A DNA stretch of 64,000 bases from the NCBI GenBank assembly GCA_964632315.1, contig CAZWEM010000009.1, forward strand, positions 32,001 to 96,000, given 5' to 3'. The first letter of the stretch is position 1, and every line of letters starts with the position of its first letter. Shown one piece after another: positions 1 through 64,000 of the stretch. Under the pieces are notes generated by a model that was not told the origin of the DNA, did not search any database, and saw only the letters and a list, made by a program, of their open reading frames with translations. This DNA is from an uncultured archaeon. GTDB taxonomy: Archaea; Asgardarchaeota; Lokiarchaeia; Sigyniarchaeales; SOKP01. The position numbers and the translations under genes were made by a program.

Positions 1-272
1 TTGTTTTTTTTGATGAAGCCACGGTTGGAGTTGACCCAATTCTACGTAAATTCTTTTGGAAGTACTTTAATGAATTGAAGCAAAGAGGAGTTACTCTAAT
101 TATTACTTCTCATGTCATGGATGAAGCAGAACGTGCAGATAGGATTGGTTTAATACGAGCAGGTAAATTGATTGATGAAGGAACTCCGAATAAATTAAAA
201 ATAAAGCATGATGTCGACACGATTGAAGAGGTTTTTATTAAACTAAGTGATGAGGTGATAAGAGATGAGTGA
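1..272 (+). CDS. ABC transporter ATP-binding protein, C-terminal part (5'-truncated by window edge)
   Basis: Frame reads FFDEATVGVDPILR...TLIITSHVMDEAERADRIG (Walker B, D-loop, H-loop); overlaps the downstream permease. Confidence 0.9.
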   Translation, partial: VFFDEATVGVDPILRKFFWKYFNELKQRGVTLIITSHVMDEAERADRIGLIRAGKLIDEGTPNKLKIKHDVDTIEEVFIKLSDEVIRDE

Positions 273-1461
273 CGAAAGCATAGAATTTATAGAATCTCAC
301 GAATATTATAGACCTTCAAAATTTTCCTATAAAAGAGTTTTCTTAGTGATGCGTCGCGTTTTACGTCAAATAACTAGGGATCGAAGAACATTTGGAATGA
401 TCATAATAATGCCTTTAATAATAATGGCTGTATTTGGCTTTGCACTTGGAGGAGATATAACAAACATACCTATTATAGTAGATAACCAAGATAGTGGTTA
501 TGTCGCAACTGTCGCTCCTGGTGTAAATGTGACCTTTGCTTTTGGTGATAACATAACATCAGCTTTGCAAAAAGATGATAAAGTCCATTATAACACGGGG
601 GATTTTGAGAGTAACAAGAAAAATGTTGATAACGGGCTATATTATGCTGCGATTTACATACCTTCCAATTTCTCTGAAAGCATTTACAATAAAACGCAAG
701 GTCAACCAATTAATGTGACTATTATAGTTTACATTGATGCTACCAAACCAACCATAAAAGCAACCATTTTAGTAGCATTACAAGATGCAATGCAATCAGC
801 TATTGGAGCCAAAGGGATTACTATTGACCAAATATTCGCATTTGGTGGCGTTGAATTCACCGGATTAGACACTAGTATTCCTTCAGTTATAGCTTTTGTC
901 ATTACCTTTCTAGTATTGCTAATTTCCCTATTAACAATAAAGCGAGAATCTATAGGAGGTACGGAAGAACGCTTGTATGCTTCACCTTTAAAAGCATCTG
1001 AAAGATTGGTAGGGTATACTCTCGCTTTAACGATTCTAGCTCTAATTATAGTGACCGCAATCTTAATAATAAGCATTTTTCTCTTTGGCGTAATCGTCCA
1101 AGGTAATTTCTTTTTATTAATAATAATGCTTATACTTTTTTCTCTACTGCACGTGTTATTAGCAGTATTTTTGTCAAATTTTGCTAAAAACGAATTGCAA
1201 GCCGTACAAATGGCTCCCCTAATCGCCCTTCCCTCCATGGCATTAAGTGGAATGTTAGTTCCTGTCAATAGTTTCCCTGTGTTTGTTCAGATCATTGCGA
1301 AATTCATTCCATTATACTATGGTAATCGAATATTCGAGGGAATCATGCTAAAAGGGTGGGATCTTTCACTATTGTGGCCGGATGTCTTAATAATTTCGAT
1401 AATGGCGTTAATTTCCTTCATTTTAGCAATGATAACGGTTAAAGATAAGATTCAAGCGTGA
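265..1461 (+). CDS. ABC-2 type transporter permease (YbhS/YhhJ-like)
   Basis: N-terminal TM, extracellular domain and multiple C-terminal TMs; 'RDRRTFGMIIIMP', 'RESIGGTEERLYASPL'. Confidence 0.9.
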   Translation: MSDESIEFIESHEYYRPSKFSYKRVFLVMRRVLRQITRDRRTFGMIIIMPLIIMAVFGFALGGDITNIPIIVDNQDSGYVATVAPGVNVTFAFGDNITSALQKDDKVHYNTGDFESNKKNVDNGLYYAAIYIPSNFSESIYNKTQGQPINVTIIVYIDATKPTIKATILVALQDAMQSAIGAKGITIDQIFAFGGVEFTGLDTSIPSVIAFVITFLVLLISLLTIKRESIGGTEERLYASPLKASERLVGYTLALTILALIIVTAILIISIFLFGVIVQGNFFLLIIMLILFSLLHVLLAVFLSNFAKNELQAVQMAPLIALPSMALSGMLVPVNSFPVFVQIIAKFIPLYYGNRIFEGIMLKGWDLSLLWPDVLIISIMALISFILAMITVKDKIQA

Positions 1462-1487
1462 ATAATGATTTTATCTATTAAAAATTT

Positions 1488-1652
1488 CTACGTATCTTTC
1501 GGAGCATCGTCATCAATATTAGCAAATTCATTAAATTCTTCTTGATCGTGAAAATAGCAACAACCATCAGAAATTATAAATTTATCCTCCTCATTGGCTT
1601 CTTGGGGTTCATCCCCTTTCATGAGTAATATCCTTTTCCAACGTTTCATCAT
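1488..1652 (-). CDS. Small acidic hypothetical protein (54 aa)
   Basis: Manual translation MMKRWKRILLMKGDEPQEANEEDKFIISDGCCYFHDQEEFNEFANIDDDAPKDT*; below the ORF-track cutoff. Confidence 0.4.
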   Translation of the reverse strand: MMKRWKRILLMKGDEPQEANEEDKFIISDGCCYFHDQEEFNEFANIDDDAPKDT

Positions 1653-1881
1653 TAATCAAACAAAATTGCAAAAATACACTTTTAAGGGTTCGGCTTTAGT
1701 TTGATAAATAAAGTCGTTATTAATCATTATGTTATATTATTAAATTTACAAATAAGCTCTTAACAGGCTTGAAGTGGACTTTACTATGAACCTATATATT
1801 TAAATCTAATCCTTGGAATATATCTGATAAGAATAGGTAATATTACATTAAGTTAGAACAATTTTTTAGCTAATTCCTCAT

Positions 1882-2322
1882 TCACATGAATCTCTTAATG
1901 CCTATAGTTTGATTTTTTAAATTAGCAAGTGTATCTTCCAAGATTTTGATGACTTTTTGAGTATACGATTCTTGTTTTGGAAAATCGTAAGTATAACCAT
2001 TCCATTCAGGACGTCTATGACCAATTTTGAACTTAAATCCATTCATTTTAGTCATGTAACTATCCTTATCTAATTTAGTCGCTATTTGGTCTGCAATAAT
2101 ATACCAATGAAATTTTGTGTTATTTTCTGCTCCAGAATTAAAAGGGGCTTTATGAAATCGAGTTTTAACACTATTGAATTTAAATTTCCATTGGTCTGGA
2201 CTCAATTTCTTTTCTATCCATGTACCATTATCGTAATGCCATTTATGAGTCCCACCTACTTTCATGCCCGAATATATTTGGTCACCATACCTTTTTAAAT
2301 TATTATACGTCCGTCTAATCAC
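1882..2322 (-). CDS. Conserved hypothetical protein
   Basis: 146-aa ORF with 'YSGMKVGGTHKWHYDNGTW' and 'FHWYIIADQ'; AAGG precedes the GTG start. Confidence 0.7.
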   Translation of the reverse strand: MIRRTYNNLKRYGDQIYSGMKVGGTHKWHYDNGTWIEKKLSPDQWKFKFNSVKTRFHKAPFNSGAENNTKFHWYIIADQIATKLDKDSYMTKMNGFKFKIGHRRPEWNGYTYDFPKQESYTQKVIKILEDTLANLKNQTIGIKRFM

Positions 2323-2486
2323 CTTTTACCTTTAATTTGAAATCTTGTTAAATAATGTCGTGACTTTAAAAAGCACAAAAAGACTGATAAATTTCTGAAT
2401 AATAGATCATAAGTTTTCTACGAAAATTCTTTAAAAATATTGAAAAATAACTAAAAAAAGAATAATAAAAAAAATAGTTAAAAATT

Positions 2487-3525
2487 CTATAGTCTCTTAA
2501 TAATTAACTCAGCCATTCTATTTGAGAAGCCCCACTCGTTATCATAGTAGGAAAGTATAAATACTTCATCTTCAATGACTTTAGTCCACATAGAACTAAA
2601 TACAGAACTATGGGAGTTTCCAATAATATCATGACTCACAATAGGATCTTCCACGTAGTCTAATATTCCTTTTAAGGCACCCATGGATGCTTCTTTCATT
2701 TTAGCATTTACTTCTTCAGGAGTGGTTTTCTTTTCAACTATTGCTTTCAAGTCAACTACACTCCCATCTATGGTGGGAACTCTTATAGCAATACCGTCTA
2801 ATTTACCACTGAGTTCAGGAAATACTAAACCAATTGCCTTAGCAGCTCCAGTGGATGTAGGAATCATATTTTGAGCAGCAGCTCTGCCCCTAATCATCTT
2901 TTCAGGTGCACCTGCTCTAGCAATATCCGCTGTAGATTGATCGTTGGTGTATGAATGAATAGTTGTCATCAAACCATATTTGATGTTGAAATTTTCGTTC
3001 AGAACTTTTACAACAGGGGCTAAGCAGTTCGTCGTACATGAAGCATTTGAAATGATTTTATGCTCATCAGTTATTTTATCATCATTACATCCTAAAACAA
3101 CTGTAAAGTCGGGATTTGATGCTGGAGCGCTGATTAATACTCGTTTAGCTCCCGCAGTTAAGTGTTTAGATGCTCCATCTCTATCAGTAAATCTGCCAGT
3201 GGATTCCACTGCAACATCGATATTATTTTGACCATGTGGAAGATTTGCTGGATCTCTTTCTGCTGTTATTGGGATCTCCTTACCATCGATAACTAAAGAG
3301 TGTTCTTTAGCCTCAACTTTTCCTTTAAATTTCCCAAATACGGTATCATACTTTAATGCATAAGCTAGATATTTTGGATCGAAAAGATCATTAATCGATA
3401 CAATATCTATGTCATTCCAGTAGTTAGCGTATACTGCGCGAAAGAAGAGTCTTCCGATTCTGCCGAAGCCATGATTACTCCGTTAGCGAAGAGCTTAACG
3501 GATTTATACTGACTCGTTTCGCCAT
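2487..3525 (-). CDS. gap: Class I (bacterial/eukaryotic-type) glyceraldehyde-3-phosphate dehydrogenase, 335 aa after removing a 31-nt intron; exons 3525-3504 and 3472-2487
   Basis: Spliced N-terminus MAKRVSINGFGRIGRLFFR; YALKYDTVFGKF; catalytic SNASCTTNCLAP; YDNEWGFSNR. Exon 2 is open and in frame with the track ORF 2487..3209. Confidence 0.95.
3473..3503 (-). other. Putative bulge-helix-bulge intron in gap mRNA (31 nt)
   Basis: 5'-GUCA GUAU AA|A UCCGUUAAGC UCUUC GCUAACGGA GUAA UC|A UGGC-3'. Exon helix GUCA/UGGC, central helix GUAU/GUAA (one G.A mismatch), 3-nt bulges AAA and UCA, intron stem UCCGUUA/UAACGGA. Canonical cuts give AUA AAU GGC (I-N-G). Confidence 0.8.
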
Positions 3526-3814
3526 TTTATTTTTTCACCTTTTAAATTATTTAATGTTATTTTTTGTTTTTATGAATTTTCAATTTAAAATTGCATGCTA
3601 GTATGTTTTCGATAGTTTTTTAATTTTCTAGTTATAAATTTTATATTTGATCTCTTCTACCTATACACTTTACTGTTAAAAGTATTGTATTTGGTGTTTT
3701 GATCCATCAAAATTTATCTCTTAATTTAAGAAAATTAGACGCAAGTTTTAATTACTTTTAATTTCAGTTTAAATTCAATTTTTAAATTAAAATTACATTA
3801 AAAAAGAAAAAATT

Positions 3815-5236
3815 ATGACTCAAGAAGATAAAAAAGAAGTAGAAGTTAAAATCCCCGGTAGACGTGGGACTCAGGCAACGATAAACTTAGCAAATATTAT
3901 CGATAACTCCGATCAACAATTATTTTCTTCAGTATTTCCTCAAGTTCAAAGTTCGCTTGGTATTAGTATAGAGCAGGGAGGCTTTTTAACGGGTGTAAGG
4001 ACCATTCTTCAAGCGGTTTCAAGCCCAATTTGGGGATGGTGGAGCGATAGACATTCTAGAAGGCTAACTCTCGCAATAGGTTGCTTCCTTTGGGCATTAT
4101 TTACCATTTTAATTGCGTTTACATTTAGTTATATCGATATTTTAATTTATAGAGCCCTAACGGGGATTGGTCTTGCAGTAATTGTTCCAACAGCACAATC
4201 ACTTATCGCAGATTACTTTCCTCCGAAAACCAGAGGTAGAGCCTTCGGATGGTTAGGTCTGACAGGAGTTTTAGGTGCAGTGATTGGAGCTTTATTTGCT
4301 ACAGCCGTAGTTTCATATACATTGGTCTTTGGGATCGAAGCATGGAGATTTGTATTTATTGTTTGGGGTATTGTCAGTATCATTATTGGATTTTTAGTAC
4401 TACTTTTCTTAAAAGATCCTATTAGAGGTGAAATGGAACCTGAATTAAGAGAAGTAATTACTGCTAGAAAGGCACAAAGGTATAAAATACAACTGTCTGA
4501 TTATAAAAAAATATTCAAGAATAGAACGTTTGTTTTGATATTTCTTCAAGGAACAGCGGGTTCTATCCCATGGAGTGGACTAACAGCTTTCATGATAACT
4601 TGGTTTGAGTACATAGGATTTCCCACTTTTATCGCAGGAATAATGTTTGTCATTATAGGAGTAGGAGCAGCCTTAGGTAACCTTTTTGGAGGATGGATTG
4701 GAGATAAAGCGGCGAAATGGAATCCAAAACATGGACGACTGATTATTGCTCAGATTTCAGTATTTATTGGTATTCCCATGACTGCTGTGATATTTCTTTT
4801 AGTTCCCATGAGTATGGATTCTTTATTATTGTATCTCATACTAGGCGGATTAACAGGATTTGGCATCTCTTGGACCGCAGGAGGTTGTAATAATCCGATA
4901 TTTAGCGAGATATTTCCCCCTGAAATGAGGAGCTCTGCTTTTGCGGTAGATAGGGTTTTTGAAGGATCGTTTGGGGCATTAGGATCCATTTTTGTAGGTT
5001 TTGCCGCCGCGAGTTTCGGGTTCTTAACACCTTCTACGGAACTACAAAATATTCCCCTCAATGATCCATTGAGGATAGCTAACATGCAAGCACTCGCTTT
5101 AGGGATTTTCTTAGTTGCACTAATCCCATGGATAATTTGCTTGATAATCTATTCTTTTGTCTATCTTACTTATCCAAAAGACTATGAAAAGATGCGAGTT
5201 TTGTTGGAAACAAGAGCTCAAAAGTTGGAGGAATAA
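3815..5236 (+). CDS. MFS transporter (spinster-like)
   Basis: About 12 TMs; motif A 'WGWWSDRHSRR'; 'IADYFPPKTRGRAFG'. Confidence 0.9.
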   Translation: MTQEDKKEVEVKIPGRRGTQATINLANIIDNSDQQLFSSVFPQVQSSLGISIEQGGFLTGVRTILQAVSSPIWGWWSDRHSRRLTLAIGCFLWALFTILIAFTFSYIDILIYRALTGIGLAVIVPTAQSLIADYFPPKTRGRAFGWLGLTGVLGAVIGALFATAVVSYTLVFGIEAWRFVFIVWGIVSIIIGFLVLLFLKDPIRGEMEPELREVITARKAQRYKIQLSDYKKIFKNRTFVLIFLQGTAGSIPWSGLTAFMITWFEYIGFPTFIAGIMFVIIGVGAALGNLFGGWIGDKAAKWNPKHGRLIIAQISVFIGIPMTAVIFLLVPMSMDSLLLYLILGGLTGFGISWTAGGCNNPIFSEIFPPEMRSSAFAVDRVFEGSFGALGSIFVGFAAASFGFLTPSTELQNIPLNDPLRIANMQALALGIFLVALIPWIICLIIYSFVYLTYPKDYEKMRVLLETRAQKLEE

Positions 5237-5402
5237 ATCAGTATCAACTTTTTTTTAATTCTATTTCATCCATTCTAATTTTTAAAATTTTAATCACTTA
5301 AAAATCTAAACTTTACCTAACAAATTTCATTTAATTCTAGATATTTTTATTAATGTTACTACCACTTTATAAAGCATGTAGTTACCATTTTAGGAGATTA
5401 TA

Positions 5403-6623
5403 ATGAACGAGTTAGATGAGAAAATTTTACAGAAAATCGATGAAATGAAAGATGATATCATTCAATTTCACCAAAAGATGATAAGGATTCCTTCTGAAAA
5501 TCCTCCCTCTAAATATAAGGAAATCGCGAAATTTGTAGAAAAAAAAATGGATGAGATCGGGTTAAAAACTTCGATTAAGAGAAATAATGTCATTGGAGAA
5601 TATGATAATGGAGATTCCAAAACATTAATTTTTAATGGGCATTTTGATACGGTTGAGGCATTTAAAGGTTGGACTAAAGATCCATTTGAAGCTGAAATTG
5701 AGGGAGACAAAATTTATGGACGAGGGGCATCTGATGATAAATCCTCAGTAACCGCAGAACTTTTTGCGACTCAAGCATTAATCGAAGCTGGTATAGATTT
5801 AAAGGGAAAATTAATAGTTACTGCAGTTGGTGATGAAGAAACTGGCGGATTGAGAGGAGCAGATTATATAATAAGCAGTGGATTAGTGTCAGGAGATGCT
5901 TGTTTATTAGGAGATGCCGCAAATGGATATCCCTTTGGTTATTGCGGTGGAACAATGTATATCACGATTAATATTAAAGGAAAGACAGCCCATGGGTTGG
6001 CATTTCCCGACCTTCCCCCACCATATCGAAATGAGAATTCTGGGATAAATACCATTGAGCGGATGGTGAAGGTGATGAACTTTTTATTAAAATTAAAAGA
6101 AGAACTGCTACAAACAACAACTAAGTATCCTACTTCAGATGGTTGGGGATCTAATGTGAGTAGCATTAACCTCGCAGAAATCCACGGAGGTACGAAAATT
6201 ACTACCGTACCTGATCGTTGTTATCTTCATCTTAGCGTAAACACCATTCCTGAACAAGATGTCACAAGTATAAAGAAAAGATTACTAGATTTTGTCGAAG
6301 GTATGAAAGAGAAAGACCCTGATTTGAATATAACCGTTCAAATACCCGTTGCCATGGAACCGCAAGTGATCGAAGAATCGTCTCATTTCGCAAAAATTGT
6401 TTTAGATGCAGCAGAAACGATACACGGTGAAAAAAGGGAATTTAAAACCCTAATGCCTTCAACCGATGCTCATTGGTTTCAAGAGAGGGGGATTCCTACA
6501 ATTTTAGTAGGAGCTTCTGCTAAAGACAATAATATTCACGCTGAAGATGAATTCGTATATATTAAGGATCTGATCGATTTAGTTAAGATGTTTGCTTTAA
6601 CCGCTTTAAATTACTTAAAATGA
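5403..6623 (+). CDS. M20 family metallopeptidase/deacylase (ArgE/DapE-like)
   Basis: NGHFDTV, YGRGASDDK, GDEETGG, NIHAEDE metal-binding motifs. Confidence 0.92.
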   Translation: MNELDEKILQKIDEMKDDIIQFHQKMIRIPSENPPSKYKEIAKFVEKKMDEIGLKTSIKRNNVIGEYDNGDSKTLIFNGHFDTVEAFKGWTKDPFEAEIEGDKIYGRGASDDKSSVTAELFATQALIEAGIDLKGKLIVTAVGDEETGGLRGADYIISSGLVSGDACLLGDAANGYPFGYCGGTMYITINIKGKTAHGLAFPDLPPPYRNENSGINTIERMVKVMNFLLKLKEELLQTTTKYPTSDGWGSNVSSINLAEIHGGTKITTVPDRCYLHLSVNTIPEQDVTSIKKRLLDFVEGMKEKDPDLNITVQIPVAMEPQVIEESSHFAKIVLDAAETIHGEKREFKTLMPSTDAHWFQERGIPTILVGASAKDNNIHAEDEFVYIKDLIDLVKMFALTALNYLK

Positions 6624-6636
6624 AGGACTGGTGAAG

Positions 6637-7863
6637 ATGGCACCAACTGAAAAAAAAATTTTACAGAAAATTGATGATATGAAAGAAGAAATAATCAAAT
6701 TTCACCAACAGATCATAAGAATTCCTTCAGAAAACCCTCCTGGAAAATACAAGGCTATATCTGAATTTGTCAAGACAAAGTTTGAGGAATTGGGTCTCGA
6801 GACATTCTCCAAAAGATATAATGTAATAGGAAAAACTAAAGGCCCAGATCACCCAAAACTAATCGTTTATGCACACATGGATACTGTCCCCTCTTATGAT
6901 GGATGGAATGAAGCCAAACCATTTAGTGCCGAAATAGTTGATGATAAGATTTATGGTCGTGGTGCGTGTGATGATAAAGCTTGTGTTACTGCTGAAATCT
7001 TTGCTCTCAAGGCTTTAAAAGAATTGAATCTTGATCTTTCGGGGAAACTCACGCTACTCGCAACAATTGATGAAGAAACTGGAGGTTATAATGGTGCTAA
7101 ATACGTCCTTGATAAAAATCTTGTTTCGGGTGAAGCGTGTCTATTAGGTGATGGACGTGGACATTACCCCGTCGCATATTGTGGAGGATTTCTTCTCGTG
7201 AACTTCTTAATAAAGGGTAAGAAAGCCCATGCTTTAAGTTTTCCAGACATCCCTATTTATAGAAATGAATATTCAGGAATCAATGCAATAGAAAAGATGA
7301 AAAATATAATGAATTTTTTAACCCAACTCCAAGCAGAATTTCTCAATGTGGAAACAATGTATCCAAATTTTCCGGGTCATCCTTCCAAAGTGAATACTGT
7401 AAACATCGCAAAGATAGAAGGTGGTGAAAAACTATCTGTTGTGCCAGACAAAAGTTTAATGTATTGTCTAATAAACACGATTCCTGAACAAGATGTTGAG
7501 AGCATAAAAAAGAGAATCTTAAAGTTCATTGAACAAGCTAAAATAGAGGATCCCAATTTAGATGTAAATGTTCAATTCACGATGTCATTTGAACCTTTTA
7601 CAACGGATACCAATTCTAAAATCGCTAAGTCTGTTCAAATAGCAATAGAAACTGTCTATGGTGAAAAAAGGGAATTTAAATTATTTCAATCTGCAAATGA
7701 TGGTCACTTTTTCCATGAAAAAGGTATTGACACCATTTTAATGGGTACAGGCTCGCATGAATGCAGAGTGCACGAACCTGATGAGTTTGTTTATATCAAA
7801 GATTTGTTGGATACGACAAAAATTTTCGCACTAACAATAAAAAATTATTTAATAAACGATTAA
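6637..7863 (+). CDS. M20 family metallopeptidase/deacylase, tandem paralog
   Basis: AHMDTV, YGRGACDDK, DEETGG, VHEPDE; collinear with the upstream paralog. ATG at 6637 (track uses GTG 6631). Confidence 0.92.
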   Translation: MAPTEKKILQKIDDMKEEIIKFHQQIIRIPSENPPGKYKAISEFVKTKFEELGLETFSKRYNVIGKTKGPDHPKLIVYAHMDTVPSYDGWNEAKPFSAEIVDDKIYGRGACDDKACVTAEIFALKALKELNLDLSGKLTLLATIDEETGGYNGAKYVLDKNLVSGEACLLGDGRGHYPVAYCGGFLLVNFLIKGKKAHALSFPDIPIYRNEYSGINAIEKMKNIMNFLTQLQAEFLNVETMYPNFPGHPSKVNTVNIAKIEGGEKLSVVPDKSLMYCLINTIPEQDVESIKKRILKFIEQAKIEDPNLDVNVQFTMSFEPFTTDTNSKIAKSVQIAIETVYGEKREFKLFQSANDGHFFHEKGIDTILMGTGSHECRVHEPDEFVYIKDLLDTTKIFALTIKNYLIND

Positions 7864-7960
7864 AGCATATTTTCTTTCCTTTTTTTAAAATTAACTCTAT
7901 TCTTATTTAATGCTAAAAATCTGATAAATTATTAAAATATGAAACAAAAAGAAAAAGTTG

Positions 7961-8725
7961 TTAATCTTCTAAACTTTCCTTCCCCATTAAGCGCATGACG
8001 GAGTCTGCCAACTTATTTTGGGAACGACTTAAGATTCCTTTGATTTTTCCCTCTTTACCCAAAACTCTAAGCATGATTCCATTCCACACTGAAGAGGGAT
8101 CTCCTTTAACTTGTTTGAATCGATCGCGGAAAACTTTCACGGAGATGTTATCATAGTTTTTCGATGCGTCCGTGCATTTAAAGCACAAAATGCATTTATT
8201 CGTATCAACCTTTATTTCCTTTCCTTCTCTTGAAAGCGCTCCAACCGAACATTCATCTGCAAATGCTTCAAGAACCTTATTATCTTTCTCAGTTGACGTG
8301 ATTGTAATTGAACCGTCCACAACTTTTCGTACTTTGTTACCATTGTCTAAAGTACGCACTTCTTCTTCGAATTCAGGAAGGGAACCATTTTCTACTAACA
8401 GTACTTTATTTTCCCCATTTATTAGTAACTCAAGAGTATAACCTGGACAAATCCAAGTACAACTGCCACACCAAATGCATTTATCCGTATCTACGACGAT
8501 TTTCTTATCTGATTCAATTCTCATTTCTTCGGGGGTTCCAATAGCTGTTTTCTTGAGGGGTTCATCATAAATTGATACTGTTACTGGACATACACGATGG
8601 CAGAATCCACATTGGATGCATTTACTTTCATCGTATTGCAAAATCATCTCGTGATTAAGCATTTTATATACATAATGGGTAATATTTTCATCAATTTCGA
8701 TAGTCTTTTTAGCTGGTAATGACAT
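7961..8725 (-). CDS. 4Fe-4S polyferredoxin-like protein (FwdF-like)
   Basis: CIQCGFCHRVCP, CIWCGSCTWICP, partial CILCFKC. Confidence 0.8.
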   Translation of the reverse strand: MSLPAKKTIEIDENITHYVYKMLNHEMILQYDESKCIQCGFCHRVCPVTVSIYDEPLKKTAIGTPEEMRIESDKKIVVDTDKCIWCGSCTWICPGYTLELLINGENKVLLVENGSLPEFEEEVRTLDNGNKVRKVVDGSITITSTEKDNKVLEAFADECSVGALSREGKEIKVDTNKCILCFKCTDASKNYDNISVKVFRDRFKQVKGDPSSVWNGIMLRVLGKEGKIKGILSRSQNKLADSVMRLMGKESLED

Positions 8726-8880
8726 GAGTCTTCCTTTTTAAAATGCTATTATAATATTATGTATTAATTTCTAAAAAATAAAAATCCTTTTAGTAATTTC
8801 CAAGATAGTAATTACTGGAATGGCTTTAAACTTGGGGGATTAAGGAAAATTCTCTTTAAAAATAAAAATTGGAAAAAAGA

Positions 8881-9753
8881 TTAGATCGATGATTTGGAAT
8901 CGATTTGATACATGATTTTATCATTCAACTTTAACTTTAATAATAATTTTTCTGCTCGTTTTCTATTATACGACCTAAGAGATTCAAGAATAATAATCCC
9001 AGGAAAAACAGAACCTGCTGCTATTAATGGACTTATCATTTCAATTATTATTGTCAAATCAAATCCGCTTCTTTCAACTGATGAGGAAACCCATGATATA
9101 ATCATCACGGCTAAGTTATACATAAATCCTACTCCTGCGAATCCTTTAATCACCTTATATAACGGTCTACTTGCTAAATCTGCGCTCATGAATTGAAAAC
9201 CATTGATTTTTTTTGCTTTAATTATTCCCACATCATTCATTACATATATAGGAATCACAATTAAAACAGATGGGATGGTTATTATCCATGCGATTTGCCA
9301 CAATGTTTCAATATCTGGAATATAATACGTTTCTGAAGGACTCACGCTTCTCATGAATTCAATAATAGATTTTTGACCTGCTAAGGTAAAGCACACATTT
9401 CCGACAAAGAAACCTAAAATTATAGATCTCGCCCAAATCTTGCGAAATAAGCTTGATTTACTTAATGGTTTAATTTCTACTAGTCCAATCTTGCTTTTCT
9501 TAGAGAGAAATTTTGTATATATTCTCATGAAAATTGGAGAGATGAAATATATTGCTATAATACCGAATATCGTTCCTGTTATTCCAGGCATTACGACAGC
9601 AAATATCCATTCCACTTGTACATTTCCAGGAGTAATGAAAAAACCTTCTGGGTATGTTATGGGATACGGCATTAAGGAAAACGCGATGATTGAGAGTGTT
9701 ATCAAAAAGATATATAAAATTATAAAAAATAAATAGGTCTTGTTTAGTTTCAT
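8881..9753 (-). CDS. Hypothetical multi-pass membrane protein
   Basis: 290-aa ORF with about 6 hydrophobic segments. Confidence 0.7.
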   Translation of the reverse strand: MKLNKTYLFFIILYIFLITLSIIAFSLMPYPITYPEGFFITPGNVQVEWIFAVVMPGITGTIFGIIAIYFISPIFMRIYTKFLSKKSKIGLVEIKPLSKSSLFRKIWARSIILGFFVGNVCFTLAGQKSIIEFMRSVSPSETYYIPDIETLWQIAWIITIPSVLIVIPIYVMNDVGIIKAKKINGFQFMSADLASRPLYKVIKGFAGVGFMYNLAVMIISWVSSSVERSGFDLTIIIEMISPLIAAGSVFPGIIILESLRSYNRKRAEKLLLKLKLNDKIMYQIDSKSSI

Positions 9754-9877
9754 ACATCATTGATATATTAAATTTATTTAAATTATGCCACTTAGATAAG
9801 AGATAAAGTAAATTCTTCCCTTTCCAACTTATTAAGGCAAATAAAATGAGATGATAAAAAATAGATTGGATAAAAAA

Positions 9878-11017
9878 TTAGGTCTTTTCTAATTCCATTT
9901 CCCTAATAGCTTTCCCCGATCTGAATGGGATATCTTCAACGCTTTCTCCGGCACGATACTTGAATTTCTCCTTAAAGGCATCGTTAAGCGACTGGAAGTA
10001 TAGAGATAACGGAAGGTTCATGGGGCAGTTATTATCACAATTTCCGCATTCGACACATCGATCAGCCACATGAGCGATACGTGTTAATTGATAGGTCTCT
10101 TTGTTAATCGTTTTCTCCTTTCGCTTCTTTTGTAAGATACAATCAACGCAATAGCATACAGGACAGCCTCGAATACACATTCCACACATCGTACATTTCT
10201 GTAATCGCTCAATTTTTTCTGTTTGTGAAAGTTTGTCCCATTCCTCTAAATCTTTTGCCCTCTTTGCAAGAGCTGCATCTTTAATTTCTTTGATTTTATC
10301 CACTAAATTTTGTTTAATATCGTTTGGTAAAGGTTTAGTCTTTATCTTCGATTTTTCGACTAAATCACTTCCTTTTTCAGTATAAACTTTTAAAATGATT
10401 TCATCAGAATCTATAGGCATCACTAAATCAGTGATTCCTAAATCAGCGACGACAGGAACTTTTCGGTTACATCGAGAACAATTTTCAGCTACGTTAATGG
10501 GGACTTCCTTGACCTTACCATCATCTAATTTCAGAATAAGTCCATTATCCCCAACTTTTTCTTTTACGACTTTAGCTGGATCGATATCCTTTACTTTCTT
10601 GATGTCCTTCGATGCACTTGGAATCATACCGCGATCTTCAAATGCAATGATAAAAAGATTCTCTAAATTCACCTGCCTAATTTTTGCTAATTCGATTAAA
10701 GCTCTTGTATCACATGGTCGAGCAATTACGGCAACTTTTTCATTTAAAGCTCCTTTTAAAGTTTTATGCAGATACTTCGCAGCTGAATCTGTTCTGGCAT
10801 AACCATAAGCTATCAAATTTGTTAAAGGGAATGTTTTAATGTCTTCTTCTTTTTCATAAACAGCTGGTATGACCGTAAATCGATCTTCTTCATTGGTTTT
10901 TTTATTAATTTTTGTTTCTGCACCTAATACTTTATCGACGTAGTTCTCTTTAAGAAGAGATCTTAATAAGATTGGAAAATCATCAATCTTTATGAGATAT
11001 TCTGCTAATGAATCCAT
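9878..11017 (-). CDS. FdhB/FrhB-family (F420-interacting beta subunit-like) Fe-S protein
   Basis: 'KVAVIARPCDTRALIELAKIRQVNLENL', CSRC, ADLG, C-terminal CTMCGMCIRGCPVCYC and CVECGNCDNNCP; lies downstream of hdrA-mvhD. Confidence 0.85.
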   Translation of the reverse strand: MDSLAEYLIKIDDFPILLRSLLKENYVDKVLGAETKINKKTNEEDRFTVIPAVYEKEEDIKTFPLTNLIAYGYARTDSAAKYLHKTLKGALNEKVAVIARPCDTRALIELAKIRQVNLENLFIIAFEDRGMIPSASKDIKKVKDIDPAKVVKEKVGDNGLILKLDDGKVKEVPINVAENCSRCNRKVPVVADLGITDLVMPIDSDEIILKVYTEKGSDLVEKSKIKTKPLPNDIKQNLVDKIKEIKDAALAKRAKDLEEWDKLSQTEKIERLQKCTMCGMCIRGCPVCYCVDCILQKKRKEKTINKETYQLTRIAHVADRCVECGNCDNNCPMNLPLSLYFQSLNDAFKEKFKYRAGESVEDIPFRSGKAIREMELEKT

Positions 11018-11142
11018 GTTGTTCCAACTGGGTTTATTTAATTTTAAACTTAACTTATATTTTCTAATACTTACTATATTTTATTCTATTCTTTCTTGTA
11101 AAAAGAATTATAAATTTATGTGTTGCATGGAGCTACCATTTC

Positions 11143-11179
11143 TTCGGTTGAGTTCTCATTTTTTTTAACTCAACTTCAT
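11143..11179 (-). promoter_or_regulatory. Eukaryote-like SECIS element 3' of mvhD
   Basis: AUGA-A-GUUGAGUU-[AAAAAAAUGAG]-AACUCAAC-C-GA: AUGA/GA quartet, 8-bp stem, A-rich 11-nt loop. Outer pairing AUGUGUU/AACACAU at about 11118-11191. Confidence 0.88.
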
Positions 11180-11197
11180 CAGGAACACATTAATTAT

Positions 11198-11665
11198 TCA
11201 TGTCTTGGCTTTTTTCGCTGCCGTATCAGGTCGTAAGGGACTGGGACCTAATTCACGTATGGTTTTATCAAATGCAGTCGCTTCTTGTTGAAATTTTTGG
11301 CCTTCTGCTGCGGTACAATATCCCAAGTGGATTCTATTTTCACTAAGTCCCATTGATTTGAGTACTTCCTTGGTATATTCGACTTCTCGATACGCAAAAT
11401 AATTTCCAGTCTCATAATCGCATTCTTTAGGGTATCAACCAACAACCATTACTCCATCCGCCCCTCGTCCAAAGGATCTCATTATTAAATCAGAATCGAC
11501 CCTTCCCGTACAAGGCACTAATATCACGCGAATTGAGGTTGGATATTGAGCTCTAATTGTGCCTGCCATATCTGCACTGCCATATCCTCATTTTTAGAAG
11601 ACTTTCGAGATGAAAGTCTCATTCCAACACAGGAAGGCAATGATCTTTATATCTTCTTCTGCCAT
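11198..11665 (-). CDS. mvhD: Hydrogenase iron-sulfur subunit D (MvhD/VhuD/FlpD) selenoprotein, 145 aa; Sec16 (UGA 11590-11588), Sec67 (UGA 11437-11435); 30-nt intron 11621-11592
   Basis: Spliced: [47 protein letters not shown]...GADGVMVVGUYPKECDYETGN...CTAAEGQKF...ELGPSPLRP. Absent from the ORF track. Confidence 0.93.
11592..11621 (-). other. Putative bulge-helix-bulge intron in mvhD mRNA (30 nt)
   Basis: 5'-UCCUGUG UUGG AA|U GAGACUUUC AUCUC GAAAGUCUU CUAA AA|A UGAGGA-3'. Central helix UUGG/CUAA, bulges AAU and AAA, 9-bp intron stem, in-frame UAA. Canonical cuts give UGU UGG AAA UGA (C-W-K-U). Confidence 0.82.
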
Positions 11666-11679
11666 GATTATTTACCTCT

Positions 11680-13647
11680 TTACTCCTCTATGGGTAATAA
11701 TTCATCGATTAAAGCATTATATTGTACATCCCTAAAGTAGGTCAATTCAATTGCCTTTGAGGGACAAATTGCAGCACATGTTCCACAGCCCCTGCATCTA
11801 ATTAAATCAACTACAATGTTTCCCTTTTCATTAATTGAAATTGCGGTATAGGGACAAGCTTCTATGCATTTATAACATTTAGCACACCGCTCATCCGAAG
11901 GACTAGCTCTTATTAATTCCATCATGTATTCACCTTTTCCCATTGGAATTGCTGCTGTGGATGCTGCTCCCTTAGCTTGACTAACCGCTTTATCAATTTC
12001 TTTTTGGCCTTGTGCAGAACCACAGATATAAATTCCAGGAACTTTCGTGCTAATTGGATCCAAGCGAGCATGAAATTCTTTTAAGAATCCATCTGGACTT
12101 TTTTCCATGTTTAGTACTTTAGCGATTTGATTTGTTCCCTCAGATGGTAAAGACGCTGAAGAGAGAACGACCATGTCAAATTCTTGGGTCACAATTGTAT
12201 CAGTCCCTACTGGTTCAAATTGAACGATTAAATTCTTTGTATCTGGATCTTCTTCAATTTTTCCGACAAGACCTTTAACAAAGACAACTCCAGCATCTCG
12301 AGACCGTCGATAGTATTCTTCATAATCTTTTCCTGCACATCGCATGTCGATATAAACGCATAGTATTTGCGAATCAGGATGTTCAGATTTAATTAATTTC
12401 GAATTCTTTAGTGACAGGTTACAGCAAATTACTGAACACCACGCATTTTTTGTAACATCTCTACTTCCAACACAATTTATGAATAAGATCCTTTTTGGTC
12501 TCGTAGAGTCGGAAGGACGTTTGAGGTGTCCAAACGTAGGACCATTTGGTGCTATAATTCGTTCTAATTGGATTTGTGTTATTACATTATCATAAGTTCC
12601 GTATCCATAATCAGGACCTTCGTAGAGGTCCCAACCCGTAGCGACTATAATGGTACCAACCTTTAATTCGACAACTTCATCTTGTAAGCTAAAATCAACC
12701 GCATCTTCTTCACAAGCATCAACGCATCCAAAACATTCGACGCAATATTCTCTCGCAATATCATAAACAGCGGGAACGGCTTGAGCAAAAGCGATGTCAA
12801 TACACTTTCTAGCAGAAAGACCTTCATCAAAATAATTGGATACATAAATTGGGCAAGCGTCAGTGCAAGCACTACATCCAGTACACTTATCTTCAATGAC
12901 AAAGCGAGAATGTCTTTTTACTTTCACTTCAAAATTCCCAATGTACCCATCTACTTGTTCTACTTCACTGAATGTTAAAATCTCTATATTTTCATGACGA
13001 TTAGCTTCAAGCATTTTAGGCCCGAGTATTCATATTGAACAATCATCAGTTGGAAAAGTTCTATCAAGTTGCGACATCCTCCCTCCAATGGTCGTATTCT
13101 TTTCCACCAAGTAAACTTTAAATCCTGAATCTGCTAAATCCACTGCTGCTGATAATCCAGAAATGCCCCCTCCAACCACTAATGCAGCTGGTTCTACAGG
13201 AACAGTCATGGTAGGTACGTCTTCTAATAATCTTGCTCTTGAAATTCCCGCTTTAATTAACTCTATTGCTTTTTGGAGGGCTTTCTCGCGTTCTTGTTGA
13301 TGAACAAATGAGCAATGTTCCCTAATATTTACAAACTCCAGATAGCGTGGTGGTAAACCTGCTTCTTTCAAAATTGCATGAAATACTGGTTGATGAGTTT
13401 TTGGTGTACAAGCAGCCACGACAATTCTTTCTAATTTGGCTTCTTCAATTTCTTCTTTAATGTACGCGGATCCTCCTTCTGTACACATAGAAAGATAATC
13501 AAAAGCTTTTACTCCAGGAAGTTTATTTAACTCTTCCACGATGGATGGAATGTCTAAAATTCCCGCAATATTGATACCTCAGCGACAGACGAAAACGCCA
13601 ACGACAGATAATCTGTTTTCATCATCCTTGGTCTGATTTTCAGACAA
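11680..13647 (-). CDS. hdrA: Heterodisulfide reductase subunit A selenoprotein, 655 aa; Sec23 (UGA 13581-13579), Sec206 (UGA 13032-13030)
   Basis: TTG start after GGGTG. GVFVCRUGINIAG and RTFPTDDCSIUILGPKM place UGA at conserved Cys positions. All segments are in one frame, joining the track ORFs 13030..13539 and 11680..13014. GGGISG FAD motif and ferredoxin motifs present. Confidence 0.95.
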
Positions 13648-13872
13648 GATATACACCCTTGCTATTAAATCCTCCTAATTTTTTGAAATTTAATGCTTAT
13701 TAATTGTTTAATTGATAATATTTCATTCAATTAAGTTATTGATATGTTAAATTAAGCTTTTTATTAAAGTTCAATTGTTATTCTAAATCACCAAGGTAAA
13801 AGAAGAATTTTTCAAAACATAACAATGCATTTTTCCCGAGCGATCCCCTTAATTTTTCATAAATTAAGAGTT

Positions 13873-15054
13873 TTATTTGGAATCTAATTGTAATAGCTTA
13901 CTAAGAGACTTTCGATCATTTGGTAATTGATATTCATCTAAAAGCTTTCTTAGATCGGTTCCATCTAAGCTTTCATCATCCCATAGACGTTCATTTTTAG
14001 CTAAAACTCTCAATACCATTTTTTGATGTTTATTAAGTTTTTTAAATGTCCAAGATCCTTCTTCTGGAAGTTCTGGAAATACAATCCACAATAATGAATA
14101 AATCACGTTTAAAGCCTTAGGACCTTGTAGTTTTGATAATAATTTTGATAGATCTGGAATAACTCTATCGGGAGATTGTACTGCGCAAAATTTTATGACT
14201 TCTGATATGAATCCTAATAATTCACCGTCATTCCAGGGGAATTCAAAGGGAGATAATTCGAATTCTATTATTTTTGGTATTTGCTTTAAAATATAATCTA
14301 TTGGAGTGATATCAACTTCTTCCTCTAAAATGTTAACTAACGCTATTGCTGCAGACATTTTAACTAATACTGAATCATGATCTGAAAAAAACTCCCTAAA
14401 TATTTGCTCATCTTTCTTATCTTCTAAGTAAGAATCAAGCATGGATAACGAAATTAATAAATTAACAAGAATCAACTCATTATTTTCTTTTGCTATTAAA
14501 GGTCTGATTTTATTAGCAGATTCAGATGCCGCTTCCCTAAACCAAGCAATCGCAAAAATAGCCATAATTTTTAATTCTGAATCCTTACTGTCTAAAAATT
14601 TATAATAAGTTGGTACTTCGGTCAAAGCTGATTTATAAGAATCGATAAACGCATCAATATGTTTTAACCAATCTTCATCAATTTCATCTAACTCTTCTGT
14701 TTCTTCTTCTTCTTTTAACGCTTCAGCATCAATCAACCAATCTTCTACATTCGGACCCTTTGGTAAAAATGCTTCTGGATATCCTAATGCGAGATCGACT
14801 GTAAATTTTATGAGACTTGCCTTATCAAGGACTTGAGGATCACGAATCAACTCGAAAATGAAGGGTATTGCGTAAGGAGTCGCTTCATATCTTGTTCCTT
14901 GATGAAAAATATTACCATATAGCTCCCATAATGCGTTTTTTCGTTCTTCCTTATCTTTGGAGGCTAAACTTCTTATAAGTTCGGGAACATCAGATGCTTC
15001 TCCATACGCATGCTCTAAACTCGCCCAATCCACCTTATTAAGTCCTTCTAACAT
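13873..15054 (-). CDS. HEAT-repeat protein
   Basis: 'VDWASLEHAYGEASDVPELIRSL...LYGNIFHQGTRYEATPYAIPF'; alpha-helical repeats. Confidence 0.8.
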   Translation of the reverse strand: MLEGLNKVDWASLEHAYGEASDVPELIRSLASKDKEERKNALWELYGNIFHQGTRYEATPYAIPFIFELIRDPQVLDKASLIKFTVDLALGYPEAFLPKGPNVEDWLIDAEALKEEEETEELDEIDEDWLKHIDAFIDSYKSALTEVPTYYKFLDSKDSELKIMAIFAIAWFREAASESANKIRPLIAKENNELILVNLLISLSMLDSYLEDKKDEQIFREFFSDHDSVLVKMSAAIALVNILEEEVDITPIDYILKQIPKIIEFELSPFEFPWNDGELLGFISEVIKFCAVQSPDRVIPDLSKLLSKLQGPKALNVIYSLLWIVFPELPEEGSWTFKKLNKHQKMVLRVLAKNERLWDDESLDGTDLRKLLDEYQLPNDRKSLSKLLQLDSK

Positions 15055-15210
15055 GCAAATCCACTTGAACAGTATTTCATAATTTCTTCAGATAAATAAT
15101 TTAAATACAGCACATATTAAAATACCTAGGATTTTAAGGCTTATTTCTCTAAATCACATTAGGTAGGTCAAACATAATTAAAAATAATATCCTCTCCTTA
15201 TGTAAATATA

Positions 15211-16380
15211 ATGAACACTATTGACCCAGCAAGCATAAATCAATTAATATTACATAAGCAACACTTAACTAAAGAATCGAAAAAAGATGATATCTTTCAA
15301 ATAGTAAAAAATTTATGTGGTTTACAGGCGACGGGAACATTTGAGCCATATGTATACTTGTTTTCTAGAAAAAATGATTTCAAAAAGGAAGAATTAAACA
15401 CCCAGTTATATGCTCTTAAAAGATTGATCAAGATAAGAGCAATGAGAAACACGCTTTTTATTGTTCCCATAGAATATGCTCCAATGATGCACGCCGCTAC
15501 TAATTACCTAAAGGAAAATAGATTTGAAGGCTTTTTTACATATACTGATTTCACGCGAGATGAATATTATGACCTTGAATCAAAAATTCATGATGTATTG
15601 GTAAAAGATTCTTTAATTACTACAGAAATAAAAAAACGGATAAATACAGATCGAAACATTTCTATCATTATCTCATTAATGTGTGATAAACTCATATTAG
15701 TAAGAGATCAACCTCCAAAAGGATGGAAAGATAGGAGAAATACGTATAGTTTAATGAAAAACAACTATCCAAATTTAGATTTTGAAGGGATTGAGGAAAA
15801 AGAAGCCATTAATACCTTAGTGTATAATTACATTGATGCATACGGCCCCGTGACTGAAGATGATATTGCTTGGTGGGGAGGTTTGACAAAAACAAGCACT
15901 CGAAATGCGCTCGAATTTAATGAAAATAACATCGAGCGGTTTTCCATCTCTGAATCAGAATATTATATACTTAGTTCTGATCTTGAAAAACTGGAACAAA
16001 TAAAACCTTCAAAAGCACATATTGTAAATTTCTTAGCAAATTTGGATCCTTATCTTATGGGTTATAAGAAAAGAGAACGCTTCATTAATCCTAATACTTA
16101 CGAGTTCGTATTCGACAGTTCTGGAAATGCAACCACTACTATTCTATTAGATGGAGTGGTTATTGGCATCTGGGACTTTGAGAAAAAACCGAAACCGAAA
16201 GTAAAATTCTTATTGTTTAATCAAGTGAATGAATTGATTTTAAATGAAATAAAACAACAAGCAAAGAAGATTGGTAAATTTGTTTTGGAACAAGATTTCC
16301 AAATTCAGCAGTGTACTGATTCTCTTCCTCTCACTAAAAGATCTGCGGGAACTTTTATGAGACCTCTTAAAAATTGTTAA
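15211..16380 (+). CDS. Winged-helix AlkZ/YcaQ-like (HTH_42) DNA glycosylase family protein
   Basis: 'LCGLQAT', 'AMRNTLF', 'YGPVTEDDIAWWGGL', 'LDPYLMGYKKR', 'DGVVIGIW'. Confidence 0.85.
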   Translation: MNTIDPASINQLILHKQHLTKESKKDDIFQIVKNLCGLQATGTFEPYVYLFSRKNDFKKEELNTQLYALKRLIKIRAMRNTLFIVPIEYAPMMHAATNYLKENRFEGFFTYTDFTRDEYYDLESKIHDVLVKDSLITTEIKKRINTDRNISIIISLMCDKLILVRDQPPKGWKDRRNTYSLMKNNYPNLDFEGIEEKEAINTLVYNYIDAYGPVTEDDIAWWGGLTKTSTRNALEFNENNIERFSISESEYYILSSDLEKLEQIKPSKAHIVNFLANLDPYLMGYKKRERFINPNTYEFVFDSSGNATTTILLDGVVIGIWDFEKKPKPKVKFLLFNQVNELILNEIKQQAKKIGKFVLEQDFQIQQCTDSLPLTKRSAGTFMRPLKNC

Positions 16381-16503
16381 AGATTGAAATCTTTTGTTTC
16401 AAAATTGTAGCTTCTACACTAGCTAAAATAAAAAAAGTATGCCTCTATTATACTGTTATTACTAATTCCATAAAAAAAGTAAATAAAAGAATAAAATATT
16501 TTG

Positions 16504-17061
16504 TTATTTGGTCCCAAATTCTTCTACGTTACCAAAAAGGCGTTTTACCGCTTCGATCCGAGTTTCTTCACCAATTTGTTCAACATTTTTCAATGATATC
16601 GCTTCTTTTGGACACACTGCGATGCATTGAGGTTCTTTCTTCCCAACCTCGGGATCTATGAATTCATCTTTCATGTTTTCACATAGGTCGCATACCAATG
16701 CTTTTTGATCGTTTATGTTCAGAGATATTACTCCAAAATCACAAGCTCTGACGCAAAATGCACATCCGTTACACTTATCACTGTCAACGATGATGGAACC
16801 CGTCCCTTCATCTTTTTCTAATGCCTTTTCTGGGCAAGCTCTTACACAAGGAGCATCCTCACATTTTTGGCAAGCAAGGGCAATGTTAAACACTGGTTCT
16901 ATTCTTACTCGATGTATGCGAGTGTTTATTGGGTTGAATTCAGCATCATGGACAAAACTGCACACGCTTTCACATGTCTCACATCCAGTACACAAAACAG
17001 GGTCTACAACGATGAATTGGTGCATCTTTCCTCCACGTTTCTTAGTTTTTACTGCTGACAT
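16504..17061 (-). CDS. 4Fe-4S dicluster protein, small subunit associated with AOR
   Basis: CTGCETCESVC, CQKCEDAPCVRACP, CNGCAFCVRAC, CDLC...CIAVCP; abuts the aor stop. Confidence 0.9.
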   Translation of the reverse strand: MSAVKTKKRGGKMHQFIVVDPVLCTGCETCESVCSFVHDAEFNPINTRIHRVRIEPVFNIALACQKCEDAPCVRACPEKALEKDEGTGSIIVDSDKCNGCAFCVRACDFGVISLNINDQKALVCDLCENMKDEFIDPEVGKKEPQCIAVCPKEAISLKNVEQIGEETRIEAVKRLFGNVEEFGTK

Positions 17062-18996
17062 TTACTTTTTACCTCCTTTGGTAGTTGCAGGTTTTAACTT
17101 ACCTATCACGAAGTCTAACCCTAACCTCTTCAATGTGTCATCAGTTGGAATGCCAGTCTCCTTATCCCAGCCTCTTGCTTCATAATAACCACTCAATAAC
17201 GTCTGAAAACCATCTTCTTTGAGAGTGACTCCCTTGGCTGGACCTTTTGTATGTGCATCCTTAAAGAATTTCTCGGGTGGATGATCATCTGCTCTTGTCC
17301 ATCCTTCACGAATGTTGAAACACTTAGAGAGATTAACAATCGCTTCACCTCTGGTTAAAATGGATTCATCTGTTACTGGAATTCCAGTGACTAATTCATA
17401 TACTTTTGCCATTTCCGCATCATTTTCATAAATTCCACGAGTAAATTTACAGACAATATAGGAATCAATTATGGCATACACGTCTTCAAGCTCTTTGATT
17501 GCCTTCCCGCGCTCCAATGGCTTGTCATAACCGAATCTGTCGAATTTTCCCTTAGCATCCAAACCATATGCACCATTTCTTAAGTGACAAGCCCCACGAA
17601 TAGATACACTTTCTCCAACTGCAAATGATGACATGCCATGAAGATCAAAAGCTGGCATTTCTAAACCTTTGATATGCATTCCATAATAACTTGCATTTTT
17701 TTTACCCATTTCTTCTAGCCGTAATCCAGCCTGTTTACATCCATCACCAAACACCTCACCGGCAAATCCTTTCCCTAAGATCATCTCTTCTGTAAAACGA
17801 ACAAGATTAGTCGTGCTTCCAAATGGAAGTTCATATCCTAAGTCTTTCTTGGTGATTAGCCCCTCTTCGTAGAGCTCACATGCCATTGAGGCCGTAACGC
17901 CACCACTAATGGCATCTATGCCCAAATCATCGCAAAGTGCGACGCATTTGAACACTGTAGGCCAATCCTTACAGCCAGTATTAGATCCAAATGAATAACA
18001 CATTTCGACATCGATTGATGCGTATAGGTTTGGATATTCAGGATGCGTTTTTGGTACTTTAGCGATATGATCACATGCGATTGAACATTGAGAACATGCA
18101 ACTTTTTTCACGATCCAATCTTGATTTAATGTATCGCCTGTAAATGCACCATTGTCAATTTCTTCCCATGTACCTTCTCTATAATTCATCGTTGGGAACA
18201 TTCCAAGCTTATTATAGCTTGTTATACCCGCAGGAGTACCAAGATCCCGATATTTAGCTGTGGCAGGTCCATTTGCCACTTTTATCAGTTTTTTGGCGAT
18301 TTTATAAAATTCAGCAGGCTGAGCGACTTTAACACCCTTGGTTCCTCGAAAACAGACAGCTTTTAAATTCTTAGAGCCCATAACGGCTCCCATTCCCGTT
18401 CTTCCAGCTTGCCTATTTCGATCGTTGGTGATACAACCCATTCGACTCATTTTTTCACCAGCAGGGCCTATTGACATGACAGCTAAACGATGATCTTGAA
18501 ATTCTTCTCTTAAAAGTTCTTCAGTTTCCCAGGTTCCTTTTCCCCAAACCGTTTTTTCACACGGTACCAAATAATAGTCATCGTCATCTATGACCATATA
18601 GACTGGTTCTTCAGCCCTACCTTTAAAAACAACGGTATTGATTCCAGCGCGCCGGGCTTGAGCTCCAACGGAACCAGATGAAATTGCCATCCCAAACATT
18701 CCAGTTAGTGGAGATTTAGCAAATACACCATATTTTGAACTCGTTGGAAGTATTGTTGTTGGGAATGGACCATGAGCATAAACAAACACGTTGTCAGGAC
18801 TTAATGGATCAATACCTGGCTTCAGTTCATCCCAAAGGAGTTTTGCTCCAAAGCCATAACCACCGATCCAGTCACGCATGAACTCTTTGGATAACGTAGT
18901 CTTGTTGATTTTCCCGTTTGTTAAATCAACATCAAGTCGAACTTGACTATACCCTTTTACTTGATCGGGTACGGGAATTTCTTTAGCCTTACTCAT
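17062..18996 (-). CDS. aor: Tungsten aldehyde:ferredoxin oxidoreductase family protein
   Basis: KSPLTG, SIGPAGE, GRTGMGAVMGSKNLKAV, CSQCSIAC, DDLGIDAIS, RGACHL, YYEARGWD. Confidence 0.93.
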   Translation of the reverse strand: MSKAKEIPVPDQVKGYSQVRLDVDLTNGKINKTTLSKEFMRDWIGGYGFGAKLLWDELKPGIDPLSPDNVFVYAHGPFPTTILPTSSKYGVFAKSPLTGMFGMAISSGSVGAQARRAGINTVVFKGRAEEPVYMVIDDDDYYLVPCEKTVWGKGTWETEELLREEFQDHRLAVMSIGPAGEKMSRMGCITNDRNRQAGRTGMGAVMGSKNLKAVCFRGTKGVKVAQPAEFYKIAKKLIKVANGPATAKYRDLGTPAGITSYNKLGMFPTMNYREGTWEEIDNGAFTGDTLNQDWIVKKVACSQCSIACDHIAKVPKTHPEYPNLYASIDVEMCYSFGSNTGCKDWPTVFKCVALCDDLGIDAISGGVTASMACELYEEGLITKKDLGYELPFGSTTNLVRFTEEMILGKGFAGEVFGDGCKQAGLRLEEMGKKNASYYGMHIKGLEMPAFDLHGMSSFAVGESVSIRGACHLRNGAYGLDAKGKFDRFGYDKPLERGKAIKELEDVYAIIDSYIVCKFTRGIYENDAEMAKVYELVTGIPVTDESILTRGEAIVNLSKCFNIREGWTRADDHPPEKFFKDAHTKGPAKGVTLKEDGFQTLLSGYYEARGWDKETGIPTDDTLKRLGLDFVIGKLKPATTKGGKK

Positions 18997-19517
18997 ATTT
19001 CTTCACGTATATCTGTTCAATATTTTTGATTTTTTTTAATTAAACAATTTATTATTATTAATTACTATTTATTAGCTTACCTCTTATATTGAGCAATAAG
19101 AGAGTTTTAATCTTCAACTAATAAATTAATTAAAACTCACTTTAGTTGAAAGATATTTTAACTTGGTTTTTATTCTATTTAAACTATTGATAATCGGATA
19201 ATATGAAAGCTGATAAACAATTAAATTTTAGTGACAGTTATTAAACATGGGTTTAAAGAACCTAAATTATTCTTAGTGTTGGCTCAAATGCCATTCTTAA
19301 AGCAACTTTTATTTTACTGATAAATAAATACCTTCATGTTTTATATCTCTTAAATCTACAAAGAGAAATTTTAACCTTTAAAAACGTGATCAAGTTCTGA
19401 AAAAATGATTGAAAATGTTAAAGGGAAAAAGAAAAACTCCTTTTTTACTATAATCATACTATATAAAAATTTTGTATCTCTATATTTATCAACAATAAAC
19501 ACTTAATTTGATTTATA

Positions 19518-22247
19518 ATGACTGAATCTGGAGAAATCGCAGATCAAAAAAAGGCTAAGAAAAAGATTTCAACTGAATTGTTTAGAGATGTAATTAATTC
19601 TGTGAATTATTGTTATAGTTGTAATCGATGTAACACTTCTTGTCCTGTTTCATTTTTAGGTACATTTTTTCCAAGAAATCTAATAACTGATATAAGTTTC
19701 TCATCAGTTGAAGAAGCACTAGAGAAAAATAATATTTGGAATTGCTTGACTTGTGGACAATGTGTTGAGTATTGTCCAATGTCAAAAGAAGGAACAGGTG
19801 TAAATTTTCTTGATCTCATTTTAAACCTTAGAAGTCTCGTTTCTACTTATGAACCCTTGCAACAAGAAATGAAAAGTTGTCAGCATGATAGAGAATATAC
19901 CAATATTGCCCAAATGATGGCGAATGATGAAATTGAAGTTAATGATAGGCTTGGATTTCTTAGTAGCACTAATCTAAAAATAACAGAAAAAGGTGAGATT
20001 GGATACTTCATGGGTTGTACTCCTTATATGACCTCTATTCCTCCTTGTACAGATGCCTGTCCAGCCGGAGTTGATGTTCAGGGATATGTTGCTTTGATAA
20101 AGGAAGGTAAATTTCAAGAAGCTTTAGATTTGATAAGAGAACGAAATCCTTTACCAATCGTATGTGGTAGAGTATGTACCCATCCCTGTGAAGAAAATTG
20201 TAATCGGGAAGAGATCGACAATCCTATTGCAATACGTGCCCTTAAAAGATTCGTCTCAGATTGGGAAATCCAAAATAAAGGACATTCAAGATTTAAATCT
20301 GTTGATCAGAAAAAGGAGAAGGTTGCTATTATTGGTGCAGGACCTGCAGGTTTGTCAGCAGCATTTTATCTGGCATTAAAAGGCTATAGACCAACAATAT
20401 TTGAAGAATCGGCTTTTAAAGGAGGTAAATTAAGAAGTGGGATTCCTGAATATCGCTTACCTCAAGAAGTTTTGGATTATGAAATTGAGTTTATTGAAAA
20501 AATGGGAGTGGAAATAAGGACTAATACACCAATTGGTCCGAACCTGACTTTTAGTGATCTTAAAAAACAAGGTTATAAAGCGATTTTTATAGGAGTTGGA
20601 TTAGGTGAAAGTCGTGGTATGGGAATAGAAGGAGAAGATTTAGATGATGTTATTCATGGTTTACAATTTTTAGAAGATGTAAATATTAATAACAAATCTT
20701 ACGATTTTAAAGGCAAGGTTATCGGCGTTGTAGGTGGAGGAAATGTAGCCATTGACTCCGCCCGCACTGCTTTAAGATTAGGTGCTAAAAAAGTAATGGT
20801 AATTTACAGGAGATCTGAAAATGAAATGCCTGCTTTAAACGAGGAAGTTGAAGATGCTAAACGTGAAGGCATTGAATTCCAATTTTTAACTAATCCAATT
20901 CATTTGATTAGTGGAGAATCGGGTAGTTGTGAGGAAGCAGAATGCATTCAAATGGAATTAGGTGAACCTGACGCTTCGGGGAGAAGAAGACCTGTTGAAA
21001 TCGAAGGTTCTCAATTCAAAATTAAAATAGATGCAATTATCCTCGCAATCGGTCAAATTGCCAATTTTAAACTTATCAAAGCTGCAGAAGATGAATTAGA
21101 GATTGATAAGCGGGGGCATATAAAATATGATAAACAAACTTTAGAAACTAATATTCCAGGAGTCTTTGCTGGAGGAGATATATTGGCGCAAAAAGGAATT
21201 GCTATCAATGCCATCGCTAATGGATATGAAGTAGCAATATCAATTGATCGATACTTAAGAGGTCAAGATCTAAGAAAAGATAGAGTTAATAGAGCTGATT
21301 TTAAAATATCCCCAATTCCGAAAAAGAGAATTAATGAAAAAGCGAGAAATAACATGCAAGAATTAAGCATTGAAAAAAGAGTCAGCTCTTTTGATGAGGT
21401 AGAGCAAGGATTAACTGAAGCAATTGCAATCACAGAAGCAAATCGCTGTTTAAACTGTGCAAGTTGCAACAATATCGATCAGCGTATTAACGATCCCACA
21501 GGAAAAGTAAACTACGGTAAAAATCCCACTGTCCCTCTTTATAAAACTCTTGATTATTTAGAAATTCCAAAAACCGTTATTGGACTACTCAACCATAAAG
21601 AAATAACTCCAGTAGTTTTAAGAGAAGAGAAATGTTGTGGACATGACAGTTTGTGGAAAGGAGATGTAGAAACTTTCGAGAAGTTAGCAAAACATAATGT
21701 AAGAATCTATAAAGAAGCGGGGGTTAAAACCTTAGTTTTTAGTTGCGCGGAAGGATACTATACTTGGAAATATAAATATCCAGAGCTATTTGAAGATGAT
21801 TCAGAATTTGATTTTGATATATATCATATTTCAGAATACATTTTAAAAGAAAATTTACTGGATGGTTTAAAATTTCCAGTTACAAATAAATTAAAAGTAA
21901 CTTATCATGATGCGTGCCGTTTAGGAAGATTTAGTAAAATTTACGACCAACCAAGAGAAGTAATACAGTCCATACCATTCGTTCAGCTAATCGAAATGGA
22001 GAATATCAGAGAAGATGCCTTATGTTGTGGAGTAAATGCCTATATAAGTTGTAATGAATATTCGAAAACGCTTCAAAGAGATAGGATTCTAGAAGCAATA
22101 GAAACTGGAGCTGACTACTTAATAGTGAGTTGCCCAAAATGTTTAACTCACTTTAATTGTTACCTAGATGAGCACCCTGAATTAAAAGAAAAAATTAAAG
22201 TTATTGATCTTACTACTTTTCTAGGAAAATTACTCTTTCTTAATTAA
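19518..22247 (+). CDS. HdrD/GlpC-like (4Fe-4S + CCG domains) protein with an inserted GltD/NfnB-like FAD/NAD(P) oxidoreductase module
   Basis: CYSCNRCNTSCP and CLTCGQCVEYCP; YFMGC; PPCTDACP...CGRVCTHPCE, GAGPAG, GGGNVAID; then CCGHD, TYHDACRLGR, CCG, SCPKC. Confidence 0.88.
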   Translation: MTESGEIADQKKAKKKISTELFRDVINSVNYCYSCNRCNTSCPVSFLGTFFPRNLITDISFSSVEEALEKNNIWNCLTCGQCVEYCPMSKEGTGVNFLDLILNLRSLVSTYEPLQQEMKSCQHDREYTNIAQMMANDEIEVNDRLGFLSSTNLKITEKGEIGYFMGCTPYMTSIPPCTDACPAGVDVQGYVALIKEGKFQEALDLIRERNPLPIVCGRVCTHPCEENCNREEIDNPIAIRALKRFVSDWEIQNKGHSRFKSVDQKKEKVAIIGAGPAGLSAAFYLALKGYRPTIFEESAFKGGKLRSGIPEYRLPQEVLDYEIEFIEKMGVEIRTNTPIGPNLTFSDLKKQGYKAIFIGVGLGESRGMGIEGEDLDDVIHGLQFLEDVNINNKSYDFKGKVIGVVGGGNVAIDSARTALRLGAKKVMVIYRRSENEMPALNEEVEDAKREGIEFQFLTNPIHLISGESGSCEEAECIQMELGEPDASGRRRPVEIEGSQFKIKIDAIILAIGQIANFKLIKAAEDELEIDKRGHIKYDKQTLETNIPGVFAGGDILAQKGIAINAIANGYEVAISIDRYLRGQDLRKDRVNRADFKISPIPKKRINEKARNNMQELSIEKRVSSFDEVEQGLTEAIAITEANRCLNCASCNNIDQRINDPTGKVNYGKNPTVPLYKTLDYLEIPKTVIGLLNHKEITPVVLREEKCCGHDSLWKGDVETFEKLAKHNVRIYKEAGVKTLVFSCAEGYYTWKYKYPELFEDDSEFDFDIYHISEYILKENLLDGLKFPVTNKLKVTYHDACRLGRFSKIYDQPREVIQSIPFVQLIEMENIREDALCCGVNAYISCNEYSKTLQRDRILEAIETGADYLIVSCPKCLTHFNCYLDEHPELKEKIKVIDLTTFLGKLLFLN

Positions 22248-22396
22248 AGGTTTTATAAATTTCTTGATTAAAAAAATTATTTTCTTTTTACAATGCTTTA
22301 CATTTTTATAATAATCAATTTAAAAATAAGTGCTTAATTTAGATTGCTTGGATATAAACATTTTAATAACAATAATTAAAATCACGTTGTTCAAGA

Positions 22397-23281
22397 ATGG
22401 CATATAAGATATTAGAGAAAAAAGAACTTGGTAGAAGTGGCATATTAATTGAAATGGTTCTACATACTCCACTGATAGCTCGAAAAGCACGTGCTGGAAA
22501 TTTTATCTTATTAAGAATAAATGAAACTGGAGAAAGGTTCCCATTAACTATAGCAGATTATGATAGAATTAAAGGAACGATAACCATTGTGTTCCAAGTT
22601 GTGGGGAAAAGTACAAAACTTTTATCAAACCAAAACATTGGAGATGAAATCCTTGATGTGGTTGGTCCTTTAGGGAATCCAATACACATTCAGAAATATG
22701 ACTATCCCGTAGTTCTTATTGGGGGTGGTGTAGGAATCGCACCTATATATCCTCAAGCCAAAGAATTGAAAGAAGCAGGAAACACAATAATTTCGATTAT
22801 GGGCGCTAGAAATACAGATTTATTGTTCTGGCGTGACAAAATGCGAAGCGTGAGTGATCAGTTAATCATATGCACCGATGATGGAACTGAAGGCATTAAA
22901 GGAGTGGTGACTGAGCCATTAAAAGAAATTATCATACATCAGAAAATAAGTATAGTGATTGCTATCGGACCATTAATAATGATGAAATATGTGTCCCTTA
23001 CCACGGATGGGAAAGGAGATTTACCCAAGGTCAAAACTTATGCATCCTTAAACACTATCATGATTGATGGAACTGGAATGTGTGGAGGGTGTAGGTTTAC
23101 CACATTAGATGGTGATGTTTATTATGCGTGTGTAGATGGTCCAGATGTTGATGCTCATGCGGTTGATTTCGATAACTTGTTAAATCGATCAAGAAGATTC
23201 ATTGATCTTGAAAAAGAATCCTTGGAGAAATATGATCACGAATGTAAAGCAATGAATAAATTTAAGAGCGAGGTTCAATAA
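22397..23281 (+). CDS. nfnA: NfnA/SudB-like FAD, NAD and 2Fe-2S subunit of electron-bifurcating transhydrogenase
   Basis: GERFPLTIAD, VVGPLGNP, GGGVGIAP, DGTGMCGGCR, ACVDGPD. Confidence 0.92.
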   Translation: MAYKILEKKELGRSGILIEMVLHTPLIARKARAGNFILLRINETGERFPLTIADYDRIKGTITIVFQVVGKSTKLLSNQNIGDEILDVVGPLGNPIHIQKYDYPVVLIGGGVGIAPIYPQAKELKEAGNTIISIMGARNTDLLFWRDKMRSVSDQLIICTDDGTEGIKGVVTEPLKEIIIHQKISIVIAIGPLIMMKYVSLTTDGKGDLPKVKTYASLNTIMIDGTGMCGGCRFTTLDGDVYYACVDGPDVDAHAVDFDNLLNRSRRFIDLEKESLEKYDHECKAMNKFKSEVQ

Positions 23282-23282
23282 G

Positions 23283-26000
23283 ATGGAAATTCAATCCCCT
23301 TTAATTAACGTACTAAAAGAAAATGAAAACAAAATCTTAGAGAGAGGAAAATATAATAAAAGTCAGTACGATTTTTTAATTCATTCCTTAACTGAGGCAG
23401 AAAAGACGAGAATTCTAATACTCGAGAAAATCAAGGAATTAGGAAAGATTGATTATGATAAAATCCAAGCGGATTTAGGATTATCAAGTGATATATTAAA
23501 TATTAGCATCGATTATCTCAGGGAATTAGGATTATTAGCATTTCTTGGTGAACATCCTAGATTCTTCAAAGAAATAATCGAAAACTCAGACCATCCAGGA
23601 TTATTTCCAAGTACTAAATTGATAAAAGATAAAAATCTGTGTTGTGGCTGTGGATTATGCGTAGCTATCTGTCCTGTTAATGCCATAGATTATTTGGAAG
23701 GCACATTTGAAATTGATGAAGAGGTGTGTATGAATTGTGGATTGTGTTTTTCGGCTTGTCCAAGATCTTTTTTTCCAAGCCAATTAAACAAATTAAATGA
23801 TGAGGATGTTGAAATCCAATTCACAGATGAATTAAAATATTATCGTCAACTCTGTACAGCCCAAACTACGGAAGATAGGATAAGAAATGTTGCCCAAGAT
23901 GGTGGAATAGTAACAACCATGCTTAAAACTGCATTTAAAGAAGGGTATATTGATGGTACTTTTGCTGTTACCTTAGGAGATCAACCATTAAAACCCTTGC
24001 CAGTTTTTGTTGAAAATGAGGAAGAACTGCTAAAAACAGCTGGAACAAAATACACCAACGTCCCTTTACTCAAGATATTTTATGATGCTAAAGATCACAA
24101 GCGAATTGCCGTTGTAGGAACACCTTGCATAATGAAAGCTTTAAAAAAGATTTCAATGCTCCCTCTTAATAGGCCTTTCTTCGATAATATTGCCCTTAAA
24201 ATCGGTGTTTTTTGCATGGAAAGTTTTGATTATGATAAAATCGTGGAACTATTAAAAAATGAGTTTCACGTTTATCCTTCAGATATCAAGAAGATGGATA
24301 TCAATAAAGGTTCATTTATAATTTATGATCAAGAAAGTAATATTTCAAAAATTCCGATTAAAAGAATTAAAAAGTATGGAAGATTTGGATGCTTTTTCTG
24401 TGATGATTTGACTGCAGAACATGCGGATATTTCTGTAGGATCGATAGGCTCAGAACCGGGATGGTCAACTGTCATTATTCGTACCAAGAAAGGTGCAGAT
24501 TTTTGTCAGAAAGCTTTTGATATGAATTTGATTAGGAAACAAGAAATTCGAGCAGGTGATAAGAATTTTAAGAGTTTAAGTAGAATTTCCAAATCTAAAC
24601 ACAAGAGATACATCGAACAACAGAGAGTAAAAATGATTGAACAAGAACCGAGTGAAAGAATCACTAATTTTGAAGAAGTACCCCATGGATTAAGTGATGA
24701 GATGATGAAACAAGAAGCTCAGAGATGTTTACAATGCGGTTTGCCATTGTGTGTTACTGGATGTCCAGTAAACATTAGAATTCCTGAATTTATAAAACTT
24801 TTAAGGGAAGGAAAGCAAATTGAAGCACTTTACAAAATAAAATCTAGTAACCTATTACCTGCTATATGTGGGCGAGTATGTCCACAAGAAGTACAATGCG
24901 AAAACTCGTGTTTGCTTGGATCCCTTGGAGAACCAATCGCAATTGGGTATTTAGAACGATATATCGCAGATTGGGAACGTAAAAACCAATTAAAGGAATG
25001 TCCAGAATGTAAACCTCCCAACGGAATTAAAGTTGCAGTGATAGGATCCGGACCTGCTGGATTATCATGTGCAGGAGAATTAGCAATGAGAGGTTATGAC
25101 GTGACAATATTCGAAGCTTTTCATGCCGGTGGAGGAGTTTTATCATATGGAATCCCTGAATTTCGTTTACCGAAAGAGATCGTAAAAGAAGAAATTGAAA
25201 CCCTTAAGATGCTTGATGTAAAAGTAAACTATAATGCAATCATTGGGAAGACATTAACGATTGAGGATCTCAATGAAATGGGATTTAAAGCTTATTTTAT
25301 CGGTGTTGGTGCAGGTCTTCCCGCATTTTTAAATATATCCGGGTTAAATCTAAATGGAGTTTTATCAGCCAATGAATTTTTAACACGATCCAATCTTATG
25401 AAAGCATATAGATTTCCCGAATATGATACCCCTATCAAAATTGGAAAAATCGTAACAGTAATCGGTGGAGGAAATGTAGCTTTAGATTCTGCAAGAACTG
25501 CTTTAAGATTAGGTGCTGAAAAAGCTGTAATTGTATATAGAAGATCTGAAGCAGAAATGCCTGCCAGAAGAGAAGAATATCATCATGCTGTCGAGGAGGG
25601 AGTAGAATTTCAATTTTTAACTAATCCCGTGAGATTTGTTGGAGATGAAAATGGGAACGTGACGAAAATGGAAGTGGTGAAAATGAGATTAGGAGAACCG
25701 GATGATTCAGGGCGTAGACGTCCAATTGCGATTGAAAATTCAGAATACTTCATAAAGACAGACACAATAATAGTCGCAGTAGGAACAAAAGCAAATCCTG
25801 TTCTAACTAAATCGATTCCTGAATTAAATGTGAATAAGTGGGGTTACATCCAAACTAATGAAGATGGGCAGACAAATATCGAAAATATCTTCGCTGGAGG
25901 AGATATTGTCACGGGAAGTGCCACGGTAATATCAGCTATGGGTGCTGGAAAGAAAGCAGCTAAAGCAATAGATGAATATTTACAAAAAAAAATTAACTGA
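23283..26000 (+). CDS. nfnB: Fusion of ferredoxin + FrhB (F420-binding) domain with NfnB/SudA (GltD-like)
   Basis: CCGCGLCVAICP, AQDGGIVT, AGTKY, VGTPC, GVFCMESF, CFFCDD, ADISVGSIGSEPGWS (FrhB); then RCLQC, CGRVCPQEVQCE, GSGPAG, YGIPEFRLPK, GGDIVTGSATVISAMGAGK (NfnB). Confidence 0.9.
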   Translation: MEIQSPLINVLKENENKILERGKYNKSQYDFLIHSLTEAEKTRILILEKIKELGKIDYDKIQADLGLSSDILNISIDYLRELGLLAFLGEHPRFFKEIIENSDHPGLFPSTKLIKDKNLCCGCGLCVAICPVNAIDYLEGTFEIDEEVCMNCGLCFSACPRSFFPSQLNKLNDEDVEIQFTDELKYYRQLCTAQTTEDRIRNVAQDGGIVTTMLKTAFKEGYIDGTFAVTLGDQPLKPLPVFVENEEELLKTAGTKYTNVPLLKIFYDAKDHKRIAVVGTPCIMKALKKISMLPLNRPFFDNIALKIGVFCMESFDYDKIVELLKNEFHVYPSDIKKMDINKGSFIIYDQESNISKIPIKRIKKYGRFGCFFCDDLTAEHADISVGSIGSEPGWSTVIIRTKKGADFCQKAFDMNLIRKQEIRAGDKNFKSLSRISKSKHKRYIEQQRVKMIEQEPSERITNFEEVPHGLSDEMMKQEAQRCLQCGLPLCVTGCPVNIRIPEFIKLLREGKQIEALYKIKSSNLLPAICGRVCPQEVQCENSCLLGSLGEPIAIGYLERYIADWERKNQLKECPECKPPNGIKVAVIGSGPAGLSCAGELAMRGYDVTIFEAFHAGGGVLSYGIPEFRLPKEIVKEEIETLKMLDVKVNYNAIIGKTLTIEDLNEMGFKAYFIGVGAGLPAFLNISGLNLNGVLSANEFLTRSNLMKAYRFPEYDTPIKIGKIVTVIGGGNVALDSARTALRLGAEKAVIVYRRSEAEMPARREEYHHAVEEGVEFQFLTNPVRFVGDENGNVTKMEVVKMRLGEPDDSGRRRPIAIENSEYFIKTDTIIVAVGTKANPVLTKSIPELNVNKWGYIQTNEDGQTNIENIFAGGDIVTGSATVISAMGAGKKAAKAIDEYLQKKIN

Positions 26001-26114
26001 GAAAGGAATATAGAAGCATTCTTGTGAAATTTCTTTATTTTTTTAGAAAGAAGATTTATCAAAAATAAAGCCCTAACGTTACTTGTAATAGTTAATCTTA
26101 ATGAGAAGTCTCGA

Positions 26115-27236
26115 ATGAAAAAGCATAAACATACTCTTCAGGAAAAAATGGGACCATCACTCGGTACTTCGGTACGAAATTGGAGTAAGATGGTGATTTC
26201 AAATCGTTCCTTTTCTTTAAGATATTTTCCTAGAATTTTCTTTGTAGATTTTCTTAGTTCTATTGGAATTCCTTTCAGGATTTATGAAAGGTGGAGATAC
26301 GATAAATTAATCGATAAAATTGAGATTAAAAAGGCCCCAATCTTCATATTGGGCCACTGGAGAAGTGGAACTACTCATCTGCATAATTTATTATGCCAAG
26401 ATCCTCAATTTGGGTTCGTAACAATGTTAGAAGCAATGTTTCCCAATGCTTTCTTAGAAAATCCTTTATTCAAATTCTTTATGCGTGTATTTCTGCCGAA
26501 AAAGAGACCCATGGATAACATGGAGATGGGACTTGAAAAAGCTCAAGAGGAAGAGATGGCACTTTCCAACTTATTTCCATATACTTTCTATAATGGTTTT
26601 TACTTCCCAAAAAAGCTCAGGGAATTTTATTTCAAATACATAAGATTTGAAAATCTTCCTAAAAAAATACAGGAAAAGTGGATAGATATCTATAATTACC
26701 TCCTGAGAAAGACTACTTGGAACATGCATGGTAAACAGTTAATCTTGAAAAATCCTGCAAATACGGGAAGAATAAAATTTCTTTTGAAATTGTTCCCAGA
26801 TGCTAAATTCATACATATTTATAGGAATCCATTTGTCGTCTTTGCATCGACGAAGCGTTTTTATCAGAAAACAGTTGATGCATTTAAGTTGCAAAGAATT
26901 TCTGATGAAGAAATTGAAGGAGATATTCTCTGGATATATAAAAATATGATGAAAACTTATTTTAAAGAGAGAGAGTTGATTCCAAAAGAAAATTTAATTG
27001 AAGTAAAGTTTGAAGATTTGGAAACACAACCTCTTGTCGAGTTAGAAAAAATATATAAAAATTTGAGAATTGACGGTTTTAATAAAGCTGTTCCATTATT
27101 TTGTTCTTATTTAGATAGTCAGCATAGCTATAAGAAAAATCTTTACAAATTTTCTCGAAGAATGATTGAAAAGGTAAAATCATATTGGAGATTCACGATA
27201 GACAGATGGAAATATGATTCTCCTGAAAGCGATTAA
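26115..27236 (+). CDS. Sulfotransferase family protein
   Basis: PAPS-binding 'PIFILGHWRSGTTHLHNLL', 'LKNP', 'FIHIYRNP'. Confidence 0.9.
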   Translation: MKKHKHTLQEKMGPSLGTSVRNWSKMVISNRSFSLRYFPRIFFVDFLSSIGIPFRIYERWRYDKLIDKIEIKKAPIFILGHWRSGTTHLHNLLCQDPQFGFVTMLEAMFPNAFLENPLFKFFMRVFLPKKRPMDNMEMGLEKAQEEEMALSNLFPYTFYNGFYFPKKLREFYFKYIRFENLPKKIQEKWIDIYNYLLRKTTWNMHGKQLILKNPANTGRIKFLLKLFPDAKFIHIYRNPFVVFASTKRFYQKTVDAFKLQRISDEEIEGDILWIYKNMMKTYFKERELIPKENLIEVKFEDLETQPLVELEKIYKNLRIDGFNKAVPLFCSYLDSQHSYKKNLYKFSRRMIEKVKSYWRFTIDRWKYDSPESD

Positions 27237-27402
27237 GCTTTTTTCATTGAAAAAAAGTCAATAAAGACTAAATTTCTATTCTTCCCTACATAGGTACGTT
27301 TAATTTTTTCTATTATTTCCACTTTTGCAGCGCTTAGAGTTTAAAAAGACAAAACTTATACTTTTTACTTCATTTAGTAAAGATATAGAGAAAAATAGTC
27401 TT

Positions 27403-30400
27403 ATGGTTATAAATATTAAAGGTTATACTTGCCCTTTCTGTAGCAACGATTTAGAATCAAAATATTCTAAATGTTTCAATATATATTGCCAAGGCCAAGA
27501 ATTTAATATAGGAAATTTAATCAATTATAGATTTAACCTTGAATTAGGTATAGGGAGAATAATAGGGAAATTAGAAATTCCGACCTCTAAATCTCTTGAT
27601 GAAGAGGATACTCAGTATATTATTAAATATAAAGTCAGATTTGAGAATAATGTCACTAAGATAATCCATCCTATTGACTTAATTCATCATGTTTTTCAAT
27701 TGAATGAGCGAGTAGTCACTCGTAATGGAGTTGGAGTTATCAATTCCAATGATTTTCTACTAGAAAATGGAAAGATTTCATATGAAGTCCTTTATCCAAA
27801 TGGGAAACTCGATCAAGTCTCTGAATCTGATACTTTCTCCATTTATCAAGAACCAGTGAAGAAAATTTTAGAACAAAAGAAACTTGATCCGCCGAGACAA
27901 TTCCTAATTAAATATTGGGCGAATCTCTTTCATTCATTTTATACTTCGTATCAAATTAAATGTATAACAAACTCTAGACTTACTTTAATGCCACATCAAA
28001 TAAATGTCGCTCACCGATTATCAGAGGAATATTTTCCAAGAGTCATTTTAGCAGATGAGGTTGGGCTTGGAAAGACTATTGAAGCAGGAATATACGTAAA
28101 GGAAATGATGGCCAGGAACTTGGCAGAAAGAGTTTTAATCATTGTGCCAGCAACTTTAGTAAGACAATGGCAATTCGAAATGGAAAACAAATTCAACATG
28201 GAATTTGTAATCTATGATGGACAAAAAATAAAAGAACTCAAAAAAAATGGGAATATTTATAGTCAAGATAAATTAAGAAATCCTTTTTTTTACGATAATT
28301 GTATTATATGCTCACTTCAATTTGCCAGAAATCCGAAATATGCAGAACTTTTAGGTCAAGTTTCATGGGATATAATCATATTTGATGAGGCACATCATTT
28401 AAGGAGATATATTACAAATTTATCCACAGGAAATTATAGAGAAACTCTTAATTATAGTTTAGCGAGAAATTTAAGTGATAGTTGCCAGAGCTTATTATTA
28501 TTAACTGCCACCCCACTTCAACTTCATTCATTTGAATTATTTTCTTTAATCGAACTAATAAAGGGGGGTACTTTCGAGAATTTTTCTGACTTTGAGCATT
28601 TTAGGAAAAATCTACCGTTCATAAATTTACTTGTTTTTAACTTGAATAATATAAGTCATCTTAATAATTTTGAAGTAAAAAACACCATAAAATTATTAAA
28701 AAATTTAGGGTATATCAACAAGCGGGATTCCGATATTAAAATACTTGAGCATCTTAATTCAGATGATTACAAATTTGAACTCATTAAAAAGGTTGAAAAG
28801 GACCATACATTATCAAAATTTCTAATTCGCAATCGTAAAAAGAATGTATTCTTTGATGAATATTTGAATAAAAGAATTGTCCAAACTATAATGGTACATC
28901 CAAAAAACGAAGAACTTGAAATCTATAATGAAATTCGCCTTTATCTTGCAAAAATTTACAATACCTCCGTGAGTAAAACAAATGTAGGACTCGGATTTGT
29001 TATTACAACCTTGCAAAAATTACTTACTAGCTCTAAAATTGCATTTTTAAAGAGCATTGAGAGACGCCTAGATCAAATTGAGCGCTCGAAGAGCTTAAGT
29101 TCCCAAGTTGATGACATTTTTGATGAAGATCCCGAGTTTTTTGAATCTGAATTAGAAGATGAATATTTAGACTCAGAAATTTCTTTCAATTCAAATCGGG
29201 AAAAAGAACCATTGTTAAACTTAACCAACCAAGAACGAATCTTAAAGCATTTTTATGAGAAATTAATATCAATTCCATATGATTCCAAATTAGATGCTCT
29301 TTTAAACTTGATGGAATCAATTTATAGAGATAATCCAAAAGAAAAGATATTAGTTTTTACTCAATTCGTCGATACACTTTTTTATCTACGAGATCTATTA
29401 TCCAAACAAGGATATTCTACTTATATTTTTTATGGAGGGATGGATAAAGTAGAGAAACAGCATGCTGTGGAAAAATTTAGGGCAGACGAGGATTTTTCAA
29501 TTCTACTATCTACAGAAATAGGAGGAGAGGGTCGCAATTTTCAATTCTGTAGGATTCTTATGAATTATGATCTTCCATGGAACCCCATGAAGTTAGAACA
29601 GAGAATAGGACGTTTAGATAGAATTGGTCAGCAATCGAAAGAAATTTTCATTTATAATTTTTTCTTAGAAGGAACTATTGAAACAGATATAATATTTGCC
29701 TTAGATAAACGCATAAACCTATTCGAAGAATCAATTGGACAACTTGAACCGATCATAGGAAACATCGAAAAAGATATGAAGGATTTAATATTTGCCTCAG
29801 AGAAAGAAAAACGTAGAAAATTAAACGAATTCACGCGTAAGCTTGATATGGAAGTAAAAAGGGCTAAAGAAATTGAAGTTCAATTGGACGATTTAATGAT
29901 TGATAAGAAATCATTTCAAGTTGATGATTTAGTCACTTCTAGGGATAGTTGCGAAGAAGTGAAGCTTAGTCATAATGAACTTTATTTATTGATAAAATAT
30001 TTCTTCAACTTGGAAGAAGGAAAATATGGATTCTTTATTCCCGAAAAAGAAAATACAGTGAATAGTGAAGTCACGATTAAAATCTCGGAGGAATTGCGTA
30101 ATAATGAACGATTAAGATTGTTTGAGGAATATTCTGGCACATTTGGATTGAATCTTGCGCGTGAAATGGAAGAGATCGATTTTTTTGCCTTAGGTCATCC
30201 TCTCATTACGAATTTAATTGAATACTGTGAATCTAGGGCTTTCAATGGCTTATATACAATTTTATTTTTGAAGAAAAATGCACTTCCCTCAAGATTGGTA
30301 AATAAGATAAACCAGTCCAATACATTTTATCTCTTTATTTTTAGCATAAAGTTTCAAGGATATATCATTGAAAATCAATACAATGCCATTATTATTGATA

Positions 30401-30963
30401 AAAATGGTAATGAGATTGAACATTTGGCTGAATTTTGTTTAGATATAGGACAATATGACAAAATTTTTGATTTTACCAATTCAACTCCTAAAAATATAGA
30501 AGTAGATTCTCAAAAAATTGATACTTTAAGAGATCATGCTAAAAAAATCCTTAAAAGGAAAACCTCCGCATGGAAAAAGGAAATTAAGCGATTGAACGAT
30601 AAAATTTTTGAGATTGAAAGATCTAAAAAAGAGAAAATTCACCTAAATAAGAAACGATTGCTTAAATACAAAAAAGAAATTCTTTTTATAAAACTAGAGA
30701 GAAAAGAACGTCAAAGACCTACGAAACGTCAGATGCGAAATATCTATGATTTGACTGACAAGAAGAAGCAAGAAGAGAAATTAGATAATATTAACTCTTT
30801 AGAGGAAGAAATTAAGTTCATTAAAAAGGATATTGAAATTGTTGAGAGAAAATTGGATGATTTAGAGTTTCAATTCGAAGATGCGAAAAAGGACTTAAAA
30901 AAGCAAAATTTGGCGAAATTCTATACGAATATTAGTTCGTTCGCTATTATTAAGGTGCTTTAA
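27403..30963 (+). CDS. SNF2/RapA-like SF2 helicase/ATPase
   Basis: PHQ, LADEVGLGKT, DEAHH, LTATP, GGEGRNFQ, PWNPMKLEQRIGRLDRIGQ; N-terminal CPFC zinc motif; coiled-coil tail. ATG 27403 preferred over TTG 27325. Confidence 0.92.
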   Translation: MVINIKGYTCPFCSNDLESKYSKCFNIYCQGQEFNIGNLINYRFNLELGIGRIIGKLEIPTSKSLDEEDTQYIIKYKVRFENNVTKIIHPIDLIHHVFQLNERVVTRNGVGVINSNDFLLENGKISYEVLYPNGKLDQVSESDTFSIYQEPVKKILEQKKLDPPRQFLIKYWANLFHSFYTSYQIKCITNSRLTLMPHQINVAHRLSEEYFPRVILADEVGLGKTIEAGIYVKEMMARNLAERVLIIVPATLVRQWQFEMENKFNMEFVIYDGQKIKELKKNGNIYSQDKLRNPFFYDNCIICSLQFARNPKYAELLGQVSWDIIIFDEAHHLRRYITNLSTGNYRETLNYSLARNLSDSCQSLLLLTATPLQLHSFELFSLIELIKGGTFENFSDFEHFRKNLPFINLLVFNLNNISHLNNFEVKNTIKLLKNLGYINKRDSDIKILEHLNSDDYKFELIKKVEKDHTLSKFLIRNRKKNVFFDEYLNKRIVQTIMVHPKNEELEIYNEIRLYLAKIYNTSVSKTNVGLGFVITTLQKLLTSSKIAFLKSIERRLDQIERSKSLSSQVDDIFDEDPEFFESELEDEYLDSEISFNSNREKEPLLNLTNQERILKHFYEKLISIPYDSKLDALLNLMESIYRDNPKEKILVFTQFVDTLFYLRDLLSKQGYSTYIFYGGMDKVEKQHAVEKFRADEDFSILLSTEIGGEGRNFQFCRILMNYDLPWNPMKLEQRIGRLDRIGQQSKEIFIYNFFLEGTIETDIIFALDKRINLFEESIGQLEPIIGNIEKDMKDLIFASEKEKRRKLNEFTRKLDMEVKRAKEIEVQLDDLMIDKKSFQVDDLVTSRDSCEEVKLSHNELYLLIKYFFNLEEGKYGFFIPEKENTVNSEVTIKISEELRNNERLRLFEEYSGTFGLNLAREMEEIDFFALGHPLITNLIEYCESRAFNGLYTILFLKKNALPSRLVNKINQSNTFYLFIFSIKFQGYIIENQYNAIIIDKNGNEIEHLAEFCLDIGQYDKIFDFTNSTPKNIEVDSQKIDTLRDHAKKILKRKTSAWKKEIKRLNDKIFEIERSKKEKIHLNKKRLLKYKKEILFIKLERKERQRPTKRQMRNIYDLTDKKKQEEKLDNINSLEEEIKFIKKDIEIVERKLDDLEFQFEDAKKDLKKQNLAKFYTNISSFAIIKVL

Positions 30964-30998
30964 TTATTTCGAGTAAATATTTCTTTATTTTTTTCACC

Positions 30999-31187
30999 TT
31001 ATAACCAAGTATATTCGCTTTTATCAAGTTTCTCATGGAATTTTTTTTCTTCTTTTTTCAATTGGCTTAGTTTGTTGTTTCTTGAATATGGCTTGAATTC
31101 TTTTTGATGATGTTTCCCTTCTTTATGATGTTTATTATTTTTAAGATGATTTACTCGGTGCTCGTATTTTTCACTCATATTGATCAT
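30999..31187 (-). CDS. Small basic His/Lys-rich hypothetical protein
   Basis: 62-aa ORF in otherwise empty space. Confidence 0.5.
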   Translation of the reverse strand: MINMSEKYEHRVNHLKNNKHHKEGKHHQKEFKPYSRNNKLSQLKKEEKKFHEKLDKSEYTWL

Positions 31188-31362
31188 TAATGTTACAATA
31201 AATAGTATATTTATAGGTCTCTATAATCATTTTTTATGCTTTTCTTTATAAGTACCAAGAAATTCGAGAGTAATTCCTAATTTGACTAAATAGTCCAAGA
31301 AGATTTATATTTTGAATCATCAAATATATTGATCAATTAATTTAATAGAGGTACGAAAAAAA

Positions 31363-33123
31363 ATGGAACCACCTAAGTGGCATATTAGTGATGATCGTCC
31401 TTGGTTTAATTCTGGTTTATGGCAAGAAGGCGTGCCAAAACACCCTACATTTCCTCTAATTTCATTAGGAGACTGGTTTGATGAAAAATCTGAAGAATTT
31501 GGGAAAAATAAATATGCTTGGTTTTCGAAAACATTCATGAACTACAGAGTTTTGAGGAAGTATGTCGATTCTTTAGCAACTTCATTATCACGTCAAGGAA
31601 TTCAAAAAGGAGATGTAATTGCAATATTGCTTCCCAATAGTTTTCAATTTACAATTGGATACTTTGCTACTGTGAAATTAGGAGCAATAGTTGTTCCAAT
31701 TAATCCTACGTACAAGCCAATAGAAATTTTAAGTGTGCTGCAAAAAGTGAAAGCTAAGGCTCTAATTTGCATGGATGCGATGTATGGATTAATTAAACCC
31801 ATTAAAGAAAAGCATAACTTCGAATTTGTAATCTCCACAAATATTGTGGATTTAGCGGCAATCCCCCCTGCAATCAAGGAACAACTTATCGCAGAGGGAA
31901 CAATTCCAACTGGAGAAGTACCTGGCGCAATTAATTTTCTCGATGCTTGCCAAAAACGAGGGGAAGTGGATATTCCTGAAGTCGAGATTGATCCTCTCAA
32001 TGATCCGGCTGTTTATTTAATGACTGGGGGCACAACAGGTGTTCCTAAACCGGCAATTATTACACATTATAATTGCGTGTCAAATGCTAAGCAAAACTTC
32101 ATGTGGATGCCTGATGCAACTCACCCTATGGCTTGTGTTGGGATATTACCAATGTTTCACGCTTTTGGAATGACAATTGTTCAAAATGTAGTAATTGAAG
32201 GAGGAGACTATAGCATCCTATTCCCAAGGCCTCCGTCTTCTATGAAGGAAGTAGTTGATACTATCTTAGAAGTAGGACCTGAAGGGGGAGTGATCCTTCC
32301 CGGAGTGGAAAACCTCTTCATTGGACTTACTAGATATTTAGAAGCTAATCCTAAGCCCGAACTTAAAAATATGTTTAGGCTCTGCGTGAGTGGAGCAGGA
32401 GCGCTTCATAAACCAGTAAAAGACAAATTTGAAGCAGTAAGTGGAGGCAGGCTTGTGGAAGCTTATGGCTTAACTGAATGCACTACTGCTGTAAGTGCTG
32501 GACCATTTAATGGCATGGATGAACCGGGTAAAATAGGATTACCATATCCAGGTGTTGACTGGACTATTTTTGATCAGGAAGACTTTTCTAAGGGTCCCAT
32601 AAAAGGATTTGGCATCGAAAATACAGGTGAGATTTGTGTCTGTGGACCTCAGGTGATGAAAGGATATTTAAGCAACCCAGAAGCAACAGAAAATACTCTG
32701 AAAGAATGGGATGGAAGATTATGGTGTCTTACGGGAGATATTGGATTTATGGACAAAACTGGTCAGATCACTATAAGGGATCGGAAAAAACAAATGATAA
32801 AATATAAGGGATACTCTGTTTTCCCTAAGGAAGTCGAAGAGTTAGTAGGGAATCATCCAGATGTAATTGAAGTAGCAGTAGCAGGTCTTCCAGATGAAGA
32901 AACAGGGGAGATGGTTAAAGCATGGATTCAATTGAAAGAAGGTACAAAAACAAATTTAAATGATCTTATTAATTGGTGTAAAGATAACATTACGCATTAT
33001 AAATGTCCTAAAACAATAGAAATAATTGAAGAAATACCCAAATCTATGGTTGGAAAAGTACAACGGCGAGAGTTACAAATTAATGATCCTATTTGGAAAG
33101 CCAAATATGAAGAATCTAAATAA
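31363..33123 (+). CDS. Long-chain acyl-CoA synthetase (AMP-binding family)
   Basis: MTGGTTGVPK, EAYGLTE, TGDIG, RKKQMIKYKGYSVFP, PKSMVGKV. Confidence 0.93.
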   Translation: MEPPKWHISDDRPWFNSGLWQEGVPKHPTFPLISLGDWFDEKSEEFGKNKYAWFSKTFMNYRVLRKYVDSLATSLSRQGIQKGDVIAILLPNSFQFTIGYFATVKLGAIVVPINPTYKPIEILSVLQKVKAKALICMDAMYGLIKPIKEKHNFEFVISTNIVDLAAIPPAIKEQLIAEGTIPTGEVPGAINFLDACQKRGEVDIPEVEIDPLNDPAVYLMTGGTTGVPKPAIITHYNCVSNAKQNFMWMPDATHPMACVGILPMFHAFGMTIVQNVVIEGGDYSILFPRPPSSMKEVVDTILEVGPEGGVILPGVENLFIGLTRYLEANPKPELKNMFRLCVSGAGALHKPVKDKFEAVSGGRLVEAYGLTECTTAVSAGPFNGMDEPGKIGLPYPGVDWTIFDQEDFSKGPIKGFGIENTGEICVCGPQVMKGYLSNPEATENTLKEWDGRLWCLTGDIGFMDKTGQITIRDRKKQMIKYKGYSVFPKEVEELVGNHPDVIEVAVAGLPDEETGEMVKAWIQLKEGTKTNLNDLINWCKDNITHYKCPKTIEIIEEIPKSMVGKVQRRELQINDPIWKAKYEESK

Positions 33124-33205
33124 ACTTATTTCTAAATTTTTTTTTGACAAACAATTTTTTCGTACATTCGCTACTTTTATATATACTATTTTTTACTGAA
33201 GATCG

Positions 33206-33850
33206 ATGAATATGGCATCAGATTCGAATAATGCAGAGAATAATAATGCTAATTATGTAAAAAAATGGAAAAGACTTTGGATTGGCATAATTGTTTCTTA
33301 TGGAGCTTTAAGCATTTTCAGCTTGCTCTTTTTCCCCGAATTCTTTCTTCCAAATTTAACTTTTGTTGTACTGTTTGGTTTAATAATCTTAATTACATTT
33401 TTTTGGCAGAGAAGTATATCTAAAGAGAAGTATCGAAAAAAAGGAACGACTTTAAAATCGGTCTATTGGAAGAGATATTGGATTGCGTTATTTATTTCAT
33501 ATGTTGGTTCATCTATCGTTCTTATCATTTTCCTTAAAGAAGAATTCATCAGATTTTTAATTTTATCAATTATCTTTGGAGTAGCTCTTATAGGTGCTTA
33601 TTATATTCGCGTAAGACCTTCCTTAATGGTAAATAAAATACTATACACTTCCTTGGGAGTTACGTTAATTGGATTTGGATTATGTTTACTTTATGGGCTT
33701 ATAGGGATTAGTAGATTTTTGATAAGTCTTGGATCGTGGTATATATATCTTAATTTAATTGATTTTGCCATTCTCATGATAATTGGTGGTATTTTGGGGT
33801 TCCATATTGGAAAAAGACGCGATTTTCGGCTTCCTTATAGTCTCCACTAA
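33206..33850 (+). CDS. Hypothetical membrane protein
   Basis: About 6 TMs; internal duplication (WKRLWIGIIVSY / WKRYWIALFISY). Confidence 0.7.
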   Translation: MNMASDSNNAENNNANYVKKWKRLWIGIIVSYGALSIFSLLFFPEFFLPNLTFVVLFGLIILITFFWQRSISKEKYRKKGTTLKSVYWKRYWIALFISYVGSSIVLIIFLKEEFIRFLILSIIFGVALIGAYYIRVRPSLMVNKILYTSLGVTLIGFGLCLLYGLIGISRFLISLGSWYIYLNLIDFAILMIIGGILGFHIGKRRDFRLPYSLH

Positions 33851-33941
33851 ATCGGGTTTATATTCTATATCAAGAAAAATTAATAAATATAATAAATATG
33901 TTATCAGATATAGCACCATAAAATAAAAGGGGAACTAATTT

Positions 33942-34319
33942 ATGGAATATATCATCATAGAGAATGAAAAAATAGGCGCAATTAAAGCAAAGTTATTAAT
34001 AGATAAAAATCCTAAGACCTGTAAGGCAATTTGGGAAAAATTACCCCTTAATTTGAATCTTTCAAGATGGGGAGAAGAACTCTACGGAGAGATACCCGTT
34101 GCTTTAGGTAGGGAAAAATCTCAAGTTGATTGTGAGGTTGGTGATGTGGGATATTGGCCAGATGGCAATGGATTTTGCATTTTTTTTGGTCCTACACCTG
34201 CAAGTAAAGACGATAAGCCAAAAGCAGCTTCACCTGTTAATATTTTTGCTAAAATTGAAGGAGATGCTAAGATTTTTGCTCAATTTTCTTCTTTTAATGG
34301 TTTAGTTAAAAAAGGTTAA
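33942..34319 (+). CDS. Cyclophilin-like fold protein (DUF369/TM1367-like)
   Basis: 'NPKTCKAIWEKLP', 'RWGEELY', 'GDVGYWPDGNGFCIFFGPTP', 'ASPVN'. Confidence 0.85.
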   Translation: MEYIIIENEKIGAIKAKLLIDKNPKTCKAIWEKLPLNLNLSRWGEELYGEIPVALGREKSQVDCEVGDVGYWPDGNGFCIFFGPTPASKDDKPKAASPVNIFAKIEGDAKIFAQFSSFNGLVKKG

Positions 34320-34436
34320 AAAAACTCAAAAGCTAAAAGTACTTTCTTTTTGAATTTTATAATTCATAAAAAGCACTTTCTTAATATCAGCTACTTTGAA
34401 TAAACTAAATAAATTACATATCACATACAGAATAAA

Positions 34437-35356
34437 ATGAATTTTTCAAAAAGGCTTGTTCTTTATTTTACTTAGCTATTGGGATTATATGGCTATTTTG
34501 GATACCTACGATAGTGATCTCCATTTCTAATAATTATTTTCTACCAAGTATCTTGACTTTTAATCAATTGATTTCTGAAGGGTTTGTTGATGATATACAT
34601 CCAATAATATTTATTCTAAATCAAATCTGAGTGTATGCTCCGATAATTGCTGCCTTTCTATTACTCAATTTTACTGAAAAAAGGGATGGGATAAAAGATT
34701 TACTTAAAAGGATGGGAAAAGTTAAAGTCCATATTAAATGGTATGGAATAATAGTGGTTCTACCTGTATTAATTTTCCTTCTTGGAGCTCTCTTATCATT
34801 AGTGGATTTAACTAACCTATTTAACCCTGGAATTTCAGCTATCTTCTTACTTGTAATGTTTCTAAATACAACTCTAACTAGTGGTTTAGAGGAGCCTGGA
34901 TGGAGAGGATACGCTTTACCCGAACTTCAAAAGGGGTATAATGCATATAACTCTAGTTTGATTCTTGGAACTTTTTGGGCAATATGGCATTTTCCTTACC
35001 TAATTTACCTTTATCTCTTCCAATTTGATTATGGGATATATTTAAGTATTTTATCACTGGTAGGATTCACGGCAAGCACGATGGGTATTTCAATAATATA
35101 CACCTGGATTTACAATAACACTCAAAATGTTTTCTTGGTGATATTATTCCACGGTTTAACGAATTTCATACCTCAGGTGATGTTAGGAGGTGTTACTAGC
35201 AGTGCAGGAGGAGTATTTGCTGCTTTGGTGACGTGGGCTATAGCTATTATTTTAACTAAAAAATATGGTCAAGAAACTTTAACTGGGCTAACAGAAGACG
35301 AAATAAGAAGAAAAGAAGAGAAAAAGCGATTAAAAGCGGAAAAAAAAGCAAACTAA
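34437..35356 (+). pseudogene. CPBP (CAAX protease/Abi) intramembrane metalloprotease, apparently disrupted at the 5' end
   Basis: EEPGWRGY, WAIWHFP and HGLTN motifs in 34631..35356. Upstream MNFSKRLVLYFT needs a frameshift near 34470 to join LAIGIIWLFW..., and an in-frame TGA lies at 34628-34630. Confidence 0.7.
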
Positions 35357-35400
35357 ATTTTTTTATTGTTTTTTATGTAAGTAGGATTTTACTATCTTTT

Positions 35401-38400
35401 TCAATCTAAATAGAGAGAGTATCTCTGACTTTGTGGAATAATCAACTCATATGCGATAAGAGATTCTATTGCAATGATCAAGCTGTCTTCATCTACATTT
35501 TGCAAAAGAGAAGTGAATAAATCATTTAAATAGAATTGCTTATTGTACTTTGATTGTGATTCAAGAACATTCAAGACTCGTAGCTCTAAATTCGATAAAT
35601 CTCCCGAAAGTTTTAATGAATGATATTTTTCATTTTTATTAAGAGTGAACGATCCTTTATAATAAAATGCGAGGTGGCGATCAATTACTTCTTCGAATGG
35701 TTTCTTTAAAGCCTTTATATTTCCAATAAATCCTATGATGAGATCCTCACATTCTGAATACAGATCCCTTGCGAGGTGTTCAATTTCTTGTCTTAATTGT
35801 TCAGAACTCTTTTCTCTGAGAAGTAAGATTAACCGAATTTGCTCATGATCGCAAATCAAGGAATGGAAAAAGTTAAAGTCTAATTCTTTTAATTCATTAC
35901 CAGTTTCTATCAACTGATCTTTAGATTCTAATTTCACACCCTCCTTAGTATATTGTTTTCCTAAAATAGTAATTGCTTGAATAAAACCTGAAAATCCTGT
36001 GATGTAATCCTCATCCAAAATTGAAAAGGTTCTACTGTATAGGGTCATTCCACTTATTTTACTACTGATAATAAGTGCTTCAATATTTCTTATATCTTTA
36101 TATCCTTGAGTCTTCTCTGCGATTAATTGCCGTTTTCTCCTTTTCCTTGGAAGAATGACATAAGATCTCACACTTAAAGTTCCTAGAATCCCAACAATTG
36201 CGATAAGACCTATAACTGTTATTAATAAAATATAATTCGGAGTCGGTTTTTCAGTAATTATAATTAAAAAGGAATCTTCAGTAGTTTTGTAAATGTTTTG
36301 TTTTGGTGTAATAACTAAATTGAAGCGATGAGTACCTATCTCTGTTTGCGAACCAAGATCCAGCTTATACGTACCAGAATCGATATATTCAAAGTAGTAT
36401 GTACCAAATTCCCAATAACAATATACAGTGGCATTCTCTATAGGAATATTAGAATTTATTTCTGTAAGATTAATCAAAATGGATATTTTATCCCCTGATT
36501 GTACGTTTAAAGAGTCTGTAAAGTCAATTCTTTGTACATGTATTGGGATTTGATTTACTTGGATTTGAAACGAAAATGTAGTAGTAGTATAATTAGTAAG
36601 TTCAAATTTGACATAAACATAGTTAATTCCTAAAGAAAAAGTATTAGTAAGGATGCTAATACTTTCATTATACCAATAATAATCTCTCTCTGGAAGAATA
36701 AATTCCTGAGTATTAACAATAAATTTTGCAGTAGCACCAGACAAATAAATGGCTTCTTTTTCAGCTAATCCTCTACAAGATAACGTAATCAAATCATTAA
36801 AGTACTTATTTTCTATTAAATCATTCTCTTGAATATTATTGCCATCGAAATTTACCTCTAAAACTACATTTTGGGTACGAATATAAAACTGGAATGAGAA
36901 AATTATAGTAGAGTAATTAACATGTTCAAATTTGATATAAGCATAATTGATTCCTACAATGAAAAAGTTTGGAGCTATGTTGAATGTTCTATTATACCAG
37001 TAGTTGGATGTTTCTGAGATATTTAACTCATTAGTTCCAATAGTAAATTTAACTATTCCTCCCGATAGATAAATAGCCTCATCTTCAGCAAATGCTCGAC
37101 AAGATATAGAAATAGATTCATCGTAGAATGCTTCTAACAAATAGTTCTCTGCAATATTTTGATCATCAACTTTCACATCTAATAGTATGTCTTGAGAACG
37201 GACGAATATCTGAAATGAAAATGTAGTCGTAGAATAATTAGAAAGCTCAAATTTAACATAAGCATAATTTATCCCGAGAGAGAAATTATCAGAAGAAATT
37301 CTGATCGACGTATTATACCAGTAAATAGGATCTTCTACCAAACTAAATTCATTTCCCTCTGTTATGAATTTAACATTACCACCAGTCAGATAAATCATTT
37401 CATCTTCAGCAAACGCTCTACATGACAAGGAAATTAATTCATTGGAATATACTTCTTGTAAATAATTCTCAGGAATAGAGACATCATTAATTTTAACATC
37501 CATAATTATATTTTGAGAACGGACATAAATCTGAAATGAAAATGTAGTTGTAGAATAATTAGAAAGTTCAAATTTAACATAAACATTATTAATTCCGAGC
37601 GAGAAATTATCAGAAGAAATTCTGATTGATATATTATACCAATAATTAGATTCTTCTACTAAATCAAATTCATCTCCCTCCGTTATGAATTTAACACTAC
37701 CACCAGTCAGATAAATCATTTCATCTTCAGCAAACGCTCTACAAGATATGGAGATTAATTGGTTTGTATATACTTCTTGTAAATAATTCTCAGGAATAGA
37801 TACGTCATTAATTTTAACATCTAAAAAAATTTCTTGAGCTCGAATAAAAAATTGAAATGAAAAGATAGAAGTTGTATAATTTTGTTTTTCATATCTTAGA
37901 AAGATAGAATTGAGACCGGAACTGAAATTTTCCCCGTTTATATTGAATTTTAGACTAAAAAATGTCGGTTGTGTTTCGACTAAAATATTTTGATAGTTAT
38001 CACTTAAAATAGTTAAAACTCCTCCTGATAAATAAGCACCTTCCGGTTCAGCGAAGATCCTAGCTGTTAAATTTATATTTTCTTTAAAAAATAACTCAAC
38101 AAGACTATTTTGAGTTATATCAATACTATTAATACTAACTGACATGTTAGTCTCTTGCTCATTGATAACCGTTGTAATACTCACTAACGCATCCTCATAC
38201 CCGGGCTTAGTTATTCTGATTAGACTATTGTATACATCAATGTTTAAACCGGTTGTGTAATATGTGATTTTGAATCCATCTGATACATCATTAATTTCAT
38301 AGTAACCTTCCCACGAGACCGTACATGATCCCCCACTAATTAGTTCACCACTGCTTGTATCTGTATAATTTACCTCTACTTCAAAGTGTTCGTTAATATA

Positions 38401-40713
38401 GGTTACTACATTTGTGGTATTCACACATGCTAATGTACTAATTGGATGAATAATGAGCGTGATATAGTCCGTAACACTTCCAAAACCGGTTTTATTAGCA
38501 AATATTTCAATTTCAAAAGCCTCAATAACTCCTCCTATTGGAAGACCACTCGTCGAAAAATTTAACCTATATGTCCCGTTACCATAATCAAAAATACTGT
38601 AACCATTATCCCAATCGGTACTGACATTTGCATCTGGTATAGGTGTTTTTGAAATCTCACCATTAACAGTTACCTCACAAATTGAATAATTATTACTTAA
38701 AGCATTAAGAACTCTCGATGAAAAGTCTAATGTTAAAGGTTGCTCGATGATATTTAGTTGAATCAAATTTACTTCCGTTGTATTCTCATAGAATATTTTT
38801 GACGCATTAAATGAAAAATAGTATTCTCCAATTCCTACTCCACTCGTATCAATATCAGCAACATAAATTCCCGAACCAAAATATACCATTGTTCCAGAAA
38901 ATCCAAGAGTAGAATTATAGGAAATAGTTGCAAAATCGATGTAGGTATCGAGATCGTAATCAGTATAATTTAGTTTTATCAAAAGCGGTTCTCCAGAAAC
39001 TCTTTCGATGAATGGTTCTACAGGAGTTAAGTTTGTGTGATGCCATAGGCTAAAATTAAACTGTAAATAACCAATTTTGTCTCGATATACATAAGATTGG
39101 TTGTTTGTCCAGAGTAAAATAACACTATAACTACCTACTGGCATATTTTTTCCAACAATAAAACTCCCAAATTCAATATAATGAGATGTTAATTGCTCAC
39201 TGCTTTGATGAAAGAGAGAACCATTTGGATATTCGATAGAGCAATTTATAAATGTGTTTTGATAAGGAACCGAACCATCTAAGGATACATTAATCTGAAA
39301 AGTATCTCCTAAGGTTACACTCGATTTTATTTCAAAAACTGTTCCATTATACACGTTCAAACTTCCTTCCGAGATATAATTTTGACTTAATGCCTTTATG
39401 ATCCACAATCCTGAGCTTAAAACACCTTGTGGAATTATTAATGTCCCAGAGCCGGGATCATATCCTGTACAACTATCTCTTTGCTCTGAATTGTATTCAT
39501 CCAAAATAGATGTGATATTCCAGTCGCTAGGCTTCATTATTTTTGCCCAGTTATTAGAATATCCATAAGGAATCATGAAAGAGCATTCAGTTTGCCAAAT
39601 AATTTGATTGCTCGTTGTATATTCAGAACTTTCTATTCCGTTCACGGTTGAGTTTAAACTTTTTAAAGCATCAGACATAATTGTAATATTATAGACGTAT
39701 AAATCTTCAATATAGACGGGATTTTTCGAAATTGTGAATTTCACACTACTGGTTTCAGTTCTACTTCTCTCCACATCGATAAAAGTTTTACCTTTTCCAA
39801 ACGTGCTATTTTCATAATAGTAATTTTGATCAAATTCAACATCCTTAGCGATTATCAAATTTGGTTCGTTAGGTTTTGTCCAAAACGTAAATTGAACATC
39901 ATCAATATATAAAGTTTGAACTCGATTTGGAGTACTTGTTGCATCATCAACATGCACTCCAACTCGTAATGTAGCATTTTCCGGGATAATTTGACCGACT
40001 TCTGAAATGTCATAGGTCATACTAATAGTATTCCAATTTGCTACATTGGGGACTAAATTGGAAAAACTTACTGAAATATTCTTTTCAATACCTCCAATAG
40101 TAATAGAAATAAAAGCACTAATAGTAGTTGAAGGTGGTGCTGGATTTGGGAGATCATACTTATAATTCATAGACAAGGACGCAATTGTGTTTGATGTTGA
40201 TATTTCAGGAATGGTAAGATTTTCTTCAAAATAGCCGTAATCTCCTTTAGAAAGTGATTGTAAGGCATTAACTTCAATCGAAGCATATTCGGGTTGCCAA
40301 TCTCCTTTAACAATTTTACTCGGATTGGAACTTTCATATTCCCATGGGTTTTCTCCATCATCAAAAGTACCATTTATGACCCAATCCTTATAATGGGTAA
40401 CTTCATCATAATTAATTGTTACATTTTTAGAAGTCCAACCTTCTAATAAGGTGAAACTCACATTTGTGGGTAGGCTTAGGGGGAAATAAGTATTTGAAAT
40501 TGTCGTATGCTGAGTGATTAATAAAGGTCTTCCCTTAGGATCTTGGTTAGCAGTTTTTAATCTTGAATCTGATTCAGTATCTTTATTTCTTAAATTGTAA
40601 TTATTATTAGAATCATAATTAATGGAGTTATGCAACTTAATGTTTCCTAAGAGAACTAAGAGGAACATTAAAAGAATTGCCACTTTCCCTTTTTTATGAT
40701 TCAGAATTTTCAA
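35401..40713 (-). CDS. Giant single-pass surface glycoprotein (1770 aa): signal anchor, beta-rich/Ig-like ectodomain, TM, cytoplasmic longin-like domain
   Basis: N-terminal hydrophobic segment, many N-x-S/T sequons, five ~107-aa repeats, TM followed by PRKRRKR, C-terminal 'IISSKISGMTLYSRTF...FSGFIQAITILG'. Confidence 0.85.
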   Translation of the reverse strand: MKILNHKKGKVAILLMFLLVLLGNIKLHNSINYDSNNNYNLRNKDTESDSRLKTANQDPKGRPLLITQHTTISNTYFPLSLPTNVSFTLLEGWTSKNVTINYDEVTHYKDWVINGTFDDGENPWEYESSNPSKIVKGDWQPEYASIEVNALQSLSKGDYGYFEENLTIPEISTSNTIASLSMNYKYDLPNPAPPSTTISAFISITIGGIEKNISVSFSNLVPNVANWNTISMTYDISEVGQIIPENATLRVGVHVDDATSTPNRVQTLYIDDVQFTFWTKPNEPNLIIAKDVEFDQNYYYENSTFGKGKTFIDVERSRTETSSVKFTISKNPVYIEDLYVYNITIMSDALKSLNSTVNGIESSEYTTSNQIIWQTECSFMIPYGYSNNWAKIMKPSDWNITSILDEYNSEQRDSCTGYDPGSGTLIIPQGVLSSGLWIIKALSQNYISEGSLNVYNGTVFEIKSSVTLGDTFQINVSLDGSVPYQNTFINCSIEYPNGSLFHQSSEQLTSHYIEFGSFIVGKNMPVGSYSVILLWTNNQSYVYRDKIGYLQFNFSLWHHTNLTPVEPFIERVSGEPLLIKLNYTDYDLDTYIDFATISYNSTLGFSGTMVYFGSGIYVADIDTSGVGIGEYYFSFNASKIFYENTTEVNLIQLNIIEQPLTLDFSSRVLNALSNNYSICEVTVNGEISKTPIPDANVSTDWDNGYSIFDYGNGTYRLNFSTSGLPIGGVIEAFEIEIFANKTGFGSVTDYITLIIHPISTLACVNTTNVVTYINEHFEVEVNYTDTSSGELISGGSCTVSWEGYYEINDVSDGFKITYYTTGLNIDVYNSLIRITKPGYEDALVSITTVINEQETNMSVSINSIDITQNSLVELFFKENINLTARIFAEPEGAYLSGGVLTILSDNYQNILVETQPTFFSLKFNINGENFSSGLNSIFLRYEKQNYTTSIFSFQFFIRAQEIFLDVKINDVSIPENYLQEVYTNQLISISCRAFAEDEMIYLTGGSVKFITEGDEFDLVEESNYWYNISIRISSDNFSLGINNVYVKFELSNYSTTTFSFQIYVRSQNIIMDVKINDVSIPENYLQEVYSNELISLSCRAFAEDEMIYLTGGNVKFITEGNEFSLVEDPIYWYNTSIRISSDNFSLGINYAYVKFELSNYSTTTFSFQIFVRSQDILLDVKVDDQNIAENYLLEAFYDESISISCRAFAEDEAIYLSGGIVKFTIGTNELNISETSNYWYNRTFNIAPNFFIVGINYAYIKFEHVNYSTIIFSFQFYIRTQNVVLEVNFDGNNIQENDLIENKYFNDLITLSCRGLAEKEAIYLSGATAKFIVNTQEFILPERDYYWYNESISILTNTFSLGINYVYVKFELTNYTTTTFSFQIQVNQIPIHVQRIDFTDSLNVQSGDKISILINLTEINSNIPIENATVYCYWEFGTYYFEYIDSGTYKLDLGSQTEIGTHRFNLVITPKQNIYKTTEDSFLIIITEKPTPNYILLITVIGLIAIVGILGTLSVRSYVILPRKRRKRQLIAEKTQGYKDIRNIEALIISSKISGMTLYSRTFSILDEDYITGFSGFIQAITILGKQYTKEGVKLESKDQLIETGNELKELDFNFFHSLICDHEQIRLILLLREKSSEQLRQEIEHLARDLYSECEDLIIGFIGNIKALKKPFEEVIDRHLAFYYKGSFTLNKNEKYHSLKLSGDLSNLELRVLNVLESQSKYNKQFYLNDLFTSLLQNVDEDSLIIAIESLIAYELIIPQSQRYSLYLD
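36560..38170 (-). repeat. Five tandem ~321-bp (107-aa) coding repeats
   Basis: Each unit ends NY(S/T)T..FSFQ; near-identical DNA at 37211 and 37532 (321-bp period). Boundaries approximate. Confidence 0.85.
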
Positions 40714-40895
40714 ACCAAATTTAAAAATTCTTTAATTTTTATAAATAATTTGATAATTGAATTATGAAAATTTTGTCTTTTAAACATTCCTCTACCTATA
40801 AATCCAGTTCTGTTTCAAAAATCTTGAATTATATTTTTGATAGAAAGGTAATTCCATTAAAAATAAGTCATATAGGGAAAGTACCCTTGAGTATT

Positions 40896-43800
40896 TTAAT
40901 TCAAATAGAGTGAATATTTCTGACTTTGAGGAATAATTAATTCATGTGCGATAAGGGATTCTATCGCAATGATCAAACTGTCTTGATCTACATTTTGCAA
41001 AAGAGAAGTGAACAAAACGTTTAATAAGAATTGCTTATTGTATTTTGATTGTGATTCAAGCACATTTAAGACCCGTAATTCCAGATTCGATAAATCTCCC
41101 GAGAGTTTTAATAATTGATATTTTTCATTTTTATTGAGAGTAAACGGACCTTTATAATAAAATGCGAGGTGTCTATCAATTACTTCTTCGAATGGTGCTC
41201 TCACAGCTTTTAAATTCCCCAGAAATCCTACGATGAGATCTTCACATTCTTTATACAGATCCCTTGCGAGGTGTTCAATTTCTTGTCTTAGTTGTTCAGA
41301 ACTTTTTTCTCTGAGGAGTAGAATTAATCGAATTTGCTCATGATCGCATATTAAGGAATGGAAAAAATTGAAATCCAATTCTTTAATTTCATTCGTAGTT
41401 TTCATCAATTCATCCTCGGATTCTACTTTTTCACCTGCTTTAGTGTATTGCTTTCCTAGAATGGTGATTGCTTGAATAAATCCCGAGAATCCGGTAATAT
41501 AATCCTCGTCTAAAATTGAAAAGGTCTTGTTATAGAGGGTCATGCCACTCTGTTTACTACTAATGATAATTGCTTCAATATTTCTTATATCCTTATATCC
41601 TTGAGTTTTTTCTGCGATTAATTGTTGCTTCCTCCTTTTTCTTGGAAGAATAACATAAGATCTCAGACTCAAAACTCCTAGAATCCCAACCACGGCGATA
41701 AGACTTATAATGATGATTAAGAATAAATAGTTAGGGACTGGTTTCTCAGAAATGATTATATCGAATGAAAATTGAGAAACTTTATATTCATTTTCTTTTG
41801 GGGTAATGATTATATTGAATGGATAGGTTCCTATAGCTGTAAATGGACCAAGTGTTAAATTGTAAATTCCGTTCCCTGTATACTCAAAACTATATTGACC
41901 AAATCTCCAATTACAAGTTACTGTGGCATTCTCTATAGGTTTATTTGAGTTTAATTCAGTTAAGTTAATTGAAATTAATTTTTTATCTCCTGAATACATA
42001 TCTAAAGAATTTGTGAAACCGATTTGTCTGATATTTATACTTATTTGATTAACTTGCAATTGAATGGAAAAAATTGTGGTTGTATAGTTTTCATGCTCGA
42101 ATCTCAGATAAATATTATTAAATCCAAGGGAAAAAAGATCCGTAGAAATGATAAATGATCCATTATACCAGTAATTAGCATTTTCTGATAAAGATATTTC
42201 AGTCGTATCAATAAAGAGGGTTATAGTTCCCCCCGTTAAGTAAATTTTCTCGACATCAGCAAAAGCTCTACACGATATAGAAACATTTTGATTAAAATCT
42301 CTTGTTAATAAATGATTTTCTGTAAAATTTTGATGATCAATCCTTACATCTAAACTAATAGGCTGTGCTCTAAGATAAATTTGAAATGAGAAAGTTGTAG
42401 TCGTGTAATTTGAAAGATCAAATTTTAAATAAACATAATTTATTCCTTGTGATAAGAGGTCAGAAGAGATGGTAAATGTCTTATTATACCAAAAATCAAG
42501 ATCTTCTGATAAGCTAATTTCATTTAATTCAGTAATGAGCACTACAGATCCCCCCGATAAATAAATCGCTTCGATTTCAGCAAACGCTCTACAAGAAACC
42601 GTAATGTTTTGATGATTAAATTTTTCGATTAGATGATTTTCTGGAATTAATTCATTATCAATCCTTACTGTTAAATTGACATTCTGTGCTCGAATGAAAA
42701 ATTGAAAGGAAAATACTGTTGTTGTATAATTGTTTTTTTCAAATCGTAGATAAATCGTACTTAAACCGGTATCAAAGTATTCTCCATCTATAACTTCTAC
42801 CAAATTGTAATAGGTGGATTGAGGTTCAGTAAGATTCGCCTCATAATGATCACTCATCATTGTAAGAACCCCTCCTGTCAAGAAGGCATGTTCTCGATCA
42901 GCGTATACTCGAGCAGTGACATTGATAGTCTCTTCAAAAGATAGCTCAATCGGTTCATTTTGAGTTACATTATCTCCATTAATGGATAGATATATGCTGA
43001 CATCTTGTTCATTAACTATAACCACAATATTTACCAACGCATCTTCATATCCTGGCTTGGATAACGTTATCAAGCTATTGTAAGCATCGATATTGAGATT
43101 TGTTGTATAATATTTAATCACGAATCCGTCGGTAACGTTATCTATTTCATAATCACTATCCCACTGGACAGTACATTCCGCTCCACTTATTAGTGCATTA
43201 TTACTTGCAATCGTATAATTTACTTTTATATCAAAGTTCTCATTTATATAACTTACAATATTCGTACGATTTGCCTCTGCTGATGTAGCAATTGGATGGA
43301 CAATTAGTGTAATAGAATCAGAAATGCTTTCATAATTTATCTTATTAACAAATATTCCAATTTCATATGTCTCAATAACACCTTCAAGAGGTAGTCCATT
43401 AGTAGAAAAGTTGAGATCATATGTCCCATTTCCATAATCCATATAAGAATATCCATTATCCCAATCCGTACTGAAATTTGCTGGAGATAAAGGTGCTCCT
43501 GAAATTTCCCCCTCTAGATCAACTCTACACATTGCATAACTGTTTCCAGTAGAATTTATCACTCTTGAAGTAAAAACTAATTTGATTGGTTCAGAATTTA
43601 ACTTTAAATGAATTAGATCCGTAGTAGTTTGATTTTTATAAAATGATTTCGAAGCATTAATTGAAAAATAATAATCTCCGTTAGGTGAACCACTTGTATC
43701 GATTTCAGAAAAATATACTCCTGATCCAATATAAGACATTACTCCAGAACCAAAATATGATTGATAAATGACCTCTCCAAACTCAATCGGAACATTTAGG

Positions 43801-45620
43801 TCAATATCAGTAAAGTTAACTTTGATTAGAAGTGGTTCTCCAGCAATTTGCTCAAAATAGGAATCTACTGCGAATAAACTAGTATGGTGGAGTACTTTAA
43901 ATTCTAATTCATAATATCCAACCTGCGAAATGTTAGTATCGTAATCATTCCATCTTATAGAAGCAAAATATCTTCCAACACTCGTATTCTGTGCTCCAAG
44001 GGTAATCTCTGAAAACTCTAAATCCCCAGTACTACTAACAGAAGAGATCTCTTCATAATAGAGAGTTCCATTAGGATAAAAGATTTGCAAGCTTCCATTT
44101 GTTAATTCTGGGCTTGATATTAGAGTGTTATCTATTGATGCATTGATTTTGAATTTGTTTGAAGGATAAAAAGTCGAATTTAGAGTCCAATCTTGTTCAT
44201 TTTTTTTATAGATTTTCGCATCTTGTACATAATTTGGAGCTTCTGCCACGAATTTCCATATCCCATTAGTTATGATCGAATTAGGGATCGAGAAAGTGGT
44301 ATTCCCGTATCCAGTTCCTAACACCTGAGCTACTTTATTGTCTAAATATGGATCGATTACCTCAGTTATGACCCAATTTAGGGGCTTAGATACATTGAAA
44401 TAATAACCTGAAGAATATGATCCTGGTTGATTAACCGTAAAATAGGTAGACCATTGTGTTAAGGAATTGTTTTCAACTTTGAATATACTTCCTTCTACTC
44501 CTAATTGGGTGGTTGTTTTTTTAGAAGAACTCGCTTGTACATTTAGGTTTGAAGAGATTATGACATTTCCCGAAGAATTATGAGAAAAAGAGAAATAGTG
44601 AGACATATTTCCTTCCCAAGTGTTCTGTGAATTTAATGATCCTTGACCATAATCAACTCCATCCGAAATAGGTACTGTATTGTTATGTGTTTCATCTATC
44701 ATGGTAAGATTTATTTGATGTGGTCTTGGTATGGTTGACAAAGTTAATGTAATATTATCATAATACAATTCCAAATATCCTGTTGGACTTATTGGTTGAG
44801 CACCGATAGCTCTTTCAAAGATTAATGAAAGAGTTCCTGGAAGTTCAAAACTATAAATTTCTGGTTGAAATACAAAACTTTCAGTGTACCAAACATTCTT
44901 ATCTAAAGTATCAAGCTTAGGGAGAGAAAATTCTTGGGAATTCCCATTCACATCGATAAATACTGAATGGTAGGCTCCTCCAGTACTCTTTGTCCAACTG
45001 TAATCATCGTACAGCATTCGATATCTGAAACTAATTTCCCAATATGCAAAAGGTATTTGATCCCTTAGAATAGCAAGACTGTAATCCCAATCATAATATG
45101 TATTCATTATTGATGATCCATCTCCATCAAATCTCATGTATATGGAATCATTTGTTCCACTCGAGGCATTATACCAATCGAAAGTCACATGACTTGGATC
45201 ATTTGTATCGCTTGTCCAATGGTTTGAATCATATCCTGAATCAAAAGTATCATTTAAAAAATTACCATCATAATCAAGTATATTAAAAATGTTGCCACTA
45301 ATCTCATCAGCATTCCAGCTATTTGGTAATACAATTGAAGCCTTATCATTATTAGTTAAATTTAAATTGTTACTTTGAAAATTCCCAGTTCCAAATTCAG
45401 ATGCATTAAGGGCTTTCCCCAATCCTGAATATTCAGAAGCAGCGGAGTTTAATCCACTTTCGATTTCAGGTTTATTAGAATCAATAAATTTTAAATTATC
45501 TGAGTTTTGAGTATCCACAAAAAGTAAATTCACACTCATATTTCCTAAACAAAATATGATAAGTATCAAAAACAACCAGAAACCATTTCTTTTGTTGTGG
45601 TTTTGATACTTAAAACTCAA
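40896..45620 (-). CDS. Giant single-pass surface glycoprotein (1574 aa), tandem paralog of 35401..40713
   Basis: Same architecture with three repeats; nearly identical cytoplasmic tail; divergent N-terminal ectodomain. Confidence 0.85.
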   Translation of the reverse strand: MSFKYQNHNKRNGFWLFLILIIFCLGNMSVNLLFVDTQNSDNLKFIDSNKPEIESGLNSAASEYSGLGKALNASEFGTGNFQSNNLNLTNNDKASIVLPNSWNADEISGNIFNILDYDGNFLNDTFDSGYDSNHWTSDTNDPSHVTFDWYNASSGTNDSIYMRFDGDGSSIMNTYYDWDYSLAILRDQIPFAYWEISFRYRMLYDDYSWTKSTGGAYHSVFIDVNGNSQEFSLPKLDTLDKNVWYTESFVFQPEIYSFELPGTLSLIFERAIGAQPISPTGYLELYYDNITLTLSTIPRPHQINLTMIDETHNNTVPISDGVDYGQGSLNSQNTWEGNMSHYFSFSHNSSGNVIISSNLNVQASSSKKTTTQLGVEGSIFKVENNSLTQWSTYFTVNQPGSYSSGYYFNVSKPLNWVITEVIDPYLDNKVAQVLGTGYGNTTFSIPNSIITNGIWKFVAEAPNYVQDAKIYKKNEQDWTLNSTFYPSNKFKINASIDNTLISSPELTNGSLQIFYPNGTLYYEEISSVSSTGDLEFSEITLGAQNTSVGRYFASIRWNDYDTNISQVGYYELEFKVLHHTSLFAVDSYFEQIAGEPLLIKVNFTDIDLNVPIEFGEVIYQSYFGSGVMSYIGSGVYFSEIDTSGSPNGDYYFSINASKSFYKNQTTTDLIHLKLNSEPIKLVFTSRVINSTGNSYAMCRVDLEGEISGAPLSPANFSTDWDNGYSYMDYGNGTYDLNFSTNGLPLEGVIETYEIGIFVNKINYESISDSITLIVHPIATSAEANRTNIVSYINENFDIKVNYTIASNNALISGAECTVQWDSDYEIDNVTDGFVIKYYTTNLNIDAYNSLITLSKPGYEDALVNIVVIVNEQDVSIYLSINGDNVTQNEPIELSFEETINVTARVYADREHAFLTGGVLTMMSDHYEANLTEPQSTYYNLVEVIDGEYFDTGLSTIYLRFEKNNYTTTVFSFQFFIRAQNVNLTVRIDNELIPENHLIEKFNHQNITVSCRAFAEIEAIYLSGGSVVLITELNEISLSEDLDFWYNKTFTISSDLLSQGINYVYLKFDLSNYTTTTFSFQIYLRAQPISLDVRIDHQNFTENHLLTRDFNQNVSISCRAFADVEKIYLTGGTITLFIDTTEISLSENANYWYNGSFIISTDLFSLGFNNIYLRFEHENYTTTIFSIQLQVNQISINIRQIGFTNSLDMYSGDKKLISINLTELNSNKPIENATVTCNWRFGQYSFEYTGNGIYNLTLGPFTAIGTYPFNIIITPKENEYKVSQFSFDIIISEKPVPNYLFLIIIISLIAVVGILGVLSLRSYVILPRKRRKQQLIAEKTQGYKDIRNIEAIIISSKQSGMTLYNKTFSILDEDYITGFSGFIQAITILGKQYTKAGEKVESEDELMKTTNEIKELDFNFFHSLICDHEQIRLILLLREKSSEQLRQEIEHLARDLYKECEDLIVGFLGNLKAVRAPFEEVIDRHLAFYYKGPFTLNKNEKYQLLKLSGDLSNLELRVLNVLESQSKYNKQFLLNVLFTSLLQNVDQDSLIIAIESLIAHELIIPQSQKYSLYLN

Positions 45621-45826
45621 GAGAATAAACCTGTTGATATACTAATTTTATGAATAAAGAATGAAATTACAATTTAATAAATATTACTTTAATAAAACAT
45701 ACGATTGATTTTGTCTAACTTGTCATCTGAATAAGTGGAATTTTTTCAATTTATTTTGAATAATGATTCTTTTAAAACTTTTATTAATAAATTATTATAA
45801 AAGAAATCTATAAATCACCTTATACT

Positions 45827-46222
45827 CTAATCAAATAGAGTTAGAAGGTCTTCTTTAGAAAGATCTTGTCTAAGTTTTTGATCCTCCCAGAGTTTGCGAA
45901 AGAAATAAAAATATTCATATAAATCATACTTATTAGGTGAGTAGATTAATTTTCCATCCTCTATTACTTGGATTTTTATAAAGAGGGGTAATTCTGTAAA
46001 AAGTCGGATATCATATTTTTCTAAATCCTTCTGTGTCCATATAAAGGAAAGAAGATTACCCGCTTCTTCATCTGGAGCTACGATGCATATATCAATATCA
46101 CTTCTATTAGTTTCTGAATCGTTTAGATGTGATCCATAAAGAATAATACCCACTATTTTTTTTTCTTGAAAAATGGTAGCAAAATCCTTTTTTATTTTAT
46201 CTACTATTTGTTTTTTAACCAT
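45827..46222 (-). CDS. Minimal nucleotidyltransferase (MNT/MntA-like antitoxin)
   Basis: 'ILYGSH...RSDIDICIV' (GS-x10-DxD); overlaps the HEPN gene. Confidence 0.88.
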   Translation of the reverse strand: MVKKQIVDKIKKDFATIFQEKKIVGIILYGSHLNDSETNRSDIDICIVAPDEEAGNLLSFIWTQKDLEKYDIRLFTELPLFIKIQVIEDGKLIYSPNKYDLYEYFYFFRKLWEDQKLRQDLSKEDLLTLFD

Positions 46223-46638
46223 TTTGATATCTCCTCCTTGAAGTCTTTAATGCTTATTTTAAGTTTTATTAAACTTTTATATGCTATGCTACTATCCAAT
46301 CCATTATAGTCATGTACTATCCGATTTCTTAATCCTACTGATTCTCTTAAATCCTTTGATAGGGTATGTGAAATTAAGGATTCATTTTCTAACAATTCTA
46401 TATTAGTATAATTATCCTTCGTCAAGTGCTTGCTATCCTTTACCATCATAGCGATTAGATCTAGAACTGTCTCGATTGCTAATTGAAATGCATGATAAAT
46501 GCCATACTGGTGAATTAAATTGATATTATTATTAAATTCAGCCTCGTCAATATCATTTGTCCATTTGTCAAGATTCTCAATTAGTTGGGTTAAGAATTCT
46601 ATTTTTTCATCATAACGCTTAATTCTTTTCTTTTCCAT
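46204..46638 (-). CDS. HEPN (DUF86/HepT-like) RNase toxin
   Basis: 'GLRNRIVHDY' R-x4-H motif. Confidence 0.88.
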   Translation of the reverse strand: MEKKRIKRYDEKIEFLTQLIENLDKWTNDIDEAEFNNNINLIHQYGIYHAFQLAIETVLDLIAMMVKDSKHLTKDNYTNIELLENESLISHTLSKDLRESVGLRNRIVHDYNGLDSSIAYKSLIKLKISIKDFKEEISKWLKNK

Positions 46639-46993
46639 CCCTAATAATAATATTTTTGATTAACTATTTGAACTTGTTTATTGTACTTCTAGTTTTTTAA
46701 GCTAAAAATCTTCTAATAAGTTCAAATCTAAGAATTTTCTTCATCTTTTATTCCAATGTAAATTATTATCAAACATCACCAATGGGAAATCTAATTCCCA
46801 TTAAAAATTCGGATTGCAAAGTAATTAAAAAATTAAGCGAAAAATGATTCTGGTATTACTCGGAAGATATGCACATATCATTTAGATGCATCATTAAATT
46901 CGTGAAAGTGTGGTTTCACGATCACTATCGTTAATAAAATTCAGATCAATGAAAAATCAAATCCTCTTCCTTCCAAAGAATCAATAAATAGAG

Positions 46994-47034
46994 TGTATAC
47001 AATCATAAGCCTTATAAATATGCGATTGTATACA
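46994..47034 (+). promoter_or_regulatory. Promoter/operator of the PIN-UPF0175 pair: TATA box flanked by an 11-bp perfect inverted repeat
   Basis: TGTATACAATC (46994-47004), TTATAAATA (47012-47020), GATTGTATACA (47024-47034); ATG at 47042. Confidence 0.7.
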
Positions 47035-47041
47035 TAATATA

Positions 47042-47551
47042 ATGAGATGGATTTTAGATGCTTGTACTTTAATATATTTGATTAAAGCAAAGTTATTCAA
47101 ACAATTCATTGACTTGGTGAAATACCCAGTAGTAATAGATTCAAATGTAAATCAAGAAGTTGTTATTGACGGTAAGACAAATAATTATTCTGATGCTTTT
47201 GAAGCGGAAGCTCTCTTAAATGAGTTTAGAATACCTATTGTCTCTATAGATATATCTAAGGATTTATATCGTTTTAGTGACCCTGGAGAAACAAGCTGCT
47301 TCCTTTTAGCTATTGAACAAGGAATCTGCATTACATCAGATGATAAAGCATTCCGTAAACTTTTAAATGAGAATGTGCAAGTTATAAGGCTTGATACATT
47401 CTATTATGAAAAATGTAGGCAAAATCAAATAAATAAAAAAGAATTTTTATCTATTTTAAATAAATTGGAATTAATATATGCTACAAAACCAAAATCCATA
47501 TTATTCTTTATGAATAAACTTCAAGAAAAGGAAGAGGATAAAAATGACTGA
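47042..47551 (+). CDS. PIN-domain protein (DUF3368/VapC-like)
   Basis: 'WILDACTLI', 'QEVV', 'DPGETSC', 'ITSDDK'. Confidence 0.85.
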   Translation: MRWILDACTLIYLIKAKLFKQFIDLVKYPVVIDSNVNQEVVIDGKTNNYSDAFEAEALLNEFRIPIVSIDISKDLYRFSDPGETSCFLLAIEQGICITSDDKAFRKLLNENVQVIRLDTFYYEKCRQNQINKKEFLSILNKLELIYATKPKSILFFMNKLQEKEEDKND

Positions 47552-47870
47552 TGTTGTATCAACAAGATTAGATGAGAAAGAGATAGAAGAATTGAACCAA
47601 ATAAGTGAAAAGGAGCGAATGGATCGCTCCTCTTTAATTAGGAAATTTTTATTAGCTCAGATTGAGGAATATAGGTTGAAGGAAGTTGGAGAGAATTATC
47701 GAAAGGGATTAGTAAGCTTGGCAGAAGCGGCTACTTTAGCAAAGGTCTCGATTTATAAAATGATGGATTATATCGAACGTGAAAAAATTCAAGCCCCATC
47801 TTTATCTGAGTCTGAAATGGAAGAGGATTTAAAGCGAAGTAAAAATTTATTTGAAGAAATTAAAAAATAA
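47544..47870 (+). CDS. UPF0175 family (RHH + HTH) putative antitoxin
   Basis: 'VSTRLD...DRSSLIRK' (RHH-like), 'YRKGLVSLAEAATLAKVS'; overlaps the PIN gene. Confidence 0.85.
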   Translation: MTDVVSTRLDEKEIEELNQISEKERMDRSSLIRKFLLAQIEEYRLKEVGENYRKGLVSLAEAATLAKVSIYKMMDYIEREKIQAPSLSESEMEEDLKRSKNLFEEIKK

Positions 47871-47936
47871 AATTTAGAACCGTGCGGATTAATAAGATTA
47901 ATTAAAATAAATTTCAAAACAAAATTTTTTACATGA

Positions 47937-48398
47937 TTAAAAATCTCTTAAAATATGAGTTACTTTTTCAGCTCTATATTCTGTAAAACCAATTGACTCA
48001 TAAAATAAAGATGCAGAAGGATTTTCAGTGTATAATCGCAATAAATTAAAATGTTTGGAAGCTAAAAGAATAATCTTATTCAATAATTGTGTTGCTAAAC
48101 CTTTACGACGATAACTTCGCGATATGTATAAATGCCTTATTCTTCCAATACTGGGATCATCAATGTAAGGATCAACATTCAGTCCTCCAATGCCCATGCA
48201 TGAATTTAATATAAAAATTCCGAATAAAATTTCACCACGCTTAGAAAATGTATTAATGCCACTATTCCATTCATCAATAGTTCTCTGAACAAAACCATAA
48301 CCCTCAGATTGAGCTTCAATAGCCAGAGGATTAATAAAATCTAGATTACGTTCGGTTATTTGCTTAATTTTAGATTTCATATCTTTAACAATGCACAA
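47937..48398 (-). CDS. GNAT acetyltransferase
   Basis: 'GRIRHLYISRSYRRKGLATQLL', 'FYESIGF'. Confidence 0.88.
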   Translation of the reverse strand: MCIVKDMKSKIKQITERNLDFINPLAIEAQSEGYGFVQRTIDEWNSGINTFSKRGEILFGIFILNSCMGIGGLNVDPYIDDPSIGRIRHLYISRSYRRKGLATQLLNKIILLASKHFNLLRLYTENPSASLFYESIGFTEYRAEKVTHILRDF

Positions 48399-48402
48399 GA
48401 AT

Positions 48403-49299
48403 TCAAATTAAACTTTTAAGATCTTTAATAGCTAAATCAATTCCCTTGTCAATTGAGACTGATGGTTCAAATCCTAATCTCTCAATGGCTTTTTTTGGGG
48501 ATGCATAGAAATGATTCACGTCATAATCTCTTGAGGGGTTAAACATTATTTTGCTATTACTGTTGGTCTTTTCTACAATAATCTCTGCTAGTATCTTTAG
48601 TGATACTGGTGTTCCGATTGATAAGTTAAAATCGTCAAGCGGGGACTTTGAAGTCCTTATTTCTTCAAAACAACCCCAGATGCCTTTTATTACATCAGAA
48701 ATGTAGGTGAAATCAAATCTTTCTTCACCTGACCCGTTTATATATAAATCTTCATCTTTTAAGGCTTGCAAAATGAATTTAGGAATGACTCTATCTAAAT
48801 GATCGTTAACACCCGTATAAACATTTGAGAATCTCAAAATTCGAATTTTAAGATTATAATATTTAGTATAAGTTTCACAGAGATGCTCTCCAGTGATTTT
48901 AGAAAGTCCATAAATGTTAATAGGAATTCTTGGAGATTTTTCGGTGACTGGAAAAATTTCGGGTTCGCCAAACACTTCTCTTGAAGATCCGAAGATTATC
49001 CAAGGAAGTGTGCCATTTCTTGTTCTCGCTAATTCTAATAAGTTAGATGTCCCGCCAATATTCGTGGAAATACACTCATGTGGCTGTTGCTGGGCTGTAA
49101 TGACTCTACTTACTGCTGCTAAATGGATAATCCCTTCTACATCTTTAATTAGGTTCCTAAGGTTATTAATGTTTCTTACATCATAATCTGGTGCATCCTT
49201 TATATCATAAGATACCACTTTAATATCTTTCGCTTCTAAATATTCCCTTAACGCAGAACCTATGAAACCAGCACTCCCAGTAACTAAAATTTTCGTCAT
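48403..49299 (-). CDS. NAD-dependent epimerase/dehydratase
   Basis: TGSAGFIG, HLAA, SSREVFG, YGLSK, RFSNVY. Confidence 0.9.
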   Translation of the reverse strand: MTKILVTGSAGFIGSALREYLEAKDIKVVSYDIKDAPDYDVRNINNLRNLIKDVEGIIHLAAVSRVITAQQQPHECISTNIGGTSNLLELARTRNGTLPWIIFGSSREVFGEPEIFPVTEKSPRIPINIYGLSKITGEHLCETYTKYYNLKIRILRFSNVYTGVNDHLDRVIPKFILQALKDEDLYINGSGEERFDFTYISDVIKGIWGCFEEIRTSKSPLDDFNLSIGTPVSLKILAEIIVEKTNSNSKIMFNPSRDYDVNHFYASPKKAIERLGFEPSVSIDKGIDLAIKDLKSLI

Positions 49300-49436
49300 G
49301 AGTTAAATAGTACAAAAGTATGATTAATTAATAGGTTTAAGTTTCTAATAATGACTAAATTGAATTTTTTAGTAATACTTTAGTTGTTGAATTAATTCTT
49401 ACTTCCATTACAAATTGAATTTCATCTTTTTGATTT

Positions 49437-50282
49437 ATGAAAAAAAAATGGTATAAAAGCAAGGTATTTGTGATAACAGGAGCAACTGGAGATATTGGAA
49501 GCGCTATTTGTAGAAAATTTGCCCCTCTTGGAATGAGAATGTATCTGCTAGATCTCCCGACCCTTAAAATAACACAACTAAAGGATGAATTGTTAGATAT
49601 GGGTGCAGAAATAGTACACTTCTACGAAGTGGATGTTACTAATCAAGAAATGATAAAGAATGCAATAAGTGATATAAGCCAGAAAGAACAATATATTGAT
49701 ATTCTTTTTAATAATGCAGGCATAGGTAGTAAATGCTCAATTACCAATGGTTGCTCATTTGAAGAATATCGCAAGGTAATGTCTATCAATACTGATGGCG
49801 TTTGGTTGGTTTTACAAGCAGCTTTGCCATTTATTGGCAGACCAACTCAAATAAAAGGTGAGAGAAATAAAAGGGTTGGACAATTAATTTTCACTTCAAG
49901 TGCTGCAGGGAGAACTGGTGTGCCGAATATGGCTGCTTATGCGATGAGCAAGAGTGCTATAATTGCTTTAGCCGATTCTATACGATCAGAATATAAAATG
50001 CTTGATGAAATGATTAATGTAATAACTATCATTTCAGCGCCAGCTAAAACGGGATTTTATAATACTCCCGAAACTAAAGAGTGGATCGAAAACTATGAAA
50101 AAAGAGGTCTTTTATTTAAGCTACTTGAAGCAAAGGATATTGCAAAACGTGTATTGAAGGCATCAAGAAGAAATAAAAAGGAAATCTATGTACCTAGATG
50201 GTGGAAACTACTAGACATCCTTTTTGTCATTAGTCATAACCTGATTGGTAATTTACTCATCAAAATTGAGAAGTCCAAATGA
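49437..50282 (+). CDS. Short-chain dehydrogenase/reductase
   Basis: TGATGDIG, NNAG, YAMSK. Confidence 0.9.
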   Translation: MKKKWYKSKVFVITGATGDIGSAICRKFAPLGMRMYLLDLPTLKITQLKDELLDMGAEIVHFYEVDVTNQEMIKNAISDISQKEQYIDILFNNAGIGSKCSITNGCSFEEYRKVMSINTDGVWLVLQAALPFIGRPTQIKGERNKRVGQLIFTSSAAGRTGVPNMAAYAMSKSAIIALADSIRSEYKMLDEMINVITIISAPAKTGFYNTPETKEWIENYEKRGLLFKLLEAKDIAKRVLKASRRNKKEIYVPRWWKLLDILFVISHNLIGNLLIKIEKSK

Positions 50283-50294
50283 GAATTATATCAT

Positions 50295-51710
50295 ATGAAT
50301 ACTGAATTAGTTCCTCGCGAGTTAAAGGGAAAACGACTTATTGGATATTGTATTGGAGATTTTGGAGTTTTTTTATCCAACATGTTAGAATCAGTATTTG
50401 TTTTCCAGTATTATGTTTATACTATCAATTTAAATTCTATACTTGTATCAATTGGAGTCACATCCCAACTAATAATTGGGTCCGCTCTCGCAATTATTTT
50501 TGGCGTAATTGTTGATAATAAAAAGCCAGGAAAATTGGGTAAACGACGGCCATTTTTGTTATACACATTACCTCTCTGGTTTATTACAGCAATATTATTA
50601 TGGTTTCCTCCTTGGAAATGTCCCATTGATAATTCGTTTTACATTCCAACTGCTATTTTTTTTTGGACAGTAAGCATTTTGAAATCGATTGCTCGTTCAT
50701 TATTCTATAATGTTTATTACTCCATGCTTCCAGAACAATCTCAAACATTAGAAAATCGAGAAAAAGTAGCATCTATCCGTTCAGCGTTATTGATTATTGG
50801 CTCAGTATTGTCTTTATTACTGCCCCTTATCGTACAAAGTTTGCTAGAAGATCCAGCGAACGTGAAGTGGTGGCAACCTTCTGGACAAGTAATTTTATTT
50901 TTTATTCCATTAACAGCGACTATTCTCGCAATTTTTGGATTAATATCCGTAATTTTAACATTCCTTTCTGTTGATGAAAGTTTTTATAAACTTAAGAAGA
51001 TTCAACCAGAAAAAATTAAAATTAGCGCTGCCCTTAAAAGAATGAAAATACCATTAAAACATGATAATTTTATCCTCTATTCTTTAGCATTATTCTTCAT
51101 TACAATAACGGGTAAGATCTTAGGGTTACTCGTTTTTCCTTTCCAAACTTTCTTACTTGGTTTTAGGTCTTCAGAATTTTACATCTATATTTTTATATCA
51201 ATATTTGGCAAATTTGGTTGGTATTTTATTTGGAAACAAGCAAATAAGAAAAAGAAACCAGTGGTAAAATCGCTTTATCGAGTCATCTTTATTGCGATGA
51301 TGGCTTCAATGCTTGATATAGTATTTTTAGTTCCGAACCTTCCATTTGAAATGAAAATAGTATTGTTTATCATCGTGTGGAGTACGGTATTAGGCTCATA
51401 TTATTCATATACCCTTTTCTCAATTCCATTAGGAGCTTCAATTGTTCAAGAAGCCGCAGAAGTAATGAATGGCCCGACTGGAGATTTAGATGAGAGTTTA
51501 TCGCTCATCTCAGGATCATATTACGGATTATCATATTTCGTAAGGTGGTTAGGACCCGCTTTTGCATCCATGTTTGTCGGAATATTTCTTAGCGGTCCTA
51601 ATGAAGATAATCCAGTAGTCATTGCATTTCTTTTTTTCTCAATGGCTTTCTTCTACTTAGTTAGTCTTTTATTTATAAGAAAAATTAAGATGAAACAAAA
51701 AATCACTTAA
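50295..51710 (+). CDS. MFS/GPH family (MFS_2) sugar transporter
   Basis: 'GKLGKRRPFLL', 'YYSMLPEQSQTLENR'; about 12 TMs. Confidence 0.85.
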   Translation: MNTELVPRELKGKRLIGYCIGDFGVFLSNMLESVFVFQYYVYTINLNSILVSIGVTSQLIIGSALAIIFGVIVDNKKPGKLGKRRPFLLYTLPLWFITAILLWFPPWKCPIDNSFYIPTAIFFWTVSILKSIARSLFYNVYYSMLPEQSQTLENREKVASIRSALLIIGSVLSLLLPLIVQSLLEDPANVKWWQPSGQVILFFIPLTATILAIFGLISVILTFLSVDESFYKLKKIQPEKIKISAALKRMKIPLKHDNFILYSLALFFITITGKILGLLVFPFQTFLLGFRSSEFYIYIFISIFGKFGWYFIWKQANKKKKPVVKSLYRVIFIAMMASMLDIVFLVPNLPFEMKIVLFIIVWSTVLGSYYSYTLFSIPLGASIVQEAAEVMNGPTGDLDESLSLISGSYYGLSYFVRWLGPAFASMFVGIFLSGPNEDNPVVIAFLFFSMAFFYLVSLLFIRKIKMKQKIT

Positions 51711-54535
51711 TTATCTAATGAAATTTCGAAGCTGCATATTTCAAATTTATTCAGTCTGAAATTTAATTTACCGTCTTTATTCCAATTATACATAAAAATA
51801 GTATCTCTTTCAATTAAATCAATGGGTTTTATAGATTTTATTATTTTTCTTAATAGGGGATTAAAATTAACCTCAACATCAGTAGCTATTCCCATTGCCT
51901 CATAAAACCTTACTACTATTGAATGGTTTCCTATCCATTCATTATGTTTAATTGCCCCGAGAAATACGTTAGTAGGATACATGTCTATGAATTTTTCTAT
52001 ATTTAAAGAAGTTTTTTTTGTGCTTGCATTTAAAGGAATGATTGATACTGGCATGTTAAATTCAAGAGATTTTTGCCTTACCAAGGGATTGGGAGTTCCA
52101 TCTCCCTTCTTTAAAGTTCCTCCATTATGGGGTAAAATTGCATATCTACAGATAAAAGGACCTAATCCGCTAAATTCTGGAACCTGATGGGTAAATTCCT
52201 CTTCATTCCACTTTCGTTCTTCATTGACCCAAGCTTCGGGTGCTGGTGGTGGATATTTGCAAGATCTTAGCAAAGTTAATCTCATATTCCCATGATCTAC
52301 ATCAAAAGCATATTTTCCCTCATTTATCATTGCTATACCCCAAGAATTATCTGACGTACTTAAATCAAAATATTCTTGGCAATGTTTTTCATAACGAGCT
52401 TTATCACAGGGAACTTCGGGATCTGTCTTGGAATTGATACTACAATACATTCCGTCTGCACATACGATAGCTGCATTGGTGGACGTGGAGTATAAGATCT
52501 TTAACATCACTTTTTTCTGCTTCCAATTGGTATAATATTCAAAGAAAATTTCGGGTATATCTTTGAATAATCTAATTTTTTGTACAACCTGGCTTATTCC
52601 TATAAGTTTTTTAATTTCTAAAGTTACAAAAACTGGACCATTATCAATTATATTTATCTCAACATCCTTATCATTTGCGAAATTCAGAGGATATTTCCAG
52701 TATTCTGGAGTTAAATTCCACGCTGGATCGTTATTATTGTCATCTAAAAATCCAAAGGTTAGATTTGAAGCATTACCATCAAGTAAATTATTTCCATCAT
52801 TAATCTGCGCCGAAATTATCTTCAAAATCGCTCCATTTTGAGGATTAATTTCTATTGATAATTTACTATTCGATAATTTTTTCTCAGATATTTCCAAACC
52901 TGATTTATCTAAATTTAGATCATCAAGTAATGTAAATCTTACAGGGATTATGCTTAATGGTGGTAAATGTAATACTGACCACCAACCCTCTGGAACCTTA
53001 TCTTCTAATTCTTTAGGATCAGTTTTACTTCTTTGGCAATAAAACTCCTCATTATTTTTCAAGGATTTAACTTTCGCGACTTTATATTTTTCATCTGCAT
53101 TTATTAATGAATTGGGAAAAAAAACCCTGAAATTGCCACCCCAAGTATGAGGATTAAATATTAAAAAATCATAGAATAATTGGTTCTTAATCTCATTGTA
53201 TTCCTTTAGATTTAATCCAATTGCGGCTTCCTTGAAAATGTCACCTGTTTTTTCTTCCAAATATAGCCAATCGTCATAGCAATCGTCAAAGACTTCTGGA
53301 ATTGAGCTTCCCGGTAAAACGTCATGAAATTGGTTCTTGAGGACTATCTTCCATAACTCTTCAAACTTTTCTTGAGGGAATTTATAATCGGAATTTAGAA
53401 TTGATGTAATAGATGCCAATAACTCTAGTGAAATTAATTTGTTTTCAAACTTGCGGTTAAATCTTTTCACGTTCGCGTGATTTGAGAAACAACCTCGATG
53501 AGTTTCTAAATATAATTCATCCATCCAGATAGGAAACTGATCAGAGGATTTCTTTAACTCATTAAAAAAATCTTTAACTTTACTCCATTTGTAGTTTTTT
53601 AGTTTTGCAAATTCGTTAGCATAAGCTACTTCTTTATGAGTTGGACCATGACCTCCGTCACTTTTCCCGAAAAAATATCCAACGTGAGGACATATCTCCT
53701 CTTGAACGTGATTTTTTAAATTGCTATAATCTAACTCGTAATTCCATACTTTTCTACCTTCTGGCTTCAATAAATGTCTCCCAACTTGAAATTTTTGCCA
53801 AGTATAAAAAACGGAAAAATCCATGTGAAATTGACCCGTCAAAATTTTGGAGCCATCTGCTCCTTGCCACCAAAAATTTACAAAAGGAAATGTTGTATCT
53901 AAATTCCATCCCATTTTAGTGGTCCAAAAATAATTAGCTCCTGATTTCACTAAAATTTGAGGTAATCCAAAATTATATCCAAATGAATCTAAAAACCATT
54001 CCCCTTCAGGAACTTGATTAAAATTTTTCCAACAAAATCTCATTCCATATAGTCGCTGTCGTATCATTGCCTCTCCGGATGGCATCATGCAATCTGGTTC
54101 AACATAACATCCTCCTACAAGCTCAATGTTACCTTTTTTTACAAATTTCTGTATCTCTTTGAATAATTCAGGCTCGTCTTTTTTAATCCACTCAAGTAAG
54201 AGAGGTTGGCTTATAGCAAAACAAAAGGTTTCTGGAAACATCTTTGAGTGAGTCACGGCTTTCTGGAAGGTTACTTTTGCTTTCTTTCTGGTTTGTTCAT
54301 ACCTCCACATCCAAGCACAATCTATATGTGATTGTCCAACGATATGAATCATAAGACTATTTGGATCAGTAGTAGGAGAAATTTGTTCATTCCATAACCT
54401 CAATTTTCTTCTGATTTTAATCTCTCGATTTCCAGAAAGCCATCTTTTCTTTACTTTTTCAGTATCTTGATCAGGTTCTTCTAGCTTTGAAACATCTAAT
54501 CGATGATTTCCAGAATAATGCCCAATTTCTCTCAT
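51707..54535 (-). CDS. Alpha-mannosidase (GH38)
   Basis: SHIDCAWMW, GGCYVEPDCMMPSGE, DSFGY, ELYLETHRG, NQFHDVLPGSSI. Confidence 0.93.
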   Translation of the reverse strand: MREIGHYSGNHRLDVSKLEEPDQDTEKVKKRWLSGNREIKIRRKLRLWNEQISPTTDPNSLMIHIVGQSHIDCAWMWRYEQTRKKAKVTFQKAVTHSKMFPETFCFAISQPLLLEWIKKDEPELFKEIQKFVKKGNIELVGGCYVEPDCMMPSGEAMIRQRLYGMRFCWKNFNQVPEGEWFLDSFGYNFGLPQILVKSGANYFWTTKMGWNLDTTFPFVNFWWQGADGSKILTGQFHMDFSVFYTWQKFQVGRHLLKPEGRKVWNYELDYSNLKNHVQEEICPHVGYFFGKSDGGHGPTHKEVAYANEFAKLKNYKWSKVKDFFNELKKSSDQFPIWMDELYLETHRGCFSNHANVKRFNRKFENKLISLELLASITSILNSDYKFPQEKFEELWKIVLKNQFHDVLPGSSIPEVFDDCYDDWLYLEEKTGDIFKEAAIGLNLKEYNEIKNQLFYDFLIFNPHTWGGNFRVFFPNSLINADEKYKVAKVKSLKNNEEFYCQRSKTDPKELEDKVPEGWWSVLHLPPLSIIPVRFTLLDDLNLDKSGLEISEKKLSNSKLSIEINPQNGAILKIISAQINDGNNLLDGNASNLTFGFLDDNNNDPAWNLTPEYWKYPLNFANDKDVEINIIDNGPVFVTLEIKKLIGISQVVQKIRLFKDIPEIFFEYYTNWKQKKVMLKILYSTSTNAAIVCADGMYCSINSKTDPEVPCDKARYEKHCQEYFDLSTSDNSWGIAMINEGKYAFDVDHGNMRLTLLRSCKYPPPAPEAWVNEERKWNEEEFTHQVPEFSGLGPFICRYAILPHNGGTLKKGDGTPNPLVRQKSLEFNMPVSIIPLNASTKKTSLNIEKFIDMYPTNVFLGAIKHNEWIGNHSIVVRFYEAMGIATDVEVNFNPLLRKIIKSIKPIDLIERDTIFMYNWNKDGKLNFRLNKFEICSFEISLDN

Positions 54536-54547
54536 TTCTCCACTCCT

Positions 54548-55237
54548 CTATATTTTCAAAAATTTCTCATAATCATCTGAAAGTAAGTATAAAGGCTCCT
54601 CATCTTCTTCAATTCTAGTAAATCTTTTTGTTGGTTTTAGAAATTTATTATCTCTATAATCATCATTCACACTCGACACTTCGCCAATTAATACCATTCC
54701 ATGACCTTTCTTGGCCCAAAATCTATGGTAATGGTTGGGAAATAGCGTTATCGACTCTCCAGGCTTTAATTCTATAACTGATCCCGCTTTAATTCTTTTT
54801 TGTACTCCATCAACAGATATTTTTACTTCAGAATCGTCTAATTCATCTTCTTGATTTACATTATATAACTCAATCGACAAAATGCCACCGCCTCTATTTA
54901 TAATATCCTCAATTTTCGACAAATGATGATGTAGTCTTGTCATTTGGTCTTCTTTTATGATCATGATCTTTTCACAATATGGTTTTCCACCCATTAAAGA
55001 ATGTTTTGGATCTCCATTTCTTGTCGTGAAATGAATTAATCCACTTTTCGCGAAATTTCCGCTTCCGTAATCGGTAATATCCCATCCTAATTTATTTTTA
55101 ATAACTTCATCTATTTCATTTCCCTTAGATTTCCATTCATTTAACTTCCAAAAAGCAAATTTGGGCAAATAGAAGTTTTGGATTTCTAGGAACTTTGTAG
55201 CCTTTTCCATTTCTTTATTTATTTCAGAGCGTTTCAC
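54548..55237 (-). CDS. D-lyxose/D-mannose family sugar isomerase
   Basis: MKRSEIN, LGWDITDYG, KPYCEKIM, HHHLSKIEDIINRGGG, GEVSSVNDD. Confidence 0.92.
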   Translation of the reverse strand: MKRSEINKEMEKATKFLEIQNFYLPKFAFWKLNEWKSKGNEIDEVIKNKLGWDITDYGSGNFAKSGLIHFTTRNGDPKHSLMGGKPYCEKIMIIKEDQMTRLHHHLSKIEDIINRGGGILSIELYNVNQEDELDDSEVKISVDGVQKRIKAGSVIELKPGESITLFPNHYHRFWAKKGHGMVLIGEVSSVNDDYRDNKFLKPTKRFTRIEEDEEPLYLLSDDYEKFLKI

Positions 55238-55379
55238 TTGAAATTTACCTTTTTTAGATATTAAAGAGTTATATTGTTTTTTTTATATCCGTGAATTGAT
55301 ACTTTTAAATACTAGGGAATTTATGAACTTTATAATCATAAATACAATCTTAAATTAAAAAAAATTGGAGAAAAAACTA

Positions 55380-56348
55380 ATGACTATTCAATGGGGTAAA
55401 ATGATCTTGCACGGTTTACTTAATGCCGTGTTTTATATTGGCATCCCTTACGGTATGATTTACTTACTGGAATATCTTAATATCGTATCCTTTACAGAAG
55501 TATTTAAAATTTCAATAATTATTTTCGGAGTTATCGGTACCATTATATCCATGATTAAACATGCTTATCCAAAGGATACTTCTGCTAACCGCTTAATTTC
55601 GTTCTTTATTAGTATCTACTCGGGAATTTATTTGTTCTATATTTTTGGAGGTTTTACACCCGGCGTAGAATTAGGAACATATTCAATTAAGACTGATTTA
55701 CTTCAAGTTAACTTAGGACTGAAGGTAATTGCGTGGTTATTGTTAGCCTCAACAGCGATAAGAGGATTGCAATATTTAGTTGAGGCAATAGAATTACGCA
55801 AAAATAAACAATACAATGTAAAAGTGAAAAGACAATTTAGATTAAGTAAGGTGTTCAAAGCCTTTGGATTTTTAATGAGTTTAGTAACTATAGGCTATTT
55901 TGCCAGTGTAATATTTAGTGGCATGAATCTTAGACCAAATATTGACCCAAACTTCGCTTTAGGATGGAATGATGGAGGAACACCACTAAATCCTGCTGAT
56001 GACACAATCAATATTACAGTTACATTTGACATCATAAATGGTGGTATTTATGCGGTATATGACGTAAATCTATCAATGGATGTCTTTACGGAAACTACAA
56101 GTAACCCAATTGCTTTACCAGAATATACAAAAATAGGAGAATCACCCAATCATTATTATCCTGCTTTTCATTCATTCACTTCGACTTTAGGTGAAACTAT
56201 AACTATAGATATTAACCCGCTCTATGCTCCTGGATTAGCTACAACTGATGCAACCCTACGATTGCAAATTTCCTTTGAAACTTTATATGCCTTAATCTAT
56301 ATTGATCTTAATATTTCAGTTACTACACCTTGGAATTCCCTAATATAA
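55380..56348 (+). CDS. Hypothetical membrane protein with C-terminal extracellular beta domain
   Basis: About 5 TMs then a Thr/Asn-rich domain; ATG 55380. Confidence 0.7.
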   Translation: MTIQWGKMILHGLLNAVFYIGIPYGMIYLLEYLNIVSFTEVFKISIIIFGVIGTIISMIKHAYPKDTSANRLISFFISIYSGIYLFYIFGGFTPGVELGTYSIKTDLLQVNLGLKVIAWLLLASTAIRGLQYLVEAIELRKNKQYNVKVKRQFRLSKVFKAFGFLMSLVTIGYFASVIFSGMNLRPNIDPNFALGWNDGGTPLNPADDTINITVTFDIINGGIYAVYDVNLSMDVFTETTSNPIALPEYTKIGESPNHYYPAFHSFTSTLGETITIDINPLYAPGLATTDATLRLQISFETLYALIYIDLNISVTTPWNSLI

Positions 56349-56441
56349 TTTCATAAACCTTCTTTTTATTTCTTTTTTTAAATAAAATAATGATTAAACT
56401 TATTCGTATTTTTTAAATTATATTAAATAAATATTAATTCT

Positions 56442-56966
56442 ATGAGTCAAGAACCACCAAGACCAAGTGGTTTGTCCGTTGGTTCCAAAGCACCTATGAT
56501 TGACACTCAAGATATTTATGGAAAGTCAATTAATCTTAATAAGCTTCTTGAAGAATATGATGGTGTACTTTTAGATTTTTTCAGAGGAAATTGGTGAAGT
56601 CATTGCAAAAAGCATTTAAATCTTTTAACTCGGGAGCATTATAAATTTATTAATAAGAAAATCAAATTAATCTCAATAGCGAGTGACAGTATAAGATTAT
56701 TGCAAAAATTTAAAGAAGAAAATAATTTTTCTATAGATCTAATAGCTGATAGAGGAGCAAAAATTGCCAAGGATTATTTTGTATACTGGTTTGCTCATGG
56801 CGGGGGAGGCTCACTGAATGTGAAGCAAGCAGTACCAAGTAAATTTTTAATCAATAAAAATAAGAAGATTGTCTGGACTTATATTGGAAAGGATAAAACT
56901 GACAGACCTTCTATTGAACTGATGATGGAAGCAATCAATAAAAAAATTTTAAACCCTTTTGAATGA
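56442..56966 (+). CDS. Peroxiredoxin-like (AhpC/TSA) selenoprotein with UxxC motif, 174 aa, Sec52 (UGA 56595-56597)
   Basis: LSVGSKAP...VLLDFFRGNWUSHCKKHL..., AVPSKFLIN, DRPS; in frame with the track ORF 56700..56966; SECIS directly downstream. Confidence 0.92.
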
Positions 56967-56997
56967 CGCGGATATATAAAAGTTAGATATCCGTGGA
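56963..56997 (+). promoter_or_regulatory. Eukaryote-like SECIS element of the Prx-like gene
   Basis: AUGA-CGCGGAUAU-[AUAAAAGUUAG]-AUAUCCGUG-GA; same geometry as the mvhD SECIS. Confidence 0.85.
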
Positions 56998-57021
56998 CGG
57001 CCCGCAAAGGTTAGGGATCAT

Positions 57022-57882
57022 CTAATTTTTTTTTCTTTTTCTTCTATAGGTATAAAATCCTTTTCCAGATTTCAAACCAAGATCTCCTTCTTCTACTAAT
57101 TTCTCTAATTCTTCTGGTGGTTTATCCAATTCATTTCCAGATTCATGATAATAAGAATTTTCCACATCGAGTATTACATCTAAACCAACTCCATCCATTA
57201 AACTAAAAGGTCCCATGGACATCCCAGTGAAGATTTGCCATGCTTTATCCACAGTTTCTATATCCGCATATCCTCCCGCCCAGATTTTTAGACATTCCTT
57301 TTTTACAGCATGCCAGACTCGGTTAAACACAAAACCTAAACACTCCTTTTTAACCTCTAAGGGATAGCATTCTATCGTTTCTATCCATTTCTTACCTGCT
57401 TCAAAAGTTTCTTCACTTGTTTTTGTCCCTCTCATTATGTCCAGCATCGGTCTTGTGGGAATTGGAGGATAAACATGGAGATTTAATACTTTATCCTTTC
57501 TTTTCACGACAGATTCTATTTTAGAAACAGGAAATGATGAACTATTAGTAGCTATGATGGTATGGGGAGGAGCGAGTTCATCAATCTTAGAAAATATTTC
57601 TCTCTTTAATTCTAACTTTTCAGGGACTGCTTCTATGACTAAATCTGTATTTTCCAAGGCTTTTAAAAGATCATTGTGAAAGGAAATAGATTCAGATTTT
57701 TCCTCATAGAGATTTCGCCGTTTTAATAAGCCAGTTATCTCCTTTTCACTCTTTAATAAATACTCTTCACTTATATCATAAACTTTTATGTTAAAATCAT
57801 ACATTATTGCTCTAGATGCAATCTGGGTACCAGTAAATCCTGCTCCTACAATAGTTATATTTGAAATTTCCATTTTGATCAT
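57022..57882 (-). CDS. 3-hydroxyacyl-CoA dehydrogenase family protein
   Basis: VGAGFTG, EAVPEKLELK, ATNSSS, GFVFNR, MGPFSLMDGVGLD, GLKSGKGFY. Confidence 0.92.
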   Translation of the reverse strand: MIKMEISNITIVGAGFTGTQIASRAIMYDFNIKVYDISEEYLLKSEKEITGLLKRRNLYEEKSESISFHNDLLKALENTDLVIEAVPEKLELKREIFSKIDELAPPHTIIATNSSSFPVSKIESVVKRKDKVLNLHVYPPIPTRPMLDIMRGTKTSEETFEAGKKWIETIECYPLEVKKECLGFVFNRVWHAVKKECLKIWAGGYADIETVDKAWQIFTGMSMGPFSLMDGVGLDVILDVENSYYHESGNELDKPPEELEKLVEEGDLGLKSGKGFYTYRRKRKKN

Positions 57883-57973
57883 TAAAAATTAATTATTAAA
57901 TGTGATTGATTTTTTGATACTTAAAAAATTTAAGATATGACGATTAAAAAAGAAAAAGAAAGGAAAAATTTTC

Positions 57974-58213
57974 TTAAATTCCTCTTACTCTAACTCCAAG
58001 TATCAACAATATCCAAGCTAGAAACATGAGGAATAACCCGATTATCATCCATATCTCTCCTGAACTCAAGTTCGGTTGAAAAAAGGTTATCGCTGGTAAG
58101 AATGAATAGAAACCTATTACACCCCATATTAATTCAATTATCAAAATCATTCCAAGAATGAAGAAAATAATTGATAAAACATAGGTTATTTTTTTAGGAG
58201 GGCTCCATGCCAT
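57974..58213 (-). CDS. Small two-TM membrane protein
   Basis: 79 aa with two hydrophobic helices; GAAGTGA precedes the ATG. Confidence 0.7.
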   Translation of the reverse strand: MAWSPPKKITYVLSIIFFILGMILIIELIWGVIGFYSFLPAITFFQPNLSSGEIWMIIGLFLMFLAWILLILGVRVRGI

Positions 58214-58427
58214 ATACTTTCACTTCATATTCATTTATGATTTGTGATCTTAATTTGTTCTTCATTCTATTTTAATACATGGATTTTTTTTAAAAAATTC
58301 AGATTTTGCTTGCATCTAATCTTTTTACTTCTTCAAGTTAAAAAGACTTTATTTATGATAATATCCAATATTTGATTTAATTAAATTTGAATTAGAAATC
58401 GAAAACTTACTTAAAAAGGAATTTAAA

Positions 58428-59720
58428 ATGACAAAAGAACAACCAGCTTGGTATGAAGCTCAAGTTGTTAAAGATATGATGGCTTTAATGGGCGGAAGAG
58501 CATTGCGAGGAGTTATGTCAAATTACTTTTCCAGTAGAATTTATAAGGGAAAAGTGGGACTACTACAAGTTACAAATTATTTAGAAGCTATGTTCGACAA
58601 GAAGGACAGACGTGCATTAATAATAACTGATTCCTTCACACAGAAGTATGCTAAAAAGGTGACGGAGTACTTAGATATGATAGATATGGAATATCGAATC
58701 TGGTCGGGTGCAGAACCCGAAGTTCCAGTCCCTACAATTGAGGTAGGGGCAAAAGTTTGCGAGGAATTCAAGCCACAAGTGATCTTTGCTATCGGAGGCG
58801 GGAGTGTCATGGATACAGCTAAAATGGTGATGATCAAGTATGAACAACCAGAAAAGAATATTTTCATGATTTTACCCTATTTTGGCTCTTTAGGTTTGAG
58901 GAAAAAGTTTCGATTCTTTATTGCAATTCCCACAACATCTGGTACAGGTTCTGAAGTCTCATCTGCAGCAGTACTCACTGATATGGATCGCGATCCTCCT
59001 AAAAAGTTAGAAGTAATGAGTGATGAATTTCCTGCTGACATTACCATTTTAGATACAGATTTCGTCAAAGATATGCCCCCACTTCTAACTGCCGGAACTG
59101 GTTTGGATGCATTATCACATGCGATGGGAAGTTATGTTTCAAATTGGGGCTCTCCCTATATTGACGCGATGAACTATACAGCAATAAAGGAAATTGTTAA
59201 GTTCTTGCCTCGTGCTTATAAATATGGTGCAAAAGACATTGAATCCCGAGATCACATGCACATGGCGGCATTAATGGCGGGAATAGGATTTGGGAATACT
59301 GTTCCTGGCATAGATCACGCTCTTGGTCATTCTTTCGGAAAAATCTTTGGGGTTCATCATGGTTTATCTGTAGGATTGTTTTTACCTTATTCAATTGATT
59401 TTCAATCTAAAATTACAGAGAGATGGATTGATTTATGTCCAATTTTTAATATTGATACTAAAGGTAAAAATACTGAAGTATTGTACGATGAATTTAGAGC
59501 AAATTTGGTTGAGTTTATTAGATCGATCGACGCTCCAACATGCGTTCAAGAGTTGAAAAATCCTAAACTTTCTAAGGAAGATTATTTTGCCAAAATTGAT
59601 TTACTTGTCCAGTATTCCGAAGATGACGCAGTAAGCTTAACTTCATTAAGGCCTATAAATTCTGAGTTATATAGGAAAATCCTTGAATATGCTTGGGAGG
59701 GAAAGAAAATCAACTTTTAA
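58428..59720 (+). CDS. Iron-containing alcohol dehydrogenase
   Basis: GGGSVMDTAK, IPTTSGTGSE, GLDALSHA, HALGH, HHGL. Confidence 0.92.
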   Translation: MTKEQPAWYEAQVVKDMMALMGGRALRGVMSNYFSSRIYKGKVGLLQVTNYLEAMFDKKDRRALIITDSFTQKYAKKVTEYLDMIDMEYRIWSGAEPEVPVPTIEVGAKVCEEFKPQVIFAIGGGSVMDTAKMVMIKYEQPEKNIFMILPYFGSLGLRKKFRFFIAIPTTSGTGSEVSSAAVLTDMDRDPPKKLEVMSDEFPADITILDTDFVKDMPPLLTAGTGLDALSHAMGSYVSNWGSPYIDAMNYTAIKEIVKFLPRAYKYGAKDIESRDHMHMAALMAGIGFGNTVPGIDHALGHSFGKIFGVHHGLSVGLFLPYSIDFQSKITERWIDLCPIFNIDTKGKNTEVLYDEFRANLVEFIRSIDAPTCVQELKNPKLSKEDYFAKIDLLVQYSEDDAVSLTSLRPINSELYRKILEYAWEGKKINF

Positions 59721-59733
59721 GGAGGTCAAACTA

Positions 59734-61617
59734 ATGAGTGAAAATTTGATAGGTTATAATGGAAAAATTGCTTATATTGATTTAAATGCGCTAAAAGTGG
59801 AAATAAAAGATTTAGATCCTAATTTAGCGAAAGAATATCTTGGCGGTACGGGATTAAGTGCCAAATTGACTTACGATTTATTAAATGATGCGGACTTTTC
59901 TACGCTTAAACAGGATCCTTTATCGGATATTAACCCCCTAATATTCGCGACAGGACCTGTTACTGGAACTTTAAGGCCCTCTTCGGGAAGATACTCAGTA
60001 ACTGGAATTTCTCCTCTTACTGGAATCTGGGGAGAGGGCACATCTGGAGGGTATTTTTGTATTTCATTACGTAATTCGGGTTTTGATGCGATAGTAATCA
60101 CTGGAAAGTCAAAGGAACCAGCTTATTTATACATCCACGATCAAGAGATTGAATTTAAAGATGCGACTCATTTATGGGGAAAAGATACCTATGAGAGTCA
60201 AGAAATCTTGAAGAAGGAGTTAAATAATGATAAAATTCGGATTGCAACTATTGGTATAGGCTCAGAAAATCTTGTCAGATATGGCTGTATCATAAATGAT
60301 GAGGGAAGAGCTATCGGAAGGTGCGGAATGGGAACGATAATGGGCTCAAAAAATCTCAAAGCTGTGGCAATACACGGTACCAATAAAGTTAAAATAGCTG
60401 ACCCTGCAATTGGAAAACAGTATTTAAAGGAAGCAGAAGATGCTAAAAGGAGAATTCTTTTAGCAACAACAGTACCACTGCTGTTTACTCTGTACGGTAC
60501 TAATTGCTATTTAGATATTGGAAGCGTTTTAGGTGATGCTCCTGGATATTACTTCACAGATACAGAGTATGTGGCTGCGAAATTAACAGGTGCAACACTT
60601 CGGGAAGAATATCCCGTACTTGACTACGGCTGTGCAGGTTGTACTATGCGATGCGGTAAAACCACACTTCTTGAAGATGAGGGCAGAGAAATAAGAGTTG
60701 ATGGACCAGAATATGAGTCCGTAGCGGCGTTTGGACCACTTTGTGGAAATTTTGACTCAAAAAGTGTAGTGCTCTCTCATCATCTTTGTAATGTGTATGG
60801 AATTGATACGATATCTGCAGGTGTAAGTATCTCATTCTTGATTTATCTAGTAGAAAATAAAATAGGTACTGATAAAATACAATCATATTTAGAATCAATT
60901 GAACTTGAAAATCTCAAATGGGGAAACGGTGAGACCATACTTCAACTTATAGAGAATATCTCTAAAAGAAAGGGGATTGGAAATTTGTTGGCTGATGGTG
61001 TCCGAGTTATTGCTCAGAAATTGGGAGTAGACCCAGGATTAGCAGCCCACGTGAAGGGTTTAGAGCTACCCATGCATGATCCAAGAGCCTTTGCTGGCCA
61101 AGGATTAAGTTATGTTACTTGTTGTGTAGGAGCAAATCATGAGAAATGTGATTGGTTTAGCGCTGAGTTAGGGATGGTGAGTTATCCACTCTTAAGAGTT
61201 AAAGCTGGAGATCGCTATTCAATTAAAGGACGGGAAAAAGGAGTGATTGCTCTTCAAAATATTCGGGCTATTGATGACTCAGCTGTAAATTGTAACTTTA
61301 TAAATCCTTCATTACCTCATATCATTGGCCATATTAATGCTGCCACAGGACAAGACTATAATAAAAAATCTTTGATACAAGTGGGAGATCGAATTAACAC
61401 TTTGAAACGTCTGATAAACATAAAACTAGGAATTACTAAAAAAGATGATTCTTTACCTACTCATATCACAAAAGTATTATCCTCAGGAAAGACAATGGGG
61501 GTTAAATTAGATCTTGAAGATAATCTTAAGAAGTATTATGAATTAAGAAGCTGGGACTTAGAATCGGGAGCACCTACAGAAGAAAAATTAAAAGAATTGA
61601 ACATAATCCCATCTTAA
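59734..61617 (+). CDS. aor: Tungsten aldehyde:ferredoxin oxidoreductase family protein
   Basis: SPLTG, GRCGMGTIMGSKNLKAV, CAGCTMRC, GPEYES, GIDTIS, HDPR. ATG 59734 follows GGAGGT. Confidence 0.92.
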   Translation: MSENLIGYNGKIAYIDLNALKVEIKDLDPNLAKEYLGGTGLSAKLTYDLLNDADFSTLKQDPLSDINPLIFATGPVTGTLRPSSGRYSVTGISPLTGIWGEGTSGGYFCISLRNSGFDAIVITGKSKEPAYLYIHDQEIEFKDATHLWGKDTYESQEILKKELNNDKIRIATIGIGSENLVRYGCIINDEGRAIGRCGMGTIMGSKNLKAVAIHGTNKVKIADPAIGKQYLKEAEDAKRRILLATTVPLLFTLYGTNCYLDIGSVLGDAPGYYFTDTEYVAAKLTGATLREEYPVLDYGCAGCTMRCGKTTLLEDEGREIRVDGPEYESVAAFGPLCGNFDSKSVVLSHHLCNVYGIDTISAGVSISFLIYLVENKIGTDKIQSYLESIELENLKWGNGETILQLIENISKRKGIGNLLADGVRVIAQKLGVDPGLAAHVKGLELPMHDPRAFAGQGLSYVTCCVGANHEKCDWFSAELGMVSYPLLRVKAGDRYSIKGREKGVIALQNIRAIDDSAVNCNFINPSLPHIIGHINAATGQDYNKKSLIQVGDRINTLKRLINIKLGITKKDDSLPTHITKVLSSGKTMGVKLDLEDNLKKYYELRSWDLESGAPTEEKLKELNIIPS

Positions 61618-61700
61618 ATTTTTATTTTATTTATTTAACTTTTTATATACTATGATTCCCTAATTTCATTATACAAATTAAAAAATTAGAGGAATCTAGA

Positions 61701-62108
61701 ATGTTAAACATTGTGTTTGCGATTTTTCAACTCTTGATCGCTATTGGATTAATTGGATTTTGGCTAATGTTCTACTTTACAGAAGTTAAGAATCGGAACA
61801 TGTCTGAGGTCGAATTTAAACACGAGATGTCCTTTCCCCTCCCAGATTTAGGATGGGTACTTCCAAATCTAATCATTAGTGCAATAGGTCTTCTTTTAGA
61901 ACAAAGTTTCGGATATTTTTTTACCATAACGGCAGCAAGCGGTATGATGTTCTTGGGGTTGATAGATTTTGCCTTTAACTATCAAAATGGAGGGTTCAGT
62001 GTGAAAAAACACGGTTTTGATGCGTACATGAGTATTTTTATCGTAGCGGTGATGCTAATTATGGGGCCTATTTTTCTGGTTTATGGATGGTTTAGTTTAG
62101 GAATATGA
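61701..62108 (+). CDS. Hypothetical membrane protein
   Basis: 4 TMs; GAGG precedes the ATG. Confidence 0.7.
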   Translation: MLNIVFAIFQLLIAIGLIGFWLMFYFTEVKNRNMSEVEFKHEMSFPLPDLGWVLPNLIISAIGLLLEQSFGYFFTITAASGMMFLGLIDFAFNYQNGGFSVKKHGFDAYMSIFIVAVMLIMGPIFLVYGWFSLGI

Positions 62109-62112
62109 GGGG

Positions 62113-62964
62113 ATGATAATGAGCGAAAAATTAATTGAAAAACAACCGTTTAAGGATAAATTTGCCATTTTCTGTGGTGCTTCAAAGGGAATTGGAAAAG
62201 CTACAGCAAGTTTATTTGTTAAATTAGGTGGTAACGCTTGCATTGTAGCGAGAAATTTGGATACATTAAATAGTGCTGCTGATGAAATCAAGGGAAATAA
62301 GTACAGTGAAGATCAGATAGTAGATGTTTTAAGTTGTGATGTATCAAATGAAGAACAAGTACAAGGAGGATTCAATGAAATCATTAAAAAGCATGGGGTT
62401 CCAGATTACCTGTTTAATTTTGTTGGAATTTCCTTACCAGATTATACAGATAAAATGCCAATAAAAACCTATAAACTTCATATGGATACTAACTTTTTTG
62501 GGCAATTAAATCCTGTTATTACCCTCCTCCCTCATTTTATGGAACGCCAATCGGGTCATATTATTAATATGTCATCGGTTGCTGGTTATATTGGATTAAT
62601 GGGATATGCAGCCTATACTCCAACAAAATTTGCGATTGCAGGACTGAGTGAAGTATTGCGACATGAATATAAACCCTATAACATTAAAATTTCGGTTGTA
62701 TATCCACCTGATACCGATACGTTTGGATTACACGAAGAAGCCAAAACACGTCCTGAAGAATTAAATATAATCTCTGAGAGGGCAGGTTTAATGAAACCTG
62801 AAGAAGTTGCTGAAACAATTCTTAAAGGTGTTTTAAAAAAGAAATTTTATATCTTGCCCGGATCTTCGAAATTTATGTGGAGAATGATGCGATTCTTCCC
62901 AAAATTGGTCCATTGGGTCACTGATGGGGACCTTAAAAAAGCCAGAAAAAAAATGGGTAAATAA
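62113..62964 (+). CDS. SDR oxidoreductase, 3-ketodihydrosphingosine reductase (KDSR)-like subgroup
   Basis: GASKGIG, SSVAG, YTPTK, 'VVYPPDTDT'. Confidence 0.8.
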   Translation: MIMSEKLIEKQPFKDKFAIFCGASKGIGKATASLFVKLGGNACIVARNLDTLNSAADEIKGNKYSEDQIVDVLSCDVSNEEQVQGGFNEIIKKHGVPDYLFNFVGISLPDYTDKMPIKTYKLHMDTNFFGQLNPVITLLPHFMERQSGHIINMSSVAGYIGLMGYAAYTPTKFAIAGLSEVLRHEYKPYNIKISVVYPPDTDTFGLHEEAKTRPEELNIISERAGLMKPEEVAETILKGVLKKKFYILPGSSKFMWRMMRFFPKLVHWVTDGDLKKARKKMGK

Positions 62965-62981
62965 TTGCTTTTTATTTTTTA

Positions 62982-63608
62982 TTATCTTTTTTTAGCGAAT
63001 ATATATCTTAAAATGTGACAATGTTTTCCAAGATTCCCATGATTTTCCTCTTCTTTGATGATTCCATTCTTAATTATGATGTAATCGGCGAAGTGTTCGT
63101 ATAAATCATTTTGAGTGAAATAATGGGTCGGTCTACCTGGTTTAGATTCGAAAGTGTTATGTTCTAATTTCTTTCCCTTGCCAAAACTTAGTTCTTTTTC
63201 AGAAAATACGGTAAAAAAAACATATCCTCCAAATTTTAATTGGTCAAAGCATTTTATGATAAAATTAAAGCGATCTTCTCTCAAGAAAAGATGTAATACA
63301 TTAAAGCAATAAATAGCGTCATAGACCTCATTCGAAAAGGGCATGTTTAATATAGACCCTTCAAAAAATCGGCTATTACTATCAAAACTTTTTGCTAAAT
63401 CTATCGCAGTCTTAGATATCTCAATTCCTGTGACCTCAAACTCAGAATCTGATAATAGTTTCGTGTTCCGACCATATCCCGCTCCAGGAACTAGAATTTT
63501 TTTAACATTGTATTTTTTAAATAATTTAATAGCGAGATAAGCAGATTTAGAGGGTTTGACTCCCCAAATTTTTCCTTCATCTAAAAATCGCTTTTCCCAA
63601 TATTCCAT
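62982..63608 (-). CDS. Class I SAM-dependent methyltransferase
   Basis: 'ILVPGAGYGRN', 'GIEIS', 'YDAIYCFNVLH'. Confidence 0.9.
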   Translation of the reverse strand: MEYWEKRFLDEGKIWGVKPSKSAYLAIKLFKKYNVKKILVPGAGYGRNTKLLSDSEFEVTGIEISKTAIDLAKSFDSNSRFFEGSILNMPFSNEVYDAIYCFNVLHLFLREDRFNFIIKCFDQLKFGGYVFFTVFSEKELSFGKGKKLEHNTFESKPGRPTHYFTQNDLYEHFADYIIIKNGIIKEEENHGNLGKHCHILRYIFAKKR

Positions 63609-63661
63609 GATAAATTTAATTATTGGTGTAAAATATTTTTAATTCAAAAAATTGAAAGAAA

Positions 63662-64000
63662 ATGAAACTAATCGGTTTTATTGTAAATCCCATTGCTGGC
63701 CTTGGGGGGAGTGTGGGGCTTAAAGGAACCGATGGCAACTTATACAAGCTTGCTTTACAAATGGGAGCTAAACCTAATACTGTAAATATAGTTAATCAAT
63801 TTCTTAATAGTTTAGAATATAAAAAGGAGATAAAGTTTTTAGCAGCTCCCGCTCAAATGGGGGAAGATTATCTTGGTGATTATGAGATTGAATATGAGGT
63901 ATTTGGAGAAATCGGTGATAAAACAGATGCAGATGATACCAAAAAAATCGCAAATTTATTAATCGTCAAAAATGTTGAGTGTATTGTCTTTTTTGGAGGA
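63662..64000 (+). CDS. ATP-NAD/AcoX kinase family protein (3'-truncated by window edge)
   Basis: Manual translation MKLIGFIVNPIAGLGGSVGLKGTDG...IVFFGG. Confidence 0.88.
   Translation, partial: MKLIGFIVNPIAGLGGSVGLKGTDGNLYKLALQMGAKPNTVNIVNQFLNSLEYKKEIKFLAAPAQMGEDYLGDYEIEYEVFGEIGDKTDADDTKKIANLLIVKNVECIVFFGG

What the first reader, a model, noticed from the sequence alone, without database searches (positions are those of the whole stretch)
3473..11621. Candidate system: tRNA-type (bulge-helix-bulge) micro-introns in protein-coding mRNAs of an Asgard-like archaeon
Seen in sequence: two unrelated genes 8 kb apart (gap, mvhD) each carry a 30-31 nt insert within the first 45 coding nt. Each insert lies inside the most conserved N-terminal motif, contains an in-frame UAA, and forms a stem with a 5-nt pyrimidine-rich loop (UCUUC / AUCUC). 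Each is flanked by a 4-nt helix and two 3-nt bulges on opposite strands. Established knowledge: the archaeal splicing endonuclease EndA cuts BHB motifs after the 2nd nt of each bulge and RtcB ligates. The mRNA intron of this type that I know is crenarchaeal cbf5. Applying the cleavage rule restores both proteins exactly, although the inserts share no stem sequence. Inference: this lineage splices metabolic mRNAs with the tRNA-splicing machinery, possibly genome-wide and possibly as a regulatory switch. That parallels the non-spliceosomal 26-nt XBP1 intron ligated by RtcB in eukaryotes. Annotation pipelines would call such genes truncated or pseudogenes.
Basis: partly seen in the sequence, partly recalled or inferred. 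Interest (0 to 1): 0.97.

Follow-up and report, generated by a model that had tools for sequence, protein, structure and literature searches.

The report
tRNA-type mini-introns in Asgard mRNAs
Two metabolic genes of an Asgard (Loki-type) archaeon are each broken near their start by a 30-31-base hairpin insert shaped like the site cut by the tRNA-splicing enzyme; comparison with relatives shows the inserts must be cut out of the mRNA, which papers document for only one archaeal protein gene (cbf5).

Summary
The second gene is the selenoprotein vhuD, not plain mvhD, and carries a 30-nt insert (11592-11621). Both inserts fold as helix / 4-bp helix / 3-nt bulge motifs. Cutting after nt 2 of each bulge gives MAKRVSIN|GFGRIGR and FLCWK|U(Sec)GYG, the junctions of intron-less homologues.

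All 27 complete relatives' gap genes lack the insert. G000's gap shows no relaxed selection (omega about 0.03; 2 non-synonymous against 28 synonymous own changes).

The vhuD insert sits at the same site in 6 of 161 genomes of the class. These fall in three clades with unrelated hairpin sequences and lengths of 30 or 31 nt. Omega among bearers is 0.07-0.10.

Two EndA-family genes and RtcB are present. The gap insert stands in contigs of four independent metagenome runs.

No RNA data exist for these loci, so splicing is inferred, not shown. There is no evidence for a regulatory role.

This scan found the same mini-introns earlier on other pieces of this genome. I re-verified TBP and leuS, and my own scan added a GH38 gene. 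No paper in the library reports BHB introns in Asgard protein-coding genes. Verdict: a real and important new variant of a known kind.

The parts
3504..3525 (-). gap exon 1: ATG at 3525-3523, then MAKRVSI and the first base of the Asn codon
   Evidence: The closest homologues begin MAKRVAIN/MAKNVSIN followed by GFGRIGR. An SD-like GGTGA lies upstream.
3473..3503 (-). gap BHB mini-intron, 31 nt: 1 nt, then a 24-nt hairpin (3479-3502; 9 bp with one bulged A; loop UCUUC), then 4 nt of H(3') (3475-3478), then 2 nt. It holds an in-frame UAA.
   Evidence: Absent from all 27 complete relatives' genes and from the syntenic DNA of G016, G153, G010 and G012. Present without gaps in contigs of four runs from four studies. 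Unique in the genome.
3467..3514 (-). Whole gap BHB motif: h 3510-3514 with 3467-3471; H 3506-3509 with 3475-3478; bulges 3503-3505 and 3472-3474
   Evidence: Read by hand. The MFE fold keeps h and h' and leaves a symmetric 7x7 internal loop, which is H plus a bulge on each strand. The scanner scored it H3 h6 h'7.
2487..3472 (-). gap exon 2: GFGRIGR... to the stop; 327 aa, class I GAPDH
   Evidence: Omega is about 0.03 against relatives. G000-specific changes are 2 non-synonymous and 28 synonymous. Two population SNPs are synonymous.
11622..11665 (-). vhuD exon 1: [14 protein letters not shown] plus two bases of the Lys codon
   Evidence: Orthologues read ...FLCWK-U-GYG without interruption.
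11592..11621 (-). vhuD BHB mini-intron, 30 nt: 1 nt, then a 23-nt hairpin (11598-11620; 9 bp; loop AUCUC), then H(3') CUAA (11594-11597), then 2 nt. It holds an in-frame UAA and ends 1 nt before the Sec UGA.
   Evidence: Absent from G010 and G012. Homologous variants occur in G016, G153 and JGI contigs. Unrelated introns occupy the same site in G112, G135, G029 and L118.
11585..11634 (-). Whole vhuD BHB motif: h 11628-11634 with 11585-11590; H 11624-11627 with 11594-11597; bulges 11621-11623 (AAU) and 11591-11593 (AAA)
   Evidence: H4 h2 h'9. On 8 variants, 83.5% of cells pair in register against 37-49% when the partners are slid.
11198..11591 (-). vhuD exon 2: Sec codons at 11588-11590 and 11435-11437; TGA stop at 11198-11200
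   Evidence: One TGA is kept at the internal Sec position inside the match in most of the roughly 50 best relatives' matches. VhuD with two Sec positions, downstream of hdrA, is described for Lokiarchaeota in PMC4989117.
11680..13539 (-). hdrA directly upstream of vhuD in the same operon. It has one in-frame TGA (Sec) at 13030-13032. This is context and not an intron.
   Evidence...DDCSI-U-ILGPKM.

Best explanation
Both inserts are bulge-helix-bulge (BHB) mini-introns of the tRNA type.

Proposed mechanism:
1. The genes are transcribed with the insert.
2. In the pre-mRNA, the end of exon 1 pairs with the 3' part of the intron to form the 4-bp helix H, and with the start of exon 2 to form the outer helix h. 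The intron's own 9-bp hairpin forms helix h'.
3. The archaeal splicing endonuclease cuts after the second nucleotide of each 3-nt bulge. In Asgard archaea this enzyme is an (alpha-beta)2 EndA with the L1 loop, which tolerates relaxed motifs.
4. RtcB joins the exons and probably circularises the 30-31-nt intron.
5. Only the spliced mRNA encodes full-length GAPDH (MAKRVSIN-GFGRIGR...) and VhuD (...FLCWK-Sec-GYG...). Unspliced mRNA gives peptides of 16 and 23 residues.

Shown here: the anatomy; exact restoration of both junctions; absence or patchy presence in relatives; purifying selection on the spliced frames; presence of the enzymes.

Inferred: the cutting and joining themselves, and which enzymes do them.

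The gap intron is a recent gain or is private to this species. The vhuD site has been occupied in three clades, either by repeated gain or by an old intron that was often lost. This may be because the exon sequence there (CCUUCCUC ... GAGGA) supplies a ready outer helix.
For: 1. Geometry. Both inserts have the order h / H(4) / bulge(3) / h' ... h' / H(4) / bulge(3) / h, which is the order known from pre-tRNA.

2. Exact junctions.
- All 27 complete relatives' gap genes read ...ATHAAY|GGNTTYGG at the predicted joint.
- The closest database proteins (95-91% identical, 334-335 aa) begin MAKRVAIN/MAKNVSIN followed by GFGRIGR.
- About 27 vhuD orthologues and paralogues read TGY TGG AAR TGA GGN.

3. 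The inserts cannot simply be translated.
- Both hold an in-frame UAA.
- The vhuD-site inserts are 30 nt in G000, G016 and G153 but 31 nt in G112, G135 and G029. Only precise removal keeps the frame in all of them.

4. The genes are not pseudogenes.
- The spliced vhuD CDS is intact, with both Sec codons, in all six bearers.
- Omega is 0.07 (G000-G016), 0.07 (G000-G153), 0.10 (G016-G153) and 0.10 (G112-G135). This divergence arose with the intron in place.
- gap omega is about 0.03. G000-specific changes are 2 non-synonymous against 28 synonymous, no worse than intron-less G010 (4:20) and G016 (4:29). Two population SNPs are synonymous.

5. Structure is kept across variants.
- 83.5% of cells pair in register against 37-49% when partners are slid. 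No shuffle of 500 reached the paired fraction, and 9 of 500 reached the covariation score.
- One clean compensatory change is U-A to C-G at stem position 7 in G153 and L128.
- The three clades have unrelated hairpin sequences but the same layout.

6. Machinery. There are two loci with the tRNA_int_endo domain, consistent with alpha and beta subunits, and one intact RtcB. Asgard EndA is reported as (alpha-beta)2 with the L1 loop that gives broad specificity (PMC5829648).

7. The inserts are real DNA. The gap insert stands without gaps in contigs of four runs from four studies. vhuD intron variants stand in three GTDB genomes of the genus and in four JGI contigs.

8. Same-architecture 30-nt inserts restore conserved motifs in other genes of this genome:
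- TBP: IQNI|VASGDL
- leuS: YPMGYD|SFGLPAEN
- a GH38 mannosidase: HWDRE|WYLPF

9. Asgard tRNA genes are heavily and repeatedly invaded by BHB introns (bioRxiv 10.64898/2026.10.13.758758). Aragorn finds introns in 19 of only 30 recognisable tRNA genes here.
Against: - No RNA evidence. No RNA run holds the locus, and the spliced gap junction was not found in JGI contigs.
- The gap central helix has only 3 pairs (one G.U) plus a G.A mismatch. Five of the eight vhuD variants also have a G.A in H. These are relaxed motifs, not canonical ones.
- The outer helix of the G000 vhuD motif starts with two G.U pairs and a bulged G.
- Covariation is modest. Only 4 pairs change on both sides, and 195 of 500 shuffles do as well on that measure.
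- A genome-wide BHB descriptor scan showed no excess over a mirror-geometry decoy. The class is therefore too small for that test to detect, or too varied for a fixed descriptor.
- The age of the gap insertion is unknown. A very recent inactivation would leave no trace in dN/dS.
Confidence: 0.8

Rival explanations
1. The inserts are removed from the RNA, but not by EndA and RtcB. Some other nuclease and ligase, or a so far unknown system that recognises hairpins, does it, and the BHB likeness is only partial.
For: The motifs are relaxed: G.A mismatches in H and a weak outer helix in vhuD. All verified examples share a strikingly uniform layout of 1 nt, a 9-bp hairpin with a 5-nt loop, 4 nt and 2 nt. 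This is narrower than EndA would require.
Against: The predicted EndA cut positions give the correct junction in every case examined. This includes introns of 30 and 31 nt and hairpins of unrelated sequence. EndA-family genes and RtcB are present. No other archaeal system that removes 30-nt inserts is known.
Confidence: 0.08
2. The inserts are disabling insertions. gap and this vhuD copy are young pseudogenes, or genes rescued by internal starts.
For: Each insert carries an in-frame stop. Annotators call a 240-aa truncated GAPDH. vhuD has about a dozen paralogues in the genome. The gap insert is private to this species.
Against: The spliced frames are under strong purifying selection, including on branches that post-date the vhuD insertion, and G000's gap lineage shows no relaxation. 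Both Sec codons, the start codons and the SD sites are kept. Only one class I gap match exists in G000. A GAPDH lacking the GFGRIGR NAD-binding loop would be inactive. The same kind of insert sits in the TBP gene, at the only locus with both TBP repeats, and in leuS.
Confidence: 0.05
3. Ribosomes skip the insert during translation by programmed bypassing, as in phage T4 gene 60, so no RNA processing is needed.
For: There is a stop codon inside a hairpin shortly after the break point, as in gene 60.
Against: There are no matching take-off and landing codons. In gap the AAU before the insert has no AAU/AAC directly before GGC (the codon there is CAU). In vhuD the only downstream AAU lands out of frame (read). 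The gaps of 30-31 nt begin and end inside codons (phase 1 and phase 2). The two-strand BHB symmetry that involves exon 2 has no role in bypassing.
Confidence: 0.03
4. The inserts are assembly or sequencing artefacts, or the vhuD hairpin is a Sec-insertion (SECIS-like) signal rather than an intron.
For: The genome is a MAG with 8.6% estimated contamination. The vhuD hairpin lies next to a UGA.
Against: The gap insert is found in four independent assemblies. vhuD variants are found in several genomes and JGI contigs. The Loki SECIS lies downstream of vhuD, not upstream of the UGA (PMC4989117). The insert holds an in-frame UAA. gap has the same kind of insert and no Sec codon.
Confidence: 0.01

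Closest known systems
BHB intron in the cbf5 (pseudouridine synthase) pre-mRNA of Crenarchaeota (Desulfurococcales, Sulfolobales; Watanabe 2002; Yokobori 2009, PMC2738675)
   Same: Both are protein-coding genes interrupted by a short insert that folds with its exon borders into a BHB-like structure. In cbf5, cleavage depends on EndA. Both show patchy gain and loss among relatives.
   Different: cbf5 is one gene family in thermophilic Crenarchaeota. Here the hosts are metabolic genes (gap, and the selenoprotein vhuD) of an Asgard archaeon. The introns are uniform mini-introns of 30-31 nt, and several other genes of the same genome carry them. For cbf5 splicing was shown experimentally; here it is inferred.
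[quoted passage not shown]
   Same: The motif, the predicted cut positions and the presumed enzymes ((alpha-beta)2 EndA with L1 loop, and RtcB) are the same. The evolutionary behaviour is also the same: repeated, lineage-specific gains at sites that can form the motif, with no repeated donor sequence.
   Different: The host is an mRNA, so the cut must keep a reading frame. Splicing also has to precede or compete with translation. That preprint does not treat protein-coding genes as intron hosts.
Unconventional cytoplasmic splicing of HAC1/XBP1 mRNA (Ire1 endonuclease; ligation by RtcB in animals)
   Same: A small non-spliceosomal intron is removed from an mRNA by a protein endonuclease that recognises RNA stem-loops. 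An RtcB-type ligase joins the exons (established knowledge).
   Different: The endonuclease (Ire1) and the motif (twin 7-nt loops) are different. HAC1/XBP1 splicing is a regulated stress switch that changes the C-terminus. There is no evidence here of regulation, and no membership is implied.
Programmed translational bypassing of phage T4 gene 60
   Same: A short untranslated gap with a stop codon in a hairpin lies inside a coding sequence.
   Different: Gene 60 needs matching take-off and landing codons and a nascent-peptide signal. Neither gene here has matching codons.

Membership tests
Archaeal BHB (EndA-type) intron | Two 3-nt bulges on opposite strands separated by a 4-bp helix, each strand reading helix - 4 nt - bulge in the 5' to 3' direction | tested here: met
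   vhuD has UUGG/CUAA (4 of 4 pairs) with bulges AAU and AAA. gap has GUAU/GUAA (3 pairs plus a G.A) with bulges AAA and UCA, which is a relaxed form.
Archaeal BHB (EndA-type) intron | Flanking helices h (exon-exon) and h' (within the intron) | tested here: met
   gap: h is 5 bp; h' is 6+3 bp. vhuD: h' is 9 bp; h is two G.U pairs, a bulged G and then 4 bp, with 7 further bp beyond. On 8 vhuD variants, 83.5% of cells pair in register against 37-49% when slid.
Archaeal BHB (EndA-type) intron | Cutting at the symmetric positions in the bulges yields the uninterrupted gene sequence | tested here: met
   The predicted joints 3504^3472 and 11622^11591 give ...ATA AAT GGC... and ...TGG AAA TGA GGA.... 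These are identical in form to all intron-less homologues.
Archaeal BHB (EndA-type) intron | The host encodes the splicing endonuclease and an RtcB-type ligase | tested here: met
   PF01974 matches at two loci (C28 and C8; open frames of 208 and 212 aa). PF01139 RtcB matches at C26 (492 aa).
Archaeal BHB (EndA-type) intron | The intron is actually excised and the exons ligated in RNA (spliced transcript, circular intron) | not testable with these tools
   No RNA run holds the stretch. The spliced gap junction is not in JGI contigs.
Pseudogene / disabling insertion | Relaxed selection and decay of the downstream frame | tested here: not met
   vhuD omega is 0.07-0.10 among intron bearers. gap omega is about 0.03, and G000-specific changes are 2 non-synonymous against 28 synonymous. 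No further stops or frameshifts were seen.
Programmed translational bypass (T4 gene 60 type) | Matching take-off and landing codons flanking the gap | tested here: not met
   No in-frame matching codon pair exists in either gene (read).
SECIS element | In Loki-type archaea, an RNA structure downstream of the coding sequence that is compatible with translation of the surrounding frame | tested here: not met
   The hairpin lies upstream of the UGA and holds an in-frame UAA. In three relatives it is 31 nt long and shifts the frame. The same kind of insert occurs in gap, which has no Sec. The position of the Loki SECIS is taken from PMC4989117.
Group I / group II self-splicing intron or other Rfam family | A ribozyme core of hundreds of nucleotides | tested here: not met
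   The inserts are 30-31 nt. There are no Rfam matches anywhere in the window.

The most novel reading that the evidence does not exclude
This Asgard lineage carries a whole class of about 30-nt BHB micro-introns, tens to hundreds per genome, in mRNAs. The hosts include core metabolic, selenoprotein and essential information-processing genes. The introns would be gained again and again wherever exon sequence can supply the outer helices. Endonuclease-and-ligase splicing of mRNA would then be an obligatory step of gene expression in close prokaryotic relatives of eukaryotes. That would require translation to wait for, or be shielded from, unspliced messages.
Probability: 0.55. Interest if true: 0.92.

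Novelty: new variant of a known kind. Interest (0 to 1): 0.86.

Why it matters
The textbook view is that archaeal protein genes are uninterrupted, and cbf5 is the single documented exception. If these mini-introns are spliced, several things follow.

- An Asgard archaeon routinely needs RNA splicing to make GAPDH, a hydrogenase/heterodisulfide-reductase-associated selenoprotein, TBP and LeuRS.
- That bears directly on how intron-bearing genes and the separation of transcription from translation could arise before the spliceosome.
- It gives a system in which intron gain can be dated between sister species.
- In practice, annotation pipelines already mis-call these genes as truncated. The databases hold a 240-aa GAPDH for this organism, so metabolic reconstructions of Asgard MAGs will under-count intact genes.

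Tried and rejected
1. RNA evidence. No RNA holder was listed for window 3000-12000. The exact spliced gap junction (29 nt) was not found in JGI metagenome contigs. No database protein of 335 aa is more than 95% identical to exon 2, so neither a spliced-RNA-derived nor an intron-less form of this species is on record.

2. Genome-wide census.
- I wrote a BHB descriptor scanner (H>=3 of 4, contiguous h' and h) and a mirror-geometry decoy. Filters used ORF restoration, start-less leaders, dicodon coding scores and alignment to in-genome paralogues.
- True and decoy counts were equal at every threshold. The noise comes from gene junctions and open non-coding frames.
- The scan does recover gap, vhuD, TBP, leuS and the GH38 gene. 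It cannot count the class, so I make no claim on the number.

3. The 33-nt BHB-like hit in gyrB at C6:101178-101210 is a false positive. It lies in continuous coding sequence.

4. The break in hdrA at 13030 is a Sec TGA, not an intron.

5. The loose ends at 11572 in runs X1 and X5 looked at first like an intron-less relative. They are G000's own intron-less vhuD paralogue on contig C2.

6. Other inserts seen in the DNA comparison are not introns:
- 7879-7908, 2403-2448 and 3546-3564, and the G016 insert after window 26047, are intergenic.
- 56090-56121 is an ordinary in-frame indel.

7. The introns are not copies of a repeat. Each matches only itself in the genome.

8. Printing the tRNA intron sequences from aragorn output failed on a format issue and I did not repeat it.

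Full report
**What is there**

On the minus strand the window holds a class I GAPDH gene. Its first eight codons (ATG at 3525; MAKRVSIN) are separated by 31 nt (3473-3503) from an intact 327-codon frame that begins GFGRIGR.

Eight kb away, directly downstream of hdrA, lies a gene of the FlpD/MvhD family. Its first 14 codons and two further bases ([14 protein letters not shown] plus AA) are separated by 30 nt (11592-11621) from the rest. This rest begins A-TGA-GGA-TAT-GGC and holds a second in-frame TGA at VVG-U-YPKECDY. The gene is therefore the selenoprotein VhuD, which has two Sec positions and sits behind a Sec-containing hdrA. Exactly this arrangement is described for Lokiarchaeota (PMC4989117). 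The in-frame TGA of hdrA at 13030 is also a Sec codon and not a break.

Homologue names in public databases place the organism in Promethearchaeota, that is Asgard. The MAG has 4.45 Mb and 33% G+C.

**The structure**

Each insert holds an in-frame UAA and a 9-bp hairpin with a 5-nt loop (UCUUC, AUCUC). Pre-tRNA gives the geometry: on each strand, read 5' to 3', come an outer helix, 4 nt of the central helix, a 3-nt bulge and the next helix. Both sites fit it.

- vhuD: the end of exon 1 (UUGG) pairs with CUAA just after the hairpin. The bulges are AAU and AAA. The outer helix uses UG..UCCU of exon 1 and AGGA..UG of exon 2.
- gap: GUAU pairs with GUAA (three pairs and a G.A). The bulges are AAA and UCA. 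The outer helix has 5 bp.
- The thermodynamic fold keeps h and h'. In gap it leaves exactly a 7x7 internal loop where H and the bulges lie.

Cutting after the second base of each bulge gives ...ATA AAT GGC TTC... and ...TGT TGG AAA TGA GGA....

A fixed site and length shows this much structure at about 2.8e-4 of positions in this genome. Two genes showing it in a frame-restoring register is not chance.

**Relatives**

- All 27 complete gap genes of related genomes (same genus and order) lack the insert and read ATHAAY|GGNTTYGG at the predicted joint.
- The closest database proteins (95-91% identical) begin MAKRVAIN/MAKNVSIN followed by GFGRIGR.
- For vhuD, some 27 orthologues and paralogues read C-W-K-U-G-Y-G without interruption.
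- A pattern search of 161 genomes of the class found an insert at exactly this site in six: G000, G016 and G153 (same genus, 30 nt, related sequences); G112 and G135 (another genus, 31 nt); and G029 (another family, 31 nt, GC-rich).
- JGI contigs add further variants: L118, L121, and copies of the G016 and G153 forms.
- The three groups share the layout and the cut sites but not the hairpin sequence. Because their lengths differ by one base, only precise removal keeps the frame in all of them.
- On the eight distinct variants, 83.5% of cells pair in the proposed register against 37-49% when the partners are slid. One clean compensatory change (U-A to C-G) and several G.U intermediates occur. 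Covariation is modest overall.
- All bearers use the GC-rich codons GCC TTC CTC/CTG in exon 1. These build the outer helix with GAGGA of exon 2. Most intron-less genes use AT-rich synonyms. This rests on three clades only, so it is a hint.

**Not pseudogenes, not artefacts**

- The spliced vhuD frames are intact in all six bearers, with both Sec codons. Omega is 0.07-0.10 in comparisons among bearers, so purifying selection acted with the intron in place.
- gap has omega of about 0.03. G000's own lineage shows 2 non-synonymous against 28 synonymous changes, no worse than intron-less relatives. Two population SNPs are synonymous.
- The gap insert stands without gaps in contigs of four runs from four studies of salt-marsh metagenomes.
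- NCBI and JGI both hold a 240-aa 'GAPDH' identical to the C-terminal part of exon 2.
- Each intron matches only itself in the genome, so they are not copies of a mobile repeat.
- Nothing in the window matches any Rfam family.

**Machinery and setting**

- The genome has two loci with the splicing-endonuclease catalytic domain and one intact RtcB.
- Asgard EndA is reported as (alpha-beta)2 with the L1 loop that allows relaxed motifs (PMC5829648).
- Asgard tRNA genes are reported to be heavily interrupted through many independent gains, at sites able to form BHB motifs and with no identified route of arrival (bioRxiv 10.64898/2026.10.13.758758).
- Aragorn recognises only 30 tRNA genes here, 19 of them with introns.

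**How widespread**

- DNA alignment of window 1-60000 with four species of the genus covered 42 kb. It found exactly two CDS-breaking inserts of 20-60 nt, the two of this finding. The window was chosen because of them, so this is not a density estimate.
- Earlier notes of this scan report the same kind of mini-intron on other pieces of this genome: TBP, leuS, gyrB, histone, acetyl-CoA synthetase, thiolase, chelatase and Top6B.
- I re-verified TBP (C18:19083-19112, IQNI|VASGDL) and leuS (C41:26254-26283, YPMGYD|SFGLPAEN), and found a GH38 gene (C4:136906-136935, HWDRE|WYLPF). All three are 30 nt with the same layout of 1 nt, hairpin, 4 nt and 2 nt.
- My descriptor scan against a mirror-geometry decoy could not count the class.

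**Rivals**

- Translational bypassing fails for lack of matching take-off and landing codons.
- A SECIS role fails on position, on the in-frame stop and on the 31-nt variants.
- Pseudogenisation fails on selection.
- An artefact fails on the independent assemblies.
- A different RNA-level removal system cannot be excluded without biochemistry.

**Literature**

Full-text searches found no report of BHB introns in Asgard protein-coding genes. The documented precedent is cbf5 of Crenarchaeota (PMC2738675).

**Verdict**

This is a real feature and very probably a pair of spliced BHB mini-introns. It is a new variant of a known kind and of high interest. RNA proof is still missing, and nothing supports a regulatory role.

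Noticed in passing
window 13030-13032 (-), within hdrA 11680-13539: hdrA has one in-frame TGA at ...DDCSI-U-ILGPKM, the canonical Sec position. ORF lists therefore split the gene into 169-aa and 444-aa pieces. hdrA and vhuD are in tandem with a very short spacer, as described for Lokiarchaeota.
   Followed up: partly
window 11017-11200: vhuD ends with a TGA stop. The shared Loki-type SECIS expected downstream of vhuD (PMC4989117) should lie in this spacer. I did not look for it.
   Followed up: no
window 2487-3209 (-); proteins P0143 (NCBI) and P0138 (JGI): Public annotation holds a 240-aa truncated GAPDH starting at an internal GTG. It is identical to the window. The intron therefore already causes mis-annotation in the databases.
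   Followed up: yes
window 11628-11640 (-) and loci L078-L082, L087, L118, L120-L122, L128: Every intron-bearing vhuD uses GCC TTC CTC (CTG in G000) before TGY TGG. This gives a CCUUCCUC strand that pairs with GAGGA of exon 2. Most intron-less relatives use AT-rich synonymous codons there. Exon codon choice may be tied to intron presence.
   Followed up: partly
G000 C18:19083-19112 (+), C41:26254-26283 (-), C4:136906-136935 (+): Three further 30-nt inserts with the same layout restore conserved motifs of TBP, LeuRS and a GH38 mannosidase.
   Followed up: partly
whole genome G000: Aragorn recognises only 30 tRNA genes. 19 of them have introns, and several of those have implausible introns of more than 1 kb. 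This points to many tRNA genes that are multiply or non-canonically interrupted.
   Followed up: no
literature, PMC4989117: That paper notes one Loki HdrA.3/VhuD.3 pair whose coding sequences 'overlap by 28 bp in different frames'. Given the intron found here near the start of vhuD, that odd overlap might hide an unrecognised mini-intron. This is pure conjecture.
   Followed up: no
window 16395-16418: A 24-nt palindromic insert (TGTAGAAGCTACA core) is present here relative to G012. Its context was not examined.
   Followed up: no
window 56090-56121 (+): A 27-nt in-frame indel relative to G016 lies inside a continuous ORF of about 320 codons. It is an ordinary length variant and not an intron.
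   Followed up: yes

What the first reader, a model, noticed from the sequence alone, without database searches (positions are those of the whole stretch)
3473..3503. 31-nt BHB intron splits the GAPDH NAD-binding motif INGFGRIG
Unspliced translation gives MAKRVSINPLSSSLTE* and the rest of the gene is frameshifted, with no alternative start that keeps the Rossmann strand. Structure: GUCA/UGGC exon helix, GUAU/GUAA central helix (one G.A mismatch, so a relaxed BHB), bulges AAA and UCA, intron stem UCCGUUA/UAACGGA. Cutting AA|A and UC|A gives AUA-AAU-GGC-UUC-GGC and a normal-length 335-aa enzyme. The other ~1 kb has no lesions, which argues against a decaying pseudogene. Inference: glycolytic or gluconeogenic flux could depend on splicing.
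Basis: partly seen in the sequence, partly recalled or inferred. Interest (0 to 1): 0.92.

Follow-up and report, generated by a model that had tools for sequence, protein, structure and literature searches.

The report
tRNA-type mini-intron in Asgard GAPDH gene
The only GAPDH gene found in this Asgard (Promethearchaeota) archaeon is split after codon 8 by a 31-base hairpin insert shaped like the introns that the tRNA-splicing enzyme cuts, so the enzyme can probably be made only from a spliced mRNA, although RNA proof for this gene is still missing.

Summary
On the minus strand a class I GAPDH gene (ATG at 3525, stop at 2489-2487) carries a 31-nt insert, 3503-3473. Unspliced, it reads MAKRVSINPLSSSLTE*. 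Removing the insert gives MAKRVSIN-GFGRIG and a 335-aa protein.

All 19 relatives' genomes with the gene, one metagenome locus and the nearest database proteins (95% and 94% identical) are uninterrupted at exactly this point. An independent DNA data set carries the insert, so it is not an assembly artefact.

The insert folds with its exons into a relaxed bulge-helix-bulge motif, and the canonical cut sites fall on the one register that restores the gene. The genome encodes a two-subunit EndA of the kind reported to accept relaxed motifs, plus RtcB. The gene body is under strong purifying selection (dN/dS 0.03). No other GAPDH was found.

I confirmed two more inserts of the same build in this genome, in mvhD (same window) and TBP. 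The mvhD insert is shared with a second species.

Best reading (about 0.8): a young, species-specific, EndA-spliced mRNA intron. No spliced RNA was seen for gap. A very recent inactivating hairpin insertion remains the main rival.

This scan has already noted the same kind of intron many times on other Asgard DNA. In the papers I could search it is described only for crenarchaeal cbf5.

The parts
3504..3525 (-). gap exon 1: ATG plus 7 1/3 codons (MAKRVSI + first base of N8)
   Evidence: relatives read M[AT]K[RN]V[AS]IN at the same place
3473..3503 (-). 31-nt BHB-type intron, containing the in-frame TAA of the exon-1 frame (3477-3475) and a TAA of the exon-2 frame (3485-3483)
   Evidence: absent from 19 relatives, L025 and the 94-95% identical proteins; present in an independent DNA contig
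2487..3472 (-). gap exon 2: last two bases of N8, G9 to L335, and the TAG stop; class I GAPDH body with SCTTNC catalytic Cys and TIHSYT His
   Evidence: homologues carry PF00044 + PF02800; dN/dS 0.03
3510..3514 (-). outer helix h, 5' strand (AGUCA, exon 1)
   Evidence: MFE fold
3506..3509 (-). central helix H, 5' strand (GUAU, exon 1)
   Evidence: sequence; pair check
3503..3505 (-). bulge 1 (AAA); predicted cut between 3504 and 3503
   Evidence: geometry
3479..3502 (-). intron hairpin h': 7 bp, bulged A, 2 bp, loop UCUUC
   Evidence: unique in the genome at up to 3 mismatches
3475..3478 (-). central helix H, 3' strand (GUAA, intron)
3472..3474 (-). bulge 2 (UCA); predicted cut between 3473 and 3472
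3467..3471 (-). outer helix h, 3' strand (UGGCU, exon 2)
3535..3540 (-). AGGTGA ribosome-binding-like motif 10 nt upstream of the ATG; relatives have a matching GTGA there
   Evidence: sequence inspection
11592..11621 (-). second intron of the same build in this window: a 30-nt BHB insert in mvhD, just before the first Sec (TGA) codon
   Evidence: 14 of 15 orthologues read C-[WYL]-K-TGA-G-Y-G without it, and G016 shares it

Best explanation
The 31 nt at 3503-3473 are a bulge-helix-bulge (tRNA-type) intron in the gap pre-mRNA. In the transcript, exon 1 (AGUCA-GUAU) pairs with exon 2 (UGGCU) and with the 3' end of the insert (GUAA). The insert's own 9-bp hairpin forms the inner helix. This leaves two 3-nt bulges, AAA and UCA, four base pairs apart on opposite strands. 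The genome's two-subunit splicing endonuclease EndA would cut after the second base of each bulge, and RtcB would join the exons. The product is ...AUA AAU GGC UUC..., an mRNA for a normal 335-aa class I GAPDH with an intact INGFGRIG NAD-binding motif. The unspliced RNA gives only a 16-aa peptide. The intron is young: it is confined to this species. It lies where the exon sequence could already form the outer helix. SHOWN: the anatomy, the exact restoration of the gene, its absence from relatives, its presence in independent DNA, the presence of the enzymes, purifying selection on the gene, and sister introns in the same genome. INFERRED: cleavage and ligation of this particular RNA in vivo.
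For: (1) The canonical BHB cut sites coincide with the one register that restores the frame and the universally conserved IN|GFGRIG. (2) Nineteen relatives' genomes (43-91% aa identity), metagenome locus L025 (88%) and the nearest database proteins (95% and 94%, both 335 aa) are uninterrupted exactly there. (3) A DNA contig from a different study covers 3358-3581 with no differences or gaps, so the insert is real DNA. (4) Shuffled inserts pass the BHB test in 17 of 200,000 trials. Genome-wide, a motif of this quality occurs about 6e-6 times per position and length. (5) The machinery is present. One EndA paralogue has Tyr/His/Lys and is most similar to the catalytic subunits of crenarchaeal (alpha-beta)2 enzymes. 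A second paralogue lacks the His. RtcB is present. Asgard (alpha-beta)2 EndA with the L1 loop is reported to have broad specificity (PMC5829648). (6) The gene is not decaying. dN/dS against the closest genome is 0.03 with saturated dS. There are 10 lineage-specific aa changes against 9 in the sister. The catalytic Cys and His, the start codon and the upstream motifs are intact. (7) No other class I or class II GAPDH was found in a 99.5%-complete genome. (8) Introns of the same build occur in the same genome. The mvhD insert (30 nt, central helix 4/4) restores C-W-K-Sec as in 14 orthologues, and G016 shares it with 8 substitutions and the stem kept. The TBP insert (30 nt) restores IQNI-VASGDL. 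(9) An RNA-library contig identical to this organism covers 3130-3453, which is consistent with transcription.
Against: No spliced RNA, circular intron or peptide has been seen for gap, and the identical RNA contig ends 19 nt before the 3' splice site. The central helix is weak, with only two Watson-Crick pairs, one wobble and one G.A. In the nearest-neighbour model the BHB fold scores -11.6 kcal/mol against an MFE of -18.4. Only one species has the intron, so there is no covariation evidence for it. If some process tends to insert hairpins, BHB-like placement would arise by chance in about 4% of cases. My ab initio genome-wide census could not separate true mRNA introns from noise.
Confidence: 0.8

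Rival explanations
1. The insert is a very recent inactivating insertion of a hairpin-forming 31-mer. The gap gene is then a fresh pseudogene that only by chance resembles a BHB substrate.
For: The insert is confined to one species, and even a 95%-identical relative lacks it. No spliced RNA was seen. The central helix is imperfect. With the hairpin given, chance BHB placement is about 3.6%.
Against: No further lesion has accumulated, and there is no acceleration of amino-acid change. No replacement GAPDH was found. The same sequence occurs in metagenomes from different studies. At least two other conserved genes in the same genome (TBP, mvhD) carry inserts of the same size, hairpin type and cut-site logic. 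That pattern is not expected of random damage to essential genes.
Confidence: 0.13
2. The ribosome bypasses the insert by translational hopping. Peptidyl-tRNA-Asn takes off at AAU (3504-3502) and lands on AAU (3476-3474), skipping 28 nt and giving ...SIN-H-GFG...
For: Matched AAU codons lie 28 nt apart with a hairpin directly after the take-off codon.
Against: The product would carry an extra His inside INGFGRIG, which none of about 140 inspected homologues has. No stop codon follows the take-off codon. Only 8 codons precede it, so a gene-60-type nascent-peptide signal cannot exist (the gene-60 features are from my own knowledge). The BHB geometry would be left unexplained.
Confidence: 0.02
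3. The insert is an assembly or sequencing artefact of the metagenome-assembled genome.
For: The genome is a MAG with 8.6% contamination. The probable source run gave no laid contigs.
Against: A contig from another study and year covers 3358-3581 identically, insert included. Run shares of 0.6-0.9 of the sampled words were found in several studies.
Confidence: 0.02

Closest known systems
BHB intron in the cbf5 (pseudouridine synthase) pre-mRNA of Crenarchaeota (Watanabe 2002; Yoshinari 2006; Yokobori 2009, PMC2738675)
   Same: Both are protein-coding genes interrupted by a short intron that folds with its exons into a (relaxed) bulge-helix-bulge. Both hosts have a hetero-oligomeric (alpha-beta)2 EndA. 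In both, the intron is patchily present among relatives, indicating gain and loss.
   Different: The phylum differs (Asgard/Promethearchaeota) and so does the gene (class I GAPDH, central carbon metabolism). The intron sits at codon 8, inside the NAD-binding fingerprint. It is found in only one species so far. It is one of several such introns in the same genome rather than a single special case. Splicing has been shown experimentally for cbf5 but not here.
Archaeal tRNA BHB introns, including the heavily interrupted tRNA genes of Asgard archaea (Marck & Grosjean 2003; PMC11291895; bioRxiv 10.64898/2026.10.13.758758)
   Same: The hBHBh' geometry, cut positions, size range (about 10-30 nt) and enzymes (EndA, RtcB) are the same. 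Both show frequent recent gains.
   Different: The host RNA is an mRNA, so splicing has to restore a reading frame. [quoted passage not shown]
BHB element in a Haloferax volcanii mRNA 5' UTR (Schwarz et al. 2020, PMC7714728; content recalled, not re-read here)
   Same: An EndA substrate in an mRNA.
   Different: That element lies in an untranslated region of a euryarchaeon whose EndA requires strict motifs. It does not interrupt a coding sequence.
Phage T4 gene 60 translational bypass (own knowledge)
   Same: A short non-coding gap with a hairpin inside an ORF, flanked by matched codons.
   Different: Here there is no stop codon after the take-off codon and no room for a nascent-peptide signal. 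The bypass product would break a conserved motif. See the rival explanations.

Membership tests
Archaeal bulge-helix-bulge (EndA-spliced) intron | [quoted passage not shown] | tested here: met
   Bulges AAA (3505-3503) and UCA (3474-3472) are separated by GUAU/GUAA. Three of the four positions pair (U-A, A-U, U.G) and one is G.A. This is a relaxed form, not the strict one.
Archaeal bulge-helix-bulge (EndA-spliced) intron | Flanking helices h (exon-exon) and h' (intron) | tested here: met
   h is AGUCA/UGGCU, 5 bp. h' is 7 bp plus 2 bp with loop UCUUC. Both appear in the MFE fold.
Archaeal bulge-helix-bulge (EndA-spliced) intron | Cutting after the second base of each bulge yields the functional exon junction | tested here: met
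   The junction gives ATA AAT GGC, which is I-N-G, identical to the junction in 19 relatives, L025 and the closest proteins. Only this register passes the BHB test.
Archaeal bulge-helix-bulge (EndA-spliced) intron | The host encodes the splicing endonuclease (of a type that accepts relaxed motifs) and an RNA ligase | tested here: met
   There are two EndA paralogues. The 207-aa one has Tyr/His/Lys and is nearest to 3P1Z_B, 3AJV_B and 2CV8. The 205-aa one has Ser in place of the His. RtcB scores 568 bits. Broad specificity of Asgard (alpha-beta)2 EndA is taken from PMC5829648.
Archaeal bulge-helix-bulge (EndA-spliced) intron | The intron is removed from the RNA in vivo (spliced junction or circular intron observed) | tested here: inconclusive
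   Contigs of two RNA runs were laid. The contig identical to this organism ends at 3453. The contig that lacks the insert belongs to a relative about 95% identical whose gene is intronless. No spliced product was found in the protein collections.
Archaeal bulge-helix-bulge (EndA-spliced) intron | Structure conserved through compensatory change among homologous introns | not testable with these tools
   Only one species carries the gap intron. For the sister intron in mvhD, G000 and G016 differ at 8 of 30 nt and keep 8 of 9 stem pairs and 3-4 of 4 central pairs.
Class I (bacterial-type) phosphorylating GAPDH | N-terminal NAD-binding Rossmann domain with INGFGRIG, C-terminal catalytic domain with SCTTNC Cys and a downstream His | tested here: met
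   The exon-2 translation carries GFGRIG, NASCTTNCLAP and TIHSYT. Homologues at 75-95% identity carry PF00044 + PF02800 and are named type I GAPDH. The I-N of the motif is supplied by exon 1.
Programmed translational bypass (T4 gene 60 type) | Matched take-off and landing codons, a stop codon right after take-off, a nascent-peptide signal, and a functional product | tested here: not met
   Matched AAU codons exist, but the next codon is CCG rather than a stop. Only 8 codons precede the site. The product would read IN-H-GFG, unlike all homologues.

The most novel reading that the evidence does not exclude
Asgard archaea of this genus are gaining tRNA-type micro-introns in ordinary protein-coding genes now. 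The gap intron arose after this species split from relatives that are still 95% identical in protein. It landed at a site whose codons already formed the outer helix (a proto-splice site). It is one of many in the genome, so synthesis of core proteins (GAPDH, TBP, MvhD) depends on EndA/RtcB splicing of mRNA and could be regulated through it. That would make enzymatic mRNA splicing and ongoing intron gain a normal feature of the closest archaeal relatives of eukaryotes.
Probability: 0.5. Interest if true: 0.85.

Novelty: new member of a known kind. Interest (0 to 1): 0.62.

Why it matters
In the papers I could search, endonuclease-spliced introns inside archaeal coding sequences are documented only for cbf5 in Crenarchaeota. 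The two papers I opened on Asgard tRNA introns report none in mRNAs. A young, species-specific intron in the only GAPDH gene found, together with sister introns in TBP and mvhD, suggests three things. Asgard cells may routinely splice mRNAs with their tRNA-splicing enzymes. Such introns may still be arising. Gene callers will mis-annotate these genes as truncated or as pseudogenes: here the frame's first in-frame start codon gives only a 240-aa ORF. This bears on metabolic reconstructions from Asgard MAGs and on ideas about how interrupted genes began in the lineage leading to eukaryotes. The case is easy to test with one RT-PCR or by read mapping.

Tried and rejected
(1) RNA evidence. One call of read laying on two DNA and two RNA runs gave no joint. 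The probable source run X1 laid nothing. RNA run X11 gave an identical contig that stops at 3453. The insert-less contig of RNA run X9 has 16 differences in 349 nt and a different exon 1 (MAKRVAIN), so it comes from an intronless relative and is not our spliced mRNA.

(2) Ab initio census of BHB motifs in the whole genome combined with ORF-fusion tests. Counts did not exceed shifted-cut controls, apart from a small excess of in-frame 30-nt cases (96 against 63-79). The motif is too permissive in a 33% GC genome. The scan recovers gap, mvhD and TBP but cannot count the family.

(3) tblastn of 288 ORFs from 244 kb of the closest genome (G010) against this genome. No internal split gene was found in that sample. 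The method cannot see N-terminal micro-exons.

(4) Looking for copies of the intron hairpin elsewhere in the genome at up to 3 mismatches: none. A recently transposed repeat is therefore not supported.

(5) The search for related loci in genome contigs returned only bacterial GAPDHs at 52-58% identity and gave no taxonomy for the clade. In metagenome contigs it returned one close locus, L025, which is intronless.

(6) Exact look-up of the 240-aa ORF in public assemblies: nothing on record.

(7) Searches of the 5.8-billion-cluster protein set for a 100% identical full-length or N-terminal spliced product: none. The best full-length hit is 95% identical and the best fragment 85%.

(8) +1 frameshifting through the insert was considered and rejected. 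It would put about 10 extra residues between I-N and G-F-G.

(9) A transposon footprint was considered. AAT recurs at 3504-3502 and 3476-3474, but the remaining CAT does not fit a simple target-site duplication.

Full report
THE OBSERVATION. On the minus strand the window holds a class I GAPDH gene. Its first 16 codons read ATG GCG AAA CGA GTC AGT ATA AAT CCG TTA AGC TCT TCG CTA ACG GAG TAA, which is MAKRVSINPLSSSLTE*. The rest of the enzyme, from G9 (GFGRIGRLFF...) to L335, is open without any stop from 3470 to 2490, but in another frame. In that frame a TAA lies at 3485-3483. The first ATG/GTG/TTG is the GTG at 3209, 87 codons into the protein. Nothing can therefore start translation of an intact Rossmann fold. 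Deleting 3503-3473 (31 nt) joins ATA A|AT GGC TTC GGC and gives 22 + 983 = 1005 nt, or 335 codons. The outer helix is in fact 5 bp (AGUCA/UGGCU). The inner stem continues for two more pairs beyond a bulged A, closing a UCUUC loop.

THE INSERT IS REAL AND LINEAGE-SPECIFIC. A search of 40 relatives' genomes found the gene in 32 of them. In all 19 full-length loci I inspected (43-91% amino-acid identity), the DNA reads M[AT]K[RN]V[AS]-I-N-G-F-G-R-I-G without interruption. A metagenome locus at 88% identity does the same. So do the nearest proteins in a 5.8-billion-cluster collection: 95% and 94% identical, 335 aa, starting MAKRVAINGFGRIG and MAKNVSINGFGRIG. The insert is not an assembly error. 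A 224-nt contig from a salt-marsh metagenome of another study and year covers 3358-3581 with no difference and no gap. The hairpin occurs nowhere else in the genome at up to 3 mismatches.

THE ORGANISM AND ITS SPLICING MACHINERY. Homologues are named Promethearchaeota, Lokiarchaeota or Thorarchaeota. The genome is 4.45 Mb, 33% GC and 99.5% complete, with 8.6% contamination. It has tRNA-Sec and many intron-bearing tRNA genes. It encodes RtcB and two EndA paralogues. The 207-aa paralogue keeps the Tyr/His/Lys triad. Its best solved relatives are the catalytic subunits of the crenarchaeal (alpha-beta)2 enzymes (3P1Z_B, 3AJV_B, 2CV8). The 205-aa paralogue aligns with it at 31% identity but has Ser where the catalytic His should be, as expected of a structural subunit. 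Kaneta et al. (PMC5829648) report that Asgard archaea have the (alpha-beta)2 EndA with the L1 loop. That is the type that cleaves relaxed, non-canonical motifs. A 2026 preprint finds two paralogues in 44 of 60 Asgard genomes.

IS THE BHB MORE THAN CHANCE? The geometry is h (AGUCA) - H (GUAU) - bulge AAA - h' hairpin - H (GUAA) - bulge UCA - h (UGGCU). This is the canonical order, and the canonical cuts (after the second bulge base) fall at 3504|3503 and 3473|3472. Three boundary registers would restore the gene, and only this one satisfies the motif. Shuffling the insert and asking for the same quality of motif at the true boundaries succeeds in 17 of 200,000 trials. Genome-wide, motifs of this quality occur about 6e-6 times per position and length. 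The test is weaker if one supposes a process that inserts hairpins. With the hairpin kept and its offset randomised, 3.6% of trials pass. The central helix is weak, with one G.A and one U.G. Thermodynamically the BHB fold (-11.6 kcal/mol) is less favoured than an open 7x7 internal loop between the same two helices (-18.4). I take that to be common for BHB motifs, which I assume the enzyme stabilises (my assumption, not tested here).

THE GENE IS ALIVE. Against the closest genome (G010), dN/dS is 0.03 with dS saturated. This lineage has 10 private amino-acid changes against 9 in G010. The catalytic SCTTNC and His, the start codon, the AGGTGA motif and the conserved upstream promoter-like block are all in place. 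No second class I and no archaeal class II GAPDH was found in the genome. Fifteen AOR-family genes exist. One could be a GAPOR, but by my own knowledge that enzyme works only in the catabolic direction. An RNA-library contig identical to this organism covers 3130-3453, consistent with transcription, but it ends before the junction.

SISTER INTRONS IN THE SAME GENOME. Following a lead from earlier notes of this scan, I checked mvhD in the same window. A 30-nt insert at 11621-11592 has a 9-bp stem with loop AUCUC, a central helix UUGG/CUAA with 4 of 4 pairs, bulges AAU and AAA, and an in-frame TAA. It interrupts C-W|K-Sec. Fourteen of 15 orthologues read AFLC[WYL]K-TGA-GYG without it, which is exactly the predicted spliced product. 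One species (G016) has a homologous 30-nt insert at the same site. It differs at 8 positions, has no stop codon, and keeps 8 of 9 stem pairs. Kept as an unspliced in-frame insert, it would break the CxxU motif. In TBP (G000:C18:19083-19112) a 30-nt insert has a 9-bp stem with loop AUAUC and a central helix with 3 of 4 pairs, the mismatch lying at the same position as in gap. It carries a TAA, and its removal restores IQNI-VASGDL. So three conserved genes carry inserts of one architecture: a hairpin of about 9 bp, a 5-nt pyrimidine-rich loop and a length of 30-31 nt. In each, the canonical cuts restore the conserved protein. Random damage does not explain that.

Earlier notes of the scan report more such introns in this genome (histone, gyrB, leuS, a chelatase, acs, SCP2). 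They also report over a thousand notes in at least 129 genomes, some with RNA contigs that lack the intron exactly. I did not re-test those and use them only as context.

WHAT I COULD NOT SHOW. I could not show splicing of the gap RNA itself. My ab initio census of BHB motifs plus ORF fusion could not separate true introns from noise. A 244-kb homology sample found no further internal intron. I therefore cannot state how many mRNA introns the genome has.

VERDICT. The most likely reading (about 0.8) is a young, species-specific BHB intron that EndA and RtcB must remove before GAPDH can be made. The main rival (about 0.13) is an inactivating hairpin insertion so recent that no second lesion has accumulated. 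Translational bypass (AAU to AAU, 28 nt) would insert a His into INGFGRIG and lacks the gene-60 hallmarks. An assembly artefact is excluded by the independent DNA contig. The mechanism is that of the crenarchaeal cbf5 intron (PMC2738675). The new elements are the phylum, the gene, the recency, and the company of sister introns. In the papers I could search, mRNA introns of this type are not described for Asgard archaea. This scan has already noted them repeatedly on other DNA.

Noticed in passing
window 11592-11621 (minus strand), mvhD: A 30-nt BHB insert with an in-frame TAA sits one codon before the first Sec (TGA) codon of mvhD. Removing it gives C-W-K-U, as in 14 orthologues. G016 (L222) has a homologous insert at the same site without a stop codon.
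   Followed up: yes
G000:C18:19083-19112 (+), TBP gene (L205): A 30-nt hairpin insert with a TAA lies between the two TBP repeats. The canonical BHB cuts restore IQNI-VASGDL. It has no outer helix and 3 of 4 central pairs, so it is a relaxed HBh'-type motif.
   Followed up: partly
window about 3600-3632 (minus strand) and the same place in L002-L017: A block of about 30 nt (ctaaaaaattaaaaaacta.cga.cacata) lies 75-105 nt upstream of the gap ATG. It is conserved across the genus and retained here. It is probably the promoter or an operator.
   Followed up: no
G000 contigs C74, C80, C90, C103, C105, C106, C109, C112, C113: These short contigs have very GC-rich sequence, unlike the 33% GC genome. 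They are probably the source of the MAG's 8.6% contamination.
   Followed up: no
window 3124-3472 versus RNA run X9: A metatranscriptome contig about 95% identical continues upstream of 3472 directly into ATGGCAAAAAGAGTCGCAATTA. It comes from a co-occurring relative with an uninterrupted gap gene that appears to be expressed.
   Followed up: partly
window 11204-11664 (minus strand): mvhD has two in-frame TGA codons at conserved Cys positions (C-W-K-U and V-V-G-U). One TGA is also found in nearly all orthologues in relatives, and tRNA-Sec is present on C35.
   Followed up: no
G000 genome-wide: There are fifteen aldehyde:ferredoxin oxidoreductase (AFOR_N) paralogues, three of them on the window's contig C9.
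   Followed up: no
L003 and other relatives, codons 4-10 of gap: In intronless relatives, the exon sequence around the insertion point (GAGUCG...AAU GGUUU) can already form most of the outer helix in the same register. This may be a proto-splice site that favoured intron establishment.
   Followed up: no

Follow-up and report, generated by a model that had tools for sequence, protein, structure and literature searches.

A putative 30-nt BHB mini-intron one base before a selenocysteine codon in the mvhD/vhuD gene of an Asgard archaeon

The 64,000-nt stretch of DNA analysed here (hereafter, the window; all coordinates are window positions) belongs to a 4.45 Mb genome of 32.9% GC, designated G000. 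On its minus strand, mvhD/vhuD occupies positions 11198–11665, directly 3′ of hdrA and in the same orientation, with a 14-nt spacer between the two genes (Table 1). A domain search finds NAD_binding_8, FAD_oxidored and Fer4 domains in the hdrA product, whose homologues carry the name heterodisulfide reductase subunit A and come from Promethearchaeota/Lokiarchaeota MAGs. Exon 2 of mvhD matches the FlpD/MvhD profile PF02662 (E = 4.7e-38), PDB chains of MvhD match the product with E = 1e-28 to 1e-31, and the N terminus encoded by exon 1 agrees with the N termini of orthologues in sequence comparison. The gene has a second selenocysteine (Sec) codon, TGA at 11437–11435, and ends on a TGA stop at 11200–11198. 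Both UGA codons that would be read as Sec align with cysteines of Cys-type paralogues (CNWC and GCH..C).

Table 1. Genes, putative intron and predicted RNA elements at the hdrA–mvhD/vhuD locus
Feature	Window positions	Strand	Description
hdrA	11680..13656	(-)	heterodisulfide reductase subunit A-like flavoprotein, two in-frame TGA codons
mvhD/vhuD exon 1	11622..11665	(-)	from ATG 11665 to the first two bases (AA) of a Lys codon
Putative BHB mini-intron, 30 nt	11592..11621	(-)	U, 9-bp stem, 5-nt loop, stem, CUAA, AA
mvhD exon 2	11198..11591	(-)	third Lys base, Sec UGA 11590-11588, GYGSADMAG..., FlpD/MvhD domain
Whole predicted BHB fold	11575..11642	(-)	outer helix, h, central helix H, two 3-nt bulges, stem h′
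Predicted outer exon–exon helix	11642-11636 with 11581-11575	(-)	CAUUGCC with GGCAGUG
Predicted exon–exon helix h	11634-11628 with 11590-11585	(-)	UCCUGUG with UGAGGA (UCCU..GUG/UG.AGGA)
Predicted central helix H	11627-11624 with 11597-11594	(-)	UUGG with CUAA
Predicted bulges	11623-11621 and 11593-11591	(-)	AAU and AAA
Predicted intron stem h′	11620-11612 with 11606-11598	(-)	GAGACUUUC with GAAAGUCUU, 9 bp; loop AUCUC
lokiSECIS-like element	11144..11179	(-)	AUGA, 8-9 bp stem GUUGAGUU/AACUCAAC, A-rich 12-nt loop, then ..GA

Read directly from the genome, the mvhD frame runs through FLCW, the insert codons NETFISKVF and a stop, and then KUGYG. The stop is an in-frame TAA at 11596–11594, inside an insert whose 3′ end lies one base (A11591) short of the first Sec UGA. 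ORF listing and translation bear out both the coordinates and the frame that an earlier note on this DNA had given for the gene. None of the 11 paralogues shown and none of the orthologues departs from the C-x2-[C/U] motif at the corresponding point. Our search finds 12 MvhD-domain (FlpD) loci in the genome, and each of the 11 inspected reads C-x2-C or C-x2-Sec here. The closest of them, L003 on contig C2, is 55% identical, contains Sec and reads CWK-Sec-GYG without an insert. Within the genus, the insert is present in 3 of 42 genomes and missing from the other 39. At least 13 orthologues in the genus read TGTTGGAA followed by [A/G]TGAGG, which is the junction predicted for G000, and a near-identical, intron-less metagenomic allele (L168) has the exon borders of G000, and its sequence, TGTTGGAAATGAGGATATGGCAGTGCAG, matches the predicted spliced product at every position. 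The comparison with mvhD/vhuD paralogues and relatives that the earlier note had called for thus finds the uninterrupted junction, as predicted, in L003 and in orthologues.

The region around the insert folds at −26 kcal/mol (z = −3.7 to −5.6; 0 of 200 shuffles equally stable) into a predicted bulge–helix–bulge (BHB) structure. Its central helix H consists of three Watson–Crick pairs and one G·U pair, and on each strand a 3-nt bulge follows 3′ of this helix, the orientation found in tRNA introns. Helix h between the exons, made up of two wobble pairs, a 1-nt bulge and 4 bp, contains the first Sec UGA, in agreement with the earlier proposal that this codon takes part in exon–exon pairing. The outer exon–exon helix has 3 bp in all six alleles counted and extends to 6–7 bp in the 30-nt alleles. 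Cuts placed in silico after the second base of each bulge, A11622 and A11592, remove exactly 30 nt, 11621–11592, and the product reads UGU UGG AAA UGA GGA, which is C-W-K-Sec-G, the conserved C-x2-[C/U] motif. The predicted exon junction is TGTTGGAA joined to ATGAGG, also written TGTTGGAA joined to ATGAGGATATGG, or TGTTGGAAATGAGGATATGG. That canonical BHB cuts would restore C-x2-Sec, as had been claimed, is supported both by this anatomy and by the exact predicted junction in intron-less orthologues and a paralogue.

The choice of register deserves some care. It had been cautioned that 26 or 28 nt might be excised instead, and this caveat holds for G000, in which both nested registers pair as well as the 30-nt register by a simple pair count. 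Those two registers keep only one or two of the four central pairs in the remaining three 30-nt alleles, compared with three in the 30-nt register; across all four 30-nt alleles scored, the 30/31-nt register is the only one that never falls below 3 of 4 H pairs. Three alleles with 31-nt inserts, introduced below, likewise keep 3 of 4 central pairs in the homologous register by our reading of their folds. Among all alleles, G000 has the best BHB.

Homologous inserts are present at L013, L014, L085, L099, L198, L199 and L200. At the same point as in G000, a 30-nt insert is found in the two sister species G016 and G035 and on the metagenome contigs L085 and L099; all four have CAA where G000 has TAA, such that the stop occurs in G000 only. 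The metagenome pattern scan that yielded these contigs was loose: at least 119 stretches matched, and among the 80 loci listed only L085 and L099 are real. A class-wide pattern search adds 31-nt hairpin inserts in the same slot in two genomes of another genus, G129 (L198) and G152 (L199), and a GC-rich 31-nt insert is present in this slot in a member of another family, G041 (L200). The G152 allele is also found on three ENA contigs (L201–L203). The G129 and G152 genes are orthologues of the insert-free G000 paralogue L003. The slot, which follows TGYTGGAA, is occupied in three MvhD lineages. All of these 30-nt and 31-nt alleles fold in the same register, and canonical cuts would again give C-W-K-Sec.

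Across six alleles, the structure of the insert rather than its sequence appears to be conserved. In these alignments, 91.7% of the cells pair, compared with 39–52% when the partners are slid against each other. In the intron stem, both partners have changed at three pairs and one partner at four. Covariation scores 0.194, compared with 0.154 in shuffles, and 15 of 500 shuffles reach this value; these are six related alleles, and covariation support from so few, related sequences is modest. Five of six alleles have a central helix of three pairs plus a G·A mismatch, G041 has three pairs plus C·C, and two alleles have an A·A mismatch in the intron stem; the mismatched alleles would be relaxed BHBs, which are predicted EndA substrates. 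The flanking exon sequence also goes with the intron. Helix h has 8–9 of 9 pairs in all seven intron alleles, compared with 5–8 (mean 7.1) in 20 intron-less alleles, and all seven share GCC-TTC-CT[C/G] ... GGC at synonymous sites. The insert is, on these comparisons, not the strain-specific lesion lacking stem covariation that the earlier note had named as its refutation: six other alleles carry it, three of them with 31 nt, and the stem covaries.

The trees of the two genes in the operon disagree. In the mvhD exon tree, G000 groups with a clade of G016, G035 and L099 (support 97/98). G006, which has no insert, is nested within this intron-bearing clade, which indicates intron loss or conversion; along with lacking the insert, G006 has altered first codons in exon 2. 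The hdrA tree places G000 elsewhere, with G003, G036 and P0002/P0003, and in the hdrA part of a single-origin test a clade of the intron-bearing alleles is rejected (AU p = 0.03 and 3e-6). The conflict between the trees (11198–13656 compared with L013–L035 and L167–L173) suggests interspecies recombination inside the operon. We take the conflict to reflect recombination and not to speak against homology of the inserts; the mvhD exons support the clade. A mobile-element origin was also examined. A search with blastn-short gives no second copy of the intron in G000, as would be found for a mobile, MITE-like repeat, and a target-site duplication was rejected, the borders having only a 4-nt UGAG repeat that is one base out of register.

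The genome encodes candidate enzymes for both steps of tRNA-type splicing. Two EndA paralogues (PF01974 loci in the regions C28:34842–35066 and C8:41146–41400) and one RtcB locus (C26:2315–3622) are all above curated cut-offs, and tRNA-Sec is present according to ARAGORN. Two EndA paralogues, consistent with an (alpha-beta)2 enzyme, occur in most Asgard genomes, and tRNA genes in these genomes are heavily interrupted (bioRxiv 10.64898/2026.10.13.758758). Introns are carried by 18 of the 29 tRNA genes that ARAGORN finds in G000, and many further tRNA genes are probably missed owing to several or non-canonical introns. Some of the reported ‘introns’ are implausibly long, at more than 1 kb. Seven small contigs of the assembly (C90, C103, C105, C106, C109, C112 and C113) are very GC-rich, compared with 33% GC elsewhere; they are probably the 8.6% contamination reported for it.

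Two more genes in G000 contain inserts of similar size. In the GAPDH gene (window 3473–3503, minus strand), a 31-nt hairpin insert shifts the frame at the start of the protein, between MAKRVSIN and GFGRIGR of the NAD-binding motif. Its removal in the BHB register, with an exon helix GAGUCA/UGGCUU and 3 of 4 pairs in the central helix, gives MAKRVSINGFGRIGR and restores the motif; the same sequence is found in 13 insert-free relatives in the genus, including G016, and among the 42 genus genomes searched the insert looks specific to this species. In a bacterial-type LeuRS gene (C41:26254–26283, minus strand; L188:2855–2884), PMGYD and SFGLPAEN are separated by a 30-nt insert that contains an in-frame TAA. 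The insert folds with a complete 4/4 central helix (UAUG/CAUA) and a 7-bp stem, and the flanking ORFs match TIGR00396 at positions 1–76 and 77–779. Together, the MvhD, GAPDH and LeuRS inserts suggest that ~30-nt mini-introns form a population dispersed among coding genes. Genome-wide BHB and ORF-repair scans of G000 show no enrichment: their counts equal those of controls with shifted partners or a mirror layout, the signal being swamped by fusions of neighbouring genes and by short 5′ exons; the scans are no evidence on the number of such introns. They contain a hint at L = 30 with an in-frame stop, where 17 matches compare with 6 and the LeuRS case is among the 17.

In the public RNA runs searched, the locus itself does not turn up. 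Searching public runs for the locus gives only small-share RNA runs, with contigs from relatives that have uninterrupted alleles; these contigs show the junctions TGTTGGAAGTGAGGTTACGG and TGCTGGAAATGAGG, and their exon 2 is only ~70% like that of G000. One 2025 run of unrecorded kind matches the unspliced genomic sequence without a difference over the part that it covers, which takes in some of the insert. Looking up the 44-aa MvhD ORF by exact match gives no spliced RNA contigs for G000 or G016, and the G152 MvhD ORF leads only to DNA metagenome contigs, with the insert present.

The layout of selenoprotein signals at the locus follows a published one. In Lokiarchaeota, an HdrA–VhuD pair shares one common lokiSECIS 3′ of vhuD, and the architecture of this element, just 3′ of vhuD, comprises AUGA, a ~9-bp stem, an ~11-nt loop and GA (PMC4989117, Mariotti et al. 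2016). We matched the G000 element to this description. The element is conserved across 11 orthologues, whose stems differ by compensatory changes; the variants are GUUGAGUU/AACUCAAC, ACCGAGUU/AACUCGGU, GCUGAAUU/AAUUCAGC and GUUGAACU/AGUUCAAC. The sole SECIS-like element lies 3′ of mvhD, and hdrA is without one of its own. The shared 3′ lokiSECIS is real, and it is already published (PMC4989117).

From sequence comparison and predicted folding, we consider it likely that the 30 nt at 11592–11621 are a BHB mini-intron in mvhD/vhuD that is spliced from the mRNA by the tRNA-splicing enzymes. In this scheme, hdrA and mvhD would be transcribed together, and the transcript would fold by pairing of UUGG with CUAA, formation of the 9-bp intron hairpin and pairing of exon 1 with exon 2 across the Sec codon. 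A two-subunit EndA would cut after the second base of each 3-nt bulge, RtcB would join the exons, and the joined reading C-W-K-Sec-G obtained in silico would be translated with Sec at the two mvhD UGAs by means of the single lokiSECIS, following the published Lokiarchaeota model. Unspliced mRNA would terminate at the TAA after 23 codons. Expression would hence need splicing plus two Sec insertions served by one SECIS, as the earlier note had argued and as the anatomy, the homologous inserts, the selection on the exons described below and the presence of EndA, RtcB and tRNA-Sec together suggest. The intron would be one of several mini-introns in protein genes of G000, and most likely it is a tolerated insert, located at a point where the sequence of the exons lets a BHB form.

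Splicing might also serve regulation. The balance between EndA cleavage and ligation could control MvhD and, by severing hdrA from the 3′ SECIS, also HdrA; the two UGA codons of hdrA, the position of the only SECIS-like element and the burial of the Sec UGA in helix h would fit such a site, and gating of HdrA synthesis by splicing follows from the shared SECIS as a matter of logic. The intron is missing from most relatives that share this operon and SECIS layout, and in G006, inside the intron-bearing clade, it has been lost or converted away; we regard a regulatory site as improbable. With absence from 39 of 42 genomes and from G006, the distribution is patchy, as is more readily expected of a tolerated insert than of a conserved regulator. 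A wider reading, in which the EndA/RtcB balance sets the output of both subunits of the electron-bifurcating complex and the slot is re-invaded by intron mobility, is speculative and unlikely. Re-invasion of the slot would account for its occupation in three MvhD lineages as well as for the disagreement of the hdrA tree with the mvhD tree.

Alternatively, a 30-bp nonsense insertion could have made the G000 gene a pseudogene, with one of the 11 other MvhD paralogues doing the work. The in-frame TAA, which occurs in G000 only, and the choice of twelve FlpD-domain loci, including the 55%-identical Sec-containing paralogue, would be in keeping with such an inactivating lesion, and the state of the gene is not. 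It is otherwise intact, having kept both Sec codons, the conserved Cys positions and the SECIS. Between G000 and G016, the exons differ with dN 0.078 and dS 1.14 (dN/dS ~0.07), and both Sec codons are retained; mvhD has therefore been constrained for as long as these two intron alleles have diverged. Against the intron-less G025, dN/dS is ~0.05 over a branch of 0.24 substitutions per site. By these ratios, the mvhD exons are under strong purifying selection. The length, bulges and hairpin of the insert have been kept across the same dS of ~1.1, with 70% identity between the G000 and G016 inserts compared with ~41% at synonymous sites, and the allele with the stop is the one with the best BHB. 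Frameshifting 31-nt inserts occupy the same slot in three other intact genes. We judge a lesion to be quite improbable.

Even less probable is that the insert is translated as a 10-residue loop (NEAFNTKVTQ) tolerated in MvhD, with a recent nonsense mutation in G000. In keeping with a translated insertion, the reading frame stays open in three of the four 30-nt alleles, and two differences between G016 and L099 are synonymous. The loop would split the invariant C-x2-[C/U] motif, and a length of 31 nt shifts the frame, so that the inserts of G129, G152 and G041 cannot be translated through. Between G016 and G035, there are three amino-acid changes in ten insert codons, compared with an exon pN of 0.023; amino-acid change in the insert is about eight times faster than in the flanking exons, and two of the three changes belong together as a single compensatory pair. 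This pattern of sequence change is that of an RNA stem and not of a peptide. Ribosomal bypassing or another translational recoding that skips the 30 nt, in the style of phage T4 gene 60, is suggested by a hairpin and a stop codon within a coding gap of tens of bases and is scarcely credible, given that the take-off and landing codons do not match (UGG or AAU before the gap, AAA after it), that the stop lies at the far 3′ end of the gap and in G000 only whereas the T4 gene 60 type has it right after take-off, and that the bulge positions and 4-bp spacing fit EndA geometry and not a hop. The pseudogene, translated-insert and bypass readings each conflict with several results, and even jointly they are unlikely.

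If the predicted splicing takes place, tRNA-type mRNA splicing would operate in Asgard archaea, in a selenoprotein of central energy metabolism, and mvhD expression would take two unusual decoding steps one after the other, in which non-spliceosomal splicing is followed by recoding of UGA to Sec from a SECIS that two genes share. It would bear on how BHB introns arrive and persist and on intron tolerance in the archaeal relatives of eukaryotes; were the wider reading true, routine mRNA splicing by tRNA machinery would be a trait of a lineage near the eukaryotic ancestor. A practical consequence is that gene callers will truncate or split genes with such inserts.

Our predicted intron can be compared with several known systems. 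The locus shares with the published Lokiarchaeota arrangement (PMC4989117) the tandem hdrA–vhuD genes, several UGA codons, two Sec positions in VhuD, a single SECIS and a UGA stop; the intron is not described there, and here the first Sec codon would come into its proper context only after removal of 30 nt. In the literature searched, we found no report of BHB introns in Asgard protein genes, and cbf5 of Crenarchaeota was the only archaeal protein gene with a documented BHB intron. The closest known case is thus the pre-mRNA of cbf5, which encodes a pseudouridine synthase and has a BHB intron whose splicing was shown by RNA (PMC2738675). Both cases concern a short, BHB-bounded intron in a protein-coding mRNA for the tRNA splicing endonuclease and ligase, with patchy gain and loss among relatives. 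The mvhD/vhuD case, in which splicing is predicted, differs from cbf5 in its selenoprotein host, its Lokiarchaeia-type Asgard lineage, its minimal size of 30–31 nt and the occupation of the slot in three separate MvhD lineages, and in its place one base ahead of a Sec codon in a selenoprotein transcript of two genes. The non-canonical tRNA introns of Asgard archaea and Thermoproteales (bioRxiv 10.64898/2026.10.13.758758; PMC11291895) resemble it in the predicted EndA and RtcB machinery, short hairpins, relaxed BHBs, repeated gains and persistence where the exon permits the motif. Unlike them, the mvhD intron has an mRNA as its host, so its excision must also keep the frame. In the HAC1/XBP1 mRNA of eukaryotes, IRE1 cuts at two stem-loop sites, and in XBP1 a 26-nt intron is removed with a change of frame and the exons are ligated by RtcB in metazoa. 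Here too a non-spliceosomal endonuclease acts on a short intron in a cytoplasmic mRNA, a likeness for which we claim no homology; the IRE1 endonuclease and its recognition motif are different, and that splicing is stress-regulated. What is new relative to these systems is the lineage, the gene, the minimal size, the three occupied MvhD lineages and the Sec-adjacent splice site in a transcript whose two genes share one SECIS, and the predicted mechanism itself is already known.
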